Shown here: one piece after another, positions 1 through 64,000 of the stretch
How positions within the stretch are numbered: position 1 is the stretch's first letter
How the letters are laid out: every line of letters starts with the position of its first letter
Sequence record: PZ445451.1
From: a phage
Direction: 5' to 3' (one strand)
Length of the DNA stretch: 64,000 bases
The notes under the pieces: model-generated
The model's database searches: none
What the model saw: only the letters and a program-made list of their open reading frames with translations
What the model was told of the DNA's origin: nothing
Made by a program: the position numbers and the translations under genes

Positions 1-1
1 T

Positions 2-337
2 TGTGCAAGCGGTAAAAAACATGTTGTTACAGTAGGTGGTGCTTTCTTTAGTGACAACGAGAAAATAAAAGCAACTGTTACAGGTCAAACCTATCTACAG
101 TCTAATGCTTTAAACTGGGCTAGTAATGGCTACGCTAAAGCAGCAGGTACTAAGATTGTTATTCCAGGTGCAGGTGCAAATGGCGGCGATCTTGTGACAA
201 CTATAGCACGTGCTACATACGTGACAAATAGTTTGTACACAATAGATATTGCAGATCCAATTGTAACACCTACAGCAGAGAATACACAAATTAAAGCTCT
301 GAATCCTGTTACTTTTGTTACTGTCAACAATGCTTAA
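2..337 (+). CDS. 3' end of a structural (tail-fibre-like) protein, 5' truncated by window edge
   Basis: Open frame from window start to TAA at 335-337; same orientation as the fibre genes downstream; followed by GC hairpin. Confidence 0.4.
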   Translation, partial: CASGKKHVVTVGGAFFSDNEKIKATVTGQTYLQSNALNWASNGYAKAAGTKIVIPGAGANGGDLVTTIARATYVTNSLYTIDIADPIVTPTAENTQIKALNPVTFVTVNNA

Positions 338-340
338 TTA

Positions 341-361
341 AAAAGGGGCGAAAGCCCCTTT
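341..361 (+). terminator. Hairpin GGGGC-GAAA-GCCCC flanked by A and T runs
   Basis: Perfect 5 bp GC stem with GNRA-like loop directly after stop codon; T-rich 3' side. Confidence 0.5.
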
Positions 362-378
362 ATAAAAGGAGTAGTAAA

Positions 379-2340
379 GTGATTTTAACACGTCCAAATA
401 GTGCCATTGCAGACATGGTAGAGTCTCGCTATAGAAAGCGTAGAAGTTTTGCAAGTGGTTTTACCTTAAGAGATGCTCGTGAAGCATTGCTCTTTGAAGC
501 TGACGGTAACTACTATCAGTGGAAAGGTTCTCTACCTAAAGTTGTACCTGCTAACTCTACTCCTACATCTACTGGAGGGATTTCAGATACAGCTTGGAAA
601 AATGTGGGTAATGCAGATGACATTGCTCAAATAGAATCAGAATTAGATGCTATTGAAGCTGAAATTGAAGATCTTAGAGAATCCATTCCAGAAGCTGGTA
701 AATCAGCTTACCAGATTGCCGTAGACAATGGTTTCCAAGGTACTGAGACAGACTGGTTGGCTTCTTTAAAAGGTGATCCAGGTGCTCCATTAAAGCTGCT
801 AGGGACGCTATCTAATACCAACCAATTACCTGCAACTGGAAACAATGCAGGAGATGCATGGATTGTAGGCGAGAATATGTATGCTTGGGATGGTACTGCT
901 TGGAGAAAAGTAAACTCACAGGGGCCAGAAGGTAAATCTGCTTATGAAGTATGGCTTGCAGCAGGAAATGAAGGTACAGAACTAGATTATCTTGCTTCAA
1001 TTAAAGGTGATAAAGGGGAGCCTGGCCCAGAGGGGCCACAAGGTGTGCCAGGTAATAATGCTAATGGTTTTGATTACCAAGGCGCAGCTAATTCCGTTTC
1101 AGATCTTCCTTCTGCATCTCATGGAAACACATCTCAAGCATGGAGTGTTGGTACATATCTATACGTGTCAAACGGTGTAGAATGGATCAATATGGGCGCT
1201 ATAGTGGGGCCAAAAGGAGATAAAGGCGACAAAGGAGATAAGGGTAATACTGGTGATTCAGCTTATCAAGTCTGGTTAAATGCTGGTAACGTTGGTACTA
1301 TTGACGAATATATTGCCTCTCTGAAAGGAGAAAAAGGTGATAAGGGAGACAAGGGTGATCAAGGTGTACAGGGTATACAAGGCTTGACGGGGCCAACTGG
1401 CGCAGGGTTGACCATTATTGATATTCTGACTAACACTTCTGAACTACCACAAACTGGAGAAGATGGTGATGGTTATCTAATCAATAATGAACTTTGGGTC
1501 TGGTTGCAAGGAGCCACAGAGTGGACAAATGTTGGTCGTTTAGCTGGTACTCCAATCACTGCAAAAGGACACGTTGCGTCTGCAAGTGCGCTTCCTCCTA
1601 CAGCCAATTACGGTGATGCTTATCTGACGGAAGATACAGGTCATCTTTACATTTACACCTATAATGAACAAACTCAAACTGCTGAATATGTAGATATGGG
1701 TAGTTTGAAAGGTGATAAGGGTGAAAAAGGTGACGCTGGTACTAACGGTACAGACGGTGCAACTTGGATTGTTAAAACAACAGATCCAATCTCTAGTGAT
1801 GGTAAACAAGGTGATTATGCCTTTAATATCTCCACTGGTGAGGTGTTCTTAAAAACATCTGCAACTGTCTGGTCTTCTCAAGGTACACTACCTAGTATCA
1901 CAGATGCACCTAGTGATGGTAAGACTTATGCTCGTAAAGATGGGGCATGGGAAGAACTCACTAATTCTGTAGATGGTCAAGATATAGTTCCAACAAAAGT
2001 AACAACTAATTTTATAGAGGTTACAGCATATACCAACAATTCTGTTACAGGGGACTGGACACCTCCAGGAACACATAACATGAATGTGTTGAATCTTACT
2101 GGTAACGCTACTATAAAAGCATGGCCTGGTGTCGAAGATAGTACAAAACCTAAACCATTCTCTGCAATAGTTTATCTTATCCAAGATGCCACTGGAGGTC
2201 GTACTGTTACTTTAGATCCATCTTACAAAGTAATTGGTTCCAGTGATATTAATACAGATCCTAACGGAGTAACAATACTACAACTAACATATTGTGGTGT
2301 TGGTGATTACGTGGATGCTATTGTTGCTAAACGCACATAA
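379..2340 (+). CDS. Tail fibre protein with collagen-like Gly-X-Y tracts
   Basis: GTG start 6 nt after AAAGGAG; GDKGDKGDKG, GEKGDKGDKGDQGVQG and GDKGEKGDAGTNG tracts; three copies of a SAYQxWLxxGxxGT..YxAS(L/I)KG repeat. Confidence 0.8.
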   Translation: MILTRPNSAIADMVESRYRKRRSFASGFTLRDAREALLFEADGNYYQWKGSLPKVVPANSTPTSTGGISDTAWKNVGNADDIAQIESELDAIEAEIEDLRESIPEAGKSAYQIAVDNGFQGTETDWLASLKGDPGAPLKLLGTLSNTNQLPATGNNAGDAWIVGENMYAWDGTAWRKVNSQGPEGKSAYEVWLAAGNEGTELDYLASIKGDKGEPGPEGPQGVPGNNANGFDYQGAANSVSDLPSASHGNTSQAWSVGTYLYVSNGVEWINMGAIVGPKGDKGDKGDKGNTGDSAYQVWLNAGNVGTIDEYIASLKGEKGDKGDKGDQGVQGIQGLTGPTGAGLTIIDILTNTSELPQTGEDGDGYLINNELWVWLQGATEWTNVGRLAGTPITAKGHVASASALPPTANYGDAYLTEDTGHLYIYTYNEQTQTAEYVDMGSLKGDKGEKGDAGTNGTDGATWIVKTTDPISSDGKQGDYAFNISTGEVFLKTSATVWSSQGTLPSITDAPSDGKTYARKDGAWEELTNSVDGQDIVPTKVTTNFIEVTAYTNNSVTGDWTPPGTHNMNVLNLTGNATIKAWPGVEDSTKPKPFSAIVYLIQDATGGRTVTLDPSYKVIGSSDINTDPNGVTILQLTYCGVGDYVDAIVAKRT

Positions 2341-2343
2341 TCA

Positions 2344-2368
2344 AAGCCCCTTCGGGGGCTTATTGTTT
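2344..2368 (+). terminator. Hairpin AAGCCCC-TTCG-GGGGCTT after fibre gene
   Basis: 7 bp stem with TTCG loop 4 nt after stop; short T-rich tail, so possibly attenuating rather than full terminator. Confidence 0.4.
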
Positions 2369-2379
2369 AAGGAGATTAA

Positions 2380-5199
2380 ATGTATCCTATTCCTCTATTT
2401 ATGTCAACAACACCAGCTTCAGTAGTAACAGCTACATCTATAACTACTTCCTCTATTGGTATTGCAATAGTTGGTGGTAAAAAACAACTGACATACACAG
2501 TTACACCGGAAGATGGTGCATTATTTGATATAGCTTTTTCATCTTCAGATAATACCAAAATGGTTATAGATAATAGTGGTATGATGGAGTTTGTTGCCGA
2601 AGGTGGTTTTGATGCAATAATGACAGCTAAAAATAATTTAGGTGCTGTCTTAACTGATCAATCTGGTGGTTATGCTTCAGAATTAAGTGTGTACACTGAA
2701 AGTCTATCGGCTATGGATGTAGGCACTACTCAACAGTTAGTTGCTACAATCAGTCCAGAAGGTGCTAAAGACCTTCCAGATATGGTAATTACATACACCA
2801 CAACAGATCCAGAAGTAGCTACTGTAAGCCCTACAGGGTTAATAACTGCTCTTAAAGATGGCGGTTGCCGTATAGGTTGTACTGCAACGTATCAAGGAAC
2901 AGTTGTGGCCTCTGATAGGTCTTATTTAGGTGTTAATGCTATTCCTGTTATTTCTAATGTAACAGCCGTGGCAAACAGTTATGGAGACGTTCGTGTTGCT
3001 TGGGATGTAACTGATCCACTAGACGGTGATACTTATACTGTAGAAGTATTAGATTTAAGTGATAATAGTGTTCAGTGGACTACAACAACCACGAATACTC
3101 ATGCTTACTTTGATATCTCTGACTCTATTCCTCTTTATGGGTTTGCTCCAACATACCTTAAAATTAGCGTTAAGAGCACCAAAGCAGCAGCCGTTATCTT
3201 TAATAACTCAATAGCTACAGATGATTCATTCATTAAAGAAGTTATTGTCTTTGCTGGACAAGATAACGTAAATGCACACTTTACAGAACTATCTGGTGCA
3301 AATAAAGCAGCAATGAGTAGCACAACAGCCCGTAATGCATATGCTGCGCAACGTGGTTTAGCAAATGCTGAAGTTCTTCCGTTAAATACAGCTTCTGGAT
3401 CATCAGCAGCAGATAAATATGCTGACGATAAAGCTGGAACAGGTACACCAGACAATTACTGGTATGATCTGGATAACACAGCAGATGGGCCATGCTTAAC
3501 TAACTTTATCACTAAAGTCACACCTTATGCAAGTAAGGTTAAAGCAATTATTTGGGGACAAGGTGAAAATGATGCTGTATCAGCATCTTCGACTGTTGCA
3601 GGTAGGTACAGTAACACTACACGTTACCATGATGCTACGATAGCTATCTTTGATAAGATGCGTACAATAGTTCCTGCTTCTCAAGCAAAAATTGTTTGGC
3701 AGATCCTAGGACGTTCTTATTTATATGGTGTAGAAGTTAATGGTGTGGATTGGCAGAAGTACAGAAATGTACAAAGAACCATCTCTACAGCACGTGATGA
3801 TGTTATCATTGGTTCTTGGGTAGATGGTGCTGAACGTTACAGTGGCTATGTTTATGAAGAAGGTATTGATGGTCGTATCCATTATGTTTCTTCTGTATAC
3901 CAAACAGCAGCTACAAAACTTGCTAAATCGGCAGCAGACGGTACAGACTTAACATCAACGTCACCTGTTTGGGTTGATATGGCTGTTCCAACTGGAGCAA
4001 CAGCCACTTCCCAATCTAATCAAGATACAATTTTAGCATGGGATGCTCAAGGCTATAGTAAACACTACTTCCGTAATATTAACGTCTTAACCGCATCTGT
4101 ATTAACTGAACAAACGCTTAATACGAACAGTTATACGTTTACCTATGCAGATCAAGTAGAACAATATGGTTTTGCAGCAGGAACTGCTATATTTGATGTT
4201 GCATATTATGACGAAGCAAATGATGTGTTATCTCCTTTAGTACGTTTTAATGTTAATATTACAGCAGGAACCGAAGAAGATAAACCTGTCGTGATGGACT
4301 ATGATTTGACGCAAGAAACTCTCCCATCAGATGTTAAGGTTAATGGTGGGAACTCTTTTGCTCGTGCCTCTGGAGATAAACTTGTAGCCACTAACACCTT
4401 GGTTGCCCCGTTGGAGTATGTTGGTACTACCCCTGTAGGTAGACGTGTAACAGCTAACACAGCTACACAAATTTTTGTCAACAACGCCTTAACAAGTGCA
4501 AGCCCGTGGGTAAAGACCAACTTAACTGTTGCAGCTTCATCTGATAACTCTCCGGCTGGAACTACTGCTAATGTATTCAAATTAACTCCGACTACAACCT
4601 CTGGTAGTCATATCTTAACTGCAACATATACTAACGCGTACAACATATCTGCCGGACGTAACTGGTCTGCCTCTGTTTTCTTGAAAGCGAACGGGATTAC
4701 TAAGGCCAAACTAAGATTAAAAGCAGGAACTGAAGTTAATGAGGGTACTTTTGATTTAGCAGCAGGTACATTCACAGGAAGTGAAGCTAATATTATATCT
4801 ATGGGCAACGGTTGGTATCGTGCTATTCTGCATAAAACAGGGATAGCCAAACAGTCCTCCATAAGTTTTGAAATAATTGCCTTGGATGCAACTGGTGCGG
4901 AGATTTTCGCTGGAAATGGTACTAGTAACCTTGCAGTTTGGTTGCCACAGCTTGAAGGTGCTTCTACAGGAGAAACATCAAAAGCTGGATCGCCTTATGT
5001 CTGCACATATCCTGGAAATTTAGGAGGAGTATCCTTCACTATACCAAGGAACGGACATACTGGTGTGGATGTTTACTATTCCAACGGAGACGTTGTTCGT
5101 GACGTATTCTCTGGTACGGCATCTACTTGGACAATAAACTACTCCAGCTTGTACGATTGGGGATCAGTCTTTATTACAGGTTTGAAATATTACGACTAA
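2380..5199 (+). CDS. Tail fibre/tailspike with Ig-like domain and SGNH/sialate-O-acetylesterase-like motifs
   Basis: ATG after AAGGAG; Big_2-like segment (VGTTQQLVATISPEG...VATVSPTGLITALKDGG); FAGQDN and WGQGEND motifs resembling SGNH esterase blocks; 939 aa. Confidence 0.65.
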   Translation: MYPIPLFMSTTPASVVTATSITTSSIGIAIVGGKKQLTYTVTPEDGALFDIAFSSSDNTKMVIDNSGMMEFVAEGGFDAIMTAKNNLGAVLTDQSGGYASELSVYTESLSAMDVGTTQQLVATISPEGAKDLPDMVITYTTTDPEVATVSPTGLITALKDGGCRIGCTATYQGTVVASDRSYLGVNAIPVISNVTAVANSYGDVRVAWDVTDPLDGDTYTVEVLDLSDNSVQWTTTTTNTHAYFDISDSIPLYGFAPTYLKISVKSTKAAAVIFNNSIATDDSFIKEVIVFAGQDNVNAHFTELSGANKAAMSSTTARNAYAAQRGLANAEVLPLNTASGSSAADKYADDKAGTGTPDNYWYDLDNTADGPCLTNFITKVTPYASKVKAIIWGQGENDAVSASSTVAGRYSNTTRYHDATIAIFDKMRTIVPASQAKIVWQILGRSYLYGVEVNGVDWQKYRNVQRTISTARDDVIIGSWVDGAERYSGYVYEEGIDGRIHYVSSVYQTAATKLAKSAADGTDLTSTSPVWVDMAVPTGATATSQSNQDTILAWDAQGYSKHYFRNINVLTASVLTEQTLNTNSYTFTYADQVEQYGFAAGTAIFDVAYYDEANDVLSPLVRFNVNITAGTEEDKPVVMDYDLTQETLPSDVKVNGGNSFARASGDKLVATNTLVAPLEYVGTTPVGRRVTANTATQIFVNNALTSASPWVKTNLTVAASSDNSPAGTTANVFKLTPTTTSGSHILTATYTNAYNISAGRNWSASVFLKANGITKAKLRLKAGTEVNEGTFDLAAGTFTGSEANIISMGNGWYRAILHKTGIAKQSSISFEIIALDATGAEIFAGNGTSNLAVWLPQLEGASTGETSKAGSPYVCTYPGNLGGVSFTIPRNGHTGVDVYYSNGDVVRDVFSGTASTWTINYSSLYDWGSVFITGLKYYD

Positions 5200-5228
5200 T
5201 AAAAAAGGAGCCATTAGGCTCCTTTTCT
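5200..5228 (+). terminator. Bidirectional hairpin AAGGAGCC-ATTA-GGCTCCTT between converging genes
   Basis: 8 bp stem flanked by A run upstream and T run downstream, between + gene ending 5199 and - gene ending 5235. Confidence 0.6.
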
Positions 5229-5234
5229 TTTATC

Positions 5235-5666
5235 TTAATCAGTGAAAATTACGCTTACATCTTCTTTAGAAAAGAGTTTATGATCTTCACCTTTTGTCTC
5301 AAGAGTTTCATACAGGTTAAGAAGTTCTGAAACATCTTTCTCTACCAGTTTCTTCAATGTTGCAATTTTCTGTTTGCGATTCTTAATACGTTCAGCTACA
5401 ACCTTACGTTGGTATCCAGCAGTACGATAACCTGAGAAAGTTACACCAGTGAGACTTGCAGTTACAGGATCGTAATGACGTTCAATCTGAAATTTATTAA
5501 AAGGTACAGCGTCATCACGAATAATCTTACCGCCATTACTTACTTGACGAAGACCAGTAACTTGTTCCAGTCGTGCCATAGAAATCTTTGGAGATAGACC
5601 AGAATCCAGGTTCATACCGTTGTTAATCAGTGCTTTCAGGGTGATTTTGCTGTTCAGTGTACTCAT
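5235..5666 (-). CDS. Hypothetical protein
   Basis: 143 aa ORF with GGAGG 9 nt upstream of ATG; start overlaps 3' end of methyltransferase gene. Confidence 0.5.
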   Translation of the reverse strand: MSTLNSKITLKALINNGMNLDSGLSPKISMARLEQVTGLRQVSNGGKIIRDDAVPFNKFQIERHYDPVTASLTGVTFSGYRTAGYQRKVVAERIKNRKQKIATLKKLVEKDVSELLNLYETLETKGEDHKLFSKEDVSVIFTD

Positions 5667-6354
5667 TTAGTCGTTCCTCCGCTTGCTTAAAAATATTTAC
5701 ATCGGCTTCACAGCCTAAGTATTCTCTACCTGTTAAAAGTGCCGCAACTTGTGTTGTTGCACTTCCAGAGAAGAAGTCTAAGATTACATCTCCTTCGTTG
5801 GTATGTATATTAATAAGGTCACAAAACAAAGTCAAGTGTTTTTGTGTTGGATGAAAACGATCTGCTCCTTGATAGATAGGATACTCAAACACACCCTTAT
5901 GGTAGGAAGCATTGAAGGTTGGCTTCGAACCTTTAACACAAACAATAGCCATCTCTTTAGCGTTACTAAGATAGTTAACACCGCTGTTGATGGGTACAGG
6001 GTTTGTTTTAATCCATTCAATAGTACGGAACATACGAAAACCAAGCGGTTCAAGGATTTCACGTAGCTCCTGGATCTTCCAGATATCATACCAAACTATG
6101 CAAGTACCACCTTTTCTAAGCACCCTATAGGCTTCTTTGAATACTTCTTTAAAGTAAGGAATATCTACAACATCCCAATCACCAAAGTTGTAAGATACAC
6201 GGAATCTATCTGTATCTTTTCCAGTAGGCTCTCCAGATTGAAAATTTGTGTCACGAGAAATAGCATATGGTGGATCAGTAAGAATCAAATCTACACTATT
6301 GCTTTCGAGGGTTTGCAGGTAGTTTAATGCGGTGTTGTTTACAAATTCGCTCAT
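5623..6354 (-). CDS. DNA methyltransferase (DPPY motif, N6-adenine or N4-cytosine class)
   Basis: LILTDPPYA near N-terminus and FFSGSATT SAM-binding motif near C-terminus; motif order typical of beta-class amino-methyltransferases. Confidence 0.8.
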   Translation of the reverse strand: MSEFVNNTALNYLQTLESNSVDLILTDPPYAISRDTNFQSGEPTGKDTDRFRVSYNFGDWDVVDIPYFKEVFKEAYRVLRKGGTCIVWYDIWKIQELREILEPLGFRMFRTIEWIKTNPVPINSGVNYLSNAKEMAIVCVKGSKPTFNASYHKGVFEYPIYQGADRFHPTQKHLTLFCDLINIHTNEGDVILDFFSGSATTQVAALLTGREYLGCEADVNIFKQAEERLNEYTEQQNHPESTD

Positions 6355-6372
6355 TATATCTCCTTCAAAGAA

Positions 6373-6392
6373 AAGGAGCCGTTAGGCTCCTT
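6373..6392 (-). terminator. Hairpin AAGGAGCC-GTTA-GGCTCCTT followed by T run on minus strand
   Basis: Near-identical stem to the 5205-5224 hairpin; lies after the SSB gene. Confidence 0.5.
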
Positions 6393-6414
6393 ATATTTAC
6401 ACAATATTTAATTA

Positions 6415-7362
6415 TTAGAAACAGTGCAGGAAGTTTCGACCATACTGCAAACCAATAGGAGCAAATGGGATATCATCATCGAAATCTTGAACAACAGGTT
6501 CTGGTTCTTTCGGTGCTGGCTCTTTCTTCTCTACTTTTTTAGTTTCTTTCTTAACTTCTTGTACTGGGATAGACATTCCACGGATAGCAGCAGCTACTTT
6601 ATCAGACAAAGCAAGAACTTCACGAGCAGCTTCAATAATCTCTTCTGCCGTTACAGTTTTACCTGTATGATCACGACAAGCGTTAAGAATTGCGTGTCCA
6701 ACTGAAGCACCAAGATCATAGTCAGTTACATCAACGCCACGATCTTTAGCAATTTCAGCTTTCAGAGTAACAGTTGCAGATTGTACCACACCAGCCAAGT
6801 CGAAAGCATCACCTTTCACACCAGCACGTAGAAGCTCCAGAGCGCCGTTTACAGCGTGTCCTGTTTCAATCCCTACGGTATCACGTTTTTTGTAGTTAGG
6901 CTTGCTACCGTCATTATTAGAGGGCTTATTTCCACCTTTTGAAGAGGATTGTGCTTGCTGAACACCTTCTGTTGAAAGAATAGTGATTTTACCTTTAGAG
7001 GAATTATAGTATGTTTTGCCATTCCATTCAGAAGGTTTAACATCCATAGTTAGTTCTACACCTTTTTCGATAGTAACCCATTTATCACCATCTTTAACTT
7101 GCAGGTTTTCATGTTCTGGGTGCAGTTTAACTTCACCTAAGCTAACCCAAACACCTTTATCATCAGCACCAGCACCTTTCTCTTTAATAAGCAGAGATGC
7201 TTTGTGAGTTGATTCAATTTTCTTATCTGGTTGACCTGCAACCTTAATATAAGAGACTTTCATTTCATCAAACTTATCCAGTTTGACATATTCAACGATA
7301 CCTTCAGCCCAGAATGCTTCTTTTTTAGTACGACGGTCGATTTCAGAATTAATTACTGGCAT
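6415..7362 (-). CDS. ssb: Single-stranded DNA-binding protein
   Basis: C-terminal acidic tail QDFDDDIPF typical of SSB partner-binding tips; Gly/Ser/Asn-rich linker; sits in replication module. Confidence 0.7.
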   Translation of the reverse strand: MPVINSEIDRRTKKEAFWAEGIVEYVKLDKFDEMKVSYIKVAGQPDKKIESTHKASLLIKEKGAGADDKGVWVSLGEVKLHPEHENLQVKDGDKWVTIEKGVELTMDVKPSEWNGKTYYNSSKGKITILSTEGVQQAQSSSKGGNKPSNNDGSKPNYKKRDTVGIETGHAVNGALELLRAGVKGDAFDLAGVVQSATVTLKAEIAKDRGVDVTDYDLGASVGHAILNACRDHTGKTVTAEEIIEAAREVLALSDKVAAAIRGMSIPVQEVKKETKKVEKKEPAPKEPEPVVQDFDDDIPFAPIGLQYGRNFLHCF

Positions 7363-7378
7363 AAATTCTCCTCTATAA

Positions 7379-7777
7379 TTACATTACTTTAACACAAAAC
7401 TCTCGTAAAAGAGTAGCGTCAGTTTCTTCCAACAGGTATTTACCAAGACCAATACCAAATCCTATTTCACCACTTTCAAAATGGAGGATTTGTATCTTTT
7501 CTCCACCAAGGTTAATTACTTTTGCTTTTCCAGGATTATCCAAAACATCTCGTATTGTATCCTGTAGTAACATAAGCTCACGTTTTGTGATAGTGGTTTC
7601 AGATATCTCTTTGTTTTCTACTCTCACTGTTAAACGATTGTATCCACCAAAGAGACATAGTATTTGAATAAAAAAGGTATTATCTTGAGGTTCAACATCT
7701 TTTTTAGTTAGTTCAAGACGATTAGTTTCTCTACTGTAGAACGTCTCGACTAAGATTTTAGAACGATTATCTGTCAT
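7379..7777 (-). CDS. Hypothetical protein
   Basis: 132 aa ORF in co-directional gene string; no recognisable motif. Confidence 0.5.
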   Translation of the reverse strand: MTDNRSKILVETFYSRETNRLELTKKDVEPQDNTFFIQILCLFGGYNRLTVRVENKEISETTITKRELMLLQDTIRDVLDNPGKAKVINLGGEKIQILHFESGEIGFGIGLGKYLLEETDATLLREFCVKVM

Positions 7778-7820
7778 TCAAGTCCTCATAATAACACATA
7801 ATTGTAAGGTTTGTCAACAC

Positions 7821-8414
7821 TTAAATCTTAAATTCTTCGTTGTTAAGTGAATCCAGTGTACGTACTTCTGGTTCTTTGGGGATGAAAACGTCTTTTACAA
7901 AGCGGAACATAGGGAAACGTTCTGCCATTTTACGGACGTGTGCTTCTTTACCTGTGTAGCGGTGATTAATAGTACAAATATTAGTTTTCAGCGCAAATTC
8001 AAAATCTGGATGATATACATAATTTTGACCATCCCAGTAACACAGGCAAATAGCTACGTCAAAGTTCCATACGATTTCACTGCGTACACCTTCTTCCATG
8101 ATCATAAAGTTAAACTTAAGATCTTTATAGTATGCTTCAAATACCCATTTCAAATGTGGTAGTTCGGCATAAGTGTGTTCTGTTTGCTTAGTAAGTTGTT
8201 TAACATTACGTGCACCAACACCCAACATCAAAAATTTCTCTACTAGTACGAGTGTATTGTGGTTAGGCATACGCAAGTAAATATCAATATCTTGCGCAGG
8301 TTTCTCTAATCGCCAATCACGTACAGCGCCGCCAGCTACAATTGCAAACGGATCTACCAGTTGGCACATACGTAATACTTCTAAAGCTCGTACTTTTTGA
8401 TCTTCAATATTCAT
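7821..8414 (-). CDS. Pol-beta-type nucleotidyltransferase, CCA-adding/poly(A)-polymerase head-like
   Basis: AIVAGGAVRDW...DIDIY matches the GGxVRD...DxD head-domain signature; start moved to internal ATG 7 nt after AGGAG. Confidence 0.55.
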   Translation of the reverse strand: MNIEDQKVRALEVLRMCQLVDPFAIVAGGAVRDWRLEKPAQDIDIYLRMPNHNTLVLVEKFLMLGVGARNVKQLTKQTEHTYAELPHLKWVFEAYYKDLKFNFMIMEEGVRSEIVWNFDVAICLCYWDGQNYVYHPDFEFALKTNICTINHRYTGKEAHVRKMAERFPMFRFVKDVFIPKEPEVRTLDSLNNEEFKI

Positions 8415-8422
8415 ATTTTCTC

Positions 8423-9010
8423 CTATCGTTTCCACTCTTTGTGTTGTTCTACATGCTCAAGCATTTCATTATATAGTGCTTTAAGATGTGGAACAACTCT
8501 TTCATCTTCAGTTTCAAAGAATTTTGTAAGCTGCTCTGCTTTAGCTTTCAACCAGCAAAGATGCGCTTCAATTTCAGTATTAAAACGTCCCAGCGTTTTT
8601 ATGCGACTGTCTACTTTTATATTGGCTTTGTATTTATTACGATCTTTTTCGTAACTACATCCCACCATAGTCCCATGAGATCTTTTACTTACTCTATAAG
8701 CTAAGAACTTATTAAGATCTCCTGTTACTAAAAGACAGGTATTGGGAGAGTAAACTCTCCCTCCTATAATATCTTTATCAAGTTCTAAGTTTTCCCAGTC
8801 ATCCCAAGTTTGCAACCAGGAATAGAAATTGGAGAACAACTTCCATTCTTCACAAACTGTCACCCCATTATAACAAGGATCACGTTCTTGTTGACAAGGG
8901 GAGTAACACCTCCCCAACATAGACATCCATTTCATATAAGCAGGGTGCATAGTTCCTCTAGGAGATCTTACAGTAAAATCTCCATCAAAAATACCATGAC
9001 CATATACCAT
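8423..9010 (-). CDS. Putative freestanding homing-endonuclease-like / AP2-type DNA-binding protein
   Basis: YMKWMSMLGRCY...YNGVTVCEEWKLFSNFYSW resembles the N-terminal DNA-binding module of phage HNH/AP2 homing endonucleases; AAGGAG RBS. Confidence 0.4.
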   Translation of the reverse strand: MVYGHGIFDGDFTVRSPRGTMHPAYMKWMSMLGRCYSPCQQERDPCYNGVTVCEEWKLFSNFYSWLQTWDDWENLELDKDIIGGRVYSPNTCLLVTGDLNKFLAYRVSKRSHGTMVGCSYEKDRNKYKANIKVDSRIKTLGRFNTEIEAHLCWLKAKAEQLTKFFETEDERVVPHLKALYNEMLEHVEQHKEWKR

Positions 9011-9039
9011 AAAAACTCCTTATAAAACAATATGTTAGA

Positions 9040-12000
9040 CTAATGACAACTGGCCCATGAGTTACCAACATCGTACCCAGCAGTGAGAGGTACATTAAGA
9101 TTGTAATACTCACCAGCTTTATTAACAGCGATAGATGCTAATTCTCCAGCACGACTGTAGGCTGTAAACCAACCACCTTTCGGAGATTCATGTACGTTCG
9201 CCCAAATCTTGCCAGTACGTTTCTCTTCCTCTTCTTTCCAGGCATTAACTTTATCCAAACATTCTTTATCAATTTTCTTTTGTTCTTCTGGATCATCAAC
9301 TTGAGTCCAACCTAAAGATTCTTTAGAGAACCATTTAAAATGCACCAGATCACGAGTTACTTCAAGTTGTGCTTCATCGTGATATGCAATCATTTGTTGA
9401 ACGAATGACTTATTTTTCCAGTCATCAACAAAAAAGTCAACAGCTAATCCTTCTTCTTCGATAAGATCGTCGTAGATAACCATTGCTCTTTTTGCACAAA
9501 TAACACCACCACTCTGGAACAGAGAGTTAAGTATTGCGTGTGCAGATCGTGTAGGTACTTTTCTACCATCAATACCGAGAATGTATTTCTTACCTGTTTT
9601 AACCCAAAAGTCATGCAGACGTTCTTTAAGAAGCGCAAGAGGTTTTGCAGCTTCCCAGAAAGCATCGTATACAAGCTGTCCTGTATACATATCACTACCT
9701 ATAGTTTTTGCTACTTTTGCAGCTTGAGCACCATAAGTAATACCATACTTAACAGATTTAGCAGGGCTTCGTTCAAACTTACGACCAATAGTGTCAGAAA
9801 TACGTCGAGCCATCATTGTATGAACATCATTAGGTTTTTCCAATAATAGAGCATTACAATATTCGTGTGGTTCCTGCTCGTACCGCCAACAATTCCCTGT
9901 AATCGTGATGCAGTCTTTCTGACGCATAACCCATGTACCGAGTTCTGTTTGTGGACACCAAACATCTTCTACACCCCATTCTTCAATAGTCAGACTTTGA
10001 ACAGGGATGTGAGAGCGGTTAGCCAACGTTGCCACTTTTACTTTCTGGTCTTTCGTATTGAAGGCTACAGAAATATTACCCCCATGAACCAGGTATGAGG
10101 CAGTTAAGGCTGCTTCAAAAAGTTCTCCTGGGTTCTGCGCCCAGCGCCAAACAGGTTTTTGTTTATGTTTGTGCCAGTAACCATCCGCAATCAAAAAACC
10201 TTCCAAGAAAGCCACACGCTCGGCATGAGACATATTAACTACACGTTCTACCCACGGAACATCCCATTTACCTTGTTGAACAGAAGTTAAACTATTTACT
10301 TGATCTTGTTCCATGTTAAATGGAGCATTACAAATAATGTTATCTCCTGTGCAAAGCTCGGCAGTTGTTCTGACTTTAGGCACATAAGTATTCCCTGTAC
10401 TACGAGTATTAACATACCAACGGTGATCTGCTGTTGCACGATAAGTATGGGATTTTCCTTTAATCTCAAACGTCTTACTATTTTTATAGAAGACCTTACC
10501 TTTTACTTTAGTCCATTCTTTAAGTCCTGTTTCTGGGTTATATCCTAAGATTTCATCCCCTTCTTGTAGATCGTGATAACCAACCCAACCTTTACGGGTT
10601 AGTGCTTGTGCATCCATAGGTACACAGTAGTGTGATTCTATTTTTGCCTCAAGAGAATCAAAGTCATAACCAATTTGGAAGTATTTTGGAACTTCTACAC
10701 CAAATAAGTTACGCATTTCATATCCGTACAGAGATGTTACACGTGGGATATTTGCTACTAACCTATGTTTCATACGAGATGTAGCTGCATCACACGTTGC
10801 AGCAGGAGTTGGTATACGACCATCAGCCCTTACTGCTGCCAGATAACCTTTATCGTAATCCTCTTCATCTTCTTCCCAATCAGCACCACCACCTAGAATA
10901 GAGTTCCTACGGTGTTTATACGTAAGATACTGCACAATCTGCGTAGCATAAGGAAACTTTTCACCCAGTGCTTCCAAGTTAGGACAAATATCTTTCTCTT
11001 GCCCTTTTGTAAAGGAAGGGTTCGTAAGCACTTTAACACCACGACCTTTAGCTTTAGCAATACGATCTCTTAGTTTCCATTCCAAAGTTTCTGGTGTGCA
11101 CTCCAGATGATCACATCTGTCCTGGCAGAAGTTAGATGCTAACGTTTGATCAACATAGTCACGAATAGCTTTCTCCATTTGTGCTTCATCTTTCTTAATC
11201 TTAGTGCCAGATTTAAGAGTGATATCTTTATCTTTGTATTCAGATGGACTCCAACCTAAACCAACTAACCAGTTTTTAATATGTGTAGTGTCGTCTAAAG
11301 TAGCAGGTACTGTAGGATCACAAATAGGTTCTTCTGCTGGAATAGGGAGTTTAAACTCTTTACCTAAAGCAAATAACCACCAACCATCTTCTTTTTGTAC
11401 AAGTTCACCAGAATGTTTCTCTGCAAACTTTATCATGTTACTTGAAGGTTCACCATTCTTTTTAAACTGTAGTTTAGGTGGAATGAATGATTTCAAATAA
11501 CCTTTGGTAGCAGGTTTAGGAGGTAGCACAGGTTCTGCCTCTAAACGACATGCTTCCATTCGAGCATCCAGATCACGAATATTATCTTCTGCTTGTTTCA
11601 TATTGAAAGCAAAGCCACGGTGCTCTTGACGTGTAATAATATCAGCTACACGTTGTTCTAAGTTAAATGGTTCAGACCACTTATTATAATCACCCCACTC
11701 TTCCATCAAATAACGGAACACTGCGGTGTTAGCTTTGTTATCGTAAATACAGTAATACAGCATATCTGCTGCAAATGTTTTAAATCTTTCAGTTTCAGGG
11801 ATGTTTTTTCTAAAATCAATTTTAACATCCCCTCCAGCTTTCTTAGATAACTCTGCCAGACTATGACCACCGAAGCGATCAGGGTTTAGTGTCTTACTTA
11901 AGATCATAGTATCACAAATTTCAATGTTACTATTACCCCAAGTATTGTACTTAATACTGTAGTTGAGTTTAAAAAATAATTTAATTGCCAGTAAGTCGAA

Positions 12001-12354
12001 GTTAATGATGTTGTGTCCAACTACTTTGGTAATTTTATAGTTTGAATTACCTTTAAATTTACCTGTTCCATTTACAAAATCAGGAAAATCTTTAAGAGGG
12101 AAATGGGTATATTCTAAATGCTCATATTCCTCCAATCGGTATTCATACTTTCCGTCAGTCTCAATATACGGACGACCATCGAAAAGATATTTATCACCAT
12201 CATGGAAAGCAATAATCTCTCCAGTATCATGACTTTCGCACACAATACAGTGCATTGCAAAACTATCTTTTAAACGATATGGACTTGCCAAGTAATCTAC
12301 ACTTTCGTCATTAAGCAAGTTGTTACTTTCAATGTCGAAAGTAAAAGCTCCCAT
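9040..12354 (-). CDS. DNA polymerase family A with 3'-5' exonuclease domain, interrupted by an intein
   Basis: Motif A GYDFDSLEAKIESHY, motif B RSPAKSVKYGITYG, motif C AYHDE; AAGGAGG RBS; 245-residue insert between motifs A and B. Confidence 0.9.
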   Translation of the reverse strand: MGAFTFDIESNNLLNDESVDYLASPYRLKDSFAMHCIVCESHDTGEIIAFHDGDKYLFDGRPYIETDGKYEYRLEEYEHLEYTHFPLKDFPDFVNGTGKFKGNSNYKITKVVGHNIINFDLLAIKLFFKLNYSIKYNTWGNSNIEICDTMILSKTLNPDRFGGHSLAELSKKAGGDVKIDFRKNIPETERFKTFAADMLYYCIYDNKANTAVFRYLMEEWGDYNKWSEPFNLEQRVADIITRQEHRGFAFNMKQAEDNIRDLDARMEACRLEAEPVLPPKPATKGYLKSFIPPKLQFKKNGEPSSNMIKFAEKHSGELVQKEDGWWLFALGKEFKLPIPAEEPICDPTVPATLDDTTHIKNWLVGLGWSPSEYKDKDITLKSGTKIKKDEAQMEKAIRDYVDQTLASNFCQDRCDHLECTPETLEWKLRDRIAKAKGRGVKVLTNPSFTKGQEKDICPNLEALGEKFPYATQIVQYLTYKHRRNSILGGGADWEEDEEDYDKGYLAAVRADGRIPTPAATCDAATSRMKHRLVANIPRVTSLYGYEMRNLFGVEVPKYFQIGYDFDSLEAKIESHYCVPMDAQALTRKGWVGYHDLQEGDEILGYNPETGLKEWTKVKGKVFYKNSKTFEIKGKSHTYRATADHRWYVNTRSTGNTYVPKVRTTAELCTGDNIICNAPFNMEQDQVNSLTSVQQGKWDVPWVERVVNMSHAERVAFLEGFLIADGYWHKHKQKPVWRWAQNPGELFEAALTASYLVHGGNISVAFNTKDQKVKVATLANRSHIPVQSLTIEEWGVEDVWCPQTELGTWVMRQKDCITITGNCWRYEQEPHEYCNALLLEKPNDVHTMMARRISDTIGRKFERSPAKSVKYGITYGAQAAKVAKTIGSDMYTGQLVYDAFWEAAKPLALLKERLHDFWVKTGKKYILGIDGRKVPTRSAHAILNSLFQSGGVICAKRAMVIYDDLIEEEGLAVDFFVDDWKNKSFVQQMIAYHDEAQLEVTRDLVHFKWFSKESLGWTQVDDPEEQKKIDKECLDKVNAWKEEEEKRTGKIWANVHESPKGGWFTAYSRAGELASIAVNKAGEYYNLNVPLTAGYDVGNSWASCH
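9892..10626 (-). mobile_element. Intein in DNA polymerase with LAGLIDADG-like homing-endonuclease motif
   Basis: Starts with Cys right after motif A, TADH block B, LEGFLIADGY motif, ends ...ITITGN followed by Cys; removal restores normal A-to-B spacing. Confidence 0.65.
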
Positions 12355-12422
12355 TCTCCCTCCTTAAAATATTTCTAAAGTCTTAATTTGTTAATACTGT
12401 ACCACAAATTAATTGTTTTGTA

Positions 12423-12440
12423 AAGGGGCTTTCGCCCCTT
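12423..12440 (-). terminator. Hairpin AAGGGGC-TTTC-GCCCCTT upstream of polymerase gene
   Basis: GC stem with flanking A/T runs between two minus-strand genes. Confidence 0.45.
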
Positions 12441-12444
12441 CTTG

Positions 12445-12840
12445 TTATTTATTGTCAGCACTTAGTTGTACTTTAATAAGGCAATTAGGGACACCATTGG
12501 TATTTCTCAAGCCTACACGGTCAATTTTAACTGTTCCTGTTAAGCCACTAAAAGTGGAAACAATGTTATTAATGTTTTCATCCTTACTAGCGATATCAAG
12601 AACAACTTTATCACTAACATTTTTCAGCATACGATCTACAAGCTCTCCCACAAAACCACTGGTAGTTTGAATGAGAAGGTATAGGCAACCATCCTCAAAC
12701 CACAAATGTTCACCATAAGCATAACCGTATGGTTCTAATTCTAATCCGTCTTGAAATTTAAACTTAGCAATAGTTTTCGTATAATCATATGCTAAAGCAG
12801 AAGGGCATACCCCATAGAGGATGTTTTCGTTGTCTTTCAT
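12445..12840 (-). CDS. Hypothetical protein
   Basis: Start moved to internal ATG (MKDNENILYG) preceded by AAGGAG, which removes overlap with primase-helicase. Confidence 0.5.
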   Translation of the reverse strand: MKDNENILYGVCPSALAYDYTKTIAKFKFQDGLELEPYGYAYGEHLWFEDGCLYLLIQTTSGFVGELVDRMLKNVSDKVVLDIASKDENINNIVSTFSGLTGTVKIDRVGLRNTNGVPNCLIKVQLSADNK

Positions 12841-12850
12841 ATTTTTCTCC

Positions 12851-14623
12851 TTAATAAGAACCAGCAGAAATATTTTCTGGGTTACTTGTGTATTGATCGT
12901 AATCGTGAAGTGTAGCTGTTTTAATCTCATAGAAGAAACTACCTGCTGCACCAGTCTCTGAGAACTCACGGTTCTTTAGGATGTAGCAATATGTGCGGTT
13001 ACGTTCCATAGGATCTTCAGCTTGTTTATCACGCTCCAGCGCAATTGTGATACCAGCACCTTTAGCAAGGAAGCTACTACCCATTGCATCATCTTCTACA
13101 ATATGCTCATTACTATTGTTAGAAGACTTTTTAACGTGTGAAATTACAACAATGGTTATTGCGTACTCTTTCATAATGCGTTTGAGCCACGTCGCAAGTT
13201 CCTCTTGTTGTGACACGTCCATACCAGAAAGCAAATCAGAATAAGGGTCGATAACAAGAATGGTTACTCCGAAATAAATAATCATTTCCAGAACCTTCTC
13301 TTTAATCACATCTACGTTAGCTCCACGATCATCACAAACATAGAAACGTGGTGTTCCATCTTCCCGTTCGTAAAAATCACGAATCTTTTCTTCATTATCT
13401 TTTAAAATCTTTTCCTTCTCTTCTTTCGTTTTACGGTGAAGAGGGATATGCAAGAATGAAGACAGTAAGTTACGAGAATACTTCTTATACGTTGCCTCCA
13501 AAGATAAAATACCAAGAGTATGTTCTGGGTGTGCAAGAATAATGTGTTTCGTAATCTCGTTAACCAACAGTGTCTTACCGATACTTGTTTTTGCAAGTAT
13601 AACAGTAATTTCTTCTTCTACCAAGCCTCCACCTAACATATTCGAAGCAACACGCATGAATGGAGGAAGGGTGATCATTTTAGCTTCCAAGCATTCCAAG
13701 GCTGCTTCATACAGTACGTTAGAAGCGTAAACACCAGCAGGTGTGTACAGTTTAGCTTTGAAAAAGCGATCAATAAAATGATCAATTTTTCCTTCTACTA
13801 GTGCTTGGTTAGGATCTTTAACATCCGTTAGTTCCATCACGTAAACTTTATTACGTGGTAAGATTTTAACACATTTCTCAACTGCTGCACGTCCAGCTTC
13901 ATCATTATCCATACATAGAACAATCTTTTTAAATTGATCTAAGAATTTATAACGATGTTGAAGCTGCTTATGCAGAGATGTTTCGCCACAAGTACCAGAT
14001 ACTACAGCAGGAACAGGATATTTACCACCCTTGTTATAATCTTTTAGCATCTGTGTTGCAGCCAGCATATCGTGTTCACCACCAACGATTAGAATAGTAC
14101 CGCTGTGGTTACGATATTTAAACTCCCCAAAAAGATCACAATCCTTTCCTGTTTCACCGATAGGATGTGAGAAATCTTTTGGATCGATACGTTGTTTATA
14201 CCCAGCAATATTGTAATCTTTAGTTGTAGGGTATAGTGTTGAAATTACTTCGCCAGTAGCTTCATCGTACATATAGCGTACACCGAAAGGCTTAGAGATA
14301 TCTTCACGAATACCGCGATAACCTTTTGGATTAGTTCCAGTGCTGGCTTTTAGTTTATCATGTACTTCTGGATTAAACTCACTACCCAAGATATCCTCCT
14401 CTTCAATTTCTTCGCCGTGTGCATTTAACCATTTTTGATCAGGGATAGTAAAGCCACAAGAAAAACAATGTGCGCCTCGATGGTCTTCATCGGCATCTAA
14501 GCCATATACCATCAAATTGTTTTGTGATCGATCACGCCCTCCTTTCATACAACGAGGACACCCAGTATGTCCTTCTTGACTTAGATCAATGTTATACCCA
14601 TATTTATTTACAACATAAGACAC
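12851..14623 (-). CDS. Bifunctional primase-helicase (T7 gp4-like)
   Basis: N-terminal zinc ribbon CPRCMKGG...HCFSCGF, TOPRIM-like CMDNDEAG, Walker A AKTSIGKT and DnaB-like C-terminal domain. Confidence 0.85.
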   Translation of the reverse strand: MSYVVNKYGYNIDLSQEGHTGCPRCMKGGRDRSQNNLMVYGLDADEDHRGAHCFSCGFTIPDQKWLNAHGEEIEEEDILGSEFNPEVHDKLKASTGTNPKGYRGIREDISKPFGVRYMYDEATGEVISTLYPTTKDYNIAGYKQRIDPKDFSHPIGETGKDCDLFGEFKYRNHSGTILIVGGEHDMLAATQMLKDYNKGGKYPVPAVVSGTCGETSLHKQLQHRYKFLDQFKKIVLCMDNDEAGRAAVEKCVKILPRNKVYVMELTDVKDPNQALVEGKIDHFIDRFFKAKLYTPAGVYASNVLYEAALECLEAKMITLPPFMRVASNMLGGGLVEEEITVILAKTSIGKTLLVNEITKHIILAHPEHTLGILSLEATYKKYSRNLLSSFLHIPLHRKTKEEKEKILKDNEEKIRDFYEREDGTPRFYVCDDRGANVDVIKEKVLEMIIYFGVTILVIDPYSDLLSGMDVSQQEELATWLKRIMKEYAITIVVISHVKKSSNNSNEHIVEDDAMGSSFLAKGAGITIALERDKQAEDPMERNRTYCYILKNREFSETGAAGSFFYEIKTATLHDYDQYTSNPENISAGSY

Positions 14624-14635
14624 AGGATTCTCCTA

Positions 14636-14905
14636 CTAAAATGATTCGTTTGTCTCCATAATATATTGCATTTCCAAATCTTCCATATGTTTCTTAAATT
14701 GGTAAACAATTTCCGATGGGGAAATATCTATATCAAAAAGTTCTTTTGTACCAGAATAAAATCTAATACCATCAACAATAAGACCACCATAATAATCCCA
14801 ATCACTTTCTCGTGAGAAAGGGTTAGGTTCTTCATAATAGTAATCTACTTCAACAATAATAGGCTCTTTATTATCTTGTTTATACTCAAAATCAAAAGTG
14901 TTCAT
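14636..14905 (-). CDS. Hypothetical acidic protein
   Basis: 89 aa ORF packed between primase-helicase and glycosyltransferase genes. Confidence 0.45.
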   Translation of the reverse strand: MNTFDFEYKQDNKEPIIVEVDYYYEEPNPFSRESDWDYYGGLIVDGIRFYSGTKELFDIDISPSEIVYQFKKHMEDLEMQYIMETNESF

Positions 14906-15849
14906 TATAAATCCTCGATAAGCAGTCTGCGGGTTTCATTTAAATCATCAATATTGTAGTTATCTCTTACATACTTAGCAAGAGCCAATCCTTTCTCAAT
15001 ACAAACATCAGGAGATTCGATTAAGTATTCTACAATATCTTTCCACTCTTTAACTGAATCAGCAAAGAAGATTAGATCTTTAAATTCTTCAGTATAATAG
15101 TTCTCTCGTGGCGAACAAACGAGTGGCAAACCTTTAGCACCAGCTTCAAGAATTTTTAAATTACTTTTGGCATTATTAAAATGATTATTTACTAACGGAG
15201 CTATGGAGATTTGATGACCATCGTATGCTTCCATATAACACTCATAAGGACGAATACCTTCATAAACACAATCTGGTTGAATATTTTCTTTAATTTGCAA
15301 CCATTGAGCACTACTCAACTCTTCGTGATCTCTACGAAATCCACATAAAGTTAAATCTTTACCAAAATCAGGAAGAATTGCTAAATCATGTTTATGTGTT
15401 TCACTTCCCGCCCAAACCAGTGGACTTTTAGAATAACGATCTTTAGTAAGAACAAACTGTCCTTCATCAAAAGGTAATCCGTTAGGCACAATATGTACAT
15501 TATCATTGTATTGGCTTAATTCAACCTTTAATGCCGGAGTTGTTGTAGTTACAAGATCGCTTCTTTCAAGGAACCATTTTAGGTCATCTCGGATTTGATT
15601 TTCAAATAGTCCTTCAAGCATATGCCCTTCAGGAATAATTAAAGAATCATCCAGATCCATTACCAATTTAAACCCAAGTTGTTTAAGAGCCAGGAAACCT
15701 GGCTTTCCACGTGTTGGTACTCCATTGAACACAAAAATATTATGCTTAGGATTAATGGTCAGTTTGCGTTTATATGGCAAAATGATTCTATGAAAATCAC
15801 ATACACTATACTTTTCATTTCCGCGTGTGTCAAGAATAATATTAGGCAT
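14905..15849 (-). CDS. Glycosyltransferase, GT-B fold (paralog 1)
   Basis: C-terminal SNLKILEAGAKGLPLVCSP donor-binding-like motif; shares blocks CD(F/Y)HRI, VFN(G/R)V, DLDD, LTKDRYS with the adjacent gene. Confidence 0.55.
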   Translation of the reverse strand: MPNIILDTRGNEKYSVCDFHRIILPYKRKLTINPKHNIFVFNGVPTRGKPGFLALKQLGFKLVMDLDDSLIIPEGHMLEGLFENQIRDDLKWFLERSDLVTTTTPALKVELSQYNDNVHIVPNGLPFDEGQFVLTKDRYSKSPLVWAGSETHKHDLAILPDFGKDLTLCGFRRDHEELSSAQWLQIKENIQPDCVYEGIRPYECYMEAYDGHQISIAPLVNNHFNNAKSNLKILEAGAKGLPLVCSPRENYYTEEFKDLIFFADSVKEWKDIVEYLIESPDVCIEKGLALAKYVRDNYNIDDLNETRRLLIEDL

Positions 15850-15860
15850 ATAACTCCTTG

Positions 15861-16835
15861 TTAAAGACTTTCAATAACTTGACGACGCAGTTCATTGGCA
15901 TCTGCAAGATTATAATTAAGACGAACGTGTTCTGCAAGCATCATACCACGATCTTCTGTGTATCTAGGGTTCCTCATTAGCTTGACAACTTCATAATGCC
16001 AAGATGCTTTAGAGTCTGCATAGATAACAGCCTTTGCATCTACCGGATTGAAGTACGGCAGCACAGGAGAACAGATAATAGGAAGACCCTTTGCACCTGC
16101 TTCCAAAATCTTCAAATTGCTTTTACAGTTGTTGAAGTCATTATCTACCAGAGGAGCAATTGCAATACTGTGACCGTCATACACAGACATATACTCACCT
16201 AAATTTTTAATAGCTGGTTTATACTGTGCATTTGGAATTTTACGTTTTATTTTAACCCACTCCGCAGTAGTTAGATACTGACTGTTATTTCCAACAGGTG
16301 CAGAAGGATACACTTCATACCCTGCAATTGTCAATAGTGTATCATCAAATGTATTAGCTACAAGAGATAAATCAGGTTCATGGCTTGCTCCTCCAGCCCA
16401 AACAATAGGCGTGTCAGAATAACGGTCTTTTGTTAAAGTAAATTGACCTTCGTCGTAAGGCAGTGCGTTTCTAATAACGACAACATTACGATTTAAATGA
16501 CGAATTTTGTAAGCTAGGTATTCTGTTGTTACTGTAACAACATCTGCTAACTTAACCATCTCTACAATAGTTTTTGAGTGATTAGTAAATACGCCAGCCA
16601 TATAATGTTCAGGATTAAGCGAATAAAAATCATCTAAATCAACAATAATCTTAACACCTTGTGCCTTCAGGCGTTTAACTTCGTCTGATCCACGAGAATA
16701 CACTCTATTAAAAACTAAAACGTCTTTCTTAGGCTTAAACGTATTTCCCGCAAATGGCATTACAATACGATGGTAATCACAACCACTGCCTAACTTATTA
16801 TCACACTTAAGTACAGGAGTATTAGGATTTACCAT
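15861..16835 (-). CDS. Glycosyltransferase, GT-B fold (paralog 2)
   Basis: Same blocks as 14905-15849 including SNLKILEAGAKGLPIICSP; start set at internal ATG 6 nt after AGGAGG. Confidence 0.55.
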   Translation of the reverse strand: MVNPNTPVLKCDNKLGSGCDYHRIVMPFAGNTFKPKKDVLVFNRVYSRGSDEVKRLKAQGVKIIVDLDDFYSLNPEHYMAGVFTNHSKTIVEMVKLADVVTVTTEYLAYKIRHLNRNVVVIRNALPYDEGQFTLTKDRYSDTPIVWAGGASHEPDLSLVANTFDDTLLTIAGYEVYPSAPVGNNSQYLTTAEWVKIKRKIPNAQYKPAIKNLGEYMSVYDGHSIAIAPLVDNDFNNCKSNLKILEAGAKGLPIICSPVLPYFNPVDAKAVIYADSKASWHYEVVKLMRNPRYTEDRGMMLAEHVRLNYNLADANELRRQVIESL

Positions 16836-17508
16836 ATTTTTGAGCCTCCTCATAAGAGATAAAAGTTTTACCATTGCGAAGATCCTCCAGTGATTGTTTA
16901 TATTGTTCCCAGTTTACACCAATCCCCTGTTCTTTCTCTTCTTTTGACAGATTCGCAAAAGGTAAAGGATTATCTCCAAACACATCGTCAGGATGGATAA
17001 ACGCCATAATTCGAATAGGACATGGTACACCGAGAATGCCTCGGTTCAAACCTGCCAGTGGAACGCGCTGAATCCACTCTGCATCTTCATATCCATAACC
17101 GTGGGTGTATGAGCGGAAATAGCCAGCTTTCTCAATAACTGCACGGGAATACATACCAAACTGGCACATACCTAGTTCCCAAATAACCACCTCCCCTTCA
17201 ATACCTTTTACTTTATCTTTAAAGTATTCAGGCATACCAAAGAAATCCCAACCATTTTCCTTTGCCTGTTTTACAAAATATGTTTCCCACCCTGGAACAA
17301 CAGGGTAGCAATCATCATCAAAAATAAACCAGTAGTCATACCCTTCATCATAAAACTTTTTCATCAGTTCATTACGGGCATATGCAACACCTTTTCGTTC
17401 ACGATCATACTGTACAACAAAAGTAGCATTAGGATCAGTCACAAGATAATCTTTAAGAGGACGCTTACCTACAGTAATAACACCAACACCAATTTTTGTA
17501 TTTTCCAA
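16822..17508 (-). CDS. Glycosyltransferase, GT-A fold (family-2-like)
   Basis: FIFDDDCYP DxD-type motif and YGYEDAEW motif. Confidence 0.6.
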   Translation of the reverse strand: MENTKIGVGVITVGKRPLKDYLVTDPNATFVVQYDRERKGVAYARNELMKKFYDEGYDYWFIFDDDCYPVVPGWETYFVKQAKENGWDFFGMPEYFKDKVKGIEGEVVIWELGMCQFGMYSRAVIEKAGYFRSYTHGYGYEDAEWIQRVPLAGLNRGILGVPCPIRIMAFIHPDDVFGDNPLPFANLSKEEKEQGIGVNWEQYKQSLEDLRNGKTFISYEEAQKYGKS

Positions 17509-17517
17509 AATAACTCC

Positions 17518-18081
17518 TTAAATAATTTTATTCATGTCTTGACAATGTAAAAGGTGTGAAACAGCTTTTCTAGGATCATCATTACCTAAACGGTAGGTGT
17601 GAAATAAATATAACCCACGTAATAAACCTAGCCTTTTGTTGTTAGCATGTAATGCTTTAGAGAAAATTATATCAAACTGTATTGACCTTTCCTCAAAAGG
17701 GATTTCATTCCACAGACTCTTACGAAAGAGAAGAAAGAATCCTGCTAAGATAGCATCTGTAGGTACTTCCTCTATTGAGTTTCCCCATTCTAGATGTGCT
17801 CTTTTTGCAATCTCAATGTGGTGTAATATATTCGGATCTTCACTTCTTTCATTATTAAATAATTGATATGTTGATCCCAATCTGTTACAAGATGCACCAA
17901 GAACATCAAAATCAGGATTTGAACGGACAATTGATTCCAGCCAAGCAGGTTGTTCTGGAAGAAGAAACATTGTATCAATGTCTCTTAGGCAAATCCAACT
18001 ATCTTCTGGTAAGACACTTATTGTGTCATTGATACCTTTTCCAATATCTCCAGAAAGATAGGGAGTTATGTGAAATATCAT
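17518..18081 (-). CDS. Putative small glycosyltransferase-like protein
   Basis: ICLRDIDTMF DxD-like motif; clustered with three glycosyltransferases; weak assignment. Confidence 0.3.
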   Translation of the reverse strand: MIFHITPYLSGDIGKGINDTISVLPEDSWICLRDIDTMFLLPEQPAWLESIVRSNPDFDVLGASCNRLGSTYQLFNNERSEDPNILHHIEIAKRAHLEWGNSIEEVPTDAILAGFFLLFRKSLWNEIPFEERSIQFDIIFSKALHANNKRLGLLRGLYLFHTYRLGNDDPRKAVSHLLHCQDMNKII

Positions 18082-18138
18082 ACTCCCTCCGTATTATTAC
18101 TTTAGCATTTTTAGACTAAAAAGTCAAAATGGTTTTAC

Positions 18139-18333
18139 CTATTGATTACGTTTTGCGAGTTCCATTTGGATAGCTAAACTGTGATCTCGTGCTTCCATAT
18201 ACTCTTTATATGTTTCATTAAGATGATCACGACAAACATCACGCAGTTTAATCAGTTTATCTGTAGGGATACCACTAAGATCATCCCAAGATTTTACAAC
18301 TTCACCAGTATCATTGATCCCAATGGTTTTCAT
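18139..18333 (-). CDS. Hypothetical small protein
   Basis: 64 aa ORF in operon context. Confidence 0.4.
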   Translation of the reverse strand: MKTIGINDTGEVVKSWDDLSGIPTDKLIKLRDVCRDHLNETYKEYMEARDHSLAIQMELAKRNQ

Positions 18334-18589
18334 CTACAACCTCCTTAATTGCTACAGCACAGTTTTTGCAGATACACTGCCCTTTACCTTTAGAAATCTG
18401 GATGTAAGGTTCATTTTCATTTTCGCCCTTACGTGAGTCATATATTACAGAATTGAAGCACACAACGCAAATATTTTTTAAGATTGTATACTTATCAACT
18501 TTCTTTTTTGTTTTAAAGTTAACTTCAATAACATCAGCCATCAGTGTAACACTCCCAGTATATTGCTTTGTGACATAACCATAGAACAT
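18311..18589 (-). CDS. Cys-rich small protein, probable zinc ribbon
   Basis: CVVCFN...CICKNC paired CxxC motifs. Confidence 0.4.
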   Translation of the reverse strand: MFYGYVTKQYTGSVTLMADVIEVNFKTKKKVDKYTILKNICVVCFNSVIYDSRKGENENEPYIQISKGKGQCICKNCAVAIKEVVDENHWDQ

Positions 18590-18819
18590 TCAACATTATC
18601 GTGACTACGTGAAAAACGTTCCCAAACATCTTCATCGACTCGTAAAGCTATACAAGGATAGACGTTATCATTGATCATTTCAATTGAATAAACATCCACA
18701 TTGTCTTCGTCTTCGATGAACATCATTGCAAACTGTTCTAAATGTTTCCTAATGTAATGTACATCCTCTTCTGTAAGACCAATAACAAGATAACTTGCAA
18801 CGATAACGCCATCTTTCAT
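18541..18819 (-). CDS. Hypothetical small protein
   Basis: 92 aa ORF in operon context. Confidence 0.4.
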   Translation of the reverse strand: MKDGVIVASYLVIGLTEEDVHYIRKHLEQFAMMFIEDEDNVDVYSIEMINDNVYPCIALRVDEDVWERFSRSHDNVECSMVMSQSNILGVLH

Positions 18820-18829
18820 CTATATCTCC

Positions 18830-19339
18830 TTAGCGATAGAATTGATGTTCTTTGTAGCGGTACACTAGAACCATATCTTTTTCCCAGTGTGCTCTTATTG
18901 TAGATTTTTTAAAGTATAATGCTCCTTTTGTAATATCTAATGCAATTCGTAATTCTGGAAAATGCGTATCGAGATAAAGTAGACGTTCTGCTATAGCCTT
19001 AGCTTCCTTCCACTTATCACGTTCCATAACGTTGAATGTCTTTGTGTAAGAGAATTGTCCTTTTTGAAACAAAACTTCTTTTATAGTATCAGGGAAATAT
19101 GAATCTCTAGCCCTATTCAATACTACATTACCAACAGCAGACATACCGCGCTTTCCTTGATTACGACTTTCTGCATAGATTGCACAAGCTAATAGATTTT
19201 CTTTACTATCACGCTTTGTACACTTGTGAACTACTTTAGCAGTTTTTACGTTTGCAGCTTCGGCTTGCGCCACAACAGGTGTAAATGTAAAAGCAGTTAA
19301 GGATAGTAACGCAATTGCGACAAAGGTTTTTATTGACAA
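18830..19339 (-). CDS. Secreted cell-wall hydrolase (SleB-like), candidate endolysin
   Basis: Signal peptide MSIKTFVAIALLSLTAFTFTPVVAQA; CAIYAESRNQGKRGMSAVGNVVLNRAR...QKGQFS matches cell-wall hydrolase signature. Confidence 0.65.
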   Translation of the reverse strand: MSIKTFVAIALLSLTAFTFTPVVAQAEAANVKTAKVVHKCTKRDSKENLLACAIYAESRNQGKRGMSAVGNVVLNRARDSYFPDTIKEVLFQKGQFSYTKTFNVMERDKWKEAKAIAERLLYLDTHFPELRIALDITKGALYFKKSTIRAHWEKDMVLVYRYKEHQFYR

Positions 19340-19402
19340 ACTTGCCTCCTATTTTGTTAAACGAACTTTTATTGTAACACAGAAGAGGCTGTTTTGCAAG
19401 TG

Positions 19403-19421
19403 GAGGGGGATTATCCCCCTC
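19403..19421 (-). terminator. GC hairpin GAGGGGGA-TTA-TCCCCCTC
   Basis: 8 bp stem between two minus-strand genes; no clear U tract, so may be a stability or processing element. Confidence 0.3.
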
Positions 19422-19431
19422 TTAGACTCTG

Positions 19432-20034
19432 TTAGATATTGTAAACCTTTGTATGAGTTACTACACCATCTTCTACAAAATCAATACGTTCTTGATCCGT
19501 AACTAGTGCAGACAACACTTTAAATTTAATTTTTACACGTTCAAAAGCTGGTTGACCATCTTTAAGATAATTATGTTCGGTTGTCACTGTCTTGTTTACA
19601 AAATCAACTTTCGCTTTACCGTTTTCGCGCAAGTGGAATGTTTTTCCTGCTTTATACACAATTTCAACATTACCTTCGAGAGTAATTCCTTCAAAAAGTT
19701 CACCCTCTTCTTCATTTTCTTCACTTTTGAACAGACGACGAAACTCTTCCATATCAAGATAAACAACATCTTCAGAACAACTATCAGTAAGGTATGTCTT
19801 ACCATCCATTAACCCGAAATATTGCCAGATCGCAGAATAAACATCACTAGTTGATCCAAGGGTTTCCCTGAGTTTAGTTCCACGGATTACCTCATAAACT
19901 TCAAAACTGAAACCAGACTGCAAAGCATTAAACAGTACATCACTAACTTCTAAAGCATAATCTTCATTGTTGTCAATATCCACAAGAAAATTGCCGCTAC
20001 GAATAAGTTTTTGACCTTCTAAAGTAATACCCAT
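19432..20034 (-). CDS. Hypothetical protein
   Basis: 200 aa ORF; no recognisable motif. Confidence 0.5.
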   Translation of the reverse strand: MGITLEGQKLIRSGNFLVDIDNNEDYALEVSDVLFNALQSGFSFEVYEVIRGTKLRETLGSTSDVYSAIWQYFGLMDGKTYLTDSCSEDVVYLDMEEFRRLFKSEENEEEGELFEGITLEGNVEIVYKAGKTFHLRENGKAKVDFVNKTVTTEHNYLKDGQPAFERVKIKFKVLSALVTDQERIDFVEDGVVTHTKVYNI

Positions 20035-20061
20035 TGTTTTCTCCTCTTCTATTTAAAATAT

Positions 20062-20077
20062 GCGCCCCGAAGGGCGC
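20062..20077 (-). terminator. Hairpin GCGCCC-CGAA-GGGCGC after TerD gene
   Basis: 6 bp GC stem directly downstream of the TerD stop, followed by T-rich stretch on minus strand. Confidence 0.35.
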
Positions 20078-20086
20078 TATGATTTA

Positions 20087-20683
20087 TTACTCGAACCAAT
20101 CGTCGCCAGCGCCAAACGCTTTAACTACATCGTAAATGTCAAGCCCAGCTTTACCTACACCATATGCTTTCAGTTTCCATTCACTGTCTTCCCGTACCAG
20201 GGAGGCAACGTGGCAAATGGTGTTACCTGCAAGTTCTGGAGCCAAGAAGTCAAAGTCCAGCAGTTCAACATTACGTTCATCATCGAAGATTTTAAGGAAA
20301 CCTTCGGTAGCGTGACCAAGGCGTTTCTTACCCGTTTCGTCATCAATAGTAATTACGAATGCAATTTCCTGTGCTTCAGCAGAGATATTATCCAGTGTAA
20401 CATCAATCTGCTCCATTTGTCCTACACCGTCACGAACATCTTCACCTGCAAAAGTAGAACGTTCAGGATCAAATTTCTGTGCGTAGCATACCAGGTGGCG
20501 AGGAGACAACAGTTCCGGCAGACCAGATGCATTGTGTCGGCAAATCAGAGCACTAACATCCAGATCCAGTTTTTCGTTAGATTTCCAAGAGAATTCCAGA
20601 CGAATACGTTTCAGTGCTGGTGCGATCTTTTTCAGAGAAACTTTTTCGCTAGAACCTTTTTTCAGGGAAATTTTCTGAGTCAT
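20087..20683 (-). CDS. terD: TerD-family protein
   Basis: Blocks LDLDVSALIC, GEDVRDGVGQMEQIDVTL, acidic IDDETG and C-terminal WKLKAYGVGKAGLDIYDVVKAFG match the TerD fold pattern. Confidence 0.8.
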   Translation of the reverse strand: MTQKISLKKGSSEKVSLKKIAPALKRIRLEFSWKSNEKLDLDVSALICRHNASGLPELLSPRHLVCYAQKFDPERSTFAGEDVRDGVGQMEQIDVTLDNISAEAQEIAFVITIDDETGKKRLGHATEGFLKIFDDERNVELLDFDFLAPELAGNTICHVASLVREDSEWKLKAYGVGKAGLDIYDVVKAFGAGDDWFE

Positions 20684-20755
20684 AATTTATTATCTCCTTT
20701 GTTGTTAATTTACGTTGTCTATTTTACTAATCTTTTCTACAAAGTCAAGCGTTTT

Positions 20756-21550
20756 TTACGCTTTTGCTCCAAATTTTTTAACCCACTCACCAAACTCTTC
20801 GGATAGTAGTTTATCGTAAAGTTCTTCGTCAGACAAGGACAAATCTGCAATACCGATAAAATCAACATTATCATATTCTTTTGCCAAGTCTTTCAGGAAT
20901 TTAAAGTTTGCATTACCTACACCAACCATAAACCAGTAAACAGGTGTATTGCGGTGTTTGTTCAGTAAGCTACGTACTGCTGAAGTATCCATGTTCTCCC
21001 CGTCAGTTTGGAAGAAAATCATTGCAGGAGTACGATCAACTTGTGCATCAGTATCTACAACCTGTTCTACAACAGTACGTGTAACTTCTACAAGTTCTTT
21101 TTTACCAGTTAGTTTAGCAAGGAAACCCTTAGCCGGAACTTCTTCATACTCAACGACTTCGCGTGTAATATTTTTCATAGGTACACTACCGAAGTATGTA
21201 TCATAGATCTCTTGCATTACTGGGGCATAAGCTGTACCACCATTGATGCAAACATTAGACATACAAGAGCCGACATAATCATCATATACATCAGCCGTTG
21301 CAGGAGGCAGTTCAAAAGAAGAACTATTGAAAGCCCACATGTCAATCTGTGCATTATCATCAAACTTCATACCAAACGGCAGCAGCTTACCTACAAAATC
21401 ACTAACAGTGCCATCACGATACAGCTCACACATACTACCCGAAATGTCTAAGGCGCTACCGACACGAAGAACAACATCGTTAATCTTTTTCTTACGCAGA
21501 GATACAGTAAGAGTTTCTTGACGTTTTTTAAGACTGATTTTATTGGACAT
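20756..21550 (-). CDS. von Willebrand factor A domain protein (TerY-like)
   Basis: MIDAS-type DISGSM motif, later FQTDGE; adjacent to TerD as in bacterial ter loci. Confidence 0.7.
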   Translation of the reverse strand: MSNKISLKKRQETLTVSLRKKKINDVVLRVGSALDISGSMCELYRDGTVSDFVGKLLPFGMKFDDNAQIDMWAFNSSSFELPPATADVYDDYVGSCMSNVCINGGTAYAPVMQEIYDTYFGSVPMKNITREVVEYEEVPAKGFLAKLTGKKELVEVTRTVVEQVVDTDAQVDRTPAMIFFQTDGENMDTSAVRSLLNKHRNTPVYWFMVGVGNANFKFLKDLAKEYDNVDFIGIADLSLSDEELYDKLLSEEFGEWVKKFGAKA

Positions 21551-21551
21551 A

Positions 21552-21821
21552 TTATTTCTCCTTTCTGAGTGTAATGTTAGTAACTTCTAAATCCACTTCT
21601 ACCATTTCTGTATCATATGAAATACAGCTAAGTTGACCTCTTTGTGAACCGTTCAGACACATCGCTTGGTTTGTATTAACCTTAATAAACACTAAGTTTC
21701 TGAACGTATCTAAACCAGAATCTTGATAGGCAACATAATATACAAATGTATCACCTGCGTCAAGTTCTCCAAAACATTTAGGTTCATCTGATTTGTCGTC
21801 TTTGATATTAAATTTAAGCAC
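21552..21821 (-). CDS. Hypothetical protein
   Basis: 89 aa ORF within Ter-like cluster. Confidence 0.45.
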   Translation of the reverse strand: MLKFNIKDDKSDEPKCFGELDAGDTFVYYVAYQDSGLDTFRNLVFIKVNTNQAMCLNGSQRGQLSCISYDTEMVEVDLEVTNITLRKEK

Positions 21822-22377
21822 TATCTCCTCCTTTACCTACTTTCCAACCTAAATAGAAAGCCTCTCTGGTGATTTTTTGCAACTCGTTTAAAGAGATAGT
21901 TACAACTAAATCATCTTCAATTTCTAGCTTTGAGTCTTCTTCTGTCTCAATGCAAGTATTATGCACTTTGTGGTAAGGATTGTCAACACGTTTAAATTTA
22001 TTATTTTCAGTGCTGAAGAAGCAATCTGGATCTTCTTCTCCATCACCCCAACCCTGGTTAGGGTCTTCTTCAGATCTTTCTGTTGGGATTTCACCTGTAA
22101 AGTGCTCTTCTAACACCATAGCAATACCATCCCCAAGATCGGAAGAGAACATCAAATTACAAACTTCTTCCCAAGGCATAGACCACTTGAATCTTTTACG
22201 ATTGCCATGTTTATCTTCTTCGTTAGAGAAAACACTACCATAGCTATCATAATTGCCATACATCTCTTCAACAACTTTACCACCTTTCAAAAGAAATAGG
22301 TAGCAAGGAGAGCCATCGAAAGAGGTAGAAAGAGCAGCATTACCAGACTCTTTGCACAAGAAACTAAAACATCCCAT
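21814..22377 (-). CDS. Hypothetical acidic protein
   Basis: 187 aa ORF within Ter-like cluster. Confidence 0.5.
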   Translation of the reverse strand: MGCFSFLCKESGNAALSTSFDGSPCYLFLLKGGKVVEEMYGNYDSYGSVFSNEEDKHGNRKRFKWSMPWEEVCNLMFSSDLGDGIAMVLEEHFTGEIPTERSEEDPNQGWGDGEEDPDCFFSTENNKFKRVDNPYHKVHNTCIETEEDSKLEIEDDLVVTISLNELQKITREAFYLGWKVGKGGDSA

Positions 22378-22577
22378 TATACACCAGCCTTAAGATCAAT
22401 TATAGCCAAAGTTGTTTCAGAGTGTGTTTGCTCGTCTACAGGTGCAGTCATATGATAATACAAAAAATCTTCAACATCATACCAATCTGACTCTTGACCT
22501 TGTTTCCAACCATCAATGAAAGCATCTTCCATAATGGTTTGTAACTCTTCACGAGTTAAGTGAATATCTTTACTCAT
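22377..22577 (-). CDS. Hypothetical small protein
   Basis: 66 aa ORF with start/stop overlap to neighbours. Confidence 0.4.
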   Translation of the reverse strand: MSKDIHLTREELQTIMEDAFIDGWKQGQESDWYDVEDFLYYHMTAPVDEQTHSETTLAIIDLKAGV

Positions 22578-22810
22578 TACACATTCTCCTCTTTTACCAA
22601 TTCCATCGTTGAACTATCAAAACCATCTTTAGAAGAATAGGTATAGACAGAACGTAGTTCTCGCAGGACAGTAAATACATTAGGATCATCTAACCAAGCA
22701 TCCTGGAGGAGAACATAACGATCTTCATTGTCGTACTGGACAGCGATCATAGAACCAGACAGTTTGTAAATTTTAATATTCATAATATATTTCTCCTTAA
22801 AGTAGACCAC
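22577..22810 (-). CDS. Hypothetical small protein
   Basis: 77 aa ORF, translationally coupled. Confidence 0.4.
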   Translation of the reverse strand: MVYFKEKYIMNIKIYKLSGSMIAVQYDNEDRYVLLQDAWLDDPNVFTVLRELRSVYTYSSKDGFDSSTMELVKEENV

Positions 22811-23900
22811 GTTTAACAGTTTGAATCATACCATCTTCAAGAGATTGCACTTCTTGAATGTAATCAATACGAGCAGCACGGGCTTCAGTGTTGATTCGGT
22901 TAGTTTCTTCCAACATTTTAACTAAGTTTTCTTGATCACGACGTAATGTTTCAATATCCAATACTTGACGATTAGCAAGTTGTGTAGCTTCAATCTGGTT
23001 TTGTGCAGCCAGATCACTACCCATTGCAATAGCAGCATTAAATTCATTCAGTACGTTGTTCTGTGTATCGGCTGCTTTCTTCTGGCGTAGACTTTCAATA
23101 TACATAGAAAAGTTTGCAGAGTAAGCAGGGATAACGTTATTCACAATATTACGGGCTGATCGCATCAAACTTGCAGATACTTTCTGCATACTTTGTACAC
23201 GTGGCCCCATCTGAACACAGAGTAAACGTAAGGCTTTCAGGTCTGCAATACGAATTTCAAGCAGATCCATAGTATCACGAGTACGTTTACGCTCTTCTAC
23301 TTCATTTTCAGGTAGTGTATTAAGGCGAACTTCTTCTTTTTCATAAGTAGCTGTTAGAAGCTCTATATCCCTGTTTAAGCTAAGAGCATATTTTGCAATA
23401 GCCTCTTCTAAACGTTGCAGATATCGTAAAGAATCTTCTTCTTTTTTCAAGTCTGTTTGGAGTATCTTTACCAAACCTTCAATACGGTTATTGATGGTGT
23501 CAAATTCTCCAAACAAATCTTCTTTCATACCTAAAACTTTCTTAACTAGTTTACCTAAACCTTTAGATTGTTTAATAGAGTTAGGATCAAGTTGCTTTGC
23601 TTGCTTAATAAGTGCAGTTAAACGTTCACTCATTTCATCTCCCTGAGATGAACGCTGGTGTTTAAGCACTTCAGCATTAAGGTTACGAAGAGTAAGTCCT
23701 GCATCAGCACCAACCTGTTCAATCTCTTCACGAGACATTGGAGGCAGCATTTGTACAGGGCGTGCAACAGCAGGGGCATATACAGGACTTGCATCCATAG
23801 CACTTGGAGCAAACAAAGACTTACTTTTTTCTGTTGTTGCCGTGAATACACTCATTTCAGACGGTTTGCTTTTTACGGCACTGATAAAAGGACTGGACAT
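22797..23900 (-). CDS. TelA-like (toxic anion resistance family) coiled-coil protein
   Basis: 367 aa largely alpha-helical/coiled-coil protein of TelA size, flanked by TerD, vWA and TerC genes; assignment from context and composition. Confidence 0.45.
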   Translation of the reverse strand: MSSPFISAVKSKPSEMSVFTATTEKSKSLFAPSAMDASPVYAPAVARPVQMLPPMSREEIEQVGADAGLTLRNLNAEVLKHQRSSQGDEMSERLTALIKQAKQLDPNSIKQSKGLGKLVKKVLGMKEDLFGEFDTINNRIEGLVKILQTDLKKEEDSLRYLQRLEEAIAKYALSLNRDIELLTATYEKEEVRLNTLPENEVEERKRTRDTMDLLEIRIADLKALRLLCVQMGPRVQSMQKVSASLMRSARNIVNNVIPAYSANFSMYIESLRQKKAADTQNNVLNEFNAAIAMGSDLAAQNQIEATQLANRQVLDIETLRRDQENLVKMLEETNRINTEARAARIDYIQEVQSLEDGMIQTVKRGLL

Positions 23901-23968
23901 TCAATTTCCTCCATATTCTTTAGTAGATGGTGATACCTCTGTACCACCATCATAACACAAATTAAGTA

Positions 23969-24820
23969 TTAAACAAACATATCTAAATAATTTGTAGTAA
24001 TAAATGCTCCATCTGCTTCCAGATTAACATAACCAGTAGCATTAGTGGTTAAGAAATCCAGATCGAAGGACTCTTTAACACCACGTACCTCAACACGAGA
24101 AATATCGAATACAGGTAGTGTAACAGCCTCTTCGTGCAATACCGTACCTTTGTAGGTTGCCTTAATGATAAACTTGATATTACCCGTTCCCGCATCATAC
24201 AAAACACTTTCAAAGCCTTTGAGAGTATACTTATCACCAGAGGTGAAGTGCAAAGTTGCTTTGTTTACAGTACGTTTTTTACGAGGAGTTCCTTTCACAC
24301 GTTTATGATCACTACGTTTTTTGTATTTAGGAATGAATACAAACGATACACTCTCAAGAAAGGTATCAACATCAAGGATTTTAATATCCTCTGTTGCAGC
24401 AAATTTTGAAGTCGTTGCATCAAAATGCTTTTCCCTGCGATCATACATAAAGATATCAAAACGATCTTCTAAATCAAACAAATTATGTATCTTAATTTCA
24501 GAATGTTTGCACATTGCAGCAACCTTAAACTCTTCAAAACGTGGGTGTTCTACAAGCTCTTCAAGTTTTACACCAAAGACAGTATATTGCTTCGAAGTCT
24601 TTTCTGGTGTTGGCATTACAGAAGCATAGTCCCCGATTGCGCTCTTAAAGCAAAATTGCTCTTGACCTGTATTTTTACCAACGAATTTACAGTATTCGTC
24701 ATCGTGCATACTTTCTTTGGTAGTACCAACAAACTCAAAACCATCTTTATTCTTCTCAAGAATTTCTTGATTAAAGATCCAACCTTCCAGGCGATACACT
24801 TTACCAACTTCTAGTTTCAT
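23969..24820 (-). CDS. Hypothetical protein
   Basis: 283 aa ORF within Ter-like cluster. Confidence 0.5.
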   Translation of the reverse strand: MKLEVGKVYRLEGWIFNQEILEKNKDGFEFVGTTKESMHDDEYCKFVGKNTGQEQFCFKSAIGDYASVMPTPEKTSKQYTVFGVKLEELVEHPRFEEFKVAAMCKHSEIKIHNLFDLEDRFDIFMYDRREKHFDATTSKFAATEDIKILDVDTFLESVSFVFIPKYKKRSDHKRVKGTPRKKRTVNKATLHFTSGDKYTLKGFESVLYDAGTGNIKFIIKATYKGTVLHEEAVTLPVFDISRVEVRGVKESFDLDFLTTNATGYVNLEADGAFITTNYLDMFV

Positions 24821-24855
24821 CTGTTTCTCCTTCTTATTTAATCTGTATTAAATTA

Positions 24856-25446
24856 TTAACGACGACGTGAGCTACTAAAACTACGTTTCGACGAAGAATA
24901 ACTTTTCGAAGACTTACTATAAGAGCTAATAGGACTTGAGTAAGACTTACGAGCAGAGTAATCACTATTCACTTTTGTTGTTGATGGGCGTGAATACGTT
25001 TGTACACTTTGCTGCTTAATTGTGTTTTGTTTAGTGGTTGTATATGTATTTACAGGTTTATCATAAAAACTACGCTTTTGTGTTGTATATGATTTACTGT
25101 TAGTTGTAGGAGCAGCATTGTTATTAATAATGGTTGTATTGCTACCGCCATCTCTATAACCACCACCGCCACTATTACCACTCAACATATGACCAAGAAG
25201 CATACCTGTAGCAAATTCACCTACACCAGAAGAACTACTACCACCTCCTTGCACAACAACTGTTGAAGGTTGTGCAGGTGCTGCTTGAACAACTTGAGGT
25301 GCAGGTTGATTTACATATTGTTCATCTACCATCTGATTTGGTGTTTGTTGGTAACGTTGATTTTGTACATTTTCAGAATCATCACAACCTACCAGCAATG
25401 CACTACCTAATACAACTGCAACAATAAAAGATTTAATGTTTTTCAT
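24856..25446 (-). CDS. Lipoprotein with low-complexity Q/S/T-rich region
   Basis: Start at internal ATG after GAGGG; signal peptide ending in LLVGC lipobox; serine-rich basic tail. Confidence 0.55.
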   Translation of the reverse strand: MKNIKSFIVAVVLGSALLVGCDDSENVQNQRYQQTPNQMVDEQYVNQPAPQVVQAAPAQPSTVVVQGGGSSSSGVGEFATGMLLGHMLSGNSGGGGYRDGGSNTTIINNNAAPTTNSKSYTTQKRSFYDKPVNTYTTTKQNTIKQQSVQTYSRPSTTKVNSDYSARKSYSSPISSYSKSSKSYSSSKRSFSSSRRR

Positions 25447-25639
25447 TTGTAACCCTCTCATTTAAAGTCTCAACACAATTTTTAAAATCCCTAGAGAAAC
25501 AATACATCTGTTCTCCGTTCCTGTTGATAGTAATTGTATGGTTATCAATGTATGTTGTCAAGATAAAAATCAAACAAAATAACCCTAAAGCAAAACAAAT
25601 ATTTTCAAACAGAATCCAAAGAACACGTAAAACCACCAT
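25433..25639 (-). CDS. Small membrane protein
   Basis: 68 aa ORF with one hydrophobic helix (FALGLFCLIFILTTYI). Confidence 0.35.
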   Translation of the reverse strand: MVVLRVLWILFENICFALGLFCLIFILTTYIDNHTITINRNGEQMYCFSRDFKNCVETLNERVTNEKH

Positions 25640-25654
25640 CAGATCACCTCAACA

Positions 25655-25672
25655 AAGCCCCCGAAGGGGCTT
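25655..25672 (-). terminator. Hairpin AAGCCCC-CGAA-GGGGCTT after TerC gene
   Basis: 7 bp stem followed by TTTGTT on minus strand. Confidence 0.5.
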
Positions 25673-25678
25673 AATGAA

Positions 25679-26656
25679 TTAAGCAACAGTCTGGTCTTCT
25701 TTTTCAGGGAAGATTAAACTTGCAATAACACCCAGCCCCAGAGTACCTAACACAATATACATACTGATCGTCGGATCAATGTGTGCTGGCAGGAAACTCA
25801 CTTTTGCGTGCAGAGTTTCTGCAAACGGGTGATACATCAGTTTTACACCCACAAATACCAGGACTACGATAACTGCTTTCTCCAGATGAACCAAATATTT
25901 CAGTGCAACACTAAGGACAAAGAACAGAGCACGTAGACCTAAAATTGCACACAGCATTGAAGAAAATACAAGCAGAGGTTCTTGTGTCACTGCAATTACT
26001 GCTGGAACAGAGTCTACTGCAAAGATTACGTCAACCATTTCCATTACAAACACACAAACCAGAGCCGGAGTTGCTACACGAACACCATTTTTGATTGTGA
26101 AGAACTTCTCACCATCCATCTGATCAGATACAGGGAACAGCTTACGAACAATGCGAGTAACCCAGTGTTTAGAGTAATCAACTTCTGCGTCATTATCTCC
26201 AGCGAATACCATTTTAGCTGCACAGAAAAGGATGACCGCACCGAAGAAGATATTAACATACCAGCCCAAACTCAACAAGTAAGTGCCTACTGCTACAAAC
26301 ACACCTCGGAAGACAATCGCACCTGCAATACCCCAAAGTAGAATCTTGTGTTGCAAGTGTGTGCTTTTAATACCAAAACTTGCGAATACTGCCACAAATA
26401 CTACTAAGTTATCTACAGAAAGAGATTTCTCCAACACATACCCACTCAAGAACAAGCTCGCAAAATCAGCACCGTGTTGGAAGTATACAAAACCATAGTA
26501 GGCTAATGATACCCCAATCCAGAAAATTGACCAACCAACTGCCGATTTAAATGAAATCTCTTTGTTTTCTCTGTGTCCAAAGAAATCAATACAAATCGAC
26601 AACACTAAAATACCCACTAAAACAACCACATCAATAATTGGGAAACCCAGTTGCAT
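25679..26656 (-). CDS. terC: TerC-family integral membrane protein
   Basis: Multi-pass membrane protein with SLSVDNLVVFVAVFASFGI, the DNxxVF signature of TerC. Confidence 0.85.
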   Translation of the reverse strand: MQLGFPIIDVVVLVGILVLSICIDFFGHRENKEISFKSAVGWSIFWIGVSLAYYGFVYFQHGADFASLFLSGYVLEKSLSVDNLVVFVAVFASFGIKSTHLQHKILLWGIAGAIVFRGVFVAVGTYLLSLGWYVNIFFGAVILFCAAKMVFAGDNDAEVDYSKHWVTRIVRKLFPVSDQMDGEKFFTIKNGVRVATPALVCVFVMEMVDVIFAVDSVPAVIAVTQEPLLVFSSMLCAILGLRALFFVLSVALKYLVHLEKAVIVVLVFVGVKLMYHPFAETLHAKVSFLPAHIDPTISMYIVLGTLGLGVIASLIFPEKEDQTVA

Positions 26657-26733
26657 TCTCTTCTCCTCTTTAATGCGGAGGACAATCCTCCGCTCTATGT
26701 CTTATACTATAAACTGTTTTTAAAGAAAGTCAA

Positions 26734-26982
26734 CTAGTTCAGTTCTGTAATTTTAAGTTTATCTTCTTTGTTAATGATAGGGAAAGCTACAGCATCACCT
26801 ACATCATCAATAAAGCAAATAGCAAGACCACCTTCCACTTTGCTAACCTGACCGTTAAAGGCATGATACGGGGCAGGAACTTCATCCCCATCTTCAATGA
26901 GAATAGCCTCGTAAACCTTGCCGATAGTACAATCACGGGTGTTTATAAATTTTTCAAGCACTTCAACATTTACTTTACGCAT
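26734..26982 (-). CDS. Hypothetical small protein
   Basis: 82 aa ORF upstream of TerC. Confidence 0.45.
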   Translation of the reverse strand: MRKVNVEVLEKFINTRDCTIGKVYEAILIEDGDEVPAPYHAFNGQVSKVEGGLAICFIDDVGDAVAFPIINKEDKLKITELN

Positions 26983-26996
26983 ATAAAGATCCTCTC

Positions 26997-27203
26997 TTAT
27001 TTGTTAGATTGAAAGATACCACGGAGTACCGCAAGAATGAACGTCACACAGACTACACTCCAAAACGTTACAGGAACATGATGCCAGTCTAAGCCGATAA
27101 TGTCAATCATATAATTGTATGCTAAAAGCAGTAGCCAACTAGGGATTAACACAATCAAGAACACAACAATAAAACAACCTAATACTGCTAAAACACCTGC
27201 CAT
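26997..27203 (-). CDS. Small two-helix membrane protein
   Basis: 68 aa, two hydrophobic segments. Confidence 0.45.
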   Translation of the reverse strand: MAGVLAVLGCFIVVFLIVLIPSWLLLLAYNYMIDIIGLDWHHVPVTFWSVVCVTFILAVLRGIFQSNK

Positions 27204-27212
27204 ACTTTCTCC

Positions 27213-27929
27213 TTATTTCAGTTTGTAAACAATTACATTTAAACCTTTGTTTACTAGAGTTTCTTCGATCATAAGTTTTACAATATTCCAAGAACCTCCA
27301 GCCAAACCACAACCAAGCATTGGTAAACCTACAATTTTACCGCCTGAAGATACAACATCGTCTCCCATACTATCTAGCGCATTGTAGATAGCTTCATAAT
27401 TCAGGTCACGCTTACCTTCCTCACGACTACTATAACCATATTGTCCATATAAATTATAAATTGTCAAATTGTTTTCTGTATATTTGGTAAACGTACCTAA
27501 TTTTTTATAATCACCACGTTTAGTGGCACAATCTGCTTTAAACGCACCAGGCCACTTGCTTTTAATTTTTGGTGCAATACCACTACCCATAGTGCAAAAA
27601 CAGTTACAGCAGTGTGCTATAGCGTCTATATCGCCTCTCTCGGCTGCTGCTAAAAGATCACCGTATACCTCAACGATACCTGCTGGATAACTTGTTACAA
27701 TTTCATCTTCCCAGTACATTTTCTCTACACCACCGATCAGTGCAAAGTTTTGTGTAATGCGATCATCAATATAGTTAAGACCTGAAACATACACAGCGTA
27801 TTCATCCTGTGCTGTAATACCTTGCACACGAATTCTTAAGACACCATCTTTATCTGTTGCTACACGCCCAAAATCTTTTTCTGTAATATTGGTGATAGGA
27901 TCTCCGAAAGTCATTACTTTATTAGACAT
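27213..27929 (-). CDS. Rossmann-like nucleotide-processing domain protein (macro- or LOG/SLOG-like)
   Basis: DAIAHCCNCFCTMGSGIA and VGLPMLGCGLAGGSW Gly-rich loops resembling macro or LOG motifs; start set at ATG after AAGGGG, overlapping PRTase stop by 8 nt. Confidence 0.45.
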   Translation of the reverse strand: MSNKVMTFGDPITNITEKDFGRVATDKDGVLRIRVQGITAQDEYAVYVSGLNYIDDRITQNFALIGGVEKMYWEDEIVTSYPAGIVEVYGDLLAAAERGDIDAIAHCCNCFCTMGSGIAPKIKSKWPGAFKADCATKRGDYKKLGTFTKYTENNLTIYNLYGQYGYSSREEGKRDLNYEAIYNALDSMGDDVVSSGGKIVGLPMLGCGLAGGSWNIVKLMIEETLVNKGLNVIVYKLK

Positions 27930-28779
27930 AATAATCCCCTTTAACATTAGATTTGTTGATAATGTTGCTTTCAAAAAATTGACGTAGGAAATCAAAGTTC
28001 TCTTTGTATTTTTCAACGTTATTGTAACCTTCTGCAAGGCAACCAAAGAACAGTTGTTCTACATAATACAAAGGAAGTTGTGAAAGTGCAATTTTAAAAT
28101 CAACTTCGCTTTGACTCATTAGATACTTAATAGGACGAACCAAACATTTAGCATCAGTTTCTTGCTTAATCATTTTAATAAAAGCTGCCAGATTGTTGAT
28201 ATAGTTGAAGTTAAGTGCAGCTTCGGTATTGGCTTCTGTACCTTCATACTTTGCAAAGTACAGGAAAAACGTATCGTTTTCAACACCTTCTTTGTCTAAA
28301 ATTTCAATAAGTTTTTCTTCGTGTGTTCCTGTAATATTAACATCATCAATGAAAATCAGAGTTTTATTACCCCAGAAATCACGATTGATAGAGAAAGTGT
28401 CACCATCGATCAAAGCCTTACGATCTTCTTTGCTAAGAAATCCATAATCATTAATGTAGCTCACTTTACGATGAACGATATCCCACTCCACTGCTTTACC
28501 TCCTTTGATAGAGATTAGGTAGTTGAGGTGATCTACAAAATGTTCAGATAACACTGTAGCTGCATTTTTCACATAGTTATATGGAGATGGAATAACAACA
28601 AAACTTTCATTTACCAGTCGTTCTTCATACTTAGAAAAGAAACTTTCAGCCAGAATGCGCCCCATTCTTTTTGCTGCCTGGTTACTGCCAAACTTTAGCT
28701 TGGAATAATCTGCAATGTTAAATTTTGCTTCCTTCAGGTTAGTAAAAGTATTAGCAAAATGTTGAATTTGATTACGCAT
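27922..28779 (-). CDS. Type I phosphoribosyltransferase-domain protein
   Basis: PRPP-binding signature LIFIDDVNITGTHEE. Confidence 0.6.
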   Translation of the reverse strand: MRNQIQHFANTFTNLKEAKFNIADYSKLKFGSNQAAKRMGRILAESFFSKYEERLVNESFVVIPSPYNYVKNAATVLSEHFVDHLNYLISIKGGKAVEWDIVHRKVSYINDYGFLSKEDRKALIDGDTFSINRDFWGNKTLIFIDDVNITGTHEEKLIEILDKEGVENDTFFLYFAKYEGTEANTEAALNFNYINNLAAFIKMIKQETDAKCLVRPIKYLMSQSEVDFKIALSQLPLYYVEQLFFGCLAEGYNNVEKYKENFDFLRQFFESNIINKSNVKGDYYV

Positions 28780-29428
28780 TAATAAGTTCCTCTTTTTTAA
28801 GTTTAGCCAACAAGTCTTCTGGATTAATAATATGACAGAACTTCATCCCTATGTCAACAGCTTTTCCATCATAGATCAAACTATCTCCAACGTGTAAGAT
28901 CTCCTCTGGTGCGAGATCAAACGTTACCATTTCATCAAAAGAGAGTTTAAAAAACCTGGGATCTGGTTTACACAAGCAAAACTCATCAGAAAAATGCATA
29001 AAGTCAAATGGTAATTTTGTCAAGCCAGAATATACAGCTAAGAAACTACCAGGTACAAAATTGGTATTGCTTTTAATACTCAAAGAATAGGTTGAACTTA
29101 GCTCTTCCAACTTCTTGCAAAGTTCAGGGTTTAATGTTGGAGGATGTTTTATAAACATTGCTAAACAGTCTCTTTTTAACCCATCCACCTTATCAAGATC
29201 AATGTTCAAATGAGCAGAAAGTGTTTCCCAAGCATTTCTAGATGTTCCACAAATGCCTTTTTCTGCTTTTAAATCCAAGAGAGTTTTTACCTCTTTATAT
29301 ACGGTAGCTGCTTCTACCTCAGAACAAGAGGCATACTCGGCAATAACCTTGTTGCGTTCTTCTGCATACAAAGGATTAGCAGTAATAAGAGTATTCCATA
29401 CATCAAAAGAAATATGCTTAACAGTCAT
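28772..29428 (-). CDS. HAD-superfamily hydrolase (phosphatase-like)
   Basis: N-terminal ISFDVWNTLI motif I-like block and C-terminal HVGDSLIYDGK motif IV-like block; overlaps PRTase start by 8 nt. Confidence 0.55.
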   Translation of the reverse strand: MTVKHISFDVWNTLITANPLYAEERNKVIAEYASCSEVEAATVYKEVKTLLDLKAEKGICGTSRNAWETLSAHLNIDLDKVDGLKRDCLAMFIKHPPTLNPELCKKLEELSSTYSLSIKSNTNFVPGSFLAVYSGLTKLPFDFMHFSDEFCLCKPDPRFFKLSFDEMVTFDLAPEEILHVGDSLIYDGKAVDIGMKFCHIINPEDLLAKLKKEELINA

Positions 29429-29429
29429 T

Positions 29430-29585
29430 TTAATCCTCCGTCCAAAAGAATATCATCTGCTTAATTTTATTAATCTCTTGATGTAGTAACTTTCCAGCAT
29501 GTGATTGATCTTTAATATTGACAGCAAGAATTTCAAGCTCCGTCAGTTTTTCTTGGATAGCTTTATATTCATCATCTGTAAGCAT
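29430..29585 (-). CDS. Small coiled-coil ORF (51 aa), not in ORF track
   Basis: ATG after AAGGGGAAG; stop overlaps the RBS of the HAD gene. Confidence 0.3.
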   Translation of the reverse strand: MLTDDEYKAIQEKLTELEILAVNIKDQSHAGKLLHQEINKIKQMIFFWTED

Positions 29586-29596
29586 TTTCTTCCCCT

Positions 29597-29800
29597 TTAG
29601 AATGGTAATCTTTGTATATCACTTATCCCCACACCAAGAAGTCTAGCAATATCCTTATCTAAAAGCAACTCTTTTTGTTCTAAAATGTTAATCAGATCTC
29701 CTAATACTTCTTTAATGTCACGATCATTTTTAGCAACGTGACCACCTGCTGTATCAACTTTATCTTTAAAAACAAAATAATGATCCATAATACCCTCCAT
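29597..29800 (-). CDS. Hypothetical small protein
   Basis: 67 aa ORF directly after terminator hairpin. Confidence 0.4.
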   Translation of the reverse strand: MEGIMDHYFVFKDKVDTAGGHVAKNDRDIKEVLGDLINILEQKELLLDKDIARLLGVGISDIQRLPF

Positions 29801-29807
29801 ATAAATA

Positions 29808-29827
29808 AAGGAGGCTTTCGCCTCCTT
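29808..29827 (-). terminator. Hairpin AAGGAGGC-TTTC-GCCTCCTT after ATPase gene
   Basis: 8 bp stem followed by T-rich run on minus strand. Confidence 0.55.
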
Positions 29828-29834
29828 TTATCAC

Positions 29835-30995
29835 TTAGTAAGAACGACCACCAAACACATACTCTGTGTAGTTTTTACGTTCTTTGTTTTTAATAACAAC
29901 TTCAATGTTGTTACCTTTATCATCGGTGAACATAAAGTGATAACCGTCACCACCCATTGTACGAATGTGTTTTTCATCATACGTTAGCAAGATACGGTCT
30001 ACACCCCAGTAGTAGTCACCTTCTTCATCTTTATCTTCTACGGTAACAATCCCTTCCATTTCAGGAAGATGCTCTTCACCTAGTTTATGGTCTACAGCTA
30101 CAACATAACGATTACCGCTAAACAAACCTTGTGCTGTCATACCGTCAATATCGGTATCTGACGAAACATCTCCTGTACGATCTACACCGTTAACTTTCAG
30201 AAGTTTAACCTCTTTTGCAGCATAGCGGTGTTCAGTAATACTGATACCCATCAATGCAAGTGCATCAGAGAATTTGTCATTAGGGTAACGGTTAAGTTCT
30301 TCTACTAATGACTGAACAATATCAAAGTTCAAATCCACGGAGAGATTATAAAGCGTTTCAAAATCTGGTAAGAAGGCTTTGTTCTCCAGATTTTTAGCCA
30401 GATAATCATCCATAGTAGCTTTAGGTAGTTTCTTATAGCTAAAACTGTAGAAAATACGGCTAGGACGATTACGCAAAAATTCTGATACATAACCATCATT
30501 TTTAGTCAATACAAACAGTTTGTCGTAGCCACCAACACCATCCAGCAGGGTAAGCAAACCATCTTGTGCATCTTTTTCAGCATACAGTTTATCAAATTCA
30601 TCGATCATAATCATCACAGGTTGTGTGATTTTAGACATAAAATTGATAAAGCCTTCACCATTAAAAGCACTACCGATAGAAATAGTAGGAATACCCATTT
30701 CACGAAGAGCAGAAGACAGCATTTTAGCTTGCAAAGTTTTACCGCTACCTTTCGTACCTTCAAGGAGAACACCTGTGTTTTTACCTTTGCGGCTAAGGAA
30801 CGTTTTGATAATACGTTCTGATTTATCATCAGTATCACCGTATGTTACTGAAGGGACTTCCATATCGTTTTTAGGATACAGGAAGAACTCACCACTTTGA
30901 GTAACACCTACACCAAAAGTTCCTGCTGGAATTTCTTCAATATCTGTACCAGATTTCTGACGCAGAAAGATTTGATTGCCGAATACTGTAAACAT
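29835..30995 (-). CDS. P-loop NTPase (AAA-like), paralog of 46733-47860
   Basis: Walker A GTKGSGKT, Walker B IMIDEFDK, LLTLLDG and NRPSRIFY blocks shared with the plus-strand paralog. Confidence 0.6.
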   Translation of the reverse strand: MFTVFGNQIFLRQKSGTDIEEIPAGTFGVGVTQSGEFFLYPKNDMEVPSVTYGDTDDKSERIIKTFLSRKGKNTGVLLEGTKGSGKTLQAKMLSSALREMGIPTISIGSAFNGEGFINFMSKITQPVMIMIDEFDKLYAEKDAQDGLLTLLDGVGGYDKLFVLTKNDGYVSEFLRNRPSRIFYSFSYKKLPKATMDDYLAKNLENKAFLPDFETLYNLSVDLNFDIVQSLVEELNRYPNDKFSDALALMGISITEHRYAAKEVKLLKVNGVDRTGDVSSDTDIDGMTAQGLFSGNRYVVAVDHKLGEEHLPEMEGIVTVEDKDEEGDYYWGVDRILLTYDEKHIRTMGGDGYHFMFTDDKGNNIEVVIKNKERKNYTEYVFGGRSY

Positions 30996-31015
30996 AGTTT
31001 TCTCCTCTATTTAAT

Positions 31016-31486
31016 TTAGTCAGATTCCCAAATGTTGTCTTTCTTAACCCACATTCGTTGATTATCTGAACCTCTATAACGTTTCGTTGTTGGTTGATTC
31101 ATATCATACTTACCATCTATCACTATGTCAACCAGTTTTTTAATTTTCTCTGGAATTTCTTCAAAAAGATATCCTGTATATAAGACAATATCTTTTTTGT
31201 TTCCAAAACAATCTCTTACCTTCTCAAGAACATACTCTACAGTGTCAATGTTCTCTTTGTCAAGAGGTTCACCACCTAAAACTGTTAATCCTTTAATGAA
31301 AGGTCGAGATAAATCTTCCAAGATAAGATCTAATGTTTCAGCAGTGAACTCTTGTCCGTAGTTATACGACCAGGCTTTCTGGTTAAAGCAGCCACGGCAA
31401 CCGTGGCTACAACCGCTCACCCACAAAGAGCATCTTACACCGTCACCGTTGAGCATGTCAACAGGTTCATATCCGGCGTAATTCAA
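31016..31486 (-). CDS. nrdG: Anaerobic ribonucleotide reductase activating protein (radical SAM)
   Basis: CSHGCRGCFN radical-SAM cluster motif near N-terminus; ATGA overlap with nrdD stop. Confidence 0.85.
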   Translation of the reverse strand: MNYAGYEPVDMLNGDGVRCSLWVSGCSHGCRGCFNQKAWSYNYGQEFTAETLDLILEDLSRPFIKGLTVLGGEPLDKENIDTVEYVLEKVRDCFGNKKDIVLYTGYLFEEIPEKIKKLVDIVIDGKYDMNQPTTKRYRGSDNQRMWVKKDNIWESD

Positions 31487-33282
31487 AAGTGTTTCTCCCT
31501 TTCTAGTACCTCTTGCATTTTACCTTTATTATAAGGGCGAGAGTTAGGAGCAGAAAGGTATCCTGACACTCTTCTGATCACAGATATGGATTCTTCTTCA
31601 TGATTTCCACAACTTGGACACTCGAAGCCTTTAGCTGTTGCCTTAAATTCACCATGAAAACCACATTTGAAACACTGATCTACAGGTTGGTTCACGCCAA
31701 AATAAGGAATTTTGTTGTAGGCATAATCTACAAGAGTTTCCAGTGCTTGCAAGTTATTTTTAAGGTTTGGTGTTTCTACATAACCTATGTTCCCACCATT
31801 ACTAATTTGTGCAAAACCTTCCTCATAATCCCATTTTTGGAACGGGGTAGTGTGCATCCATACAGGTTGATGGAAAGAGTTTGTCAAGTAGTCACGATCA
31901 ATAGAACCAGGATAGCGATCATTTAATGCTTTGGCAAATTTATAGCACAAGGATTCTGCTGGTGTTCCATACAAACTAAAAGCTAAACCAGAACGTTCTT
32001 TAAATGTGCAACAGATATCCTTCATATATTGAAGGATGTTTTTACCCATTGCTTTTGGATTGGTGTTATTTGGGTATAAAATCTCCATAGCTTCTGCTAA
32101 ACCTACATAACCGATACTAATAGAGGCATAACCACCTTCAAATAGTTTACCAATCTCTTCATTAGCTTCTAGTCGAGCTAAAGCCCCTTCCATAAACAAT
32201 GTAGGGTTTTGAGATGCTTTGGTATGTCTAATACGGTTAACACGTAGCATATGTGCCTTATACGCCATCTCCATATGTTGTTCCAGCAGTTCAGTAAATA
32301 AGATGCCCTTTTCACGGGATTCTGCTGCAATGATAGGTAAGTTTAAAGAAACTACGCCTAAATTGAAACGACCATCATATTTTTCACCTTGCTCTGTTGC
32401 ATAGTATGACAAGAAACTACGGCAACCCATGCTTGTGACGCGACCATCTGAAGATCCTGTAACTTCTTTGTTTAAAGGTACAGAGATAAAATCAGGATAA
32501 ATGCGTTCAGCACAACACTCCATTGCCAGTTGCTTCAGATCATAGTTTGGATCGCCAGCTTTCATGTTAACACCATCTTCCAAGAAGAAGATAACTTTAG
32601 GAAACACAGGAGTTACCCTATCTTTTCCTAATCCTTGTTTGTGCACCATTAGGTAGTTTTTAGTGATCATTCTACCAAAAGCAGAGGTATCCAAACCTAA
32701 ACTAATTGTTATAAAAGGTGACTGACCATTTACACTCATTAGGGTGTTCACCTGGTAGATTAAAGTTTGCATTGCATCATAGACCTGTTTATCTACCATA
32801 CGCATAGCAATATCATAATCGCCAACATCGGCATATATTTTATTAAAACTTGCTTTAACGTATTGACTAAGCCCAGTATCAATATGTGCACAAGTTTGTC
32901 CACCATATTGGCTAGAAGCTACTGCTTGAATAATTTGAGTTAGGACAGTAGTCGCTACACCGATAGACTTTGGTTTTTCAATATGTGCATTACCAATACG
33001 GAAACCGTTCTCAAGCATATCTTGGTAATTTACCAGGCAACAATTAGTTAGAGGTGAGAGTAAATAATCTAAATCGTGAATGTGACCATACCCACTTTTA
33101 TGCCATTCTGCCAGATCTTCCGGTAAAATATGGGTCATTGCCATGTGCTTGCTTAGGATACCTGCTAGTAAGTCTCGGTGAGTATTAACAATCATTGCAG
33201 GTTTGTTTGCATTTTCACGAGTAAATTCTTCGGATGTTTGTTCGAGGAATCCGATTACATCCTCATATAGTTTTTGGGTCAT
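31483..33282 (-). CDS. nrdD: Anaerobic ribonucleoside-triphosphate reductase
   Basis: C-terminal zinc ribbon CFKCGFHGEF...CPSCGN and glycyl-radical motif RRVSGY; start set at ATG 5 nt after GGAGG instead of track start inside hairpin. Confidence 0.9.
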   Translation of the reverse strand: MTQKLYEDVIGFLEQTSEEFTRENANKPAMIVNTHRDLLAGILSKHMAMTHILPEDLAEWHKSGYGHIHDLDYLLSPLTNCCLVNYQDMLENGFRIGNAHIEKPKSIGVATTVLTQIIQAVASSQYGGQTCAHIDTGLSQYVKASFNKIYADVGDYDIAMRMVDKQVYDAMQTLIYQVNTLMSVNGQSPFITISLGLDTSAFGRMITKNYLMVHKQGLGKDRVTPVFPKVIFFLEDGVNMKAGDPNYDLKQLAMECCAERIYPDFISVPLNKEVTGSSDGRVTSMGCRSFLSYYATEQGEKYDGRFNLGVVSLNLPIIAAESREKGILFTELLEQHMEMAYKAHMLRVNRIRHTKASQNPTLFMEGALARLEANEEIGKLFEGGYASISIGYVGLAEAMEILYPNNTNPKAMGKNILQYMKDICCTFKERSGLAFSLYGTPAESLCYKFAKALNDRYPGSIDRDYLTNSFHQPVWMHTTPFQKWDYEEGFAQISNGGNIGYVETPNLKNNLQALETLVDYAYNKIPYFGVNQPVDQCFKCGFHGEFKATAKGFECPSCGNHEEESISVIRRVSGYLSAPNSRPYNKGKMQEVLEREKHF

Positions 33283-33301
33283 TAATCCTCCGTGGAAAAT
33301 A

Positions 33302-33324
33302 AAAGCCAGCATTAAGCTGGCTTT
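33302..33324 (-). terminator. Hairpin AAAGCCAGC-ATTAA-GCTGGCTTT upstream of nrdD
   Basis: 9 bp stem followed by TTATTTTCC on minus strand. Confidence 0.55.
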
Positions 33325-33371
33325 AGGGTGGATCTTTATTTTAAATCTTTTTCGTAAGATTGTCCTTGATC

Positions 33372-34322
33372 TTAGTCAAGGTTTTTGGTAATACGTGTAC
33401 AACCATCAGAAGTCAAACCGTCAACTTGAGTTTCCCAAGTGCCATGAATATTTCGGAACAATGTTGTTACACCTTTTGGTTCATTAATAATGATTGCCAT
33501 AACAAGTTTAGGATCGATAACAGACATAATCTTTTCCTCAATACCCTCTGTAATAACATTATTACGCACAATATTAATTACATCTTCTTGTACAGAAAGG
33601 GTACTTACGTTCTTAAGAGTATATACCTGCTGCGTAGTGTAAATGATACGAACATAACTTACAGAACGAGTAGGCACAGGTTTACGCGGTCGGCGAAAAC
33701 GTGGTTTTGGTGAAGATTCAGTCTTACTTTCATTTTTTGAATAATACTCCTCAAACAGTTTAGTAAATGTTTTTACATCAACTACAAACCGATCTTTCCT
33801 ATATGGAGAATTCTTATGTGCACCATTAATACCACTGTTTTCATCGAAGAAAGTAATGTTTTCTTCAGTTGAATACATTAGATAATGATCTGCATTTTTC
33901 CAATGTGGTTGTGGACAATGAGGATTACAAACGGAAAGCAAGTAATTAATATTTTCTTCCGTGGCCTCAGTATCAAGGAAACACGTATTATGCACAGTCA
34001 GTTGTACTTTTTCAGCCATATCTTTTTCTTTATCCTCTTTAGCAAGATATTCAGTACGAATAATCTCCAGAAAACCTTCAGGTGTTACTTCCATAAATTT
34101 ATATTCAGGATGAAGCTCCATATATTCAAATCCACAACCATCTAATTGCTGTAGAAAGTTAGGGTAGAAGAACAAATCATTAACACTGTGAATCAGATCA
34201 TTGATTTCTGCTTCAGTTGTGTAACCAAAACTCTTGTGAATTGCTTCGTTAAGAATATGCAGGATACCCATCTCTTCTGCTGCTTTTTTAACTTCCAGTT
34301 TATTAGCGTAAAATGCAATCAT
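33372..34322 (-). CDS. Hypothetical protein
   Basis: 316 aa ORF; no recognisable motif. Confidence 0.5.
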   Translation of the reverse strand: MIAFYANKLEVKKAAEEMGILHILNEAIHKSFGYTTEAEINDLIHSVNDLFFYPNFLQQLDGCGFEYMELHPEYKFMEVTPEGFLEIIRTEYLAKEDKEKDMAEKVQLTVHNTCFLDTEATEENINYLLSVCNPHCPQPHWKNADHYLMYSTEENITFFDENSGINGAHKNSPYRKDRFVVDVKTFTKLFEEYYSKNESKTESSPKPRFRRPRKPVPTRSVSYVRIIYTTQQVYTLKNVSTLSVQEDVINIVRNNVITEGIEEKIMSVIDPKLVMAIIINEPKGVTTLFRNIHGTWETQVDGLTSDGCTRITKNLD

Positions 34323-34339
34323 TATGTTCTCCTTCTAAA

Positions 34340-34774
34340 TTAGTTTAAAATTTCTTTTGCAATGGTAGAAGCAAGTTTTCCATCATATTGATTCGGATAC
34401 TCTGCTTTAAGGTGTTTCATCATATCTGGCATTTTCTTGCCTGTCAAGGCAAATTCTTCAGCAATAGCTCGAAGATCATCTTCAGATAGCATTTCTGGTA
34501 AATATTTTTCCAGAATGGTGATATCACGCATAGCTCGCTCACATTTGCTAATGGAGGCATTAACTTTCTTAAGCGAGTCTAGTTCCTCTTTAGCGTGTGC
34601 AATACCAATCTTAACAATGTTAATCATAATATCATCTTCTGATTTATTCAGATTTGCCTTTTGAGTACGAGCAAGGTCAAACTCACCAATAATATTAGTT
34701 AACAAAGCAAAAGCACCCTTATCGGTTGTACGTGCTAAGATACGATCTGCTTTCATTTGTGTCACAATAGACAT
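34340..34774 (-). CDS. GatB/YqeY-domain protein
   Basis: ILEKYLPEMLSEDDLRAIAEEFALTGKK...GKLASTIAKEIL matches the C-terminal signature of YqeY/GatB-type domains. Confidence 0.55.
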   Translation of the reverse strand: MSIVTQMKADRILARTTDKGAFALLTNIIGEFDLARTQKANLNKSEDDIMINIVKIGIAHAKEELDSLKKVNASISKCERAMRDITILEKYLPEMLSEDDLRAIAEEFALTGKKMPDMMKHLKAEYPNQYDGKLASTIAKEILN

Positions 34775-34786
34775 TCTATTCTCCTC

Positions 34787-35359
34787 TTATTTGCTAATGC
34801 TTTGAATCTTATTTACAACACGGTTTATTGCCAGTGAAGCCCTAGGCTCCGCAATACCTGTTGCATAGATATAAGGATGACCTTTTGGAGACTCCCTCAT
34901 ACCGAATGAACCTAATTCTAAACCATATTCATCCTCTACGTCAACCCCAATATTAGTGGGTACTAAATATGTTTTAACTCCATAATAAGTAGAGAAGAAA
35001 CAGCGCATAGCGTTAGCATACTCTTCAATTGTAGCATCAGGGTAGAACTCAATCAACTCCAATTTCAAGAAAATATTAAAATGGGTATCATCTAAATTTT
35101 CTTCTGTGCGGTAACATGGTGTTAGTGCCATATACGGATTACCTACTGCAAATTCAAAACCATCCTTCTCCATTTGCAGGAAAGATTGTTCTGCACTAGC
35201 TACATAGTATTTACCGTTAGGATGCCCTAATGGGCGATCCTCTTTATTTTCTGGTAGTGTATACGCCAGTATATCAGCATCCACGAGATATGGAACTTCT
35301 AACATTTGTGCAAATCGACCATAGTAATCAATAGCTTGAGCTATTACTGCAACATTCAT
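34787..35359 (-). CDS. Minimal class II aminoacyl-tRNA-synthetase-like catalytic core (class IIb-like)
   Basis: CYRTEENLDDTHFNIFLKLE resembles class IIb motif 2 (FRNEG...HNPEFTMLE); GIAEPRASLAI resembles motif 3; only 190 aa, no anticodon-binding domain. Confidence 0.45.
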   Translation of the reverse strand: MNVAVIAQAIDYYGRFAQMLEVPYLVDADILAYTLPENKEDRPLGHPNGKYYVASAEQSFLQMEKDGFEFAVGNPYMALTPCYRTEENLDDTHFNIFLKLELIEFYPDATIEEYANAMRCFFSTYYGVKTYLVPTNIGVDVEDEYGLELGSFGMRESPKGHPYIYATGIAEPRASLAINRVVNKIQSISK

Positions 35360-35607
35360 GATCGACCTCCATTGCGGAATGCACGTTTAGTAATGTTTGA
35401 CATAGTGATCAAATCTTGAAGCGTCATACCAGGAAAATGCTGTTCAAGAACACCTTCAACAGCGCCTACAATATCTGATAACTCAATAAGTTGCATCAGC
35501 TTGCAATCTTGATCAATAGCATCTTGAAGTTCATAAAGCTCTTCTTGAATCTTAGCAACAGAACCATATTCCTCTTTGCTAATCTCCTTCAAATGATACC
35601 CTGCCAC
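35356..35607 (-). CDS. Small all-alpha protein, possibly MazG-like NTP pyrophosphohydrolase
   Basis: EExxExxDAI...ELSDIVGAVEG acidic helix pattern; weak. Confidence 0.3.
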   Translation of the reverse strand: MAGYHLKEISKEEYGSVAKIQEELYELQDAIDQDCKLMQLIELSDIVGAVEGVLEQHFPGMTLQDLITMSNITKRAFRNGGRS

Positions 35608-35617
35608 TTTAACCCCC

Positions 35618-38392
35618 TTAGTTTATCAGTTTATTTATGTCTGGTAAAAGATTTATTTCACCTAAGAAATCACCTTCACCTTCCTCTAGCCAACTCTCAT
35701 ATGCTTGTGCATGATTATAGTTACCATCAAAAGAATCTGCAACAAATTTTTCTACAGTTTTTCGAGATGTGCCAGCGCCAAATACACCAAGTTTAATACT
35801 ATTGATCGGTAAAGTGGTGCTTGTTGGTACTTTCTCTGTTGCAACACGGTTGATATCTATAATCTCCTGTACGGTTGTGTTCCATTGTAAGCATTTAACA
35901 CAACGGGTATGCGCTACATACAGTAGGTTTCGCTCTGCCTCTTCCAGTCCTACCCATTCACCAGTTTTTTTATCATAATTGGAAGGAAAATCATTAGCAA
36001 CAATAACCTGATCCCACTCCAAACCTTTAGACTTGTGTGCTGTAGTCAATGTGACTTTTGCTGTAGGAGAATTTCTATGCGTTCTAAGTGTATGTGCTAT
36101 AGTGTTTGCCTTGCCAGAAACTACGATGTTTAACAAGCGTTTAGCATCTGGATCAGCCTCTGCACACTCAACAAATTCATTCCAGTCTGCGTAAGGTAAT
36201 ACAGTTTCATGTTTTACTTTCTCAATATCTCCTCTCCGAAGAGCATTAACACTATCTACCATAGAGATAAAATCCCTGGTATCTACGTTAATAATAATTT
36301 CTTCCCCATCTGCAATACGATCCATTGCCTCCATAAGCAAGGTTAAATTCTTGCGAAAGATGATAGTGTAAGGTTTTGTATAGTCTACAACATCTGATTT
36401 GTAGCTACCTACTACAGTATCAAAGCCTTTACCAACCAAAGGATGACGCAAAGGTTCTTTATCGCTTAAAATCATATTGGCAATGTTTGCCACTTTGGGG
36501 CCAAAACGGAAGCAAGCAGTTAATGGAAGCTCTGCCCCATACTTAGCTGTTTCAATCATCATATTAGAGCTACCTCTAAATTGATAAATGCAGTTGTGGC
36601 TAAGAATTTCATTGCCAAAGAAGTTAGCAGTATCCTCTACTTCAATATCATAATAGATACCCTCACTATCTACAATGTCCACAATCTCTTCTGCCGTTAC
36701 AGTATCACCATCTTTTACCAACACAGACATGCCTTTAAACAAACCCGCTGCCGGAATTAAGTTATATTTGGCACTGTTCACAGAGGACATGCATTCTTTT
36801 AAAGATGCAAACGGAACTATTTCAAGGATCTTTTGTGCAAAACTCAATGCTTCACGATAAGAATTGAAATATTTACGTACACGGTAACGACCTTCCAATT
36901 TAGCAGCACTTACGCTTACACCTGCTTTAATCAGTGAAGAATAGATCGGCATTTCACTTTCTGTCCACTCAAAACTAACTTGTGTTCCTTTACAACCTTG
37001 TGCTCGCAAAGTCACTGTTAGCATTTTTCTTTCATCTACTGCACAATTGATGCTGTGCCAGTGTGGATAAGCAAAATGATAATCTTTATCCTCTAAAAGT
37101 TTAAAACCATTTTGTCCGAATTGTTCAAAGATGTTATTGATCCTTTCTTGATTAATGCCGCGTGAACTTGCTTCAAATACACAAGTAGGAATGCCATATT
37201 GTAAACTGTATGCCATTTCTTTTTCCATAGCAGCTTCACGGTTTTCAACAATATCCAACACCCATAATTTCTGTGCTTTTTCAGAACGTGTACGTTGCCC
37301 CAGTTTAGAAAAACCTTCTTTATCATCGAATTTGTTAGTGATCCCTACTCGGAAACCTAAATCTTTCCTCCACATTAGGTATACCACCATCTGATCATCT
37401 TTCAGAACATAGGATGAAGCCCAAATACGATGGTTATGTGTCATATCTAAAGTTTTACCTGTGGCAGTAATAATATTCCTACCTTTTGTACGTGTAGATA
37501 AAGTCTTATTTGTTACTTTTCTAAATGTAATTTTACCATTAGAATAAGACTCTACCTTATCACCGATTTGTAGGTCTTTCATTGTAACCTGACCATTCTC
37601 GGTATTAAGTACCGTGTTTTCCGACACACATTGGAATTCATCGCCCACTACCACAATTTGTTTTGCAGATTTAGCATTTCGCAGAATAGACAAGAATGCA
37701 GGGTTAACATCCTGGAATTCATCACCAAAAATAATGTCATAACCAAGATCAGCACCTGATAACTCAAACAATTTTACATAGGTGTCATGCGTCATCAAAG
37801 TATCTGTGTTAGGATCAATGCGCTCTCGCCACAATTGTTTTGCATACTTAACTACTTCTGTAATTAGTTTGTGTTCGTTAATACCTTTTCTTTTAATATC
37901 TGCAAGATGTACACCAGGGAAATGTTTACGGCTGATAAAAGGATCATCCGAAAATTCAAACTTACCTACGGTTTGCTTGATCATTAAACCAATCATAGCA
38001 CGAGTTAAAAGTGTTTTCCCTCGTTTATCAATAAGATTATTAATCTTAAATTTCTTTGCTATCTCACTACCTGTACCTGCAACGTTAACATACTGTCCTT
38101 CTGGTCGTGACAGTTTTGCACGTAAACGATGATCCAGGAATTGATAGCAAATGGAATGCAATGTACGGCATTCTACATTTGGTGGCATCTTACGCCGTGC
38201 TTCTTCTGCCATGCTTTTATTGAAAGCTAAGTAAAGAATGCGATCTTCTGTACTGTTAGCCAGCAAATAAAGTGTTGACGTTTTGCCTGATCCAGATTTA
38301 GCTTGGATAGTTAAAAAACGATGGTCTGGAAAAGCCTCCTTAATAGCTGTTTGCTCTTCTGTTGGAGTAAAACTCAACTCTTTCTTAGCCAT
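35618..38392 (-). CDS. UvrD/Rep-family (SF1) DNA helicase interrupted by an intein
   Basis: Walker A AKSGSGKT, motif II IIFGDEFQD, motif III split as VVVGDEFQ / CIYQFRGSS by a 346-residue insert; start set at ATG after AGAGAGG. Confidence 0.85.
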   Translation of the reverse strand: MAKKELSFTPTEEQTAIKEAFPDHRFLTIQAKSGSGKTSTLYLLANSTEDRILYLAFNKSMAEEARRKMPPNVECRTLHSICYQFLDHRLRAKLSRPEGQYVNVAGTGSEIAKKFKINNLIDKRGKTLLTRAMIGLMIKQTVGKFEFSDDPFISRKHFPGVHLADIKRKGINEHKLITEVVKYAKQLWRERIDPNTDTLMTHDTYVKLFELSGADLGYDIIFGDEFQDVNPAFLSILRNAKSAKQIVVVGDEFQCVSENTVLNTENGQVTMKDLQIGDKVESYSNGKITFRKVTNKTLSTRTKGRNIITATGKTLDMTHNHRIWASSYVLKDDQMVVYLMWRKDLGFRVGITNKFDDKEGFSKLGQRTRSEKAQKLWVLDIVENREAAMEKEMAYSLQYGIPTCVFEASSRGINQERINNIFEQFGQNGFKLLEDKDYHFAYPHWHSINCAVDERKMLTVTLRAQGCKGTQVSFEWTESEMPIYSSLIKAGVSVSAAKLEGRYRVRKYFNSYREALSFAQKILEIVPFASLKECMSSVNSAKYNLIPAAGLFKGMSVLVKDGDTVTAEEIVDIVDSEGIYYDIEVEDTANFFGNEILSHNCIYQFRGSSNMMIETAKYGAELPLTACFRFGPKVANIANMILSDKEPLRHPLVGKGFDTVVGSYKSDVVDYTKPYTIIFRKNLTLLMEAMDRIADGEEIIINVDTRDFISMVDSVNALRRGDIEKVKHETVLPYADWNEFVECAEADPDAKRLLNIVVSGKANTIAHTLRTHRNSPTAKVTLTTAHKSKGLEWDQVIVANDFPSNYDKKTGEWVGLEEAERNLLYVAHTRCVKCLQWNTTVQEIIDINRVATEKVPTSTTLPINSIKLGVFGAGTSRKTVEKFVADSFDGNYNHAQAYESWLEEGEGDFLGEINLLPDINKLIN
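36593..37630 (-). mobile_element. Intein in helicase motif III
   Basis: Begins CVSENTVLN, block B THNH, ends YYDIEVEDTANFFGNEILSHN followed by Cys; excision rebuilds canonical GDxxQ-IYxFRG. Confidence 0.65.
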
Positions 38393-38393
38393 T

Positions 38394-38870
38394 TCAACCT
38401 CTCTTAATTTGTTTAACAAGCATAGGAACAAAATCTCGTTTTAAAATTTGTTCAATAATGTGATCAGGTAGCTGTTGGAAATTATAATTAAAAGCTACTG
38501 TCTCACCTTTAGGTGTTTCTACCCGCACATATAACATGTTACGAAGTTTATCCACTTGTGCTGTATATTCTAAACCACGTAATTGATGCATTGCAAACAT
38601 CAAATCATCAGGTTCAGTTTGGAATCTATCACTTGTCTGCATCAAGGATAAGGTAAAAGGTAGATTTTCCCTAAGAGCTACCTTCTTAGGCACTAATGAA
38701 GGGAAATACTCCCCAATAACTTCCTGTGTAAGCTGAATACACTCTTTTTCAAGCTGGTTTTGTTCCTTGAGTTCACAAACACTTTTTTGTAAAGTGTTAA
38801 CCTCTTTTTGCAAGGCTGCTAGTTGAGCATTTAACTTTCTTTTTTGATTACGACCAAAACGTTTAGACAT
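38394..38870 (-). CDS. Hypothetical protein with N-terminal coiled coil
   Basis: 158 aa ORF. Confidence 0.5.
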   Translation of the reverse strand: MSKRFGRNQKRKLNAQLAALQKEVNTLQKSVCELKEQNQLEKECIQLTQEVIGEYFPSLVPKKVALRENLPFTLSLMQTSDRFQTEPDDLMFAMHQLRGLEYTAQVDKLRNMLYVRVETPKGETVAFNYNFQQLPDHIIEQILKRDFVPMLVKQIKRG

Positions 38871-38878
38871 ATTTCCCC

Positions 38879-39394
38879 CTAGTAAAACCCCTTAACAATT
38901 TGTATTAACTCGGCACAACGATTGACCAACTTTTCCTCGTACAATACACGTTGTGGCATATGTTGTATAATATACTCCATTTGCTCATGCCATGTCCACT
39001 TTTCTTTTTTGTCCGGGATAACATCACTAGCACGAGAATTATCTTTTAATGTTTGTATAATCCAATTGCTTGGAAAGTGCTCTCCACCTTTCTTAAATGG
39101 TTTATAGTGGCCTAGAGTGAATTGAGAATCCCCTGTTAGAGCACCCAATTTATTTAGATGGATAATCAAACTACGAAACACGTAGTATTCATAGATGTTA
39201 TCCACCGTATAGCAAGCATAATATTTCAAGATGCCCTTATCTCGCGGATACTTACCAACATCCAGATTGCACCAGTTGACATTTTCTGGATCATAGTGGT
39301 GTTCCTTAAGCCATATTTCTCTTTCATCAAAGTCTGGATATATTACCGCCCTGCTTACAGAGTCAACAAGTGGAGATTGAGCATCAAAAAACAT
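38879..39394 (-). CDS. Hypothetical protein
   Basis: 171 aa ORF. Confidence 0.5.
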   Translation of the reverse strand: MFFDAQSPLVDSVSRAVIYPDFDEREIWLKEHHYDPENVNWCNLDVGKYPRDKGILKYYACYTVDNIYEYYVFRSLIIHLNKLGALTGDSQFTLGHYKPFKKGGEHFPSNWIIQTLKDNSRASDVIPDKKEKWTWHEQMEYIIQHMPQRVLYEEKLVNRCAELIQIVKGFY

Positions 39395-39415
39395 TATATT
39401 TTCCTTATTGGTTTG

Positions 39416-39856
39416 TTAAACGTTTTCTAAATCTTTTAAGGCATTACCCAACGTTAGAACAATAACATCGTTTGCTGCCTCTTCCCCATTGATATTGGTG
39501 AAATTTGGTGTGACAAAAGTAACCATATAAAACTCGTCCACCTGGAAGATAGCAATAACACCATCCATCTTAACATCTTGACGAAAGGAAAAACCAATCA
39601 TCTTCTCTTGCAAAGGCATCTCCCCTTCCTTCATTACCGCTAGGGAGTTTTCAGGAATGTTATATTTATCTGCTCCGATGTAGATGTACGTAATGTTATC
39701 TTTATCGTGATGATACAGGGTTGCTTTTTCCATATCTAAACCTGACAGATCAAATACGTTAATTTCTTGTGTAGTCTTCATAAATATCCTCCCAAATCCA
39801 ATAATCATCTGTGTAAGTAGGATGCCTTTTATCCCACTCTGTTCTAGCCCAAGCAA
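39416..39856 (-). CDS. Hypothetical protein (start uncertain)
   Basis: Track ORF overlaps upstream gene by about 100 nt; true start probably an internal ATG near 39781-39808. Confidence 0.4.
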   Translation of the reverse strand: MLGLEQSGIKGILLTQMIIGFGRIFMKTTQEINVFDLSGLDMEKATLYHHDKDNITYIYIGADKYNIPENSLAVMKEGEMPLQEKMIGFSFRQDVKMDGVIAIFQVDEFYMVTFVTPNFTNINGEEAANDVIVLTLGNALKDLENV

Positions 39857-40145
39857 CCGCTGCTACCAACACATCACCATGACAAGGTTGAGGTGAGCAG
39901 AAGCAAACTAAGTCTTTCCCTTCTAATTCTAACAAATCCTCAAGAGTGATTTTACCACAACGAATTTGTTCCCACAACCACTCTTTATATCTTTGTATAG
40001 TTGATCCTCGTGGTTCATCATCCTTTAACTTGAAAGGATTTGCAAACTTTGAGGCTTTTAACCCCATATGAGGCATAGCTCTGCCAATGTACACTGCACC
40101 TTCAGGTATTACTTTACCTAAGTGGTAAAAATTTAATACTTTCAT
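39759..40145 (-). CDS. Hypothetical Cys/His-motif protein
   Basis: LVCFCSPQPCHGDVL motif suggests metal binding. Confidence 0.45.
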   Translation of the reverse strand: MKVLNFYHLGKVIPEGAVYIGRAMPHMGLKASKFANPFKLKDDEPRGSTIQRYKEWLWEQIRCGKITLEDLLELEGKDLVCFCSPQPCHGDVLVAAVAWARTEWDKRHPTYTDDYWIWEDIYEDYTRN

Positions 40146-40146
40146 A

Positions 40147-40497
40147 TTAACCCAAACACATCTGCGCGATCAAGCCTTGTATAAATTTATTAGCTTCTTT
40201 ACTGTCGTAGTCAGTCTCTTCTGGATATCCATCTTCATCGTACACAACTGTACCTTCAATATACCCTGCCTCAATTAAGGCGCGGATCATATCAAATTGC
40301 CAGCATGAGTTACCAAATGGACGTTTACCATTAAAACACTCTTCTTCTCTCCATAACGTAGAGAGTAGTTGTCGGAAATATTCCCGTACAGTGACAGTAC
40401 CAAGATCTGAATCCTCAAACATAACATCCAGGGCATCAGGATTGCTTTTCTCTACATAAGGAATATATTTAACACCATTAATAGTTACATCAAGCAT
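40147..40497 (-). CDS. Hypothetical protein
   Basis: 116 aa ORF. Confidence 0.45.
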   Translation of the reverse strand: MLDVTINGVKYIPYVEKSNPDALDVMFEDSDLGTVTVREYFRQLLSTLWREEECFNGKRPFGNSCWQFDMIRALIEAGYIEGTVVYDEDGYPEETDYDSKEANKFIQGLIAQMCLG

Positions 40498-40869
40498 TTA
40501 TTTCTCCTTATCATCATATTCTAGGAACATATCTGCACGATATGCTTTACGCTCTTCAAACTTAGCAGGATCTACAACAATAAGCAATACAAGGTTAACA
40601 TCTAAATACTTTTTAACAAATAGAAATAAATCTTTTCCACAGTTAAAACCTACACCAGTATAGGCATCCCCATATTGATCTACTGATTTAATCTTCTTAC
40701 TAACCGTACATTCTATGCTATTCTTTTCTTCTTGGTATAAGGCTTTCCCACCCCAATATGTAAAGAATTTAGTACCGTCAGCACCAAGTTTAAAACCCTC
40801 TGTTGCATGTCCCGCAAATGAAAGTAAGCATAACCAAGTGATCATCAGGTACTTTAGCATTTTAACCAC
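40498..40869 (-). CDS. Secreted small protein
   Basis: N-terminal signal peptide MVKMLKYLMITWLCLLSFAGHA. Confidence 0.45.
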   Translation of the reverse strand: MVKMLKYLMITWLCLLSFAGHATEGFKLGADGTKFFTYWGGKALYQEEKNSIECTVSKKIKSVDQYGDAYTGVGFNCGKDLFLFVKKYLDVNLVLLIVVDPAKFEERKAYRADMFLEYDDKEK

Positions 40870-41344
40870 CTAATTGCAAATGTTTAGAAAGAACAATATC
40901 CCACTGATCACCACAACCGTTATCTATGCGGAACATAATGTACGTATCATCTTCTTCTACGACATATAATACCTCATAGGAATTACAACAGCCTTCCCAA
41001 TTTTTAACAGCCTCTGGTGTATCATGTGTAAAAATTTCATTACCATCATATGACCAAAACAAAGGAGTAAGGTTTTCGAACGTCAGTGAAGTAGGGTTCA
41101 CTTCGTCTTTAACTGCTTCCTCATATTCCTTATGCGTTTGTACTGCTTTAGTTAGTGTACTCATGTCTATCTCCTTTTCTCCTTCTTGACTATGGAGGAT
41201 AGCGAACTCTCTAAACTCCACCTCACGCCATGTTTTCAGGTAGTGCTTTATAATTTGATCAACATCTGCCTGTTCAACGTTACTTTTCAAGCAATAGTAG
41301 TCATGGTCTTCACCCATTCTACCCCATATGCTATACATTGTCAT
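40862..41344 (-). CDS. Hypothetical protein
   Basis: 160 aa ORF. Confidence 0.45.
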   Translation of the reverse strand: MTMYSIWGRMGEDHDYYCLKSNVEQADVDQIIKHYLKTWREVEFREFAILHSQEGEKEIDMSTLTKAVQTHKEYEEAVKDEVNPTSLTFENLTPLFWSYDGNEIFTHDTPEAVKNWEGCCNSYEVLYVVEEDDTYIMFRIDNGCGDQWDIVLSKHLQLGG

Positions 41345-41612
41345 CTGATTGATCCTTCACATTGTTCTTGGCATACACAGGAATAACATCATGGTGATCT
41401 TTATTACTTTCGTCTGTTAAAGCCCAAAACAACTTACCTGCCGGATGTTTAAAGATGTAAGCAATAGGTTCCTCTTCCTGTGCTTCTTTGCTACGGATGC
41501 CATCCCGCCAGGCAAGCCAAGTGTAGATCATCATCTCTTGACGTTCTTCTTCATTAGGCCACAGATGGGGTAGAAAGTTTTTATCAAACCATTGCTTAAA
41601 CTCTTCAGTCAT
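41331..41612 (-). CDS. Hypothetical protein
   Basis: 93 aa ORF. Confidence 0.45.
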   Translation of the reverse strand: MTEEFKQWFDKNFLPHLWPNEEERQEMMIYTWLAWRDGIRSKEAQEEEPIAYIFKHPAGKLFWALTDESNKDHHDVIPVYAKNNVKDQSDDNV

Positions 41613-41622
41613 AGTCTACTCC

Positions 41623-41787
41623 TTAGCGTACAAAGTTAACTTCTGCTTCTTTCAGCTTTGACACTTCTACATAACCACCATGATCATCTTTAATCCATTC
41701 TTTTCCTTTACGGATGATAACAGGATATGTAGAGTGAGTAAGTTTAGGTACAGATCTTTTTGTTTTAGTGATAGAAATGTTTTGCAT
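41623..41787 (-). CDS. Small basic ORF (54 aa), not in ORF track
   Basis: ATG 6 nt after AAGGAG on minus strand. Confidence 0.35.
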   Translation of the reverse strand: MQNISITKTKRSVPKLTHSTYPVIIRKGKEWIKDDHGGYVEVSKLKEAEVNFVR

Positions 41788-41847
41788 AGTAATCTCCTTA
41801 GTAAATTTTACATAGAGTCTAGATTATTTAGTAGGTAGAGTCAATAA

Positions 41848-42114
41848 CTAATTACTGTTAGATCTGTACTCTGTCTTCCATTCACAATGGTAAACTTCAA
41901 CAGGTTCTAACTTCCAGTGTTCAGGAACTAGTTCAGGACAATATCTACAAAAGAGAAATAGATAGATAACTAAGACAGGTATTAAATAGTAAAATGGTAT
42001 ACGATCATAACCATACTTACGAGATAACATGTAGACATATAGATAGGGTATAACAATTAATCCTATAACTATAAGTAAGAAGAGAAGTATAAACCTTAGT
42101 GTAGTAACATCCAT
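41848..42114 (-). CDS. Small two-helix membrane protein
   Basis: 88 aa, two long hydrophobic segments. Confidence 0.45.
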   Translation of the reverse strand: MDVTTLRFILLFLLIVIGLIVIPYLYVYMLSRKYGYDRIPFYYLIPVLVIYLFLFCRYCPELVPEHWKLEPVEVYHCEWKTEYRSNSN

Positions 42115-42278
42115 AGTATTCTCCTATACAGTAATATACTCTGTTCCTGCCCCTCCATGAGTGACAGGAACAATATCTATAGAGAATACTAACTCGCTTC
42201 GCTCGTCACCTTTCAGGTTTAGGGTAGCATGTTTTTCTGAAAAAGTCAATACTCTCCACAAAACTTTACAAAATACTT

Positions 42279-42551
42279 TTACATAGGTACAACAGAGTCT
42301 GTTTTGAAGTCGTACATATGATTTACACCTGTGATTTTTGACATAGAGATCGCACGTTTAGCACCTGCAATTACCTGGTCTGTCTTCTTAATCTCTTCAC
42401 GGAACTTACGCACAGTTAGAGAGAAGAAACGATGATCCATCCATTGACGATTCACACGATCACGCTTGAAGTGACGGAAATCTTCAATCTGTTTATTGCG
42501 CAATCGGCGCAGTACATGCAATAATTTATAGTAAGGGTGTTTATTTTTCAT
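42279..42551 (-). CDS. Small basic protein, possible nucleic-acid binder
   Basis: 90 aa, rich in R/K. Confidence 0.4.
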   Translation of the reverse strand: MKNKHPYYKLLHVLRRLRNKQIEDFRHFKRDRVNRQWMDHRFFSLTVRKFREEIKKTDQVIAGAKRAISMSKITGVNHMYDFKTDSVVPM

Positions 42552-42554
42552 AAT

Positions 42555-42983
42555 TTATTCTCCAAATCGAAAATCGTCAATATCATCAAACCATACACAA
42601 TGGCGAGTCCTTTCTTTTTCTGTTGCAGACATTGTTTCAACAGCTTTAGGACTAAGCACAACAGGAATGTAACGAACAGGTCGTTCATAGTAGTAGCCAT
42701 ACTTTTCTGTATTAGCTGCCTCAAAGACTTTACGGCGTTCTTCAAGATCTTCTATGGTGAATCCTACCATATAACCATCATGTTTGCTACCCCATCCTTC
42801 CTCACTTTCAACAATCGGGATATAAAAGCCGTTACGCGTCCCTGACGCTGGTTTTTCTTGAGCCTGAAGGCAAGCCTCCCATCCTGCTTTAAAGACGTTA
42901 TAGAGCGATTTACGCACGTTATGAGTGCCGCTTTCGCTTGCTGGATAGAGTTCATTAAATTTATCTTGGATTTGTTGTGTCAT
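42555..42983 (-). CDS. Hypothetical protein
   Basis: 142 aa ORF. Confidence 0.45.
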   Translation of the reverse strand: MTQQIQDKFNELYPASESGTHNVRKSLYNVFKAGWEACLQAQEKPASGTRNGFYIPIVESEEGWGSKHDGYMVGFTIEDLEERRKVFEAANTEKYGYYYERPVRYIPVVLSPKAVETMSATEKERTRHCVWFDDIDDFRFGE

Positions 42984-43126
42984 ACTCGCCCCTTAGTGAT
43001 TATTTGACCAGCTAAACAAATAGCTTGTAGTACAATAAAGAAGTAGCCTAATTTTACACTACCCAATACCCAGAATGCAATGTTTGCAAACAAACAAAAA
43101 GCAATATTAAGTCTAAAGAATAACAT

Positions 43127-43327
43127 TTAATCCCCTTCATATTTAGGTAAAGGCATATATGCCACAATAGGAGGGTAATCAAAGTGAAAATGATGGTTCA
43201 CCACAATAATCTTACCAGACATACTTTTATGCACTTCACAATACCCTTTTTCACCATCTTCCATTACCACCACATACTCACCTAGTGGGATATCGTATGG
43301 ATCTTCTACTTTTACCCATTCTGTCAT
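43127..43327 (-). CDS. Hypothetical small protein
   Basis: 66 aa ORF. Confidence 0.4.
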   Translation of the reverse strand: MTEWVKVEDPYDIPLGEYVVVMEDGEKGYCEVHKSMSGKIIVVNHHFHFDYPPIVAYMPLPKYEGD

Positions 43328-43593
43328 TTTGGAAATACCTCTTGTCCATCTTCATGCATTTGTAGTAAAGTTTCACAGATTTCATACACATTCTGGTATG
43401 TTACAACTGAGAGATCAGATTCTTGATCTTCGACAAGCATAGCACAAAGAGCTTTAATGTCAATACCTTTACAATGTTCCGTAGCTACACGGTACATTTC
43501 ACCATCCTCCCAAACAATTGGTTGCGGGAGCAAAACATCTGTACCATCTTCACAAGTTACAATGTAGTCTGCAATATTATCACGAATTTTCAT
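43324..43593 (-). CDS. Hypothetical small protein
   Basis: 89 aa ORF with ATGA coupling. Confidence 0.4.
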   Translation of the reverse strand: MKIRDNIADYIVTCEDGTDVLLPQPIVWEDGEMYRVATEHCKGIDIKALCAMLVEDQESDLSVVTYQNVYEICETLLQMHEDGQEVFPK

Positions 43594-43847
43594 TGTACTA
43601 CCCCCTTAAATCCAGATGTACTGCCAGTTTTAACTTTTGCTTTAAGATGTTCCAACTCTACCATAGGTGTTGCTACTTGTATAGGATTTTCCTCAACCTC
43701 ATAAATATAATATTCATAATAAGCATACTTACCAATAGAGTGCAGATACTTAATTGCATGTTCAGGCGAATCTGCTTCAACATACCCTAAATCTTTTGTG
43801 GTACGACCTTCGCAATCACCTTCGGTAGTTACATGATAAAGTGTCAT
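43590..43847 (-). CDS. Hypothetical small protein
   Basis: 85 aa ORF. Confidence 0.4.
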   Translation of the reverse strand: MTLYHVTTEGDCEGRTTKDLGYVEADSPEHAIKYLHSIGKYAYYEYYIYEVEENPIQVATPMVELEHLKAKVKTGSTSGFKGVVQ

Positions 43848-43996
43848 AAAACCTCCTCATAGTAAGGTAAAGCCTTGATCAGTTGTTCTGAAGTGCCATT
43901 TTGCACCCACGTAACACCATTGTCAACAGAAACATACCCTTTTTTGTCAATAAATTTACGCAGACAGTCAGTGAACTTGTTTTTGTAGATAACCAT
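43844..43996 (-). CDS. Small ORF (50 aa), not in ORF track
   Basis: ATG after AAGGAG; stop overlaps next start (ATGA). Confidence 0.35.
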   Translation of the reverse strand: MVIYKNKFTDCLRKFIDKKGYVSVDNGVTWVQNGTSEQLIKALPYYEEVL

Positions 43997-44010
43997 GTTT
44001 ACTCCTTTGT

Positions 44011-44196
44011 CTATTGTTCTTTCTCAACTTTACGCAGTTCATCTCGGCAATTGTTTTGATATTTTTGATCATTTAGTTCCTCCTTTGTAAGGACTGTAAT
44101 TAGTAGTTCATTAACAAGTTTTGGAATTGATTTCCCTTCTGCCTTTGCGCGATTTAACAACGCGTTATAAGTTGCAGAGTCAAAATTAATATTCAT
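44011..44196 (-). CDS. Ribbon-helix-helix-like small DNA-binding protein
   Basis: MNINFDSATYNALLNRAKAEGKSIPKLVNELL resembles CopG/Arc-type RHH N-terminus. Confidence 0.4.
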   Translation of the reverse strand: MNINFDSATYNALLNRAKAEGKSIPKLVNELLITVLTKEELNDQKYQNNCRDELRKVEKEQ

Positions 44197-44211
44197 TTGG
44201 TTTTCTCCTTA

Positions 44212-44568
44212 TTACATCCACAGATTATGGAAATACTTAGCAAACAAAATACGACCTTCTAAACGATCTTGCCGTTGTTTTTCATTAACTTCTTCCGGTG
44301 GAGTTGAGTCCTTAAAAGAAGACTCCATTTTTTCAAGAATTTCTAACCAGTGTTCTGCTGCTCGTTCTTCCATATAAGGTAGATAGTCACCTTTAGCGTG
44401 TGGGTACATCCGACGAAGTAACCCACTAGGAATTTTAATATTGTTTGTGGCTATCACTTTTGCACGATACGCAGAAAGTGCATTGTAGATCAGTTTACTT
44501 AGTGTCACATCTAGATCAAGAAGATCACTCTCTTCAAATTGAATTTCATCGTGTACAATTTTCATCAT
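44212..44568 (-). CDS. Hypothetical protein
   Basis: 118 aa ORF. Confidence 0.45.
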   Translation of the reverse strand: MMKIVHDEIQFEESDLLDLDVTLSKLIYNALSAYRAKVIATNNIKIPSGLLRRMYPHAKGDYLPYMEERAAEHWLEILEKMESSFKDSTPPEEVNEKQRQDRLEGRILFAKYFHNLWM

Positions 44569-44849
44569 GCCTTCTCCCGATCTGCGTCTAATTTCAACAA
44601 GAAAGCTGTATACTCTTCCGAACCTTGGTGTAAAAACATGCGATAAGAGCTTACCAGTTTTTTCGTTGTTGTATAACGTTCCATTTCCCCAACAATACCT
44701 CCACCCAGTGTGTAGAGCACAACACCCTCAAACCCAACATGAGTTACTACTTCAACCAAATCTGTGTTATCCCAATGGTAGTTAGGTGACACAATAAGAT
44801 CGCCAACTGTCAGTTTAATGTTTGCTGCTTCGTCTTGTGAATAGTACAT
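44565..44849 (-). CDS. Hypothetical protein
   Basis: 94 aa ORF. Confidence 0.45.
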   Translation of the reverse strand: MYYSQDEAANIKLTVGDLIVSPNYHWDNTDLVEVVTHVGFEGVVLYTLGGGIVGEMERYTTTKKLVSSYRMFLHQGSEEYTAFLLKLDADREKA

Positions 44850-44861
44850 TTTGTTCTCCTC

Positions 44862-45152
44862 TCACATTAAGACACGTTTTGTACCGATGGGAGCATTGTC
44901 GAACATGTTTATCACTTTGTCAAGTTTGTGTACTAACTCGTTCGTAATGTTCCACTCTTTGTATGATCTCCATTGTTTCTTATTCTCACCTACCTGGTGT
45001 AAAACTTTGATTGGTGCATTCAAACGTACATTGCGTTCTTTGTCCTCTTCAAAAGAGGCTAACCATTTTTCGTTATGCCCATGAACAGCAATAATAATGC
45101 CAAAACCATCAAAAGTTTCTGTAATATTCTTAGTTGCTAGTGTGATGTTCAT
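44862..45152 (-). CDS. Hypothetical protein, first gene of the minus-strand block
   Basis: 96 aa ORF next to divergent intergenic region. Confidence 0.45.
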   Translation of the reverse strand: MNITLATKNITETFDGFGIIIAVHGHNEKWLASFEEDKERNVRLNAPIKVLHQVGENKKQWRSYKEWNITNELVHKLDKVINMFDNAPIGTKRVLM

Positions 45153-45210
45153 ATCTAACCTCTTTTGTTACGATACACACAGAGTACCAGAAATTAATTT
45201 CAGATCAAGT

Positions 45211-45239
45211 ATTGACATACTGTTTTATTGTGCTAATCT
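45211..45239 (+). promoter_or_regulatory. Candidate sigma70-like promoter for the plus-strand block
   Basis: TTGACA at 45211-45216, weak -10 (TAATCT) about 16-17 nt downstream, in divergent intergenic region. Confidence 0.3.
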
Positions 45240-45271
45240 TAATGCATACACAAACGAGAGGAGATAAACGA

Positions 45272-45823
45272 ATGCAAAACACCGATCTGACTTGGATAGA
45301 AGCTAAAGAAGCCATGTTAAAAGGCAAACGCGTTAAACATAAATACTTTTGCGAAGGAGAATGGTTTGAAATGCGTAACCGATCCCTTGTAGATGAAAAA
45401 GGGAATGACATGGGACAATGGTTCAAAAATGAAATTTGGCAGGGAACAGGTTGGTCTATAGTTGAAGAGCAGCCTAGCCCAAGCGCACTGTTTAGCCCTA
45501 TTATGTATCGCGTTATCGGTGCTTTAGTTGTTGATCACGGGATTGCAGTGGAAAAAGAATGCTGGGAAGAGGTATCTTTTTTCAACCTGGCTTCTTATGC
45601 AAAAAGCCATATGCACTTGTTTGAAGAAGGGGATGAATTTGTTCTTCGTATGCGATATGGCAAAGAATTCAGATTACCACTTGATAATGATGTAGACACT
45701 GTTGTAAAATGGTTAGCAGAGCATTACGCTTACGATGCAATTTGTGGTCGCAGCTTCGGCAACGAACGCTGGGACATGATTTGTGAAAAATATGATTTTG
45801 AGCCGGAGTACGGAGTTTTATAA
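45272..45823 (+). CDS. DUF2829/Tad2-like N-terminal domain fused to an unknown C-terminal domain
   Basis: Start at ATG after GAGAGGAG; LTWIEAKEAMLKGKRVKHKYF...WQGTGWSIVEE recalled as matching the DUF2829 pattern. Confidence 0.4.
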   Translation: MQNTDLTWIEAKEAMLKGKRVKHKYFCEGEWFEMRNRSLVDEKGNDMGQWFKNEIWQGTGWSIVEEQPSPSALFSPIMYRVIGALVVDHGIAVEKECWEEVSFFNLASYAKSHMHLFEEGDEFVLRMRYGKEFRLPLDNDVDTVVKWLAEHYAYDAICGRSFGNERWDMICEKYDFEPEYGVL

Positions 45824-46074
45824 TGTTAAGTATCAAACCTAAAATGATAACAGCAGATGAAGCAGACTTTATTTTCAAATGTGGACGTGTATGGAGAGAA
45901 TTCACAAAAGGGAATGAAGTGGTGGTTGTTGTCGAACACAAGATATCTATCCAGGATCTGTTTGGACAATATGTTGATGTTATTAAATTAGGTATTGACA
46001 AGGGTTTAGTTGAGGTGTTAACATTAGATCAAGTTGAAGCAGAGCACCTCGATAAAGTGGTGGTTGAATTTTAA
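45823..46074 (+). CDS. Hypothetical small protein
   Basis: 83 aa ORF, start overlaps upstream stop. Confidence 0.4.
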   Translation: MLSIKPKMITADEADFIFKCGRVWREFTKGNEVVVVVEHKISIQDLFGQYVDVIKLGIDKGLVEVLTLDQVEAEHLDKVVVEF

Positions 46075-46094
46075 AATACAGACGGGAGAAAGGT

Positions 46095-46268
46095 ATGAGT
46101 TTCTTTGTTACAGTATTTATGGCTATCTGGATTGTAGTCTCACTCGTTCTTTTCCTGGTGGGTTGTCTGGAAGAGATTAAGAAAGCGGTTATTTGCGGTT
46201 TCTTTGGCTTTATTATCTCTCCTGCCTGGATGTGGTTCTTCATTATGATTGGTTTCCTTAAAAGGTAA
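46095..46268 (+). CDS. Small membrane protein (57 aa), not in ORF track
   Basis: Two hydrophobic helices. Confidence 0.4.
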   Translation: MSFFVTVFMAIWIVVSLVLFLVGCLEEIKKAVICGFFGFIISPAWMWFFIMIGFLKR

Positions 46269-46282
46269 GTGAGGAATAAAGA

Positions 46283-46720
46283 ATGAGTAAAACAAACGCA
46301 ATCGCAGATAAAGCAACGGATGTACTTCTGAACATGGTTAACGTCACTATTCAAACAATGAGTGATGTTGTGGAGTTTGGAAAACAACAAATTCCAGAAG
46401 TAATCCATCAATTATTAGTGTGGAAAGCAGTATCCGCAGGTTTATGGCAACTTTTTAGTATTTGCTTTATGCTTATTACTTTTATTGCTGTGCGGAACAT
46501 CGTAAAAGCAATTAAAGATAAAGAATGCCTGTGGTCACGAGATCGTTATGGTGAAGTATCTGCTTTACCTATTGTTGGTCTTGTTGTCTGTGCTTTCTTT
46601 TTCTTTTTAGGGTTTGTTATTTTCTTTTCGAATTTTGATTGGCTAAAAATCATTATTGCACCAAAAGTGTATCTGATTGAATTTGCTGCTGATTTAATTC
46701 GTTCATCTCAACAAAGATAA
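46283..46720 (+). CDS. Membrane protein, two transmembrane segments
   Basis: 145 aa with LWQLFSICFMLITFIAV and IVGLVVCAFFFFLGFVIFF hydrophobic segments. Confidence 0.5.
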   Translation: MSKTNAIADKATDVLLNMVNVTIQTMSDVVEFGKQQIPEVIHQLLVWKAVSAGLWQLFSICFMLITFIAVRNIVKAIKDKECLWSRDRYGEVSALPIVGLVVCAFFFFLGFVIFFSNFDWLKIIIAPKVYLIEFAADLIRSSQQR

Positions 46721-46732
46721 AAGGAGTTTAAA

Positions 46733-47860
46733 ATGAAATACACGATTTATGGTGATATTGTAAGTGTAAATAAAGATATGGGCGTGGAATCTAACTATCT
46801 TCCACCTGGATTCTATACTGTTAGTCGTGATCCCCTTGGCAATTATTTTTTAAGCCGTGGTAATCTGACAGGTGTACCGGATGTTCTGTATGGTGAAACA
46901 GAAAAACGAGCAAATCACGTTATTCGTACATTCCATCGCCGGAGTGCACAAGGTAAAAATACAGGCTTGCTTCTGACAGGAACTAAGGGCAGTGGTAAAA
47001 CTATGTTAGCCAAACTCATTAGTCGTGACCTTGTAGAAGAAGGTATTCCAACTATTATGGTTACTCAAGCCTACAGTGATGCTAATTTCATTGAACTTAT
47101 TAGCAAGATCACAGACAAAGCAGTCATTATTTTTGACGAGTTTGATAAAGTATATGAGAAGAAACAAGATCAAGAAGCACTTCTCACTTTATTAGATGGT
47201 ACTGGCAGTGGTAATAAACTGTTTATTCTGACTAAAAACAGTGGTTTTATCTCTGAATTCTTTTTAAATCGTCCTAGTCGTGTGTTTTATAATTTTAATT
47301 ATGATAAAATCTCACTAGAAACTATGATTGACTATTTAGATAAAAACCTGGATAACAAAGCACACTTTGATAATTTCCAAAGACTTTGGGATGTAAGTTT
47401 AGAGTTGTCCTTTGATGTGATCCAAGGTATAGTAGAAGAACTTAATTTCTATCCTGATTTATCCTTTAAAGAATGCATCTCTATGATGGGCGTTTCTTTG
47501 GGTGGTGGTAATAAATGGGATATCAGCAGCGTTGTTATTAATGGAAAACTTCAGAAAGTTAGCTGGGTATCTAGTTGGCATAACTTCACACCTGCAATCT
47601 TTTTAGGTGGTTCGTGCACACTAGACGTGTACTTGTCATCTCCAAGTGATGCAGACTCTAAAGAAGCCCTTGCTAATAGCTCTTACGTGGTTTTTGATGA
47701 TGAAGGCGATGCTCGAATTCCATTGAATGCGACAAAAATGAAAGCAGATCTTATTACAGGCGGTAAAATAGTTGTGTTTAGTGATGATCCAGAAGATTCT
47801 TTCCGTATTGTTCTGGAACCAACTATCACCAATGGTGCAACTTTGGCAAGTGTGTTTTAA
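46733..47860 (+). CDS. P-loop NTPase (AAA-like), paralog of 29835-30995
   Basis: Walker A GTKGSGKT, Walker B IIFDEFDK, LLTLLDG and NRPSRVFY blocks shared with the minus-strand paralog. Confidence 0.6.
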   Translation: MKYTIYGDIVSVNKDMGVESNYLPPGFYTVSRDPLGNYFLSRGNLTGVPDVLYGETEKRANHVIRTFHRRSAQGKNTGLLLTGTKGSGKTMLAKLISRDLVEEGIPTIMVTQAYSDANFIELISKITDKAVIIFDEFDKVYEKKQDQEALLTLLDGTGSGNKLFILTKNSGFISEFFLNRPSRVFYNFNYDKISLETMIDYLDKNLDNKAHFDNFQRLWDVSLELSFDVIQGIVEELNFYPDLSFKECISMMGVSLGGGNKWDISSVVINGKLQKVSWVSSWHNFTPAIFLGGSCTLDVYLSSPSDADSKEALANSSYVVFDDEGDARIPLNATKMKADLITGGKIVVFSDDPEDSFRIVLEPTITNGATLASVF

Positions 47861-47875
47861 GTAAGCCAGCAAATA

Positions 47876-47900
47876 AAAACCCGCTTCGGCGGGTTTTCTT
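47876..47900 (+). terminator. Rho-independent terminator AAAACCCGC-TTCG-GCGGGTTTT
   Basis: 9 bp stem with TTCG loop followed by T run. Confidence 0.6.
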
Positions 47901-47934
47901 GTATTAATACCAGATTTAATAAGAGGAGTAATAG

Positions 47935-49338
47935 ATGACAGCACCAAAATCATGGGAACAATATAAAGAAGAATTAACACCCCTTGCTAAAAATCACAAT
48001 ATTCAAATCCTGGGTTATGTTGGGGAATGGAAAGGGAGCAAGACTAAACTTAAACTATCTTGCCCTGATCATGGAGAGTGGGAAAGTACCACAATCGCTA
48101 AATTTAAAACTAAAGGCAGTAAATGTTGCCCCGATTGCAATGGTCGTAGAAAAGTAACAGAAGAAAAGGAATGTATTTCCCTTGTTGATATTGCTAAAGA
48201 AAGAGGGTTTACTTTTATAGGTCTTGCCGAGGAGTGGCGAGGTGTGCGAACAAAAATTCGCATAGTTTGCCCTAAACATGGAGAGTGGAACACCACGCAC
48301 ATTATTGATTTTAGGAATGGACGTGGTTGTCCTATCTGTTCTGGTAAGAAGCCGTTAACATGGGAAACAGAATTACCGATCTTGGCAGAGATAGCACAGA
48401 AGAAGGGGTATCAGGTGTTAGGGTACGTTGGAAAATGGAAAGGGTGTTACACAAAACTTGATTTGTTGTGTCATTGTGGGAACAGATGGGATACTACAAG
48501 TATTAACAGTTTTAAAAATGGCAATGGTTGTCCTTTATGTAGGAGGGAGAATATAAGGAAGGCAAAAACAATATCCGACGATCAACATATTGCAGATTTC
48601 TTTTCTACAGGGAAATTTAAGGAAGGCACTATCTTCACCAATACAGGGAAACGTAGTTGTAGTAAATCAGGAGATATTATCTGGATGATCGAGTGTCCTG
48701 TTTGCTCCCATGATGAATATGTTCAAGCAGGTGTTTGCGATGGTAAATTTTACTCTAGAGGAAGTGATCTTAAACAAGGAAGTATCCCTTGCCGCTGTGC
48801 AACTAGCTATCATTATACAGAAAATCAGATTACCTACAAAGTGAGAAAGGAAATAGAAAAGAAAGGGTATGTCTGGGTAGATTGGATTACCAAACCATCT
48901 TCTATAGGTAAGTTTAAATATCTTTGTCTTGTACATGGGGAGCAGATAGGGAGTGCTCGTAACTTATTAACTCAAGGGTGTGGGTGTTCACAGTGTGCTG
49001 GTCATAGTCAACAGCAATTATATATTAATATTGTTAAAGATAATGATATTACAGTTGCTCTTAAGTTTGGCATAGCTAAAGATAGTGACAGGCGATTAAA
49101 CAGTCAAAATAGCCGTAATCTGTTTTTTATGGAGCGTATTTGTTTATATGATTTTAGTACAGTGAAACAGTGTAAGGCTGCTGAAAGAGCTATAAAGAAA
49201 AAATTAAAAACTGGTATCTTAACAGCAAGAGAGTTGAAAGATGGTTATACAGAAACAGTAAGTGTTTCTGATTTGGAAAATCTTCAAAAAATTATTACAC
49301 AATATGGTGGCAAATTAGTATACAGTAAGGAGATGTAA
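47935..49338 (+). CDS. Tandem zinc-ribbon repeat protein with C-terminal T5orf172/GIY-YIG-like domain
   Basis: At least four repeats of CPxHGEW...F(K/R)xGxGCPxC; C-terminus QQQLYINIVKDNDITVALKFGIAKDSDRRLNSQNSRNL resembles T5orf172-type domain. Confidence 0.45.
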   Translation: MTAPKSWEQYKEELTPLAKNHNIQILGYVGEWKGSKTKLKLSCPDHGEWESTTIAKFKTKGSKCCPDCNGRRKVTEEKECISLVDIAKERGFTFIGLAEEWRGVRTKIRIVCPKHGEWNTTHIIDFRNGRGCPICSGKKPLTWETELPILAEIAQKKGYQVLGYVGKWKGCYTKLDLLCHCGNRWDTTSINSFKNGNGCPLCRRENIRKAKTISDDQHIADFFSTGKFKEGTIFTNTGKRSCSKSGDIIWMIECPVCSHDEYVQAGVCDGKFYSRGSDLKQGSIPCRCATSYHYTENQITYKVRKEIEKKGYVWVDWITKPSSIGKFKYLCLVHGEQIGSARNLLTQGCGCSQCAGHSQQQLYINIVKDNDITVALKFGIAKDSDRRLNSQNSRNLFFMERICLYDFSTVKQCKAAERAIKKKLKTGILTARELKDGYTETVSVSDLENLQKIITQYGGKLVYSKEM

Positions 49339-49890
49339 ATGCGGATTACTGATAAGTATGTGTTCTTCTTTTCAGCAAAAGATGAATTTAGCAACTGGTA
49401 TCTATCATCTTTTATTGAACCTTTAGCACCCAAGTATAATAATTCTATTACAAGTTCTGTTGAATTTACTTGTGTGGAACAATATATGATGTGGAGAAAA
49501 GCATGTTTGTTTTATGATTACAGTATTGCATCTTCTATTTTAACCGGAGATCTAAGATATACAGGAGAAAAAGAACAAGCATATTATAAGCGACTAGGCA
49601 GATTAGTTAAAGATTATGATGAAGATACCTGGACTTCTTTACGGGAGAAGATTGTCAAACGTGGTTTGTATCTTAAATACACACAAAATGAAGATCTCAA
49701 AAATAAACTTATAGCCTACGCAGATAAGGAGTTCGTAGAGGCAAGCCCCTATGATTCTATTTATGGTATCAAAATGGGGATGTGGGATCGTGATGTGGAA
49801 AATAAGGACTGTTGGAAAGGACAAAATCTTTTAGGAAAATGGCATACAGACCTTGCTGTTTATCTAAAAACACAATCTGATATTTCCTGA
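49339..49890 (+). CDS. NADAR (YbiA-like) domain protein
   Basis: FFFSAKDEFSNWY, CVEQYMMWRKACLF and DSIYGIK...GQNLLGKWHTDL align with the conserved YbiA blocks. Confidence 0.6.
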   Translation: MRITDKYVFFFSAKDEFSNWYLSSFIEPLAPKYNNSITSSVEFTCVEQYMMWRKACLFYDYSIASSILTGDLRYTGEKEQAYYKRLGRLVKDYDEDTWTSLREKIVKRGLYLKYTQNEDLKNKLIAYADKEFVEASPYDSIYGIKMGMWDRDVENKDCWKGQNLLGKWHTDLAVYLKTQSDIS

Positions 49891-50103
49891 TATTTTGAAA
49901 ATTTTTATTTTTATAAAAAGGGGTGTGGGTTTCATGTACGGAAATTCACCCTCTGCACAGTATATCCAGAGTAAGTAGTATTCTACACCCTGTTAATAAA
50001 GTATTTAATTTGTTTGTTGGACTATGGTATCTGATCTTTAAAAGGCATACTATCTCTTAACTACTACTTATAACAAAACAGTAAAATCATTTTTATAAAA
50101 AGG

Positions 50104-50310
50104 ACAAAATTATTTAAAGTTTTTACAGATTTTTGGATACAAATTTTGAAAATGAAAAGTTCAAGTTTGGTCAAAATTATTTAAAGTTTTTGTACGTATT
50201 TCTATCCAGATTTTGAAAATGAAAACTTCAATTTTTTAAAAATTCCCCAGTTTATTTAAAGTTTTTTTGCCTTTTTCCGTAGAAAAATCAAAAATGAAAA
50301 GTTCAATTTC
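50104..50310. repeat. Three AT-rich tandem repeat units of about 65-80 bp
   Basis: Each unit has TATTTAAAGTTTTT (50112, 50177, 50253) and TTTTGAAAATGAAAA(G/C)TTCAA (50144, 50211, about 50290); the latter holds the inverted pair TTGAA...TTCAA. Confidence 0.6.
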
Positions 50311-50326
50311 GTGTTTTTATAGGTGT

Positions 50327-50445
50327 GCGTATGATAATCATTCTCATTTGTAAATGAGAATCATTATCATTTAATTATGTAAGTGATAATCATTCTCAGT
50401 AAGAGAATGAGAATCATTAGCAAATGAGAATTTTTCTCATTTAGA
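50327..50445. promoter_or_regulatory. Cluster of Fur-box-like palindromes
   Basis: GTATGATAATCATTCTCATTT-GTA-AATGAGAATCATTATC near-perfect palindrome; GATAATCATTCTCA...GAGAATGAGAATCATTA; AATGAGAA-TTT-TTCTCATT; 13-15 of 19 identity to GATAATGATAATCATTATC. Confidence 0.45.
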
Positions 50446-50703
50446 GAATAACGCGCAGGGGCGGTGTTTGTCTCGCGCTCCCGTGTCCCCTCGCCATACA
50501 ATAAGAATAGCATAACCAACAACAAAAGCAAGCGATTATTTTTATCTTTACATTTCTTTACAAATTTATTTTAGACGAGCTACCGGCGATCAACCTTCCA
50601 ACCAGTGCCCCCTGGTATGTTAGCCCCGCCTTTACGCCGTGGGGGTGGCGTTTCCTCTTCTGTATGTAAAACAGTATAAGCCCGATCCCTGGGCTTGTCA
50701 AGA

Positions 50704-50970
50704 TTATTTTTTGTTTTCTTGCCAGGAAAGGACACCTAACCAAAAATACATATCGCCCCGCGCCCCTGGCGGGATCTTGCTTTCCCCGCCGCCACTGCAA
50801 GCCCATAAATAACCATCAGCGAACGGATCAAAATGTTCTATCTCTTCCACCTTATGATCGCCCAGGTTGAGAACGGTTTCAATCTTTAAGCCCGTTGCGC
50901 TTGCTACCTGGTGCACCGTGCCGCCTTGCCAGCCCAATGAGTGCATGAGATGTAAAGGAGTATTTGTCAT
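50704..50970 (-). CDS. Hypothetical protein inside GC-rich island (possible moron)
   Basis: 88 aa minus-strand ORF with RBS-like AAAGAAAGGG; surrounding 0.6 kb is visibly more GC-rich than flanks. Confidence 0.4.
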   Translation of the reverse strand: MTNTPLHLMHSLGWQGGTVHQVASATGLKIETVLNLGDHKVEEIEHFDPFADGYLWACSGGGESKIPPGARGDMYFWLGVLSWQENKK

Positions 50971-51078
50971 GGTATCGCCCTTTCTTTGATGTGCGCCCTG
51001 GTTGGCGCGGTAGAAAGATAATAGCCGTTTCCTTTATAGATAGCAAGCAAAAAAGAAATGAAAAAAGATTAAAAATGG

Positions 51079-51107
51079 TTGACGTTACCAGGATAATAAC
51101 ATATTAT
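51079..51107 (+). promoter_or_regulatory. sigma70-like promoter TTGACG-17-TATTAT
   Basis: Good -35/-10 match with 17 bp spacer upstream of the early gene array. Confidence 0.45.
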
Positions 51108-51234
51108 TCATCTTGTCGAGGGGGGCAAGGCACAACGACAATAAATAAAAGGCGGGTGCAATGCAGGACGGGCAAAGGTGAGGATCTCCATAATCCACCG
51201 TCACAATAACATTACTTATAAAAGGTTGATAACG

Positions 51235-51330
51235 ATGATCAAGAAAGAAAACAGCTTGACGGTTGGAACGATTAACGCTATCATTCTAGCCGTTCCATTT
51301 TGGATTGTAGTAGCGGTTGTTATTTTCTAA
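51235..51330 (+). CDS. Small hydrophobic peptide (31 aa), not in ORF track
   Basis: MIKKENSLTVGTINAIILAVPFWIVVAVVIF, one transmembrane helix. Confidence 0.35.
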   Translation: MIKKENSLTVGTINAIILAVPFWIVVAVVIF

Positions 51331-51339
51331 AAAATATTC

Positions 51340-51395
51340 TTGACAACGTTTTTTAATCTGATAAGATGTATCACATAGGGCGGCAATAGTGCCGC
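51340..51395 (+). promoter_or_regulatory. Promoter plus 5' stem-loop unit (PeSL-like)
   Basis: TTGACA 51340-51345, 16 bp spacer, TAAGAT, then CACATAGGGCGGCAATAGTGCCGC hairpin at predicted transcript 5' end. Confidence 0.65.
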
Positions 51396-51419
51396 TCATA
51401 ACAGAAGAGAGAAATAATC

Positions 51420-51692
51420 ATGGCATCATATAGCGCATCAATGATCGTAACGGGCATGACTGGTAAACCTATGCGCGGTGGCGGATCTTTCGCTAACATC
51501 AATATTGATGGGCGTTTATCCCTGGATGCAGCGATCACCGTGGCACGGGAAACATTTAAAAAAGAATGTAATTTCAATAAACAAGATTATCTCGGCTTCG
51601 TTATTGAAAAAACAGCGCGCTTTGTTGATTATAAAAGCCCGAAAATGATCGACACTACACTAAAAGCGCAAGATGTAGCATTTTTGCTTTAA
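51420..51692 (+). CDS. Early protein, unknown function
   Basis: 90 aa ORF downstream of PeSL unit with A/G-rich RBS. Confidence 0.55.
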   Translation: MASYSASMIVTGMTGKPMRGGGSFANINIDGRLSLDAAITVARETFKKECNFNKQDYLGFVIEKTARFVDYKSPKMIDTTLKAQDVAFLL

Positions 51693-51695
51693 GGC

Positions 51696-51755
51696 TTGAC
51701 ACTGAAAAATAATTTAGTAATATATACCACATAGGGCGGGAAATGGTTTCCCGCC
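51696..51755 (+). promoter_or_regulatory. Promoter plus 5' stem-loop unit (PeSL-like)
   Basis: TTGACA 51696-51701, 16 bp, TAATAT, then CACATAGGGCGGGAAATGGTTTCCCGCC hairpin 51735-51755. Confidence 0.7.
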
Positions 51756-51777
51756 AAATCAAAGAAAGGGTAACACA

Positions 51778-52140
51778 ATGAGCAAGCAAATCAATACTAT
51801 CATGTTAAACCTGGTATCTTTCCGCGATGACGTGAAAAATCTTTCGCGTGATGCAGTGGATGCACGGATCGAAAGCTATCGCACACAGATCGCAACATTA
51901 CCGTTAAAACGTGATCAACATGCCGCTAATATGATGCTTGGTGCTATGATTAAAAAGATGATTCAGTGTGATCTTACCCTGGCTTATGAATATGCTGGCG
52001 ATCTCTTTGTAACGTATAATAAGCCCGTTCCAGGTATGAGCACCACGGAAGAATTGCATGCCTTAAATTTGCGACAAGATGCATGGGATAACATGCGCCG
52101 TGTTATGGTATGGGCCGAAAGCGGTAAAATTTACGAATAA
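51778..52140 (+). CDS. Early protein, unknown function
   Basis: 120 aa ORF, RBS AAAGAAAGGG. Confidence 0.55.
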   Translation: MSKQINTIMLNLVSFRDDVKNLSRDAVDARIESYRTQIATLPLKRDQHAANMMLGAMIKKMIQCDLTLAYEYAGDLFVTYNKPVPGMSTTEELHALNLRQDAWDNMRRVMVWAESGKIYE

Positions 52141-52146
52141 AAACGG

Positions 52147-52200
52147 TTGACATTGCACTAAAACCTGATAAGCTATCTTAAAGCGGGAATTGTTCCCGCT
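52147..52200 (+). promoter_or_regulatory. Promoter plus 5' stem-loop unit (PeSL-like)
   Basis: TTGACA 52147-52152, TAAGCT -10, hairpin AGCGGGAA-TTG-TTCCCGCT 52182-52200. Confidence 0.6.
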
Positions 52201-52218
52201 TACATAGGATAAAACTTT

Positions 52219-52365
52219 ATGAAACAATATGTAATGAGTATCCACACCAAAAACGGCGCTACTGTTACGACTCCGGCACGGTTTGCACTTGTAAACCGTT
52301 GCAAGAGACTAAAACGAGAGTTAAAAAATAACCGTGCAACGGGCTTTAAACGCTGGGGAGGATAA
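52219..52365 (+). CDS. Small basic ORF (48 aa), not in ORF track
   Basis: MKQYVMSIHTKNGATVTT...RWGG; its last codons contain GGAGG 6 nt before the TTG start of the next ORF. Confidence 0.4.
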   Translation: MKQYVMSIHTKNGATVTTPARFALVNRCKRLKRELKNNRATGFKRWGG

Positions 52366-52367
52366 TC

Positions 52368-52628
52368 TTGTTTTTTCTAAAAGTTTGTGATAATGTGATC
52401 GCTTTTGAACATGCTACAACGTTCGACCTGGCGAGATACGCTATCAGGTTTAAAGATAATGTTTATCCCCGTGCTGGCGGCGGTTACACTATTTTTAATC
52501 ACCGTAACGCTCAATTAACGGATATAACTAATCCAGATCCTGGAGTGTATCGGATAGGCTGGCTACCGTCAAAAGACGCTGCAAGCATGTTTAAGGTGTG
52601 TAAACTACTAACAGAAGAGGCGAACTAA
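52368..52628 (+). CDS. Early protein, TTG start, translationally coupled
   Basis: 86 aa frame with no in-frame ATG near 5' end; GGAGG 6 nt upstream of TTG. Confidence 0.45.
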   Translation: MFFLKVCDNVIAFEHATTFDLARYAIRFKDNVYPRAGGGYTIFNHRNAQLTDITNPDPGVYRIGWLPSKDAASMFKVCKLLTEEAN

Positions 52629-52629
52629 C

Positions 52630-53184
52630 ATGGGGCGTGAATATGTGATCCAGTCCTGGGTAAAGCATGATGCTAATGATCCGCGCATAATACCAGATGA
52701 CATGATCGATCACATGGTAGGGTATAGCGGGGAGCAGATAGGAAATCGAGCGGCAAAGAGCAACGGCAACACCAGGACGCGATCCGTTCGTCCTGGATGG
52801 CTGGCGAATGGTAACGCTGACATTGCAAGCGCCGCAGATCCAAGCGATGACGCTAAAAATAATCCCTTGTACAGCATTGATCCGGCTTTTAAGGTGTTGG
52901 AAGAGTATCCCGCTAAATTAGCCGCACTAGATAAGGCATACGAAGAAAAGCGCATGGCCTGGACTGTATACAACACCGCTAAAATGGTGCTAGATGCAAA
53001 ACTAATTAAAGCCCAGGAGAAGATCAATAAACTTGTTACCATAGCGCAAGAGGAAGACCAGGGCGACCAGGAGGAAGAGGAAGAAATCATGCCTACCCTG
53101 GAAGAGGAAGAGATCCAGCCATACATGCCGACAGAAGAGGAAAAAAGACAAGCCCTAAAAAATTATGAAAATTGCATTGTGTAA
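52630..53184 (+). CDS. Early protein with strongly acidic C-terminal tail
   Basis: 184 aa; EEDQGDQEEEEEIMPTLEEEEIQPYMPTEEE tail; ATG overlaps previous stop. Confidence 0.55.
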   Translation: MGREYVIQSWVKHDANDPRIIPDDMIDHMVGYSGEQIGNRAAKSNGNTRTRSVRPGWLANGNADIASAADPSDDAKNNPLYSIDPAFKVLEEYPAKLAALDKAYEEKRMAWTVYNTAKMVLDAKLIKAQEKINKLVTIAQEEDQGDQEEEEEIMPTLEEEEIQPYMPTEEEKRQALKNYENCIV

Positions 53185-53187
53185 GGC

Positions 53188-53243
53188 TTGACATATGCAA
53201 ACAAGCCCCGTAATATGTACCACATAAAGCGGGGCAACGCCCC
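53188..53243 (+). promoter_or_regulatory. Promoter plus short stem-loop
   Basis: TTGACA 53188-53193, 17 bp, TAATAT, then GGGGC-AAC-GCCCC hairpin. Confidence 0.5.
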
Positions 53244-53265
53244 ATAAGGTGAAATAAAAAATCAC

Positions 53266-53293
53266 TTGACACCTGAAATCAGTAAGCTATAAT
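53266..53293 (+). promoter_or_regulatory. Consensus sigma70 promoter TTGACA-16-TATAAT
   Basis: Perfect -35 and -10 hexamers with 16 bp spacer; no following hairpin. Confidence 0.65.
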
Positions 53294-53330
53294 GCTTATA
53301 TAGATTGAAACATTACTAAGGAATAAAAGC

Positions 53331-53510
53331 ATGGCTATTATTGCAAAGACTGAGATCGTAGGTTTAGATTCTATCATCCTGGCATATGAGGAAGCTATAG
53401 AAATGTATGTGGTTTCCTATGGTGATTATATCCGTGAATATAAATCTATTGATCTAGCTTTTGAATGCTATATTCGCCAGGTCAATAAAGCATATGATGA
53501 TTATCGTTAA
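53331..53510 (+). CDS. Small ORF (59 aa), not in ORF track
   Basis: ATG after GGAATAAAAGC; downstream of consensus promoter. Confidence 0.4.
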   Translation: MAIIAKTEIVGLDSIILAYEEAIEMYVVSYGDYIREYKSIDLAFECYIRQVNKAYDDYR

Positions 53511-53529
53511 AAGTTTTAGTCTTGTGCTA

Positions 53530-53558
53530 TTGACAACGAACGATAGTACAAGCATAAT
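53530..53558 (+). promoter_or_regulatory. sigma70-like promoter TTGACA-17-CATAAT
   Basis: Good -35, acceptable -10; no clear hairpin. Confidence 0.5.
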
Positions 53559-53605
53559 AACTTTTATCGGGAATACTCCTAACTAATCAAAAGAGATTAA
53601 AGACT

Positions 53606-53971
53606 ATGGCTAAAAATATCAATGTTTCTGCTTATGCTACCCTGGCTAACACTGCTAAAATTGAACTATCCAGCATTGAAGCGGTACATATTAGCGCCCG
53701 TCGCTGGTTTCAAAAGTCTTATGGTAATACTTATTTCTCTTTGATGGTTGACGTTGAGATCGGCGGTAAACTGATCGAAGTAGTTAACGTTCCGTTTCAA
53801 TATGGTTATGGGGATCATTTTGATACCGTTGCCCTAGAAGAGTTTAGCAAGGTTATCAACCTGGAAGGTAAAGAGTTTTCAAATTATGCTTACCTTTCCC
53901 GCTTTTGCCGTGATAATGGGATCGCTGTATACAGTCATGCAAGCGATGTAAAACGTAAAAAAGATTTATAA
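53606..53971 (+). CDS. Early protein, unknown function
   Basis: 121 aa ORF, RBS AAAGAG. Confidence 0.55.
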   Translation: MAKNINVSAYATLANTAKIELSSIEAVHISARRWFQKSYGNTYFSLMVDVEIGGKLIEVVNVPFQYGYGDHFDTVALEEFSKVINLEGKEFSNYAYLSRFCRDNGIAVYSHASDVKRKKDL

Positions 53972-53977
53972 AAAGCA

Positions 53978-54035
53978 TTGACAGCACGAATAAAAAGCAT
54001 ATAATACTTATATCGAGAGCGGGAATAGTTCCCGC
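53978..54035 (+). promoter_or_regulatory. Promoter plus 5' stem-loop unit (PeSL-like)
   Basis: TTGACA-16-TATAAT (53978-54005), hairpin GCGGGAA-TAG-TTCCCGC 54019-54035. Confidence 0.7.
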
Positions 54036-54059
54036 CTCACTGAAAAAGAGATTAACATC

Positions 54060-54299
54060 ATGGCTAAATCTAAAATGTACAACGGTCACAAAAATAAAAC
54101 TCATTGGAATGTAAGCCTTTGGATTAATAATGATGAATCGTTATACTTATACGCTGTAGGTTTAATAAATGAGTGCGGCAATAAAGATAAAGCGGCGGAT
54201 CTGATGTGCTACAGATTAAAACAGGATGGAATCACTCATACACCTGATGGTTTCAAGTATAGTAAAACTGCAATCCGTGCCGCTATGGTAGGAATGTAA
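54060..54299 (+). CDS. Early protein, unknown function
   Basis: 79 aa ORF downstream of PeSL unit. Confidence 0.55.
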   Translation: MAKSKMYNGHKNKTHWNVSLWINNDESLYLYAVGLINECGNKDKAADLMCYRLKQDGITHTPDGFKYSKTAIRAAMVGM

Positions 54300-54308
54300 T
54301 AAAAGCAG

Positions 54309-54368
54309 TTGACAACGTTTTTTAATCTGGTATAGTTTATCGCATAGGGCGGGAAATGGTTTCCCGCC
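54309..54368 (+). promoter_or_regulatory. Promoter plus 5' stem-loop unit (PeSL-like)
   Basis: TTGACA-16-TATAGT, hairpin GGCGGGAAA-TGG-TTTCCCGCC 54348-54368; core identical to the 51696 unit. Confidence 0.7.
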
Positions 54369-54390
54369 AAATCAAAGAAAGGTTATCATT

Positions 54391-54618
54391 ATGGCTATCG
54401 TTATTGTTCGCGTATCCGGCACGGTTGGAATCTCCCAGGTAGTAGCAGTTATCACCGAGAAGAAAGGGGATGATCTTCACTCCTCATTGAATAGCTGGGC
54501 GGTCGCTAACTTTGGGCAATGGTCGAGCGTTGAGTACATCGAATCCTACCAGGTGCCAACGATTAGCCTGACCGATCTCAACGTTGATCGTCTGTTATGC
54601 CTGGATCAATTAAACTAA
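54391..54618 (+). CDS. Early protein, unknown function
   Basis: 75 aa ORF, RBS AAAGAAAGG. Confidence 0.55.
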   Translation: MAIVIVRVSGTVGISQVVAVITEKKGDDLHSSLNSWAVANFGQWSSVEYIESYQVPTISLTDLNVDRLLCLDQLN

Positions 54619-54626
54619 AAATAATA

Positions 54627-54684
54627 TTGACAAGACAACTAAAATTAGTAAAATGTAATTCATAGGGCGGCAATAGTGCCGCCC
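54627..54684 (+). promoter_or_regulatory. Promoter plus 5' stem-loop unit (PeSL-like)
   Basis: TTGACA-16-TAAAAT, hairpin GGGCGGCA-ATAG-TGCCGCCC 54665-54684. Confidence 0.65.
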
Positions 54685-54705
54685 CTAGTAAGAGAGATTA
54701 TCAAA

Positions 54706-54921
54706 ATGGCTAATATCCGCACCTTGTTAAAAAATGCAAAGCAAGTTTTATTTTCAGATGACGAGTATTTCAACAAAGACATTACAGGCGTGAAAAATTT
54801 AAAAGACGTGAAGGATGTTATCGGTATCCGTGGATCTTTACGTAAAGGTGACATATACGGTAACAAGGTGCAATATAAACTGTCAAAAGATTATGATTTT
54901 ACTTTGACAATTATTTCATAA
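54706..54921 (+). CDS. Early protein, unknown function
   Basis: 71 aa from ATG (MANIRTLLKN); the track start lies inside the 5' hairpin. Confidence 0.5.
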   Translation: MANIRTLLKNAKQVLFSDDEYFNKDITGVKNLKDVKDVIGIRGSLRKGDIYGNKVQYKLSKDYDFTLTIIS

Positions 54922-54927
54922 AACTAC

Positions 54928-54988
54928 TTGTAAACCTGGTAAAATAAAGTAAACTATATTCATCAAGGCGGTGGAATAGCCCACCGCC
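54928..54988 (+). promoter_or_regulatory. Weaker promoter plus 5' stem-loop unit
   Basis: TTGTAA-16-TAAACT, hairpin GGCGGTGG-AATAGC-CCACCGCC 54967-54988. Confidence 0.5.
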
Positions 54989-55012
54989 TAACAAAGAGAA
55001 GAGGAAAACATC

Positions 55013-55183
55013 ATGATCACTTTCACTACCCGTGAAGCCGCTCGCAACGTTGCACGTAAAGTTAACGCCGCCAACCTGGGCGCTACGCTTAAAGCCCCGG
55101 TGAAAGATGAATCAGGAAAATGGATCTTTCCTGGTCTGCGTCACGCTGATAAGCTGGGAACATTAACGTTAAAAAATAAATAA
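55013..55183 (+). CDS. Small ORF (56 aa), not in ORF track
   Basis: MITFTTREAARNVARKVNAANLGATLKAP...; RBS AGAGAAGAGGA. Confidence 0.45.
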   Translation: MITFTTREAARNVARKVNAANLGATLKAPVKDESGKWIFPGLRHADKLGTLTLKNK

Positions 55184-55190
55184 TATCCGC

Positions 55191-55249
55191 TTGACAGTAG
55201 CATCGTTTATAAGTAAAGTAACAACAACGGCGGGAAATGGTTTCCCGCC
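55191..55249 (+). promoter_or_regulatory. Promoter plus 5' stem-loop unit (PeSL-like)
   Basis: TTGACA-17-TAAAGT, hairpin GGCGGGAAA-TGG-TTTCCCGCC 55229-55249. Confidence 0.7.
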
Positions 55250-55269
55250 ATCAATAAAGAGATAAGATT

Positions 55270-55629
55270 ATGAAATCAGTAAAAGCAATTAAAACTTACA
55301 TTGTGTCGGCTATTTCTTTTGATGGTACTACAACCGAAAAAGAAAAAATCACCGAACTGATGCGCCGTTTTAACTCTGAATACTGGTATCAATCTAATCG
55401 TGATCGTTATAATAACAATATGGTACAAGCTGTTAAAAGCTGGTTACAAGGTTTACCGTCAGATATCAATATCGCTTTTAATTATAACGAGATCGATCAA
55501 TTATTAATTGAATGGAAGTACATAAAAGAAACAAGCAAAGAAACAACCGTTACCCGTGAGCGGGAAAATTATTGGTTATATATTGCAAGCATGATCGTAA
55601 CTTTGGCAAAATATCATAACGTAGCGTAA
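55270..55629 (+). CDS. Early protein, unknown function
   Basis: 119 aa ORF, RBS AAAGAGATAAG. Confidence 0.55.
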   Translation: MKSVKAIKTYIVSAISFDGTTTEKEKITELMRRFNSEYWYQSNRDRYNNNMVQAVKSWLQGLPSDINIAFNYNEIDQLLIEWKYIKETSKETTVTRERENYWLYIASMIVTLAKYHNVA

Positions 55630-55643
55630 TCGAGAGGAAAAAC

Positions 55644-55781
55644 ATGAACGCATCACAGCAGATCGAAAAATTCAACCGCAACAAAGCGAGTAAAGATTGG
55701 AACGAAGAGATCACCAAGAAAGGCGACAAGCGGAACAAAACAAAAAGAGATCGCAGCAGCAAAAGATACTGGAACGAATAA
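55644..55781 (+). CDS. Small lysine/arginine-rich ORF (45 aa), not in ORF track
   Basis: ATG after GAGAGGAAA; followed by terminator. Confidence 0.4.
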   Translation: MNASQQIEKFNRNKASKDWNEEITKKGDKRNKTKRDRSSKRYWNE

Positions 55782-55786
55782 CAAAA

Positions 55787-55810
55787 AAGGGCGCAATAAG
55801 CGCCCTTTTA
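55787..55810 (+). terminator. Rho-independent terminator AAGGGCGC-AATAA-GCGCCCTT + TTT
   Basis: 8 bp GC stem followed by T run. Confidence 0.65.
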
Positions 55811-55899
55811 GCTTATATAGAGGCTTGTTGCTTATAGGCAAGGGTAACGCCAGGATAAGCCTATAAACCACGTTAGACGGCTTTACAGGAGCTTTAAAA

Positions 55900-56082
55900 A
55901 TGAAATTAGAGGAAATAAGCAAGGCACTAGCCCAGGGGCAAAGGTTATGCGCCCGATATCGTGATCAATATGGCTTCATAACTAGCGGCGTGATCCTGGG
56001 GATGGAAGGCAATAAGATTTTTATTGACACGTTGAAAAACGTTGTATATAGTGACAATATAATCTCAATAAAACATATATGA
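55900..56082 (+). CDS. Hypothetical small protein
   Basis: 60 aa ORF after ACAGGAG RBS. Confidence 0.45.
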   Translation: MKLEEISKALAQGQRLCARYRDQYGFITSGVILGMEGNKIFIDTLKNVVYSDNIISIKHI

Positions 56083-56492
56083 GGCAAGAAATGAAAAAAT
56101 TATTGATCGCTGGTTTACTCTCTTTTGGCATGGTTGGAACATCTAGCGCGGCGATATCCTCCACAGTAGCAGAATTAAGCGCCGTTGATGCAATGGAAAA
56201 CGTCATGATCATTAATAATGCGATCCCCGATGAAATCATGGAGGATTCACACATGATCGCTTATGGTGCTGTTACACAACTAACGGCAAAAATAGATAAA
56301 TCTATTGTTAATGGCTTAAATGAAGATGTACCATGTGAAATTATTACCAGTGTGCTCACTACTCAAAATTTTACGCCGTGGCTAAAAAGTATTCAAAAAG
56401 TACACAGTACAGCCGCAGATCGTAGCAATGAAAAACTAGTGTCAGCACTTGCAACGTATACCCTAGCAAAATGCACCGAAATAAAAGATTGA
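56079..56492 (+). CDS. Secreted/periplasmic small protein
   Basis: ATGA-coupled start; signal peptide MKKLLIAGLLSFGMVGTSSAA (second in-frame ATG at 56091 also possible). Confidence 0.55.
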   Translation: MRQEMKKLLIAGLLSFGMVGTSSAAISSTVAELSAVDAMENVMIINNAIPDEIMEDSHMIAYGAVTQLTAKIDKSIVNGLNEDVPCEIITSVLTTQNFTPWLKSIQKVHSTAADRSNEKLVSALATYTLAKCTEIKD

Positions 56493-56539
56493 CAACATAG
56501 AAAGCACGTTATAAGATACACACAACAAAGGAGAACTAC

Positions 56540-56842
56540 ATGAACGGCATAGCTAAAACGTTTTTTCTTTTTTCTGGTGTAAATGATCCATCAATAAAAG
56601 TCGATAGCGTAAAAGAAAACAATACTATCACCGCTAAATTGTTTCAAGATGAAACAAATAACGTGCTAATCATTAATCTTAAAGAAATAACAAAAGGTTA
56701 TTATACTATTGCTTACCATGCGATCTATAATGCTGGTACTAGTGAGGAAGTGCAAACAAGCAACAACGAAAGCGCGGCGCTACCTGGTGATCTGGTGCTG
56801 GGCGTTATCAGTTTAATTGTCAATGATTTTTTTAAGGAGTAA
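56540..56842 (+). CDS. Hypothetical protein
   Basis: 100 aa ORF after AAGGAG RBS. Confidence 0.5.
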   Translation: MNGIAKTFFLFSGVNDPSIKVDSVKENNTITAKLFQDETNNVLIINLKEITKGYYTIAYHAIYNAGTSEEVQTSNNESAALPGDLVLGVISLIVNDFFKE

Positions 56843-56846
56843 AACC

Positions 56847-56942
56847 ATGCCCTATTTACATTTATTTTTCGGTATCTTATTGACAGGATCTTTTTTCTTC
56901 TGTATGCTTGTTTCTATTGTAAACCACGTTTTAAAACATTAA
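56847..56942 (+). CDS. Hydrophobic micro-ORF (31 aa), not in ORF track
   Basis: MPYLHLFFGILLTGSFFFCMLVSIVNHVLKH; ATG 7 nt after AAGGAG. Confidence 0.4.
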   Translation: MPYLHLFFGILLTGSFFFCMLVSIVNHVLKH

Positions 56943-56951
56943 GGAAACAGC

Positions 56952-57071
56952 ATGAAAATTATTCCCGTACAGTATAGCGTAATAAATCCAGCATATGAGG
57001 AAGGAAGGAAAACAAGCATGGCTTTATGTTGTATTGCTACTATAGCCATGTTATTATACACTGTGTTTTAA
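56952..57071 (+). CDS. Micro-ORF with hydrophobic C-terminus (39 aa), not in ORF track
   Basis: MKIIPVQYSVINPAYEEGRKTSMALCCIATIAMLLYTVF; RBS AAGGAAAC. Confidence 0.35.
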   Translation: MKIIPVQYSVINPAYEEGRKTSMALCCIATIAMLLYTVF

Positions 57072-57100
57072 TAGGTTTTATAGTTGTACGCTTTAAAGGC

Positions 57101-57128
57101 TTGACAATTTTTTGTTATGCTTTAAAAT
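57101..57128 (+). promoter_or_regulatory. sigma70-like promoter TTGACA-16-TAAAAT
   Basis: Good -35/-10; following hairpin degenerate (CGGC-AAAG-GCCG). Confidence 0.5.
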
Positions 57129-57171
57129 ATATCTTGAAAACGGCAAAGGCCGCAAACAAAAGGGTAAAATT

Positions 57172-57495
57172 ATGAAATCTGTGATCGGTGTTTATTTGGA
57201 TAATTCTGATTTTTTCTATCATCGCGCTCGTTTCCTTGATGCTATTGATATGATAGAATCAGGCTTTAAAGAATACCGCCTTGCACATGATGACCTGGAA
57301 GCATTACAGGGCAATAGTGTTTTTACATTGCAAGCGAAAGCACTATGTAAAAGCCGGATCGACATTGCGAGCAAAAAGATAGAACGCGGCATGTCCTGGT
57401 TGCGCACCGCAGAAATCAACATGGGGCAATGGTACGGCAAAAACTTAGAAAATAAACATACCTTTGTCAATGTAGAAAATATTGAAGATTATTGA
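57172..57495 (+). CDS. Early protein, unknown function
   Basis: 107 aa from ATG (MKSVIGVYLD) after AAAGGG; track start lies upstream of the predicted transcript start. Confidence 0.5.
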   Translation: MKSVIGVYLDNSDFFYHRARFLDAIDMIESGFKEYRLAHDDLEALQGNSVFTLQAKALCKSRIDIASKKIERGMSWLRTAEINMGQWYGKNLENKHTFVNVENIEDY

Positions 57496-57557
57496 TTGAC
57501 AGCACATCTAACGAGTAGTATATTGTATCTCATAGAGCGGGGAAATGGTTTCCCCGC
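57496..57557 (+). promoter_or_regulatory. Promoter plus 5' stem-loop unit (PeSL-like)
   Basis: TTGACA-17-TATATT, hairpin GCGGGGAAA-TGG-TTTCCCCGC 57537-57557 (compensatory G:C relative to other copies). Confidence 0.7.
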
Positions 57558-57577
57558 CTTAAAAGAAGAGATAAGCT

Positions 57578-57862
57578 ATGAAGATCACAAAAGCACTTTC
57601 CAACTATGCAGCACGTCGCGGATTATGCTTATCCGTTGAAAACTTAGGGAAAGAAGATTTTTTGTGTTTTTGGGAGCTTGAAAATGAAAGTGAATGGTTG
57701 TTCTCTTATTCTATCTGCGAAGATCAAAACGGTTGTTTGTTAACCTGGCGCGGTAATATCTATCTACCGGAAGAAATCAAAGAAGAATTGCCAGGCACGA
57801 TCATGACTGAGAAACAGCTTAAGGAAGTGATTAATTTTGTAGGGCAAAACATTAAAAAATAA
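57578..57862 (+). CDS. Early protein, unknown function
   Basis: 94 aa ORF, RBS AAGAAGAGATAAG. Confidence 0.55.
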   Translation: MKITKALSNYAARRGLCLSVENLGKEDFLCFWELENESEWLFSYSICEDQNGCLLTWRGNIYLPEEIKEELPGTIMTEKQLKEVINFVGQNIKK

Positions 57863-57863
57863 T

Positions 57864-57920
57864 TTGACACTAGGCAAACAACGTAGTAAAGTTTATCACA
57901 TAGGGCGGCAATAGTGCCGC
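57864..57920 (+). promoter_or_regulatory. Promoter plus 5' stem-loop unit (PeSL-like)
   Basis: TTGACA-17-TAAAGT, hairpin GCGGCA-ATAG-TGCCGC 57905-57920; near-identical to the 51340 unit. Confidence 0.65.
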
Positions 57921-57943
57921 TCATAACAGAAGAGAAACAAATC

Positions 57944-58114
57944 ATGATCCCGACTATGTTTTATGTATCGCGCAAAGGTCACAATATTTTTTGGTCTGAA
58001 GATTTAAATGAAGCCATGACGTTTGCCCGTGATCGTGTTGCTATCGGTGGCGTTAACATTACTGTAACCGATGAAAACGGCATTGAATACTATAACGGCG
58101 ACGATGAAGAGTAA
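57944..58114 (+). CDS. Early small protein (56 aa)
   Basis: ATG (MIPTMFYVSRKG); track GTG start lies inside the 5' hairpin. Confidence 0.5.
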   Translation: MIPTMFYVSRKGHNIFWSEDLNEAMTFARDRVAIGGVNITVTDENGIEYYNGDDEE

Positions 58115-58121
58115 TTAATAA

Positions 58122-58142
58122 GGCGGGGGAGTATTCCCCGCC
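58122..58142 (+). other. PeSL-type hairpin without an upstream promoter
   Basis: GGCGGGG-GAGTATT-CCCCGCC directly after a stop codon and 20 nt before next ATG; no TTGACA/-10 upstream. Confidence 0.45.
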
Positions 58143-58161
58143 GTCAATAAAGAGGTAAATC

Positions 58162-58431
58162 ATGAAAATATCTTTGGACGTTGCAATCAAGGCCATCGAA
58201 TCCGGTTACACCCTGGTAAAAGATGATAAGGCTAAAATAGTGCATCATGTTAACAAGGAAACAGGCGAAAGCATGATCACATATAAAGCCGCCTACTTTC
58301 TCCAATCAGTAGCAGATCCGCGCGTACAACGCCAGGTTACAGCGGCTATTGCTAAAAAATTATGTGCTTTACAGGGCACAAGTTTTAACGAGATCGCCCC
58401 GTGTTTTGACTGGTCGAGCTTGAAAAAATAG
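58162..58431 (+). CDS. Early protein, unknown function
   Basis: 89 aa ORF, RBS AAAGAGG. Confidence 0.55.
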   Translation: MKISLDVAIKAIESGYTLVKDDKAKIVHHVNKETGESMITYKAAYFLQSVADPRVQRQVTAAIAKKLCALQGTSFNEIAPCFDWSSLKK

Positions 58432-58432
58432 T

Positions 58433-58494
58433 TTGACAATATGCTGTTATCTGGTAAAGTGTACGACATAGGGCGAGGCAATAAGGCAACGCCC
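58433..58494 (+). promoter_or_regulatory. Promoter plus divergent 5' stem-loop
   Basis: TTGACA-16-TAAAGT, then ATAGGGCGAGGCAATAAGGCAACGCCC imperfect hairpin. Confidence 0.5.
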
Positions 58495-58513
58495 ATTAAT
58501 GAGGGGTAGAATC

Positions 58514-58618
58514 ATGTTAGAGAAAATTTTCACGGTTGTAATAGTGGGCCTGGCGTTATCGGTTGGATTGGTTGCAACTATGGCTAACATGATCCTATCT
58601 TCCCACGGTATTGGATAA
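58514..58618 (+). CDS. Hydrophobic micro-ORF (34 aa), not in ORF track
   Basis: MLEKIFTVVIVGLALSVGLVATMANMILSSHGIG; RBS GAGGGG. Confidence 0.4.
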   Translation: MLEKIFTVVIVGLALSVGLVATMANMILSSHGIG

Positions 58619-58628
58619 GGTGAATCAA

Positions 58629-58844
58629 ATGATCACGAATAAGACAGGTAAAACAGAATTTTTACGCAGCTTGCAAATAGGTAAACCTGAGATCTGGCAT
58701 TGCACTAAATCCGCGCATAATGAAATGAAAGATTTTACCGCTACTTTACAACGTGTTAAAATATCTATCACACAGAAAAAAGCCTTGTTAGTAGTAGAAA
58801 ACGAGATCCCGCAAACCATTATTATTGTCGAGCGTACAGCATGA
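58629..58844 (+). CDS. Early small protein (71 aa)
   Basis: ATG 6 nt after AAGGTG; track TTG start less likely. Confidence 0.5.
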   Translation: MITNKTGKTEFLRSLQIGKPEIWHCTKSAHNEMKDFTATLQRVKISITQKKALLVVENEIPQTIIIVERTA

Positions 58845-59227
58845 AAACTGAAATCATTAACGAAATGATCAACGGCTATAAAGAAGCCTTTATTTTTGCC
58901 GAACCAGCGACGGATCACAATGGGGAATATATTGAGAATCTAGACGATTATGATTTTTCTCCTAGCGCCCTGAAACGTATTACCAGCGATGTGACCGCCT
59001 TTTGTAGTGCCAATGTTGCCGCTATCTCTGAGGCAATGAGCGACGGCGCTACAGCAAACCAGATCGGGAATGATTTACATTTTACCCGTAACGGTCACGG
59101 CGTAGGTTTTTGGGATCGCCCTGAAATATACACTACTAACACCGCCAACCGTTTAACTGATGCAGCTAAATTAATGCCATTGGTGCATGCTTACATTGGT
59201 GAAGATAATTTGATTTATATTGACTAA
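58841..59227 (+). CDS. Early protein, unknown function
   Basis: 128 aa ORF, ATGA-coupled to previous gene. Confidence 0.55.
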   Translation: MKTEIINEMINGYKEAFIFAEPATDHNGEYIENLDDYDFSPSALKRITSDVTAFCSANVAAISEAMSDGATANQIGNDLHFTRNGHGVGFWDRPEIYTTNTANRLTDAAKLMPLVHAYIGEDNLIYID

Positions 59228-59232
59228 AAGTG

Positions 59233-59290
59233 TTGACACCGATCCCCAATATGTTATTATTTACCACGTAAGCGGGAAATGGTTTCCCGC
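59233..59290 (+). promoter_or_regulatory. Promoter plus 5' stem-loop unit (PeSL-like)
   Basis: TTGACA-16-TATTAT, hairpin GCGGGAAA-TGG-TTTCCCGC 59272-59290. Confidence 0.7.
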
Positions 59291-59314
59291 CAGGTAATCA
59301 AAAAGGTAAATACT

Positions 59315-59704
59315 ATGCGCAACCTGGTTTCTGTTTCTAACGTTGAAAAATTTCAATCTTTACAGGGTATCGTTAACAACGTAGCGCCTTTTTTAGTCAA
59401 CGGCTTGATTGCAAAGATGAAAAATAAACATCATGCGGCATGGTCTGCTTACTGCTTTGATAATGATGAAAAAGCGGCTGAAATGATGCTAAATATGCTG
59501 TTAGACAGTGTAGAATCATCTTTACCGGAAAACATCGCAGAAGAGATCACCTATCGTTATAATATGGCGATCACTTACCAGGAGGTTGCGCAATTTAATA
59601 TGATGGACGATGACGAACAACAGGATCAGGAAATGTTTTGGGAGTATGCTGATCGTCAATCGGCTTTTGATGAAAAATTAGCGATGTATTATAACGAATA
59701 TTAA
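59315..59704 (+). CDS. Early protein with acidic segment
   Basis: 129 aa from ATG after AAAAAGG; track start lies inside promoter/hairpin. Confidence 0.55.
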   Translation: MRNLVSVSNVEKFQSLQGIVNNVAPFLVNGLIAKMKNKHHAAWSAYCFDNDEKAAEMMLNMLLDSVESSLPENIAEEITYRYNMAITYQEVAQFNMMDDDEQQDQEMFWEYADRQSAFDEKLAMYYNEY

Positions 59705-59717
59705 TACACGGTAAAAG

Positions 59718-59745
59718 AAAGGGGCGCACTAAGCGCCCTTTTTTG
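59718..59745 (+). terminator. Rho-independent terminator GGGCGC-ACTAA-GCGCCC + TTTTTT
   Basis: GC stem followed by six T. Confidence 0.65.
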
Positions 59746-60089
59746 TATTCTTTTTTCACGATGGAAACAACACGTAAAGAATAGGCGTAAAGGTGGCGTA
59801 AAACCATCTAAAACCGACTGTAACCGCTTAAACAAGGTAGGAATGATTAATCACCTTACCAGGGTGAAAAAGCTGTTATAAAGCTACCTAGAGCGTTTAA
59901 AGCACATAGGGAATAATTTGCTTTTTATCTTGCCTTTTATCCTGCTTTTGATTATTATTATGGAACGGGCGGCACCTGGGGACAGGGGAAGATAATCACC
60001 GGAAGATCCCGCTATATATTGATAGCTAATACCTATTAAACAACAAAACATCAAAGGAATAAACTATCAAATCTTTACAATCCTACCTA

Positions 60090-60150
60090 TTGACACAGGA
60101 TCACCCTTATACTAATATGTATCCCGTAGGGCGGGAAATGGTTTCCCGCT
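60090..60150 (+). promoter_or_regulatory. Promoter plus 5' stem-loop unit (PeSL-like)
   Basis: TTGACA-17-TAATAT, hairpin GCGGGAAA-TGG-TTTCCCGC 60130-60150. Confidence 0.7.
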
Positions 60151-60168
60151 TGATATAGGAATCATACC

Positions 60169-60402
60169 ATGATCGAACAAATTAAAAGCACTACACCAAA
60201 TGTTAACGGCAATGTTTCACACTTTATCGGTGATAATGAAAGGGGCACACCATACGCCGCCGTAACCGTGCAACCTAATGGCGATTATTGGTTTACCGTG
60301 TACGGATCATACTCTTTCGGACGCCCGGCACATGATAAGATCTTGCAAGCGGTTAAACCTGCGGGGAAGAATATCACAGCAGAAAAATTTTATAAAAAAT
60401 AG
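60169..60402 (+). CDS. Early protein, unknown function
   Basis: 77 aa ORF. Confidence 0.55.
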   Translation: MIEQIKSTTPNVNGNVSHFIGDNERGTPYAAVTVQPNGDYWFTVYGSYSFGRPAHDKILQAVKPAGKNITAEKFYKK

Positions 60403-60403
60403 C

Positions 60404-60432
60404 TTGCTTTATTTCTTCTGTTAACTTATAGT
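60404..60432 (+). promoter_or_regulatory. sigma70-like promoter TTGCTT-17-TATAGT
   Basis: Acceptable -35/-10; downstream GTAGGGC start conserved but hairpin degenerate. Confidence 0.4.
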
Positions 60433-60477
60433 TATCGCGTAGGGCAAACAATTTTAAACGGTAAACGAGGAATCACC

Positions 60478-60861
60478 ATGAGCAATATCATCAACCTGGC
60501 AGCGACTGTAAACGGTAAAGATTTTAACGGCGCTGTAGACCGTGATCCTATGTGGTGCTTATCAGTGTTTAAAGGCGACCTGGTTGAAGTTAGAACAACC
60601 GAAGGCTATAGCGATGATTATAAATGCGAGATCCATTTACATAACTGGTACACGGGGAAAACTTATGCGCTGAATCACGCATTTATCGGGAAAATTGAAT
60701 ATCGCGAAATGATCGACGAAGAAACGGGGCAAGATTTTAGCGATTATGTTTATATCCGTTCAGAAACATTAGCCGAACGCTTGATCGAGAAAATGAAAGC
60801 AAAAAATAAAATTAATTTAGCTCATTGGCTTGATATAACAAATGATCCGGCTTACAAGTAA
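60478..60861 (+). CDS. Early protein, unknown function
   Basis: 127 aa ORF, RBS ACGAGGAA. Confidence 0.55.
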   Translation: MSNIINLAATVNGKDFNGAVDRDPMWCLSVFKGDLVEVRTTEGYSDDYKCEIHLHNWYTGKTYALNHAFIGKIEYREMIDEETGQDFSDYVYIRSETLAERLIEKMKAKNKINLAHWLDITNDPAYK

Positions 60862-60876
60862 ATAACATTTCACACC

Positions 60877-60903
60877 AGGGCGCACAAAGCGCCCTTTCTT
60901 TTT
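60877..60903 (+). terminator. Rho-independent terminator AGGGCGC-ACAAA-GCGCCCT + TTCTTTTT
   Basis: 7 bp GC stem and T-rich tail ending the early gene array. Confidence 0.65.
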
Positions 60904-61106
60904 ACCTAAATAAAGATGATAGCTTTTACCTATCAAAAACGTTCACCGAAAAAAGTGAATAGATCGCGGTATCGAGCTAATCAAGGAGCAGATGAACAAC
61001 CATACCATGAAGATCATAAGGCGCTTACAACGTGTTTTAGACCGCTTATTTTTAATTTCTCAATGTAACTATCGGGCAAAAACAGCCTTTTTCTTGTCTT
61101 TCCTCT

Positions 61107-61182
61107 TAAATGATAATCATTCTTATTTATAGCTGATTATTTATGCAATAAACTGCATAATGCAATAATGATAATCATTCTT
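61107..61182. promoter_or_regulatory. Two Fur-box-like sites
   Basis: AAATGATAATCATTCTTA (61108-61125) and AATAATGATAATCATTCTT (61164-61182); the latter matches the Fur consensus at 16 of 19 positions. Confidence 0.45.
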
Positions 61183-61573
61183 AACTTATGACCATCTAAC
61201 CTATAAAATAATAAGTTATCTAACTAAATTAAAACTAATTATCCCACCTTTATTTATAACTTACTTTTACTATCTCATTGATAACCTTATATTAAACAAC
61301 AATAACCAATATAAATCATTACTAAGCTAACTATAATCTATCTAACCCTTAAAACTATAACTATAATCTATCGAATTGTTGCACAAAGTAACTATTAAAT
61401 TGTTAGTAACTTTACTAAATAATTAATATCCTATCTATTTATGATCTAATCTTTACCTTACTATCTATTACCTAAATAACCATTTCATACAGAAATTATT
61501 TCATACAATAACTATAACAAGAAATATAATTCGCAAGCGTATCATTAGCAGCCTATGCCGGACACATAGGCGG

Positions 61574-61719
61574 CTAATAATAACGCAACTACACACCCCA
61601 CATAATAACCATCACCGATAGTTATTATTTGTGCTTATGTAGCTTGCAACAATTGCAAGCGCAACAATATACATGGTATATTGTATCCCTTACATTGTTG
61701 CGGTGCGTTATTATTAGCT
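61574..61719. repeat. Long nested imperfect palindrome
   Basis: Outer arms GCTAATAATAACGC (61574-61587) and GCGTTATTATTAGC (61706-61719); inner CGCAACAATA / CATTGTTGCG; GCTTGCAA-CAA-TTGCAAGC at 61643-61661. Confidence 0.6.
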
Positions 61720-62045
61720 AATGTTTGGAACATTGGCTATAATATAAGCTACATATAATAAGCTATACAATAATAAACATAATGAATAATGACACTGATG
61801 ATCATAATGCGCCACCTTCCAGGGGGCGCTATGTGAACACAAAGAAATCTTTCTTGTCAAGAAAAATATCACCATTATTGCGCAAAATTATTTATATCTG
61901 AACAGATGATTTTTCATACTATTGCCCCCTATAGTATCCCTATTTGTTGTAATGTATTCCCCTATTTGTTGAGCCTACTCTCTTAAAAGCGCAATAAATT
62001 AGAATTATCTTGATTTTTAGGTAGTTTTATAGTATAGAAAATATG

Positions 62046-62064
62046 CAAATGATAATCATTATCA
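62046..62064. promoter_or_regulatory. Fur-box-like site
   Basis: GCAAATGATAATCATTATC matches GATAATGATAATCATTATC at 17 of 19 positions. Confidence 0.5.
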
Positions 62065-62240
62065 GCTATCTTCCACAGGTGGCACTATTTCACGCCAGAT
62101 CATTTCATTTGGCAAGGTGTATATAGATGTTTAGAAATGCCAAGCCATTGATTTACTTAGAATTTATCTGTTTTGTTGTGAGTAGTGCCTTTCTTGCTCA
62201 GAAAATAATCAAAAGTCTTATAAGTCATTGAATGATAATG

Positions 62241-62259
62241 CAAATGATAATTATTCTCA
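62241..62259. promoter_or_regulatory. Fur-box-like site
   Basis: GCAAATGATAATTATTCTC, 15 of 19 match; preceded by another AATGATAAT half-site at 62232-62240. Confidence 0.4.
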
Positions 62260-62380
62260 TTGATATTTGAGGGGGACGGTCGGCAGAAATCGGGGGCGCT
62301 AAAAATCGCGTTAAGCACCTCTCGCAAGCGAGCAGTATTTTGCGGCAAGTTATTGATATTATTGGCTTTACGCTTATGGA

Positions 62381-62490
62381 AAGGGGGTGTGTCGAAATAA
62401 ATCGGGTATACCGGAAAATTTTTGTGGCATAGATATTTATTTGTCTATATTATGTACAAAGGGGTGTGTTAAAAATAATAGGTATATATA
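62381..62490. repeat. Two copies of a roughly 30 bp direct repeat
   Basis: AAAGGGGGTGTGTCGAAATAAATCGGGTATA (62381-62411) and AAAGGGGTGTGTTAAAAATAATAGGTATAT (62459-62488), about 80 percent identical. Confidence 0.5.
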
Positions 62491-62717
62491 GAATAATTGA
62501 TAGGGAAATCCTATACTAATCCCTCCATTAATGATGTTCCTAGGTTGCTGTTCTTGTAACAGATGAAAAGACGCTGTATGATGTGTGGCATGAGACGTAA
62601 ATTTATAAGATGCAAATAATGCTTGCATTGAATAGAAATGTCTGTATAGTGGTTTGCATACCGCGCACGACGCGTTTCCATTTTCAATAAAATGTTAGCA
62701 TTATGGGGAGGTAGAAA

Positions 62718-63179
62718 ATGAGACAACTATCTATACTGGAAGCACATGTGCAATGTGTTGCAGATTATGTCAAAGAACACTCAAGTTTGTTGGATGTAAC
62801 CTGTGCAGTGCAAAATGATGTAGGTATTGTCTGTGTGCGACATATCTTATCTGAAACTCGTTATGAAGTATTTCGTGCCAAGTTGTTTGGATGTGATCAA
62901 GTGCATGTAAACTTCTTGGATTCCAATTTTCGTTATGCTTTAGAAAATATTGATGATTATCTTCCTTGCTCTCCGACCGGATATGTGATGATAGCAGCAA
63001 ATGAAGTAACACCAAACAACAGTGAGCGGGAAACTTTGTTACGGAAGAAAATACGCCAACTGCAAGTGTTGAATGAACTGAAAGAAGAGATTGAAAAAGA
63101 ACTGAAAGAAGATTTTGGTATGCTTCCAAAAGACGCTTTGAAATGGTTTGATGAACTAGGAGAGGAAAGTTATGAATAA
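62718..63179 (+). CDS. Hypothetical protein with C-terminal coiled coil
   Basis: 153 aa ORF after GGGGAGG RBS. Confidence 0.55.
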   Translation: MRQLSILEAHVQCVADYVKEHSSLLDVTCAVQNDVGIVCVRHILSETRYEVFRAKLFGCDQVHVNFLDSNFRYALENIDDYLPCSPTGYVMIAANEVTPNNSERETLLRKKIRQLQVLNELKEEIEKELKEDFGMLPKDALKWFDELGEESYE

Positions 63180-63348
63180 AGAAACTACTGTGTACTTAGT
63201 AACAAAGAATACCCCAGGCTGGAGCCAATGCAGCACTGTCCCTTACAAGATCTGTGCAACATTAGAACTAGCACAACGTGCAGAAGCAGAAGTGAATGCC
63301 ATGCAATACAGCTATGGTGAAATCATTCCTTTTACTCTTGAACAATAA
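63172..63348 (+). CDS. Small ORF (58 aa), not in ORF track
   Basis: ATG inside the last codons of the upstream gene, after GGAGAGGAAAG. Confidence 0.4.
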   Translation: MNKETTVYLVTKNTPGWSQCSTVPYKICATLELAQRAEAEVNAMQYSYGEIIPFTLEQ

Positions 63349-63359
63349 GGAGTTGTGTA

Positions 63360-63812
63360 ATGTTTGAAATTGGTAAAGTGTATCGTTTTAAAAACCCATC
63401 TTATATCCGTAAGTTTGCTAACGTGTCTGAGTGCAATAGCAGGATTGCTTCTTTTTTAGGTGATTCATATTTTCGTGTATTAGATGTGGATGATTGGTAT
63501 GGTGTCACTGCTTTGCAATCCTTAGCAGGAGAACAAGAAATTATCGCTCAAAATGAAGGAGACTTTCTTCAGTGTTACACGTTGCTTGCAAAAAGTGAGT
63601 TTGAGTATTTTGTAGAAGTCTTAGAGGAAGCACCAAAAAGTAAACACGAAGAGAAATACCTGCTTGTAGTGGATGGAGTTCCGATCATGGAAACCATCTC
63701 CCGTGAGGAAGTTGAAAAAGAGGCGAAACGTTACAAGCTGGATCGTACACAGAGTGTAGTTGAAGTCTATTCTCTTGTTGGTGTTGCAGATATTAGTGTG
63801 AACATCGTATAA
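63360..63812 (+). CDS. Hypothetical protein
   Basis: 150 aa ORF after AAGGAG RBS. Confidence 0.55.
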   Translation: MFEIGKVYRFKNPSYIRKFANVSECNSRIASFLGDSYFRVLDVDDWYGVTALQSLAGEQEIIAQNEGDFLQCYTLLAKSEFEYFVEVLEEAPKSKHEEKYLLVVDGVPIMETISREEVEKEAKRYKLDRTQSVVEVYSLVGVADISVNIV

Positions 63813-63860
63813 TATATGTGTAATGACAGATACATTCTTCGTGTATCTGATAAGTCTCCT

Positions 63861-64000
63861 ATGTTTGACTGGCGGGGTTGGTGGCTACTAGCTCCGATGC
63901 AAGGTCTGACAGACGTGGAAAAGGAGGCTTATGTGTATACAAAAGAAGAGATAGAAGATAGCCTTTATTTGACAGATAACATTAAGAATGGTATCTTTGA
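63861..64000 (+). CDS. Hypothetical protein, 3' truncated by window edge
   Basis: Open frame from ATG 63861 to window end; weak RBS. Confidence 0.3.
   Translation, partial: MFDWRGWWLLAPMQGLTDVEKEAYVYTKEEIEDSLYLTDNIKNGIF

Follow-up and report, generated by a model that had tools for sequence, protein, structure and literature searches.

Here, we analysed a 64,000-nucleotide stretch of phage DNA (PZ445451.1; hereafter the window, in whose numbering positions are given) that is 100% identical to Escherichia phage PaulScherrer (Bas60, MZ501100.1), a phi92-like Justusliebigvirus. Window positions equal positions of the MZ501100.1 record minus 32675, and the full genome of 150,425 bp was assembled from the record for genome-wide scans. 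Two direct repeats, copies A and B, sit in a 1.85-kb ORF-poor gap between a Gp30.8-like gene, which ends at 60861 and is followed by a terminator (60877-60895), and a gene starting at 62718. Except for the Gp30.8-like domain upstream, Pfam and PHROGs assigned no function to the flanking proteins. The first gene past the repeats (62718-63179) is labelled 'putative DNA-binding protein' in the record, and its homologue in phi92 carries the label 'transcription-repair coupling factor fold'; it gave no Pfam match, and its PHROG matches were solely to families of unknown function. Phages like phi92 and phAPEC8 are common among therapeutic and model coliphages, and more than 130 records carry the terminal region discussed here. 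Its 1.85 kb of non-coding DNA are without annotation in nearly all records, and the homologous region is described merely as 'non-coding' in the rV5 paper.

Genome ends and G-box units

The termini of PaulScherrer were transferred from the phi92 annotation by alignment. A search with 62250-62720 matched phi92 279-701, under the annotated left direct terminal repeat (DTR); the phi92 record gives DTR-L as 1-343 and DTR-R as 148270-148612. Aligned to this 343-bp repeat, the DTR of PaulScherrer comprises 342 bp (61972-62313), which implies that the record of PaulScherrer is permuted and holds the repeat in a single, collapsed copy. It follows from this placement that 60862-61971 is right-end unique DNA, that left-end unique DNA begins at 62314, and that A and B are located 68-190 bp inward from the physical left end, within a terminal region that is conserved and free of ORFs. 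Independently of the phi92 annotation, the BME3 paper reports a 342-bp DTR determined by PhageTerm, and the two ends of the BME3 record coincide with these boundaries.

Both boundaries share the sequence GTTR/AGC, with the slash marking the boundary. The outer (left) one reads CCCTATTTGTTG/AGCCTAC (TTTGTTG/AGCC) and the inner one AAATCGCGTTA/AGCACCT (CGCGTTA/AGCA). Two direct repeats of CCCTATTTGTTG on the plus strand (61938-61971), the only copies in the genome, precede the outer boundary, and the second of them ends exactly there; other lineages have two copies of TGTTGAGC at this place instead. Both boundary motifs are kept in six lineages, 330-345 bp from each other, as seen in the Phapecoctavirus genomes tuntematon, nieznany, phiWec179, BI-EHEC, and TSP7_1, in the Klebsiella phages KP2025 and FKP3, and in Citrobacter phage Tr1. 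GTTR/AGC is thus likely to represent the cut-site motif at both ends of the repeat.

Two records show odd duplications in this region. BME3 (PP239276) holds an extra 415-nt copy of 61972-62385 with N bases, joined to 61556, and the copy joins at the G run of A to the loop of a hairpin. FKP3 (PP895363) has a 317-bp repeat at both record ends and a tandem copy right after AATTGATAGAT. These duplications are probably artefacts of assembly or curation. We regard the two records as unreliable for independent evidence on the ends, and the duplications are a warning for the annotation of ends in this subfamily.

The preliminary description, made from the window alone, had reported a pair of about 80% identical repeats, 78 bp apart and 230-340 bp upstream of the gene at 62718, and such a pair is indeed present. 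Copies A (AAGGGGGTGTGTCGAAATAAATCGG, 62381-62405) and B (AAAGGGGTGTGTTAAAAATAATAGG, 62458-62482) agree at 19 of 25 positions without gaps and at about 23 of 30 with one gap (counted by hand), an identity of about 77%; they start 77 bp apart and occupy the interval from 337 to 228 bp before the ATG at 62718. Both contain the 9-mer GGGGTGTGT, here called the G-box. Three exact copies of it occur in the window, as compared to 0.21 expected, and none of 100 shuffles reached three; the same three copies, all within 880 bp, are the only ones in the 150,425-bp genome. The pattern AAG{4,6}TGTG occurs three times in the genome (0.18 expected).

The repeat pair belongs to a larger set. When the 25-mer of A was compared ungapped with the whole genome, its best matches were B (19/25) and a third, degenerate direct copy, D (62269-62293; 18/25), with the next best at 17, and reciprocally the best match of D across the genome is A (18/25). 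Each of these three units is about 40-45 nt long and consists of a G-box, about 11 A/T-rich bases, GG(G)TATA, and a -10-like hexamer that is placed 19-21 nt past the G-box and whose second base is A and sixth base T (GAAAAT in A, TAGAAT/AATAAT in B, AAAAAT in D). In copy A (62381-62419, plus strand), the G-box AGGGGGTGTGT (62382-62392) is followed by the A/T-rich spacer, GGGTATAC (62404-62411), and GAAAAT (62414-62419). Copy B and the conserved block attached to it (62458-62503, plus strand) begin with the G-box GGGGTGTGT (62461-62469) and continue with TAAAAATAATA, the 3' parts being GGTATATAT (62481-62489), AATAAT (62492-62497), and AATTGATAG (62495-62503). Unit D (62269-62313, plus strand) is composed of GAGGGGGACGGTCGGCAGAAATCGG and then GGGGGCGCTAAAAATCGCGTTA and ends exactly at the inner boundary of the DTR. 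Spacing between the units is irregular, with 112 bp from D to A and 77 bp from A to B.

The third exact G-box, copy C, is inverted (61591-61599, minus strand). It is located 373 bp to the left of the DTR, within the unique DNA of the right end, and contributes to helix 3 and to an internal loop in a folded element described below. It is uncertain whether C belongs to the G-box family, as the helix fixes its GGTGTAGTTG and its G run is missing in Tr1. A G-box with one mismatch (AAGGGGTGTGG) is found at 49918, after a stop codon, and heads a second ORF-poor region. Unit D, the inverted C, the one-mismatch copy at 49918, and the full unit length of about 40-45 nt had escaped the preliminary description.

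Conservation across relatives

All three exact copies of GGGGTGTGT are present in every Justusliebigvirus genome examined, and the variation mostly concerns the length of the G run. Copy A is invariant within the genus except for this length (4-6 G), and the G-box of B shows a few substitutions. Relative to the inner boundary, A lies at about +68/+69 and B at +147 in PaulScherrer. A-type units recur at +68 to +85 in Phapecoctavirus (+82), in KP2025 and FKP3, and in Citrobacter phage Tr1, and a B-type G-box lies at +141 to +160 in four lineages including Phapecoctavirus. The non-coding DNA around the units is, by our reading of the alignments, about 50-60% identical between lineages.

The G-box is not the most constrained part of the unit, as is apparent from the numbers of records that share two adjacent stretches at B. 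A 36-mer containing the G-box of B was found in 56 records, all from Justusliebigvirus, with 32 identical and 24 differing, as compared to 113 records across genera for the adjacent AT-rich 36-mer on its 3' side. The block past the G-box of B, AAAAATAAT.GGTATATAT.G.ATAATTGATAGG, is the most conserved stretch after the boundary, and its AATTGATAG is invariant in all six genomes of the multiple alignment. The distance from A to B, in contrast, changes from 77 bp in Justusliebigvirus to about 59 bp in Phapecoctavirus, and helical phasing is thus not kept. When viral and metagenome contigs were scanned with the boundary pair and the B block, few further sequences were added, and these were close relatives only.

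Downstream genes differ among the relatives while the units hold their distance from the boundary. The 110 bp immediately upstream of the 62718 gene move with that gene and are more than 1 kb from the B unit in Phapecoctavirus. The more distant phage FBKp34 has two G-boxes after a boundary-like ACTA/AGCACCTC, and the next genes converge on them. Units that keep their place at the boundary next to variable genes thus follow the genome end and not a particular gene.

Possible roles in end recognition and transcription

The preliminary description had taken the repeats for binding sites of a transcription factor or for elements of a non-sigma70 promoter class. The elements themselves are real, conserved across genera, and plausibly protein-binding sites, whereas the promoter class found no support. 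The genome-wide motif search proposed along with it covered the 150 kb with the 9-mer (up to one mismatch), a composite of G-box and GGTATA, the B block, and motifs similar to the late promoters of T4 and rV5, and none of them had additional copies in front of genes. The sole extra G-box, at 49918, follows a stop codon. We therefore rejected a genome-wide class of such motifs or promoters.

We also rejected sigma-70 promoters at A and B, as their matches were weak and inconsistent in PaulScherrer and six relatives. A sigma-70 promoter was defined by a TTGACA-like -35 and a TATAAT-like -10 sequence, 16-18 bp apart, scoring above the genomic background. In a position-weight scan, B scored 7.7 (GTGTTA-17-TAGAAT), which is the 99.5th percentile and thus background level, and A remained below the threshold. 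For comparison, the genome has its 99.9th percentile at 10.2, and within 61900-62720 no site exceeded 9.9. A separate promoter scan yielded 13 sites, with 12.8 expected in shuffles. The genome as a whole contains about 40 near-consensus promoters (TTGACA-N16-18-TATAAT-like) with scores of 14-17, many of them just before ORF starts, for example at 56047 before 56079, at 59255 before 59279, and at 18104 before 18081. Among the relatives, B of phiWec179 scores 10.3 (GTGTCA-17-TAGAAT), and tuntematon has TGgGATAAT.

Inspection by eye for the consensus sequences of sigma-54, sigma-32, CRP, DnaA, IHF, Fis, and CsrA gave nothing convincing at the repeats, and our literature search found neither transcriptome nor start-site data for this subfamily. 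An RNA element at A and B was rejected, because the predicted fold of 62314-62717 is not significant (z = -0.2) and the A/B region matched no Rfam family at the gathering threshold; the matches up to E = 10 were all at chance level.

A and B most likely belong to the DNA signals that mark the genome end. More specifically, we tentatively propose that they are protein-binding units of the concatemer junction or terminus region, comparable to the accessory sites of cosB and pac, a proposal made from sequence comparison. D, A, and B would then be three tandem G-box units of a conserved non-coding terminal region in phi92-like phages, and in replicating concatemers all three would come to lie at the junction between successive genomes. 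We infer that the units would be bound by a protein that recognizes their sequence, the most likely candidate being the recognition subunit of the terminase that packages the DNA. This protein would assemble beside the GTTR/AGC cut sites and help to position or license both the cut and the initiation of packaging.

Several observations argue for this end-signal reading. D abuts the cut site, and A and B follow just past the inner boundary. The exact copies are confined to the junction region (three in 150 kb), and their position relative to the boundary is kept regardless of the genes downstream. Both boundaries have the same GTTR/AGC sequence, and the outer one possesses tandem repeats of its own. 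The poor fit to sigma-70 promoters and the lack of RNA structure point in the same direction, as does a similar layout in T7, where, read from its sequence, the short motif ACCTAAAG or CCTAAAG occurs inside the terminal repeat and in unique DNA on both flanks. Placed beside the terminal repeat, the units represent a testable cis element for packaging or earliest transcription, with practical use in phage engineering, in locating true ends in assemblies, and in the design of transducing or packaging-competent constructs. We also considered whether B derives by copying from the DNA immediately preceding the cut site and dropped this idea, because the likeness of that DNA to the 5' half of B was not significant.

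Besides those inside the terminal repeat, T7 has copies between this repeat and the first gene, where A and B are found here. However, T7 has at least 10 close copies of 7-8 bp in one orientation, as opposed to three longer bipartite units 77-112 bp apart and an inverted 9-mer, and the sequences are unrelated. The T7 arrays were reportedly named SRL and SRR in the original T7 sequence paper, and to our knowledge their function is not settled. Repeats recognized by terminase include the R sites of lambda cosB, the hexamer repeats of P1 pac, and the pacL/pacR boxes of SPP1. Like the units described here, these are several short sites, about 50-200 bp from the cut and before the first gene, which may be inverted across the cut; the units lie within the few hundred bp from the end cut site typical of cosB and pac, with the boundary taken from the phi92 annotation. 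The cosB and pac systems differ in generating cohesive ends or packaging by headful and not with exact terminal repeats, and their sequences show no similarity to the putative sites in PaulScherrer.

Other observations fit the end-signal reading less well. The G-box of B is loosely constrained, with the 24 of 56 deviating records and the variable G-run length mentioned above, and the better-conserved AT-rich 3' block is promoter-like ([GA]ATAAT, with TGn in some Phapecoctavirus genomes). A unit length of about 60 bp corresponds to the footprint of RNA polymerase, the spacing of A and B differs between genera, and the one-mismatch G-box at 49918 is near Fur-like boxes, which fits a general regulator better. 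The non-significant likeness between B and the DNA before the cut site also makes for a weak link of the units to that site.

The main alternative, which we consider somewhat less likely, is that D, A, and B instead represent tandem weak or factor-dependent promoters, or operators, for the first rightward transcription unit at the left end. The G-box, at about -35 to -44, would then serve as activator or repressor site, and GAAAAT and TAGAAT/AATAAT as -10 sequences. The fixed distance of 19-21 nt between G-box and hexamer in each unit, the higher score of B in phiWec179, the TGgGATAAT of tuntematon, and a conserved B block of about polymerase-footprint size are consistent with this possibility. 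Moreover, a gene starts at most about 215 nt past the B block in VivaForever/PATM, alia, tuntematon, Tr1, and KP2025, the exceptions being FBKp34 and FKP3, whose record is rearranged here, and the outlying G-box at 49918 heads another control-like region. The score of only about 7.7 in PaulScherrer and the lack of a consistent -35 sequence across lineages argue against promoters, all the more as the phage uses near-perfect TTGACA-N17-TATAAT elsewhere and has no copies of the units upstream of other genes. In addition, the 62718 gene has its own portable upstream segment with TTGCAT-16-TATAGT, the genes downstream in FBKp34 face the opposite way, and the notional transcription start of D is the DNA end itself.

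Known phages offer two precedents for a transcriptional role. T7 has three tandem early promoters, A1, A2, and A3, between the terminal repeat and the first gene; like the units, they are elements spaced by about 125 bp just inside the left terminal repeat. They are strong sigma-70 promoters, however, whereas A, B, and D match the consensus poorly. Activator-dependent promoters, such as the cII-dependent promoters of lambda, the C-dependent late promoters of Mu, and the MotA-dependent middle promoters of T4, resemble the units in that a specific upstream box replaces a poor -35 sequence while an acceptable -10 is kept. These sets are located upstream of the genes they control, whereas the G-boxes occur only in two ORF-poor regions, with no known activator. 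The promoter or operator reading and the end-signal reading are not mutually exclusive, and concatemer processing in T7 depends on transcription signals at the junction.

A structured element and other features of the ORF-poor regions

Right-end unique DNA contains a five-helix single-strand structure of about 180 nt (61541-61721), identified by folding and covariation, which encompasses copy C. It folds far better than shuffled sequence on either strand, with z-scores of -7.9 (minus) and -6.1 (plus). A set of 54 base pairs is kept across eight sequences from six lineages, and in a six-sequence alignment 99.1% of cells are paired. Compensatory changes were found at 11-14 pairs, none of 500 shuffles was as good, and the pairing collapsed when partners were slid by 1-3 columns. 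Three invariant G-U pairs and several variable ones become A-C mismatches on the plus strand. The minus strand, in the form of RNA or single-stranded DNA, is therefore the likely functional one. Within the element, GCTTGCAA-N3-TTGCAAGC constitutes a perfect palindrome that competes with the covarying helices. The element has no match in Rfam, occurs in 133 phage records, and is without annotation in most among the records listed. It could act as a leftward non-coding RNA or as a single-stranded DNA signal for priming or for duplication of the terminal repeat.

An unlikely but more comprehensive proposal is that the G-box units and the 180-nt structure together constitute an undescribed end-recognition region of the Stephanstirmvirinae, in which a leftward RNA or the displaced strand would cooperate with the G-boxes in duplex DNA. 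Their joint role would be in duplicating or cutting the terminal repeat or in priming replication at the end, loosely like the packaging RNA of phi29 or single-strand initiation signals.

Next to the structured element, 450 bp (61100-61550) have a GC content of 22-23% and, on the plus strand, far more C than G (GC skew -0.56). Around the outer DTR boundary, runs of at least four G change from one strand to the other, and 5 of the 36 runs of at least five G or C in the genome fall within 61822-62383. The second ORF-poor region, 49890-51420, is 1.5 kb long, has the highest density of G/C runs of the genome, and includes five Fur-like boxes and a GC-rich stretch. At 50100-50320 it carries three or four iteron-like repeats of about 60 nt, TTATTTAAAGTTTTT...GATTTTGAAAATGAAAAGTTCAA. 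This region is a candidate replication origin or control region.

We regard it as improbable that D, A, and B themselves serve an initiator as iteron-like sites or contribute to an origin or priming zone at the genome end, together with the 22%-GC stretch at 61100-61550 and the strand-specific hairpin cluster. Iterons of an origin would be expected as at least three nearly identical direct repeats, regularly spaced and beside an AT-rich unwinding region and an initiator gene. Direct repeats near a very AT-rich stretch, a minimum of the cumulative GC skew near 62000, and a conserved structure favoured on one strand would suit such a zone, and such a one-strand structure may resemble single-strand initiation signals. 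However, the more typical iteron-like repeats are found in the ORF-poor region at 50100-50460, the phage is without a known initiator gene, and GC skew tracks the direction of transcription in this genome. The three units are degenerate, their spacing of 112 and 77 bp is not kept among relatives, and the AT-rich stretch is 700 bp off. Similarly, we give little credence to the idea that A and B have no function of their own and are leftovers of local duplication at a recombination-prone end, linked to conserved blocks: G-run length varies, the G-box of B is substituted within the genus, and the FKP3 and BME3 records contain duplications in the region, but the units are kept at similar positions within non-coding DNA of such low identity.

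Fur-box-like sites (E. coli consensus GATAATGATAATCATTATC) were found only in the two ORF-poor regions, at 61106, 61164, 62045, and 62240 and at 50327-50441. Six boxes in the genome have at most three mismatches, with 0.27 expected, and the best of them, at 62045 in the terminal repeat, matches at 17 of 19 positions. Two of the boxes fall within the terminal repeat, where each strand has weak promoter-like sites that overlap them, and these two are kept in Phapecoctavirus. The Fur-like boxes may be sites for host Fur or operators of a phage repressor; our search of the literature found no report of Fur boxes in such phages. Both these boxes and the structured element in the same region are worth separate study.

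The terminal repeat also contains the sequence ATCTGTT (62166-62172), which is identical to the class II pause signal of T7. This match is probably a coincidence, as it is not conserved in Phapecoctavirus and the phage is without a T7-type polymerase.
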